Shown piece by piece: positions 1-17,245 of a stretch of 17,245 nt of DNA. This DNA is from Octopus sinensis. Taxonomy: Eukaryota. Below the pieces are notes generated by a model. That model had not been told where the DNA came from. It was given only the letters and a program-made list of their open reading frames with translations, and ran no database searches. The position numbers and the translations under genes are program-made. The DNA lies in contig NW_021824828.1 of the NCBI RefSeq assembly GCF_006345805.1, positions 1 through 17,245 on the forward strand, given 5' to 3'. Every line of letters begins with the position of its first letter. Position 1 is the first letter of the stretch.

Positions 1-159
1 GCTATACCTCATATACACCTACGTGTATATACAACATATACGCGTGTATATTCGACACATACCAAGTGTAAGCTGTCAGATGTAAAATATTTTCAGATTA
101 TTTCCAAACCCACTCTTAATACTACATGACATACACAATACCACAACAAGCACAACAAA

Positions 160-341
160 CATATACATACATACATACACCATACATACCTACATACATA
201 CATACATACATACATACATGCATACATATGTGTGTGTATATATATATATTATATATATCTATATATCTATATATATATATATGTATGCATAGGTACATAT
301 GTTATATATATATACGTACTGCATCATTCATATATAAATAA

Positions 342-397
<56 letters not shown>

Positions 398-420
398 GTA
401 CAGATATATATACACATACA
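160..420. repeat. Compound microsatellite (TACA)n/(TA)n
   Basis: Directly visible tandem ACAT and AT runs. Confidence 0.95.
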
Positions 421-466
421 CTTACACACATTCGTCTGTCCTGTTTTGTTTACCGCACATGCTTGA

Positions 467-574
467 GCGTGTGTGTACGTGTGTGTACGTGTACGTGTGT
501 GTGTGTGCGAGTTTGTGTATACCTCATAACGGTGGAACGCGGAAGAATTATATATTTTTATATGTGTAGGTGCG

Positions 575-619
<45 letters not shown>
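467..619. repeat. (TG)n microsatellites, interrupted
   Basis: TG runs at ~467-507 and ~579-619. Confidence 0.9.
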
Positions 620-622
<3 letters not shown>

Positions 623-1066
623 CCAATGTGAAACCAAACCCAAAGTTAGGTTGCCTGTTGGATGTTTATCTTCGCCAACACTGTCGGCTCCTCCTTTTAC
701 ACGTTGACAACGATTAAACCATTCTCAAACAGCTTCATTACTGAGGTAATAAATAAAATATACAGGCCAACACTCAGACGAATGTAATCTCGTTGTGAAA
801 TTAATCCCACGAGGGCCTTCTTCGCAAGCTTCAAATGAGGTTCGAACTGACTCTCGTCTCCCGTACACTCAGAACTTGCGATAATACGTAGTAAATTGAA
901 AGCTACATATTAAAATGTAAGATTACTTAGATTATTTAGATAAGTTTCGACCGAAGTTAGCTCAGGCCACATGTCTAATTTCATAGCACCACCTTGACGT
1001 CGACAATTATATACCTCGGCCACAAACTTATTTGCATAATGGTGCAAGGGTCATATCACCGTCGTT

Positions 1067-1097
<31 letters not shown>

Positions 1098-1243
1098 ACA
1101 ACATCATCATCATCATCATCATCACCATCACCATCACCATCATCACCATCACCATCATCATCATCATCATCTTCATCATTATCATCATCATCATCATCAT
1201 CATCAACATCATCATCATCATCATCATCACCACCACCACCACT

Positions 1244-1274
<31 letters not shown>

Positions 1275-1427
1275 CCACCACCACTATCATCATCACCATC
1301 ATCATCATCATCATCATCAACATCATCATCATCAACATCATCATCATCAACATCATCATCAACACATCATCATCATCATCATCGTCATCACCACCACCAC
1401 CACTATCATCATCACCATCATCATCAA

Positions 1428-1462
<35 letters not shown>

Positions 1463-1595
1463 ACATCATCATCATCAACATCATCATCAACATCATCATC
1501 ATCATCAACATCATCATCATCAACATCATCATCATCACATCATCATCACATTCAGACCTCCTTGTACATCATCATCATCATCATCATCATCATCA
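1067..1595. repeat. Long imperfect (CAT)n trinucleotide repeat, ~530 bp
   Basis: CAT units with CAC/CAA/TAT variants. This explains the poly-His/Ser/Ile/Met ORFs in the track. Confidence 0.97.
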
Positions 1596-1663
1596 ACCTC
1601 ATCGTTATCCTCGCTGTTGTCATTTTTGTCATCACTATCTTCTTCAACTCCCCCCTCCCACCC

Positions 1664-1670
1664 CTCTCTT

Positions 1671-1709
<39 letters not shown>

Positions 1710-1710
1710 C
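1664..1710. repeat. (CT)n polypyrimidine microsatellite
   Basis: Visible CT run ending TTTCTTTCAG at 1712. Confidence 0.9.
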
Positions 1711-1952
1711 AGATCTGGCGAGGGATGGGCCCTGCCAGATTTTGATGCTCATGACGCGACGTGTGATTCGACGTGTGCCTCGACGTGTGCCTCTGAGTCT
1801 GCACTCTAATGGGAATCAAGAAACCAAGGAAGAAAGATTTATAGCTGTGACGTAACCAGGATGCATGCCGTAGGGAGCAGCCCTTGAGTTTGTCACTTCC
1901 ACTCACTGGAACCCTACTCTCTATGCATCCTTATACAGCAGACCGCAAAAGT

Positions 1953-2346
1953 GTGGTGGAAGCACTCCGTCGTTTACGACGACGAGGGTTCCGGTTGATC
2001 CGAATCAACAGAACAGCCTGCTCGTGAAATTAACGTGTAAGTGGATGAGCACTCCACAGACACGTGCACCCTTAACGTAGTTCTCGGGGATATTCAGCGT
2101 GACACAGAGAGTGACAAGGCCGGCCCTTTGAAATACAGGTACAACAGAAACAGGAAGTAAGAGTGAGAGAAAGTTGTGGTGAAAGAGTACAGCAGGGATC
2201 ACCACCATCCCCACTCCCACCGGAGCCTCGTGGAGCTTTAGGTGTTTTCGCTCAATAAACACTCACAACGCCCGGTCTGGGAATCGAAACCGCGATCCTA
2301 CGACCGCGAGTCCGCTGCCCTAACCACTGGGCCATTGCGCCTCCAC
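1953..2346 (-). mobile_element. Full-length tRNA-derived SINE (family A, OR1-like), 394 bp
   Basis: Minus-strand head GTGGAGGCGCAATGGCCCAGTGGTTAGG...GGTTTCGATTCCC carries Pol III A/B-box-like motifs. Perfect 11-bp TSD ACCGCAAAAGT at 1942-1952 and 2347-2357. Near-identical inverted copy at 9383-9775. Family name is from recollection. Confidence 0.92.
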
Positions 2347-2534
2347 ACCGCAAAAGTACCACCCCGCCATAAAGGCAGACTGCCCTCGCTCCTTCGCCCA
2401 TCCCCGCCACAAGCCAAACTAATGAGTTATAGATTGGATTTTGTAAGGACCTAACGTCTTTTCTTCTTTACTTAGCATATTGTCTTGAAATTACCTTGAT
2501 TGATAAATTTAGGTTTTTTTTTTCTTTTGTCAGA

Positions 2535-2545
2535 GTTGTTGATGT

Positions 2546-2590
<45 letters not shown>

Positions 2591-2853
2591 GATGATGCTG
2601 ATGTTTAGATCCAGGTCGCCCTTGAGATCAAGCAGACTTATGATTAAAGGTGTTATATTCATCTTCGGGTCTTTTGTTTTTCAGTTCGCACACACACACA
2701 CACACACACATACACACACACATACACACACACACAACACACACACACACACACACATACGCGGGTACACTCGCACGCACACGCACACACACGCACACAC
2801 ACGCATGCACACACACAGACACAGACACACACACACACACAAATGAATGTTAG
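2535..2853 (+). repeat. Copy 1 of a duplicated module: (GAT)n + ~90-bp core + (CA)n + AAATGAATGTTAG
   Basis: Core ATGTTTAGATCCAGGTCGCCC...TTTTCAGTTCGC recurs at 4053-4141 with few substitutions and the same flanking microsatellites. Confidence 0.85.
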
Positions 2854-3233
2854 CAAATATGTCCTTTGTCAAATGTTGACCCCAGCGGTCACGAACAAAT
2901 CTTTTTATGATCACACAAGAATATTTGTTTAATATTTGTATTGAATCATTTCTTTCCTAACCGTGTGACGTGTGTGACACATTTTCAGAAGGAATGCTTT
3001 ACAATTTACAACAGAGGTTTTAACCTGGAAGTGTCTGCACCACCCCCGGGGAATGCGAGAAAACATTTTCAGAGAATACGGCAACATCTCTGAGTGGTGA
3101 AGAGTGAGGGTCGTGGTAAATGGTTGGGAACTATTTATAATAACTGATAATGTTGGATGTTTTGGTTATCCTTCTTAATTGGCTCATTTCGGGAACGAAA
3201 CCCCGAGCCAGGTTCAAATATATCTTTCCTTCT

Positions 3234-3311
3234 ATTCTTTAATTCCTTTTATTCTTTAATTCCTTTTATTCTTTTATTCCTTTTATTCTTTTATTCCTTT
3301 ATACTTTTTAT
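3234..3311. repeat. Pyrimidine-rich ~17-bp minisatellite (TATTCTTTAATTCCTTT)
   Basis: About 4.5 imperfect tandem units visible. Confidence 0.75.
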
Positions 3312-3699
3312 ACCACTGTTAGGAACCGAAATTGAAACCGAATTTCGCATTCGACAGTTTGTACACTTAACTCCACTATATTGACGCAAGCCAGCAGGTG
3401 AGCCTTCTATGGTTTCCTACGATGCAAAAGATAGCAGCCAAATCTCCTACAAACTACATTCTACCGCAATAAAAAAAAGTAATAACTTAAAGACACGTTT
3501 GCATGACCCAGATACGTTGTCTGGAAAATAAGAAAAAGGTGGGAAGGTCACGAATAGAATGCCATTTATCACTAAGTTTGCTTAAACGGGACTGACTTGC
3601 AGTTAAACAACATTGCCACCTATCAATTAGTAGTGGCAATGCTGGAGCTTCGTCATCATCGGCACTTATGGATCTTCTGTCGGCTGCTATGATGAGCAT

Positions 3700-3828
3700 T
3701 GACTTATCCGTTCAACTGAGTTATCTGGTCGCTATGTTAACGTGTAAGTGGTTGAGTGTTCCGTAGATATTCGTACCCTTATAACACTTCTCATACAGAA
3801 TTGATGTTGACATAATGTGTGACGATAT
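3700..3828 (-). mobile_element. Old, degraded fragment of the family A SINE 3' domain
   Basis: TTAACGTGTAAGTGGTTGAG...GTACCCTT...TGTGTGAC aligns by eye with TTAACGTGTAAGTGGATGAG...GCACCCTT...GAGTGAC at 2030-2115. Confidence 0.6.
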
Positions 3829-3860
3829 TAAAACTTCTTGAATCCGGAAACGAACTACCA

Positions 3861-3900
3861 CAGCTTCCGTCTACCTGATTCTATTTACAAGGCTTGGATC
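3861..3900 (-). mobile_element. Short degraded OK-like SINE fragment
   Basis: CAGCTTCCGTCTACC...ACAAGGCTTGGATC resembles CAGTTTCCGTCTACC...ACAAGGCTTTGGTC at 8889-8927. Confidence 0.5.
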
Positions 3901-4009
3901 ATCCTGAACTCATAGTTAAGCGTTCAAGGATGGCGATGCGAAGCGAACTCAGCCACACCTGGACTCATCATTAATCTGATAGGATCTTATAAAGTGGGGA
4001 TGAGCTTAC

Positions 4010-4233
4010 GTTGTTGTTGTTGATGATGATGACGACGATGATGATGATGATGATGTTTAGATCCAGCTCGCCCTAGAGATCAAGCAGATTTATGATTAAA
4101 GGTGTTATAACCATCTTCGTGTCTTTTGTTTTTCAGTTCGCGCACACACACACGCGTACACACGCACGCACACACACATACACACACACACACACACAAC
4201 ACACACACATACTCATACATAAATAAATGTTAG
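4010..4233 (+). repeat. Copy 2 of the duplicated (GAT)n-core-(CA)n module
   Basis: Same core and order as 2535-2853. Confidence 0.85.
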
Positions 4234-4282
4234 TATATATGTGTATTTGGGCATGTATGTATATGTGTGTGTACATGTATAA

Positions 4283-4313
<31 letters not shown>

Positions 4314-4315
4314 AT

Positions 4316-4668
4316 ATATTACAAAATAAGAAAATGGATATCTTACTTATTGATGTATATTGTTTTATTCTGTCTTATTCTGTTGGATTTGGATGTTCCT
4401 ATTTAATCTAAATAATCAGTTAATAAATTATATGAATTGGTATTATCTGAAAGTTGATGATTGTAAGAAATCTATTCCTCCATTTTCTTATTTTGTATTA
4501 TGAATTTGAGGTAAAACATTTTACCTTCACCCATATAATACAATAAATGAATTAATTGCATTGCAATTCTTAGCATTTATGCATTAGCCTTCTGGGTTCT
4601 TTACTAGCTGTATATTGGATATATGATATCCCATAGTGGGTTACACTCATAACCCCTATCTCACTTTG

Positions 4669-4674
<6 letters not shown>
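4316..4674 (+). mobile_element. AT-rich ~360-bp element embedded in (TA)n, with inverted repeats; possible Penelope-like/retrozyme derivative
   Basis: (TA)n on both sides. Perfect 19-bp inverted repeat at 4320-4338 / 4479-4497. Imperfect terminal inverted repeat ATATTACAAAATAAGA / TCTCACTTTGTAATAT. Degenerate hammerhead-like core at 4454-4477. Confidence 0.5.
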
Positions 4675-4714
<40 letters not shown>

Positions 4715-5335
4715 TGTGTAGCATTTCTGTGGCTAGATTATGCAATACGCCATTTTTAAACTTTTAAAGAGGATAGGATATCATTTGAAAGATATTTAGC
4801 GTCTATTTCTTGCAGGTCAAATATAAGGGAGCTCTCACGTTGATTTAAACGCAGTTTTACTTTTCTTAACGGTATCGATAAAATTTCTAAACAAACTTAT
4901 ATATGATTTTAAACATATTTTTAGCTTCGCAATAAGAAAATATACACCGTTATTGAAACACGAGGCCTTTCTTAACAGCCAGGATAAAAGATCGACTGGA
5001 TTAATCGATCACTTTCGGTTTTCATTAAAGCGTCCGTCGAGAACAAAAAATACAAAGCAGATCTAGGCAGGAAAACATTAATGAATAAGATATATATATT
5101 CTATACAGATTTTTCCACAATAGTCGTAGATAGATTATGAAGATAACACTGATAATATATCACGATGCTATACTAAATACGCTGTCAATATTCATTAGTC
5201 ACGAACAAAACTAATAACTTGGTTAATGGCTTACAAAGCTAACGGTCAGTCAAAATTCGACTTCCGAAGGTAATGTTGTGATCAGTTATAGTGACTCTGC
5301 CAACTAAAAAAAAAAAGGCAGCGACACACACCAAT

Positions 5336-5382
5336 ATCACCTCGTCCTGAAGATGAGGCTACGAAAGCTTAGAAGTGTTGAT
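5336..5382 (+). ncRNA. Degenerate minimal type I hammerhead ribozyme-like motif
   Basis: CTGAAGA at 5347-5353, 9-nt poorly paired stem II, GAAA at 5363-5366, GCT, then TA at 5370-5371. Stem I arms ATCACCTCGTC / GAAGTGTTGAT are complementary at 8 of 11 positions. Confidence 0.45.
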
Positions 5383-5653
5383 GATGGATGTAGGGACTTA
5401 ACGGTCGCAAACAGACTGCAAAGAATTCTTAGGAATATAGGATGAAAATCTTGATTTAAAAAGGCTAAAACTAGGACATGTATACAAACATACATATAGA
5501 CTGACAGATAGTCTGAGAGAGAGAGAGAGAGAATGCGAGCCTCATATATTTTTGTCATATATGAAGCAGGGTTACACAAATGATACAGGTTTTCGTTCCA
5601 TATCACCTTTTAATCGACTGTATACTTCAGTGGATCAAGAACATACATAATAT

Positions 5654-5957
5654 CACGTGATCACGTGACCGACCAGACCATCAGATGTTTTACACATCGC
5701 TGGTCACAATGCGTTCGCATTGTTTTAGCCTTCGAATGACGCCACCCCGCTGGCTAAGCGAGCAGGCCAACAGACGAAAGAGTGGGAGAAAGTGTCGTGA
5801 AAGAGTACAGCAGGGATCACCACGCCCTGCCGGAGCCTCGTGGAGCTTTTAGGTGTTTTCGCTCAATAAACACTCACAACACCCGGTCGGGGAATCGAAA
5901 CCGCGATCCTACGACTGCGAGTCCGCTGCCCTAACCACTAGGTCATTGCGCCTCCAC
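5654..5957 (-). mobile_element. tRNA-derived SINE sharing the family A head but with a different 3' half (possibly OR2-like)
   Basis: About 5777-5957 matches the head of 1953-2346, while 5654-5776 is unrelated to the family A tail. TSD (AC)ATAATAT at 5645-5653 and 5956-5964. Confidence 0.85.
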
Positions 5958-5960
5958 ATA

Positions 5961-6190
5961 ATATAATGTAATATAATATAAATTAATATAATGTACAATC
6001 ATGGAAAACTCCTCTAAAGCACTCGGATTTTCCTGGCAAATTACTGAATATCTAAATATTGCATGTGAGCCTTCCATATAATGTAATATAATATAAATTA
6101 ATATAATGTACAATCATGGAAAACTCCTCTAAAGCACTCGGATTTTCCTGGCAAATTACTGAATATCTAAATATTGCATGTGAGCCTTCC
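5961..6190. repeat. Perfect 115-bp tandem duplication
   Basis: 5961-6075 is identical by eye to 6076-6190. Confidence 0.92.
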
Positions 6191-6920
6191 ATGTTTGTAC
6201 AATATATTAAAATATATTCCTCTATCTCAATGATATTCACCCCCCCACACACACACACATGAATATATATATGTATCTGAATGCATCCATTCATACATAT
6301 ATACACATATAAATATACATACATACAGACAGATAGACGTCCGTACGTACATATATATTGTTTACTATTAGATCTATTGTCATAACCATTTTTTTTAATC
6401 CTTAATTTTGAATTTAAATTCCATATTCTATTGCCTCTCGTTTTTGAAAATTCGATTTTTCCCAGTCGATTTCGATTTATGGAAGAGTAAGTTTTATCAT
6501 TTGAAATTCCAATCTAAAAAAAAAAATATGAAAATTGTTTTAAATTGACACCCCCTACTCAAAGTTTATTTCCTAGTCATCACACCCCATGTGTTCCACT
6601 GAATATCTTTAGTTTTATCTCCTTTACCTCATTCTTTAAAGAAATTTATTGCCAAGAATTTGGTGAAAACGCAAAACGGTAAACATATCAATTAGAATGC
6701 TATGTAGAGAAGAGCTATTTAATGATTTGTGTAGGACGCTTCTTTAGTTGGGAAAGAATGGAAAGCATTAGTCTTTATTACGAATGTTGGATCTGAAATG
6801 TAAACAAATGATTCACATGCTCGACAATGAGCAACGCAGTTCTTCAGATTCGAAAGAAACGAATGAGTTAGACTCTTTAAAAACTGATGCACTCTATGTA
6901 TATACAAATGATTCACCAGG

Positions 6921-6989
6921 TTCCCGCTGAGGATCTGATGAAGACAGGTTCTGTCCTAATAAGAGAAATAGCTCTTCATAGGGTGGGAA
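6921..6989 (+). ncRNA. Degenerate type I hammerhead ribozyme-like motif with long stem II
   Basis: CTGAGGA at 6927-6933, then an imperfect hairpin TCTGATGAAGACAG-GTT-CTGTCCTAATAAGA at 6934-6964 and GAAA at 6965-6968. Flanks TTCCCG and TGGGAA can pair, but the register at the cleavage site is imperfect. Confidence 0.4.
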
Positions 6990-7201
6990 AGATAGGAAGT
7001 GGTCGATTCTATCGTGACTAGTAAATCACAATTATAGACATACCGCTTCCTTGACGCAGAGGAAATAATCTAATGAAGTCAGCGACAGCCCAAATAGGGA
7101 AATTGCCGTATGCGCCGCTGTATAAAACACACTCTCGTAAAAGACTTGCTCCTATTTTACGAGTATACTTTGTCGGGATAAAATTTAATGTGTTTAGTCA
7201 T

Positions 7202-7518
7202 AGGCCCAGGTATGGCTGTGTGGTTAAGGAGCCCACTTTGCAACCACGAGGTTTCGCGTTCAATTCCACAGCGCGACACCTTGGGCAAATATCTGCTATC
7301 AGAGCCGCGAGTCGATCACCGTCTTCTGAGAGAATTTAGTTGGTAGAAATTGTATGGGAGATCTTCAAGAAGCTTGCTTCCCAACCACATGGTTCCAAGT
7401 TCAGTTCCACGGCGTGGCACCTTGGGCAAGTGTCTTCTGCTATAGCCTCGGGCCAACCTAAGCCTTGTGACTGGATGTGGTAGACGGAAACTGAAAGAAG
7501 TCCGTCGTATATGTATAT

Positions 7519-7571
<53 letters not shown>

Positions 7572-7981
7572 CATATATGTGTGTGTGTGTGTGTGTGCGC
7601 GCGCGTCTGTGTTTGTTCCCCCTCCGCCATCGCTTAACTATCGGTGTTGGTATGTTTACGTCCACGTAACTTAGCGGTTCGGCAAAAGAGACCGATAAAA
7701 TAAATACTAGGCTTACAAAGAATAAGTCCTGGGGTCGATTTGCTCGACTAAAGGCGGTGCTCCCGCATGGCTACCGTCAAATGACTGAAACAAATAAAAG
7801 AATATATACATGCAAGCGTGTATGTATGTATATATATATGCGTTTATGTTTGCCCGCCACCATCGCCATCACTTGATAGAATAAGTATCATACTGGAGTC
7901 AATTATTCGACTACACTCGTGAATGTGGTGCCCTGGTATGGCCGCAATCCAATGACTGAAACAAGTAAATCATAAAAGATA
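7202..7981 (+). mobile_element. Old OK-like SINE split into 7202-7366 and 7805-7981 by a younger copy
   Basis: Diverged head GGCCCAGGTATGGCTGTGTGGTTAAG...CACCTTGGGCAA. A diverged second tail ...ATGGCCGCAATCCAATGACTGAAACAAGTAAA follows the younger copy. Confidence 0.7.
7367..7804 (+). mobile_element. 5'-truncated OK-like SINE with internal (TA)n(TG)n
   Basis: High similarity to the reverse complements of 8314-9038 and 16100-16541. Tail AATGACTGAAACAAATAAAAGAATA. Confidence 0.9.
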
Positions 7982-8060
7982 CGCTTATTGAAAGATATCT
8001 TAAAATGGTTTTATAAAGGAAAATTTATGATTCTGTGCAGTGACAGTATACTAGAATCGT

Positions 8061-8213
8061 ATCAGGACAATCACCCCACCCCCGACGACAACAAGCCCCT
8101 GGGAAAATTAACCCCGTTGGTTAATTACCCTCTTTCCAATATATTAAGAAGTTTTTAAATCATAATCTGTTGTCCTCAAGGGTAATTATTTTTGGGAAGT
8201 TGTTGTCCATGAT
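8061..8213. mobile_element. Degraded palindromic MITE-like element
   Basis: Terminal ATCAGGACAA / TTGTCCATGAT. Perfect internal inverted repeat TAATTACCCT (8122-8131) / AGGGTAATTA (8179-8188). Repeated GACAA/TTGTC motifs. Confidence 0.4.
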
Positions 8214-8313
8214 GGATAAACGTCCAAGACTCACTAGGATACAGTATGAAGCCACAAATTTATCATACATAGATTACGTTATACGAATACGGGTATTTCA
8301 ACTGTCAGTCGAA

Positions 8314-9038
8314 CTCTTTTACTCTTTTGTCTTTTACTTGTTTCAGTCATTTGACTGCGGCCATGCTAGAGCACCGCCTTTAGTCGAGCAAATCGACCCC
8401 AGGACTTATTCTTTGTAAGCCTAGTATTTATTCTATCGGTGTCTTTTTGCCGAACCGCTAAGTTACGAGGACGTAAACACACCACCATCGGTCAAGCGAT
8501 CTTGGGGGGACAAACACAGCCACACAAACACACAAACACACACACACACAACACACACACACACACCACACACACACACACACATAATATATATATATAT
8601 CTATAATATATATATATATAAGTAGGAAAGAATGGAGCTAAGCGAAGATTTAACAAAATTCCTTTATTTTATTTTGGACATATGTTTCCTATACTTATAA
8701 TATTAAATTAAACTTCAAATTTCCGCACTAAGGCACAGAGTATATGCCCTATGGTCGTAACTTCAACCGTGTTCTTTCTGTTGTGAGTTTGCTACCCAGG
8801 CATCGGTTATCTTTCGAATTATCCGTAATAAGATAATTCATTCATCTACTTATATATATATATATATATATATACAACGGGCTTCTTTCAGTTTCCGTCT
8901 ACCAAATCCACTCACAAGGCTTTGGTCGACCCGAGGCTATAGCAGAAGACACTTGCCCAAGGTGCCACGCAGTGGGATTGAACCCAGAACCATGTGGTTG
9001 GTAAGCAAGCTACTTACCACACAGCCACTCCTGCGCCT
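8314..9038 (-). mobile_element. Full-length OK-like tRNA-derived SINE, interrupted by an insertion in its internal microsatellite
   Basis: Minus head AGGCGCAGGAGTGGCTGTGTGGTAAG...GGGTTCAATCCC with A/B-box-like motifs. (GTAAAAGA)n-type tail at 8314-8338. Internal (CA)n/(TA)n. Confidence 0.9.
8619..8852 (-). mobile_element. ~234-bp insertion within the (TA)n of an OK-like SINE, with imperfect terminal inverted repeats
   Basis: Absent from the other OK-like copies in the window. Ends TAAGTAGGAAAGAATGG / TCATTCATCTACTTA. Minus strand has GAAA-CATATG-TC (8677-8688) followed by AATAAA. Confidence 0.6.
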
Positions 9039-9382
9039 GTTTAGTTGTTTATATTTTTGTCAAGAGAATTGCTATCATTTAAGATGTACAACTCGTATTA
9101 TTGGTCCTTAATGTTTTATGTGACCGTGATCAGCGTCCCCACCACCACCACCAGGTTGGTGCACCTCTGCTGTACTTTCGTTGTCATCCATTCATTGCAA
9201 ATAACTTACAGGAGGAAGAAAATTTAATATTCCTTTCGTGTTTCTAGGAGAAATTTTTTTTTTATTTAGGTAATTAAAAAAATGTTTCGAAAAGTAATAC
9301 TGCCGTTAAATAACGTAAGGCATATATCAGGTGTTGTATATTCATAAGTTATGAATGTTGAGGAAGGCGTTATAATGAAATG

Positions 9383-9775
9383 GTGGAGGCGCCAAAGCCC
9401 AGTGGTTAGGGCAGCGGACTCGCGGTCGTAGGATCGCGGTTTCGATTCCCATACCGGGCGTTGTGAGTGTTTATTGAGCGAAAACACCTAAAGCTCCACG
9501 AGGCTCCGGCAGGGGATGGTGGTGATCCCTGCTGTACTCTTTCACGACAACTTTCTCTCACTCTCTCTTCCTGTTTCTGTTGTACCTGTATTTCAAAGGG
9601 CCGGCCTTGTCACTCTCTGTGTCACGCTGAATATCCCCGAGAACTACGTTAAGGGTACACGTGTCTGTGGAGTGCTCAGCCACTTACACGTTAATTTCAC
9701 GAGCAGGCTGTTCCGTTGATTCGGATCAACCGGAACCCTCGTCGTCGTAAACGACGGAGTGCTTCCATATATCCC
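9383..9775 (+). mobile_element. Full-length family A (OR1-like) SINE
   Basis: Near-identical to the reverse complement of 1953-2346. Perfect 11-bp TSD ATAATGAAATG at 9372-9382 and 9776-9786. Confidence 0.92.
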
Positions 9776-9896
9776 ATAATGAAATGATGTGACCGCTACA
9801 TAACTGCCGATGTACTGTAAGAAACTTTTCGTAAGCTTGTGCTGACAGCCTTTGACAATTTGGCTTGTTTCCAAAATATTATTTTTAGTAACAATG

Positions 9897-10217
9897 AAGG
9901 CGGCGTGATGGCAAAGTCGTTAGCGAGTCGGGCAAAATGCTTAGAGACTTTCCTTCCGGCTTTATCTTCTGAGTTCAAACTCCGCCGAGGCCGATCTTGC
10001 CTTTCATTCTCTCGGGGATCGATGAAATAAGCACCAGTCAAGCACTAGGGTCGATATAGTCGACAAGATCCCTCCTCAAAAAATTTCAGGCCTTGTGCCT
10101 ATAGTAGCGGCGGCTGTCTGTCGTAGGCCGGCGCTGACTGTTCTGTTCAGACCACTTTTCTGAACAAAATGCCTTGGCTGGCGAGTAACACAGTTGGCTT
10201 GTCCCCACCCCCAACCA

Positions 10218-10298
<81 letters not shown>

Positions 10299-10630
10299 GG
10301 CCTCCACGCCAGATACCAAATGTTCTACAAGAGTGCAACAAGCCGGGTCAACGATGAGGCTGCCCTACAGTAGAAGCTCACTTGCTAGTTGACGCGCAAC
10401 CGGTGTCTGATAATCTTCAAGCCATTGGTCTAAATTTCCTCCGCCTTGTCGGTTATCCAACGTCCTGCTACCGACGTCTTTCTCATATTCCTGAAACGGG
10501 AAGCTAAGGACTTACTTGCACTTGCCTTGCCAATGATGCCACCCCAGTCTACGGACTTACTCTCCTTTTTACGCCCCGTCACTGATGCGGGTGACGCACC
10601 GTACCATAGCCTATAGTAGAAAGGATTATT
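9897..10630 (+). mobile_element. Family C tRNA-derived SINE (9897-10107, tail remnant to 10630) interrupted near its 3' end
   Basis: Head AAGGCGGCGTGATGGCAAAGTCGTTAGC, B box GAGTTCAAACTCC, core TTGCCTTTCATTCTCTCGGGGATCGATGAAATAAGCACCAG similar to 14142-14364. The sequence resumes AAAGGATTATT after the duplicated GCCTATAGTAG. Confidence 0.8.
10108..10608. mobile_element. Unclassified 501-bp GC/CpG-rich insertion with 11-bp TSD and internal (CT)n
   Basis: Perfect direct repeat GCCTATAGTAG at 10097-10107 and 10609-10619. No TIR or ORF seen. Confidence 0.8.
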
Positions 10631-10867
10631 GGTAATATTTATTGTCTAGCAGACTTAATCTCATTCAGCTTCCTAGTCTACGGTACTCGGTCTCTCAACC
10701 GTAATAATACAGTTGCATTATATGCAGAGCAATTTTTGGATATATTTAAAAATACTAAAACATGCGTCTTCTACGCTCACGAATAACTCGTCTTCGTGTG
10801 GGACAGAAAGGAAGCGGTTGACTTTTTTTCTAACTGATAGATTCAAATAGTGACATACCGATATACC

Positions 10868-11093
10868 AAATTCTTTACTACCCACAAGGGGCTAAACACA
10901 GAGAGGAGAAACAAGGACAGACAAACGGATTAAGTCGATTATATCGACCCCAGTGCGTAACTGGTACTTATTTAATCGAACTCGAAAGGATGAAAGGCAA
11001 AGTTGACCTCGGCGGAATTTGAACTCAGAACGTAGCAGCAGACGGAATACCGCTAAGCATTTCGCCCGGCGTGCTATCGATTCTGCCAGCTCC
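10868..11093 (-). mobile_element. Family C tRNA-derived SINE
   Basis: Reverse complement closely matches 14142-14364. TSD CCGATATACC at 10858-10867 and 11094-11103, within a (GACATACC)n minisatellite. Confidence 0.9.
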
Positions 11094-11366
11094 CCGATAT
11101 ACCGACATACCGACATACCGCTTACTTGACACGTAGGAGAATCTAATAAAGAGAAGTTCAGTGTTGATAGTAATGGGGTCCTCATGACTATACTCCAGAG
11201 TTGTTTTCTTAGTGTCAGAGCCGAGTTATTATTATTAAAGTTATATACAGTTTTAAGACTGTTAAGCTGAAATCTACAGAAATACAATGTGGAGGGACTC
11301 TGCTCATTGACAATATGATGACAACTCCAGATAGAAGTGTAACGTGGTAGTAATTATTTGACTATG

Positions 11367-11407
11367 TTCCGCTGATGAAAACTAAGAAGATCGAAAAATA
11401 TCTGGAG
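11367..11407 (+). ncRNA. Minimal type I hammerhead ribozyme-like motif (Penelope-type)
   Basis: Stem I TTCCG (11367-11371) pairs with TGGAG (11403-11407) using two G-U pairs. CTGATGA at 11372-11378, weak stem II at 11379-11392, GAAA at 11393-11396, 4-nt stem III insert AATA, AUC cleavage triplet ending at 11402. Confidence 0.6.
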
Positions 11408-11803
11408 TTATCACCATACTACCAAAGGTCAGACCCACTCCCCGAATTTTTTTTTTTTTTTTAATTTGAAGTACTTCTAATTTCTTGGCCCATAAAATTT
11501 TAAACGTTAGCGGTGAATTTATCGCAAATTTTATTGAAAAATATTATGTATGAATCTATATGTGAGTGGGACCCAAACGAAGGTTTTTCTTTAAAGTATT
11601 TGCATTGTACCTAGTTTAAATATTTACATTCTAAGAAAAATCAGATTTATAAGACCCCAGCGTCTCCCAAAGCGCCCCCTTGACACCTGCTTCCCTTTTG
11701 TGAACTCACAAAATCTCTAATGGGACCCTACTATTCACGTTAAGAACTATTAGTCTCGATTGACCGGATGAAAGGCTCCGATTCAACATGGGTTTATTCA
11801 TAA

Positions 11804-12956
11804 CTAGCAGTATCGCCCGGCGTTGCTCGGGTTTGTAAGGGAAATAACTATATAAGCATTTTTAGAGAGTTATAGCCGAAAAATAGCAAAAAAAATGCAT
11901 TAAAAATTGAAAAAAAATTAAGGTAAATTTTTCTTTAAATCGTTGACACATCGTAGATATTTTTAGAGAGTTACTTCCCTTATATAAAAGCGAAAAAATG
12001 CATTAAAATGGAAAAATATGATCGTAATTTTTTTTTAAATCGTAGACTCATCGTAGACGCGCGCTAATACCCTGAAGGGCTCGTTTGTTATTCTGGGTAA
12101 CTTTCTGTAAAATTATTAAAATTTTGTTCAAACATCGCTATAGAAAATGGGTTATTAGCTAATATTCAATTGGGTATACAACAAAATTTTACGATAGAAT
12201 TTGTTATTCTGGGTAACTTTCTGTAAAATTATTAAAATTTTGTTCAAACATCGCTATAGAAAATGGGTTATTAGCTAATATTCATTGGGTATACAACAAA
12301 ATTTTACGATAGAATTTGTTATTCTGGGTAACTTTCTGATACCCATAATAATATTTATGGCAAAATAGGCCTTAATTTCATTTAAGGTTGTGGGAATAAC
12401 AAACTATCGTTCTTTCGTTTTGTTTACGTTTAGCGTAACAGTTCGTTTCTGCCGTAATGATTTCAAATGGGCTCATTCGAAAAAGTAAATAGAAATAGTG
12501 TAAGGCTTTACTCTTCTGGGAAAGTCTGTGGCTTGGTGCAGTTTCTTCAGAAAAATCACCGAAAGAAACAGTTTTTTAATTTTCACTCCATTCAGGTGCT
12601 AATTCGTGTTCTTAATCGCTGTCGGATTCACTGTTTTCACTTTAATAGCTGCCAACTTGCAAAGACAAGGAGGAGAAGGGTGATAGCGTCAGTGAAACAA
12701 TTCGCTCCCTTTGTGGTGTGTGCGTTTGCGTGTGGTGTAAACCAGACTAAGAAAAGCATTTGACACACACACCAGAATGTGAGTTTTCTGTAAATTTTGC
12801 TTAATTGGAGTTTAAATTTTAAAAACTGGACCTGGCATGACGCGATGCATTGTACTCTTAAAACTGCTAGGTAAATTGTAATTGAAGAATCCTATATTGT
12901 AGATTTGTATAACTCCCAAAGGGAGGCAGATAAAATCTGCCTTTTATAATAAGAGA
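11804..12956 (-). mobile_element. Non-autonomous Helitron, 1153 bp
   Basis: Minus strand starts TC (TCTCTTATTATAAAAGG) and ends CTAG. GC-rich hairpin CCCGAGCAACGCCGGG at 11816-11831 lies 11 nt from the 3' end. Inserted between A (11803) and T (12957) without a TSD. Internal tandem repeats. Confidence 0.85.
12084..12338. repeat. 116/115-bp tandem repeat (2.2 units) inside the Helitron
   Basis: Units start TTTGTTATTCTGGGTAACTTTCTG at 12084, 12200 and 12315. Confidence 0.92.
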
Positions 12957-13244
12957 TAGCAAAGATAATCAAAAGCAGTAAAAGGTAAGAACGAGGCATT
13001 AGATTTGCTTAATCTAACTTTTTTGAAATTGCAAAGCTCAGGTGTTCATAAAACTGGTGTTGAAATATAGATTCTGTAATATTAAGAAAGTCATACATTT
13101 TATCTCTTGGAGTCGATGATAGGTTTTCTGGGGCTTTTTATGTATTTCTGTACAAAATAAACAAACTAGGATTAGTGGAAATATGTAATTAATCTTAAAC
13201 TGATCAGCAGTTGATTATTATCTCTAACTACATTCAAATATCAT

Positions 13245-13441
13245 GGAGGGGCAAAGCTTAGTGGTTAAGATGTTGGACCAATAATCGTAAATATGTGATT
13301 CAATTCCTGGACCGGGCGATGGTTGTGTTCTTGAGCAAAACACTTCATTTGACGTTGCTCCAGTCCACCCAGCTGCTAAAAATGAATTTTCTTCCGAAGG
13401 ATCGGCATCCCATCCAGGGAAACCAGGAAACCGGCCCTATG
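13245..13441 (+). mobile_element. Diverged tRNA-derived SINE (family D)
   Basis: Head GGAGGGGCAAAGCTTAGTGGTTAAG...GATTCAATTCCTGGACCGGGCG, then TTGTGTTCTTGAGCAAAACACTT and GTTGCTCCAGTCCACCCAGCTG. Related inverted fragment at ~16612-16744. Confidence 0.7.
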
Positions 13442-13479
13442 CTCTTAAAGAAGTAACGCGGACAAACCACATTCTAATA

Positions 13480-13845
13480 TCGTTGTCATCAAGTCAAGGC
13501 CCATGGGATTAACTTGGGCTTACGAGATGACACACCTCTACACATCTCGGTCCAGAACTTGAAAGCTTAGGTCATCAGTACTGGCCTAGGTGATATACTT
13601 TCTCAGCACGTCTACATTTGTTACCTTCCAAGAACCACGCGTGAAATGATGAAGTCAGGAGATTGCATGGTGTGACCGACGAACTTCGATTCACATCGAA
13701 TTTTTGTGGTCACCAACAGTACAACAGCGGAGATGTCAACACTGTTGATATTCTCTAACCTGTTAGCCGTCCTGAGCCTTACGGAGCATTTTGGCTCAAC
13801 AACTGTCCAGCAATTTCACCTGTGCAGTGTTTGTTATCCATTGAC
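13480..13845 (-). mobile_element. Decayed 3' end of an RTE-like LINE ORF
   Basis: Manual minus-strand translation gives QWITNTAQVKLLDSC*AKMLRKAQ ... SKFVGHTMQ ... QVLDRDV*R. These resemble the W-T..LDGCYTRMLR, FAGH and DR..WR motifs C-terminal to RTE-clade RT. Stops and frameshifts are present. Confidence 0.6.
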
Positions 13846-14141
13846 GGAAACTAAAGAGGCGGATGCACTTTTTTAAGAGCTTGTGAATATATTTCCTAAG
13901 GAAGGGATCTTAATATATACATGATGTAGCCGTGTTATTCGTTTACAGAGTAGTAAGCTATCACATAACAAGAAAATATTTAAAGTGTTTCCTTTTCCTG
14001 TCTGGAATAGCCGTGTTACTGGATAAGGACATTAACTTACTTCTCAACAATTTATGAGTTAATAAACGCTTCAAATAATTTTGCTAGCTAAAGAATGACA
14101 TTTCCTACAACATATTTCAGTTAATACCGTTCTTGTTGTAA

Positions 14142-14688
14142 GCTGGCACAAACGTTAGCACGCCGGGCGAAATGCGTAGCCGTATTTCGTCTGTCGTTAC
14201 GTTCTGAGTTCAAATTCCGCCGAGGTTGACTTTGCCTTTCATCCTTTCGGGGTCGATGAATTAAGTACCAGTTACGCACTGGGTCGATATAATCGACTTA
14301 ATCCGTTTGTCTGTCCTTGTTTGTCTCCTCTGTATTTAGCCCCTTGTGGGTAGTAAAGAAATAGGTATTTCGTTTGCCGCTACGTTCTGAGTTCAATTTC
14401 CGCCGAGGTCGACGTTGCCTTTCATCCTTTCGGGGTCGTTTAAATAAGTACCAGTTACGCACTGGGTCGATATAATCGACTTAATCCGTTTGTCTGTCCT
14501 TGTTTGTCTCCTCTGTATTTCGCCTCTTGTGGGTAGTAAAGAAATAGGTATTTCGTTTGCCGCTACGTTCTGAGCTCAATTTCCGCCGAGGTCGACGTTG
14601 CCTTTCATCCTTTCGGGGTGGATTAGTTACGCACTGGGGTCGATATAATCGACTTAATCCGTTTGTTTGTCCTTGTTTGTTCCCTCTG
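14142..14688 (+). mobile_element. Family C SINE as a head-to-tail trimer, 183-bp period
   Basis: Unit start GTATTTCG at 14182, 14365 and 14548. Only the first unit has the A-box head. The third unit is internally deleted and truncated. Confidence 0.9.
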
Positions 14689-14785
14689 GTGGTGGTCGAT
14701 TTGGTAGTGGTGGTTATTAGGAAGAAAGTAGAATGTTCTCATCAGACCAAAAAACTTAGCCCAGATGCTTATAACAACAGAACGG

Positions 14786-15129
14786 GTATGAGACATTTTG
14801 GCACAGGCATTTTGGCGCCGCTTATTGGCGTCGTTGATTCGATACTAATTTTTTTGTTATCAAATACGTCAATATCAAATTTGACAAGAAATGTTCTTTA
14901 TGTTTCTCTCGTTTTAGTATTTCTCTCGTTCTCTCCCTACTTCCCTCCTTTCCTCTGTTTCTCTCCCTCATTCTCTCTCTCGGTCTCTCTCTCGGTTTCT
15001 CTCTCCTTCTCTCTTTCTCTCCGATTATGTATGTCAACATATTGCTGTTTATATGTATGAGGCGAGGGAAAGTATTTATGTCGGTTGAGTTCAATTAATA
15101 TATTGTAATGTGTCTCTCTTTCCACCACC

Positions 15130-15185
<56 letters not shown>

Positions 15186-15328
15186 ATCTGCATGTGCATA
15201 TATCAACACATACTATGTTTTTTGCCTCCAGCGCCAAAAATGTACCGTCGCCGAAAATTAACCGACTGTCCACACACAGCAGTGCCAAATAATCAGCGGC
15301 TTGACAGCTGCGCCAAATCGTCTCATTC
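14786..15328. mobile_element. Non-autonomous TIR DNA transposon (MITE/foldback-like)
   Basis: TIRs GTATGAGACATTTTGGCACAG / CTGCGCCAAATCGTCTCATTC match at 17 of 21 positions. Reiterated subterminal TTGGCRY on the left and RYGCCAA on the right. AGAACGG occurs on both flanks (possible degraded TSD). Internal (CT)n. Confidence 0.65.
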
Positions 15329-15744
15329 TATAGAAGAACGGGCTCCGCTAAAACATCCGTCGACAAGTGATGATGTTAAACCACGCAACAGATTAACTCA
15401 ACCACCCACAAAAAAAAACAAAAAAATTAAACTGAATCGTCCTTGACAGCAACAAGTGAGAAAACGTAATTCACCAATTTACCTCGTAGTATTTCAGACA
15501 CGAGAAACTGCCAAGTTAACATGCGCAAACAGGATTAAGCGGATTATGTTTTATCATATTTCTCGTAAGATAATCACACATCCGAGTTGTTGGGTTTGAT
15601 GGCTTTGAAGACTGGGTACGATTATTACAGTACGGTTTTTTTGTAATATGAACTGTTAATGAGAAGCTAATGTCTGATATCAGTTTGTGTGAGGTTTTTT
15701 TTTTATTAATCTTAATTATTAATTTTATTTTATTTGTAATTTAT

Positions 15745-15758
15745 ATATGTGTGAGTAT

Positions 15759-15789
<31 letters not shown>

Positions 15790-15850
15790 CATATACATAC
15801 ATACATATATATGTATATATACATACATACATACATACATACATACATAA

Positions 15851-15887
<37 letters not shown>
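15745..15887. repeat. (TACA)n/(TA)n microsatellite
   Basis: Directly visible. Confidence 0.95.
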
Positions 15888-15888
<1 letters not shown>

Positions 15889-15949
15889 TGCAGTTCTTGA
15901 ATATTTCGGTTATCTTCGTGAAGCATTAAAGATTAAACAAATAAACAAC

Positions 15950-15972
15950 ACTACTACTACTACTACTACTAC

Positions 15973-16029
<57 letters not shown>
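15950..16029. repeat. (CTA)n(ATA)n compound microsatellite
   Basis: Directly visible. Confidence 0.95.
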
Positions 16030-16031
<2 letters not shown>

Positions 16032-16099
16032 TACTGGTGCATTCCGCATGGAAAGTTTTTAAAAAGTGTTAGAAATAAAAATTAGTAAAACATATAGTA

Positions 16100-16541
16100 T
16101 TTTTTTACTTGTTTCAGTCATTTGAGAGCGGCCATGCTGGTACACTGCATTTGGTTGAACAAATGGACCTCAGGACTTATTCTTTGTAAACCTAGTACTT
16201 ATTCTATCGGTCTCTTTTGCCGAGCCGCTAAGTTATGAGGACGTAAACACACTAACATCGGTTGTCAAGCGATGGTGTGCGCACAAACACATACATACAT
16301 ACATATATATACATACATACATACATACATACATACATACAACATACATACATACATACAACATACATACATACATACATACATGCATGCATGCGTGCAT
16401 ACGACGGGCTTATTTCAATTTCCGTCTGCCAAATCAACTCTCAAGGCTTTGGTCGGCCCGAAGCTACAGTAAAAGACACTTGCCCAAGGTGCCATGCAGT
16501 GGAACTAAACCCGGAGCCATGTGGTTGGGAAGCCTGCGCCT
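16100..16541 (-). mobile_element. OK-like SINE with internal (TACA)n and a ~24-bp deletion in the head
   Basis: Aligns to 8330-9038. GGGAAGC is joined directly to CTGCGCCT, removing the A-box region. Confidence 0.88.
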
Positions 16542-16611
16542 GAAGCCATTCCTATCTATATGTTTATATAAACGAAGTCGCGTGGCTTAATGGTCAGGGT
16601 CAGTCTGTCGC

Positions 16612-16744
16612 GTGGTTATTCAATATACAACTGAGTGAACTGGTACAACGTGAAATGAATTCAAGAATTTGACGTACTGCTCTGTCCAGGGATCGAAACC
16701 ATGATTTTGCAGTCGTAAGTACAACATCTTAACCACAAGGCTAC
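16612..16744 (-). mobile_element. Degraded family D SINE 5' part
   Basis: Minus strand GTAGCCTTGTGGTTAAGATGTTG...GGTTTCGATCCCTGGAC...TTCACGTTGTACCAGTTCACTCAGTTG resembles 13245-13380. Confidence 0.6.
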
Positions 16745-16757
16745 TTTCTTTACCTTT

Positions 16758-16883
16758 TGTAATATATACAACTAATGTTAGAATAATAGTAAGAATAAAT
16801 ATAGAGTGGTCATGAAAAAAAAGAAGTTGCTCTATGAATGGTGAGCTTGCGTATTGATCTCCTAATTGTCCTCGCTGGGTCAT
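16758..16883 (-). pseudogene. COX2: NUMT: N-terminal 42 codons of mitochondrial cytochrome c oxidase subunit II
   Basis: MTQRGQLGDQYASSPF(M)EQLLFFHDHS(M)FILTIILTLVVYIT matches the conserved COX2 N-terminus (W.QLG.QD..SP.ME.L.FFHDH). W>R and D>Y changes at conserved sites indicate decay. Truncated. Confidence 0.93.
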
Positions 16884-16894
16884 AATATATTAAA

Positions 16895-17011
16895 TTAAAT
16901 AAATAGGGTTCCTGTTTCTATTTCATTGTGAAAATCAAGTGGAAGGCCGTTATCTCATTCTAAAGATGCATTTAAGTGGTTTGATCAAATAACTGTTCGT
17001 TGAGAGATTAA
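16895..17011 (-). pseudogene. COX1: NUMT: C-terminal 38 codons plus stop of mitochondrial cytochrome c oxidase subunit I
   Basis: With the invertebrate mitochondrial code (two TGA = Trp) it reads LISQRTVIWSNHLNASLEWDNGLPLDFHNEMETGTLFI*, containing the COX1 C-terminal SQR...SLEW...P..H...E motif. It ends 11 nt upstream of the COX2 ATG. Confidence 0.9.
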
Positions 17012-17245
17012 TATAAAAAGTGCCAGTTCAAGGGGATGACGGAAATATACGAAATCGTACTGGAAGCCTTACGGTATTTGTTCCAGCTCTGGAACATACT
17101 TGTACAGACAAGGCAGATTGAAGGCTGAGTCTTTTAGCTCTATGTCCAATTGCATAGAGGGAACTCTGTTGTGATATTACTGGCAGTACCCGGTTCTATC
17201 TATTCATAAATGCACGGTGCGACAACTATGGAATTGTTCGCTCGA

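What the first reader, a model, noticed from the sequence alone, without database searches (positions are those of the whole stretch)
11289..11443. Minimal hammerhead ribozyme inside a fold-back whose arm starts at the predicted cleavage site
Seen: an ordered type I hammerhead core (stem I TTCCG/TGGAG, CTGATGA, GAAA, very short stem III, ATC) at 11367-11407. Seen: the ~45 nt from the cleavage region (11399-11443) are present as an inverted copy at 11289-11333, with 18/20 identity in the inner part. A fainter third inverted copy (CTCCAGA...TTCTTAGT) lies at ~11185-11222. Known: minimal type I hammerheads with tiny stem III mark Penelope-like element pseudo-LTRs and retrozymes, often act as dimers, and PLE termini are often inverted. 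Inference: this is a relic of a ribozyme-bearing non-autonomous retroelement whose end is set by self-cleavage. The antisense arm would sequester stem I and could switch cleavage off.
Basis: partly seen in the sequence, partly recalled or inferred. Interest (0 to 1): 0.75.

Follow-up and report, generated by a model that had tools for sequence, protein, structure and literature searches.

The report
Dead retrozyme relic with inverted copy
This is a worn, likely inactive copy of an old non-coding jumping repeat that carries a hammerhead (self-cutting RNA) motif, with a second partial copy sitting backwards next to it as often happens in such insertions, so it is an ordinary member of a known class and likely not a regulated switch.

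Summary
The hammerhead core (11366-11408) and the inverted arm (18/20, 33/45) are real. They belong to an old dispersed family (82 strict pattern hits, 0 control). Its consensus is a canonical animal type I hammerhead: 6-bp stem I, 4-bp stem II, palindromic stem III. The unit is a non-coding monomer of about 320 or 390 nt whose end runs into its start, as in non-LTR retrozymes. No Penelope ORF was found in 97 loci. This copy is likely dead: 2 of 4 stem II pairs are broken, the palindrome is lost, and stem I is predicted not to form even without the arm. The arm is the start of a roughly 170-nt inverted partial monomer, and the 'third copy' is its continuation. Its start at the cut looks like chance: 1 of 14 upstream inverted copies and 1 of 80 core-unselected 5' ends lie within 5 nt of the cut, and 53 of 54 copies reaching it run through. 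A weak excess of ends 6-18 nt past the cut remains (9 versus 5.3 expected, p 0.07). The scan found similar retrozyme/Penelope relics before on other DNA. New member of a known kind; low interest.

The parts
11366..11408 (+). Decayed type I hammerhead: stem I 11366-11371/11403-11408, core CTGATGA 11372-11378, broken stem II 11379-11382/11389-11392, GAAA 11393-11396, non-palindromic stem III remnant 11396-11401, predicted cut after C11402
   Evidence: Sequence; pair check and fold; family covariance model 63 bits (the model includes this copy); profile without this copy 66 bits
11344..11484 (+). Forward partial monomer of subfamily A, about -58 to +80 relative to the cut; the T run at 11447-11462 lies in a T-rich part of the unit
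   Evidence: Profile hit 11344-11480, 74.9 bits; pairwise alignment to the computed monomer
11165..11333 (-).
   Evidence: Profile hit 11332-11197, E 4.7e-9; collinear in the multiple alignment to about 11165; three other runs carry 11-12 extra nt at 11206
11334..11343 (.). Head-to-head junction spacer of about 10 nt that matches neither copy clearly
   Evidence: Gap between the two profile hits
11345..11352 (+). Upstream strand of a predicted extension of stem I, complementary to 11416-11423; a family-wide complementarity without shown covariation
   Evidence: Duplex energies own -9.6, other copy -9.0, shuffled -6.9 kcal/mol; permutation fraction 0.14

Best explanation
The locus holds two truncated copies, joined head to head, of an old non-coding repeat with one type I hammerhead per 320-390-nt unit; it is likely a non-LTR retrozyme copied into the genome by Penelope-like (PLE) enzymes, and this copy is likely catalytically dead. 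Shown: the family, its unit length and wrap-around, the inverted geometry, and the broken stems of this copy. Inferred: the ancestral multimeric RNA cut itself as a dimer through the palindromic stem III and was likely circularised; a PLE reverse transcriptase copied it straight through the cut site; one insertion laid down a forward piece and an inverted 5'-truncated piece; both then decayed by CpG and C-to-T change. The inverted piece starts near the cut likely by chance, and the fold-back has likely no regulatory role.
For: Family: 82 hits vs 0 control; 28, 55 and 27 hits vs 0 for three motifs outside the core. Consensus build matches the canonical metazoan hammerhead of PMC4209133 (helix I 6 bp, helix II 4 bp, 1-2 bp helix III with palindromic loop). 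A computed CpG-restored consensus folds stems I and II at p 0.89-1.0, and its palindrome self-pairs at -4.6 kcal/mol against +1.0 for the window copy. Unit: downstream and upstream flanks align into one monomer. Of 23 loci with a same-strand second piece, 15 have a spacing of 300-410 nt, eight of them 312-342 (178 loci scanned); PMC7229834 gives 150-450 bp for animal retrozymes. No PLE RT/EN profile hit in 97 loci (417,671 bases) or in the window, while 10 of 12 GIY-YIG control loci hit. Upstream inverted copies in 14 of 97 loci with scattered starts from -184 to +62; PMC8557442 describes an adjacent inverted 5'-truncated copy as typical of PLE insertions. 53 of 54 core-unselected copies that reach the cut run through it. 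Decay: the three CpG sites show mostly TG/CA/TA; 10 of 52 unselected copies keep all 11 core bases; 3 of 51 in-register copies keep core, both stems and palindrome. Each arm is closer to the consensus (34/41, 31/41) than to the other (29/41).
Against: No covariation beyond shuffles (130 of 500 reach the observed pairing), so the fold rests on the consensus. Only dimers and partial tandems were seen, no long array, and 8 of 23 spacings fall outside 300-410 nt. The ORF profile comes from one PLE clade and scored another clade weakly, so an old ORF could be missed. 3 of 81 further loci had a PLE protein hit: one belongs to another PLE with its own hammerhead (read by eye), one is on the opposite strand, one (L230, about 1.3 kb upstream) is unresolved. 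Core bases are better kept than non-core bases (G/C 78% vs 65%, A/T 92% vs 77%), though the non-core set holds CpG and subfamily-variable sites and loop II is kept as well as the core adenines. No target-site duplication or PLE tail was identified. No cleavage, transcript or circle was shown.
Confidence: 0.72

Rival explanations
1. The copies are orphan pseudo-LTR ends of an extinct protein-coding PLE, and the short tandems are partial-tandem insertions of its tip, not a self-standing retrozyme unit.
For: Inversions and partial tandems are PLE traits (PMC8557442 passages, PMC11167929 part 1). Most copies are single and shorter than a unit. Spacings vary from 224 to 730. A 3'-splice-site-like stretch lies about 190-240 nt after the cut in both subfamilies (read by eye, untested). 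The preprint 10.64898/2026.07.22.740005 finds retrozymes related to pseudo-LTRs, so the two readings may be ends of one series.
Against: No ORF remnant in 97 loci. Independent loci give the same wrap-around sequence and 312-342-nt spacing, which random truncation of a 3-kb element would not give. The hammerhead is canonical, not the min-HHR typical of metazoan PLEs (PMC4209133).
Confidence: 0.18
2. Self-cleavage set the 5' end of the inverted copy: the RNA cut after C17 and the reverse transcriptase ran off that end.
For: The inverted copy starts 2-4 nt before the cut. Two other copies start there (L138 at about -3; L226 at -3). Nine of 31 ends in -100..+18 lie at +6..+18, and end calls drift downstream in calibration.
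Against: 1 of 14 upstream inverted copies and 1 of 80 unselected ends lie within 5 nt, 1.7 expected. Calibration shows that about half of true ends at the cut would be called within 5 nt. A junction pattern gave 4 hits vs 4 control (low sensitivity). The arm shares 4 bases 5' of the cut with the forward copy.
Confidence: 0.08
3. The locus is a working ribozyme whose antisense arm sequesters stem I and switches cleavage off.
For: All 11 core bases and 6 stem I pairs are present. In 11289-11443 the arm pairs at p about 1.0.
Against: Stem II has 2 of 4 pairs including a broken 10.1-11.1 pair, the palindrome is lost, and stem I has p of 0.003 or less without the arm. In the wider context the arm pairs at only 0.09-0.10. 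The arms differ at 12 of 45 sites with no sign of maintained pairing.
Confidence: 0.02

Closest known systems
Metazoan non-LTR retrozymes (Cervera and de la Pena 2020, PMC7229834; read parts 2-4 of 6 and passages, supplement not read)
   Same: Canonical type I hammerhead once per non-coding, low-GC unit of 150-450 bp; tandem copies; coexistence with autonomous PLEs (147 GIY-YIG matches in this genome). The mussel unit of 350-390 bp is close in size.
   Different: This family is old (copies about 65-77% alike), mostly single truncated copies and dimers, with no shown RNA or circle. Inverted upstream copies are common here; the word 'inverted' does not occur in that paper's main text.
Hammerheads in PLE pseudo-LTRs (Cervera and de la Pena 2014, PMC4209133; read parts 1-2 of 4, supplements not read)
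   Same: Type I, palindromic stem III, dimer mode proposed; dispersed single motifs and opposite-strand pairs 100-700 bp apart are described there.
   Different: The min-HHR has a long helix II (7-8 bp), a short helix I and little or no helix III; this consensus has 4-bp helix II and 6-bp helix I, and no ORF is linked.
Inverted 5'-truncated insertions of endonuclease-positive PLEs (Craig et al. 2021, PMC8557442, passages; Frangieh et al. 2024, PMC11167929, part 1 of 4)
   Same: An inverted 5'-truncated copy directly at the 5' end of the forward copy.
   Different: No RT/GIY-YIG ORF here; the 30-40-bp tail was not identified.
Animal retrozymes as PLE derivatives (Li, Clavereau, Pollet, bioRxiv 10.64898/2026.07.22.740005; part 1 of 5 and passages; supplements closed)
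   Same: Solo monomers dispersed along chromosomes; proposed origin from pseudo-LTRs.
   Different: Their sample is mainly vertebrate ('octopus' 0 times in the main text); by their rule (two consecutive intact motifs) this locus is not an active retrozyme.

Membership tests
Type I hammerhead ribozyme (this copy) | Core CUGANGA, GAAA, UH in order | tested here: met
   11372-11378, 11393-11396, 11401-11402
Type I hammerhead ribozyme (this copy) | Stem I paired | tested here: inconclusive
   6 of 6 pairs possible, three G-U, but predicted probability 0.003 or less
Type I hammerhead ribozyme (this copy) | Stem II with 10.1-11.1 pair | tested here: not met
   A-C, A-U, A-A, C-G
Type I hammerhead ribozyme (this copy) | Stem III or palindrome for dimer folding | tested here: not met
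   Six-mer not palindromic, self-duplex +1.0 kcal/mol
Type I hammerhead ribozyme (family consensus) | Core plus stems I, II and palindromic III | tested here: met
   73% of cells paired vs 27-44% when slid
Type I hammerhead ribozyme (family consensus) | Compensatory covariation | tested here: not met
   130-214 of 500 shuffles reach the observed values; expected for neutrally decayed copies of few masters
Type I hammerhead ribozyme (family consensus) | Self-cleavage after C17 | not testable with these tools
   Needs in vitro transcription
Non-LTR retrozyme | Non-coding unit of 150-450 bp with one canonical type I hammerhead | tested here: met
   About 320 nt (subfamily B) and about 390 nt (A); no ORF hit in 97 loci
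Non-LTR retrozyme | Tandem copies | tested here: met
   Family level only: dimers or partial tandems at 300-410 nt in 15 of 178 loci; no long array seen; none in this window
Non-LTR retrozyme | Low GC (<50%) | tested here: met
   Window 11001-11500 GC 0.39; model hit GC 0.34
Non-LTR retrozyme | Unit-length linear and circular RNA | not testable with these tools
   No RNA holder listed; this says nothing on expression
Non-LTR retrozyme | Target-site duplication when present | tested here: inconclusive
   Longest shared word at the inferred ends 6 nt; the ends are uncertain
Autonomous PLE pseudo-LTR | Linked RT and GIY-YIG ORF | tested here: not met
   0 of 97 loci and the window; 3 of 81 more loci hit, none shown to be this family's; profile from one clade
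Autonomous PLE pseudo-LTR | Adjacent inverted 5'-truncated copy | tested here: met
   14 of 97 loci including this one
Autonomous PLE pseudo-LTR | 30-40-bp tail at one end | not tested
   Copies too diverged to map 3' ends to the base
min-HHR of metazoan PLEs | Long helix II (7-8 bp), short helix I, no helix III | tested here: not met
   Consensus 4-bp helix II, 6-bp helix I against PMC4209133

The most novel reading that the evidence does not exclude
The hammerhead fold left a footprint in where copies begin: 5' ends pile up about 10 nt past the cut, at the foot of stem I, because a Penelope-type reverse transcriptase stalls there or meets the still-paired cleaved end. With the PLE-style inversions, this fossil family would be genomic evidence that PLE enzymes copied a folded, self-cleaved retrozyme RNA.
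Probability: 0.2. Interest if true: 0.45.

Novelty: new member of a known kind. Interest (0 to 1): 0.18.

Why it matters
Little for this copy. At family level it adds an old retrozyme-like lineage whose insertions show Penelope-type inversions, in line with the proposal that PLE enzymes mobilise animal retrozymes (PMC7229834 discussion; bioRxiv 10.64898/2026.07.22.740005). It also shows that an arm starting at a hammerhead cut site in one locus is no evidence of cleavage unless the family's ends cluster there. My searches found no paper on cephalopod retrozymes (2 papers hold both words, the one listed is PMC8557442); unread supplements of PMC4209133 and PMC7229834 may list such genomes.

Tried and rejected
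Rfam: no hammerhead at useful score. 'Third inverted copy' and 'core-deleted forward copy' at 11182-11209 (10 bits, E 0.71): both dropped once the stretch aligned as the continuation of the inverted monomer. Weak tblastn hit of a GIY-YIG end to 11347-11159 (E 0.30): chance. A subfamily with the window's broken stem II: only 2 hits including the window. A recurrent cut-site junction family: 4 hits vs 4 control. Covariation of stems and of the stem I extension: not above shuffles. Cross-copy wrap-around by blastn was swamped by common repeats (109 hits vs 161 control) and was replaced by profile and alignment tests. L093 (two motifs 2754 nt apart) and L049/L181 (PLE ORF between two family pieces) were checked as possible full elements: no ORF hit in the first; in the second the ORF has its own hammerhead. 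The first count of ends at +6..+18 (10 of 29, p 0.014) fell to 9 of 31, p 0.07, after rejoining seven split copies and calibrating; the window was chosen after seeing the data; two duplicate loci (L211, L238) were left out. Expression: no RNA holder listed, not used as evidence. A covariance-model search of the whole genome was not available, so copy numbers are lower bounds from patterns.

Full report
Observation. The sequence shows a type I hammerhead core in order at 11366-11408, with the predicted cut after C11402. The inverted arm at 11289-11333 matches 11399-11443 at 18 of the first 20 and 33 of 45 bases. Rfam does not recognise the motif: no hammerhead family in the whole-window scan, and only HH9 at 12.4 bits, E 4.6, locally. 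The locus is not an assembly artefact: contigs of four other public runs cover it, two in one piece.

Family. A DNA search gave three more places. A pattern with the core plus ten bases after the cut gave 82 hits, the window included, against 0 for the reversed control. Three motifs outside the core gave 28, 55 and 27 hits against 0. A profile built without the window copy scores it 66 bits. Copies are about 65-77% alike, so the family is old. The consensus has a 6-bp stem I with an outer 3-bp helix, a 4-bp stem II with a 6-nt loop, and a palindromic six-mer at stem III. That is the canonical metazoan hammerhead of PMC4209133 (read parts 1-2 of 4), not its min-HHR. A computed consensus with three CpG sites restored folds stems I and II at probability 0.89-1.0, and the palindrome self-pairs at -4.6 kcal/mol. 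Pairing is 73% against 27-44% when slid, but does not exceed column shuffles (130 of 500), so there is no covariation.

This copy is likely dead. Stem II reads A-C, A-U, A-A, C-G. The stem III six-mer is no longer palindromic (self-duplex +1.0). Stem I has pair probability of 0.003 or less in 11335-11445, without the arm. With the arm, the arm takes the 3' strand at about 1.0 in 11289-11443 but only 0.09-0.10 in 11160-11490. There is nothing left to switch off. Across the family 10 of 52 core-unselected copies keep all 11 core bases, and 3 of 51 in-register copies keep core, stems and palindrome. Against pure neutral decay, core bases are better kept than non-core ones (G/C 78% vs 65%, A/T 92% vs 77%). 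But the non-core set holds the CpG and subfamily-variable sites, the aligning profile came from core-bearing copies, and loop II is kept as well as the core adenines.

Unit. Sequence downstream of the cut runs into the sequence upstream of the next core, giving monomers of about 320 nt (subfamily B) and about 390 nt (subfamily A, the window's). Of 178 loci scanned, 23 have a same-strand second piece within 150-800 nt; 15 of these are spaced 300-410 nt, eight at 312-342. The other eight include copies split by later insertions and a near-identical local duplication. A profile from 40 PLE proteins found no RT or GIY-YIG remnant in 97 family loci (417,671 bases) or the window, and hit 10 of 12 GIY-YIG control loci. 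In 81 further loci three hit: L181 belongs to another PLE with its own hammerhead (read by eye), L188 is on the opposite strand, and L230 is unresolved. The profile covers one clade well, so an old ORF of another clade could be missed. This anatomy fits the non-LTR retrozymes of PMC7229834 (read parts 2-4 of 6): non-coding 150-450-bp units with canonical type I hammerheads.

The fold-back. The inverted copy is longer than reported: the profile follows it from 11332 to 11197 (E 4.7e-9) and the alignment to about 11165. The supposed third copy is its continuation. Each arm is closer to the consensus (34/41, 31/41) than to the other (29/41), as expected for two pieces laid down once and decaying apart. 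Upstream inverted copies occur in 14 of 97 loci (13 by profile, L138 by alignment). PMC8557442 (passages) describes an adjacent inverted 5'-truncated copy as typical of PLE insertions, and PMC4209133 notes opposite-strand hammerhead pairs.

Is the end set by cleavage? The 14 upstream inverted copies start between -184 and +62; only the window's lies within 5 nt of the cut. In 80 copies chosen by motifs downstream of the core, one 5' end lies within 5 nt (1.7 expected after calibration), and 53 of the 54 that reach the cut run through it. Calibration on real copies cut at known places shows that about half of true ends at the cut would be called within 5 nt. A junction pattern gave 4 hits against 4 control. 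Running through the cut suits a circular or multimeric template. One weak signal remains: 9 of 31 ends in -100..+18 fall at +6..+18, near the foot of stem I (5.3 expected, p 0.07 calibrated, 0.005 raw; window chosen after seeing the data).

Mechanism. Shown: family, unit, inversion, broken stems. Inferred from known retrozyme and PLE biology: the ancestral multimer cut itself as a dimer, was likely circularised, and was copied by a PLE reverse transcriptase/endonuclease (PLE-type GIY-YIG matches are present in the genome, 147), leaving forward and inverted truncated pieces that then decayed. Confidence 0.72. Rivals: orphan pseudo-LTR ends of an extinct coding PLE (0.18), cleavage-set end (0.08), working switch (0.02). 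No cleavage or RNA was shown.

Novelty. A new member of a known kind. The genome is full of such motifs: a generic core pattern has 7,413 hits against 624 control, many in head-to-head pairs. Searches for hammerhead+Penelope+octopus, cephalopod+retrozyme and truncation at the cleavage site listed no paper on this family; supplements were not read. Earlier notes of this scan report similar inverted relics and retrozyme arrays on other DNA; they are unchecked AI notes and were not used as support. Interest 0.18.

Noticed in passing
window 16761-16871 (-): Fragment matching Pfam COX2_TM (E 3.1e-8, residues 7-43 of the frame read with code 5): likely a short mitochondrial cox2 insertion in nuclear DNA.
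   Followed up: partly
window 11803 onward (+): Young repeat (97-99% identity at 40 scored places) with a sharp left end and a 116-bp tandem subunit; its start resembles non-autonomous Helitron ends (recalled, untested).
   Followed up: partly
window 10859-11096, 9901-10033 and 14141-14688: Very abundant repeat, in part as a 183-bp tandem; extreme depth in public runs.
   Followed up: no
G000:C1, e.g. 25253371-25253432, 29551505-29551565, 30258614-30258674: A different abundant hammerhead-like family occurs as head-to-head pairs whose cores start only 4-15 nt apart, a tight palindromic junction just 5' of the core.
   Followed up: no
L242:4750-7070 on the minus strand (G000:C2 about 99916800-99919150): Broken PLE with RT and GIY-YIG remnants, its own long-stem-II hammerhead and a 5' inversion, lying between two pieces of this family.
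   Followed up: partly
L071, L072, L065, L069 (3' of the GIY-YIG ORF): A young PLE family with long open frames (up to 781 aa in many copies) shows no canonical hammerhead pattern in the 1.5 kb after the ORF.
   Followed up: partly
family monomer, about +190 to +240 from the cut (e.g. L100, L107, L064): Both subfamilies keep a branch-point/pyrimidine/CAG-like stretch resembling a 3' splice site; read by eye.
   Followed up: no
L127, L130, L163: Copies in which much or all of the hammerhead core is deleted while the flanks on both sides remain, as from slippage across the hairpin.
   Followed up: partly
L002:1519-1579 (-) and window 11356-11416: These two copies share the same three stem II changes and other bases; no third copy has them.
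   Followed up: partly
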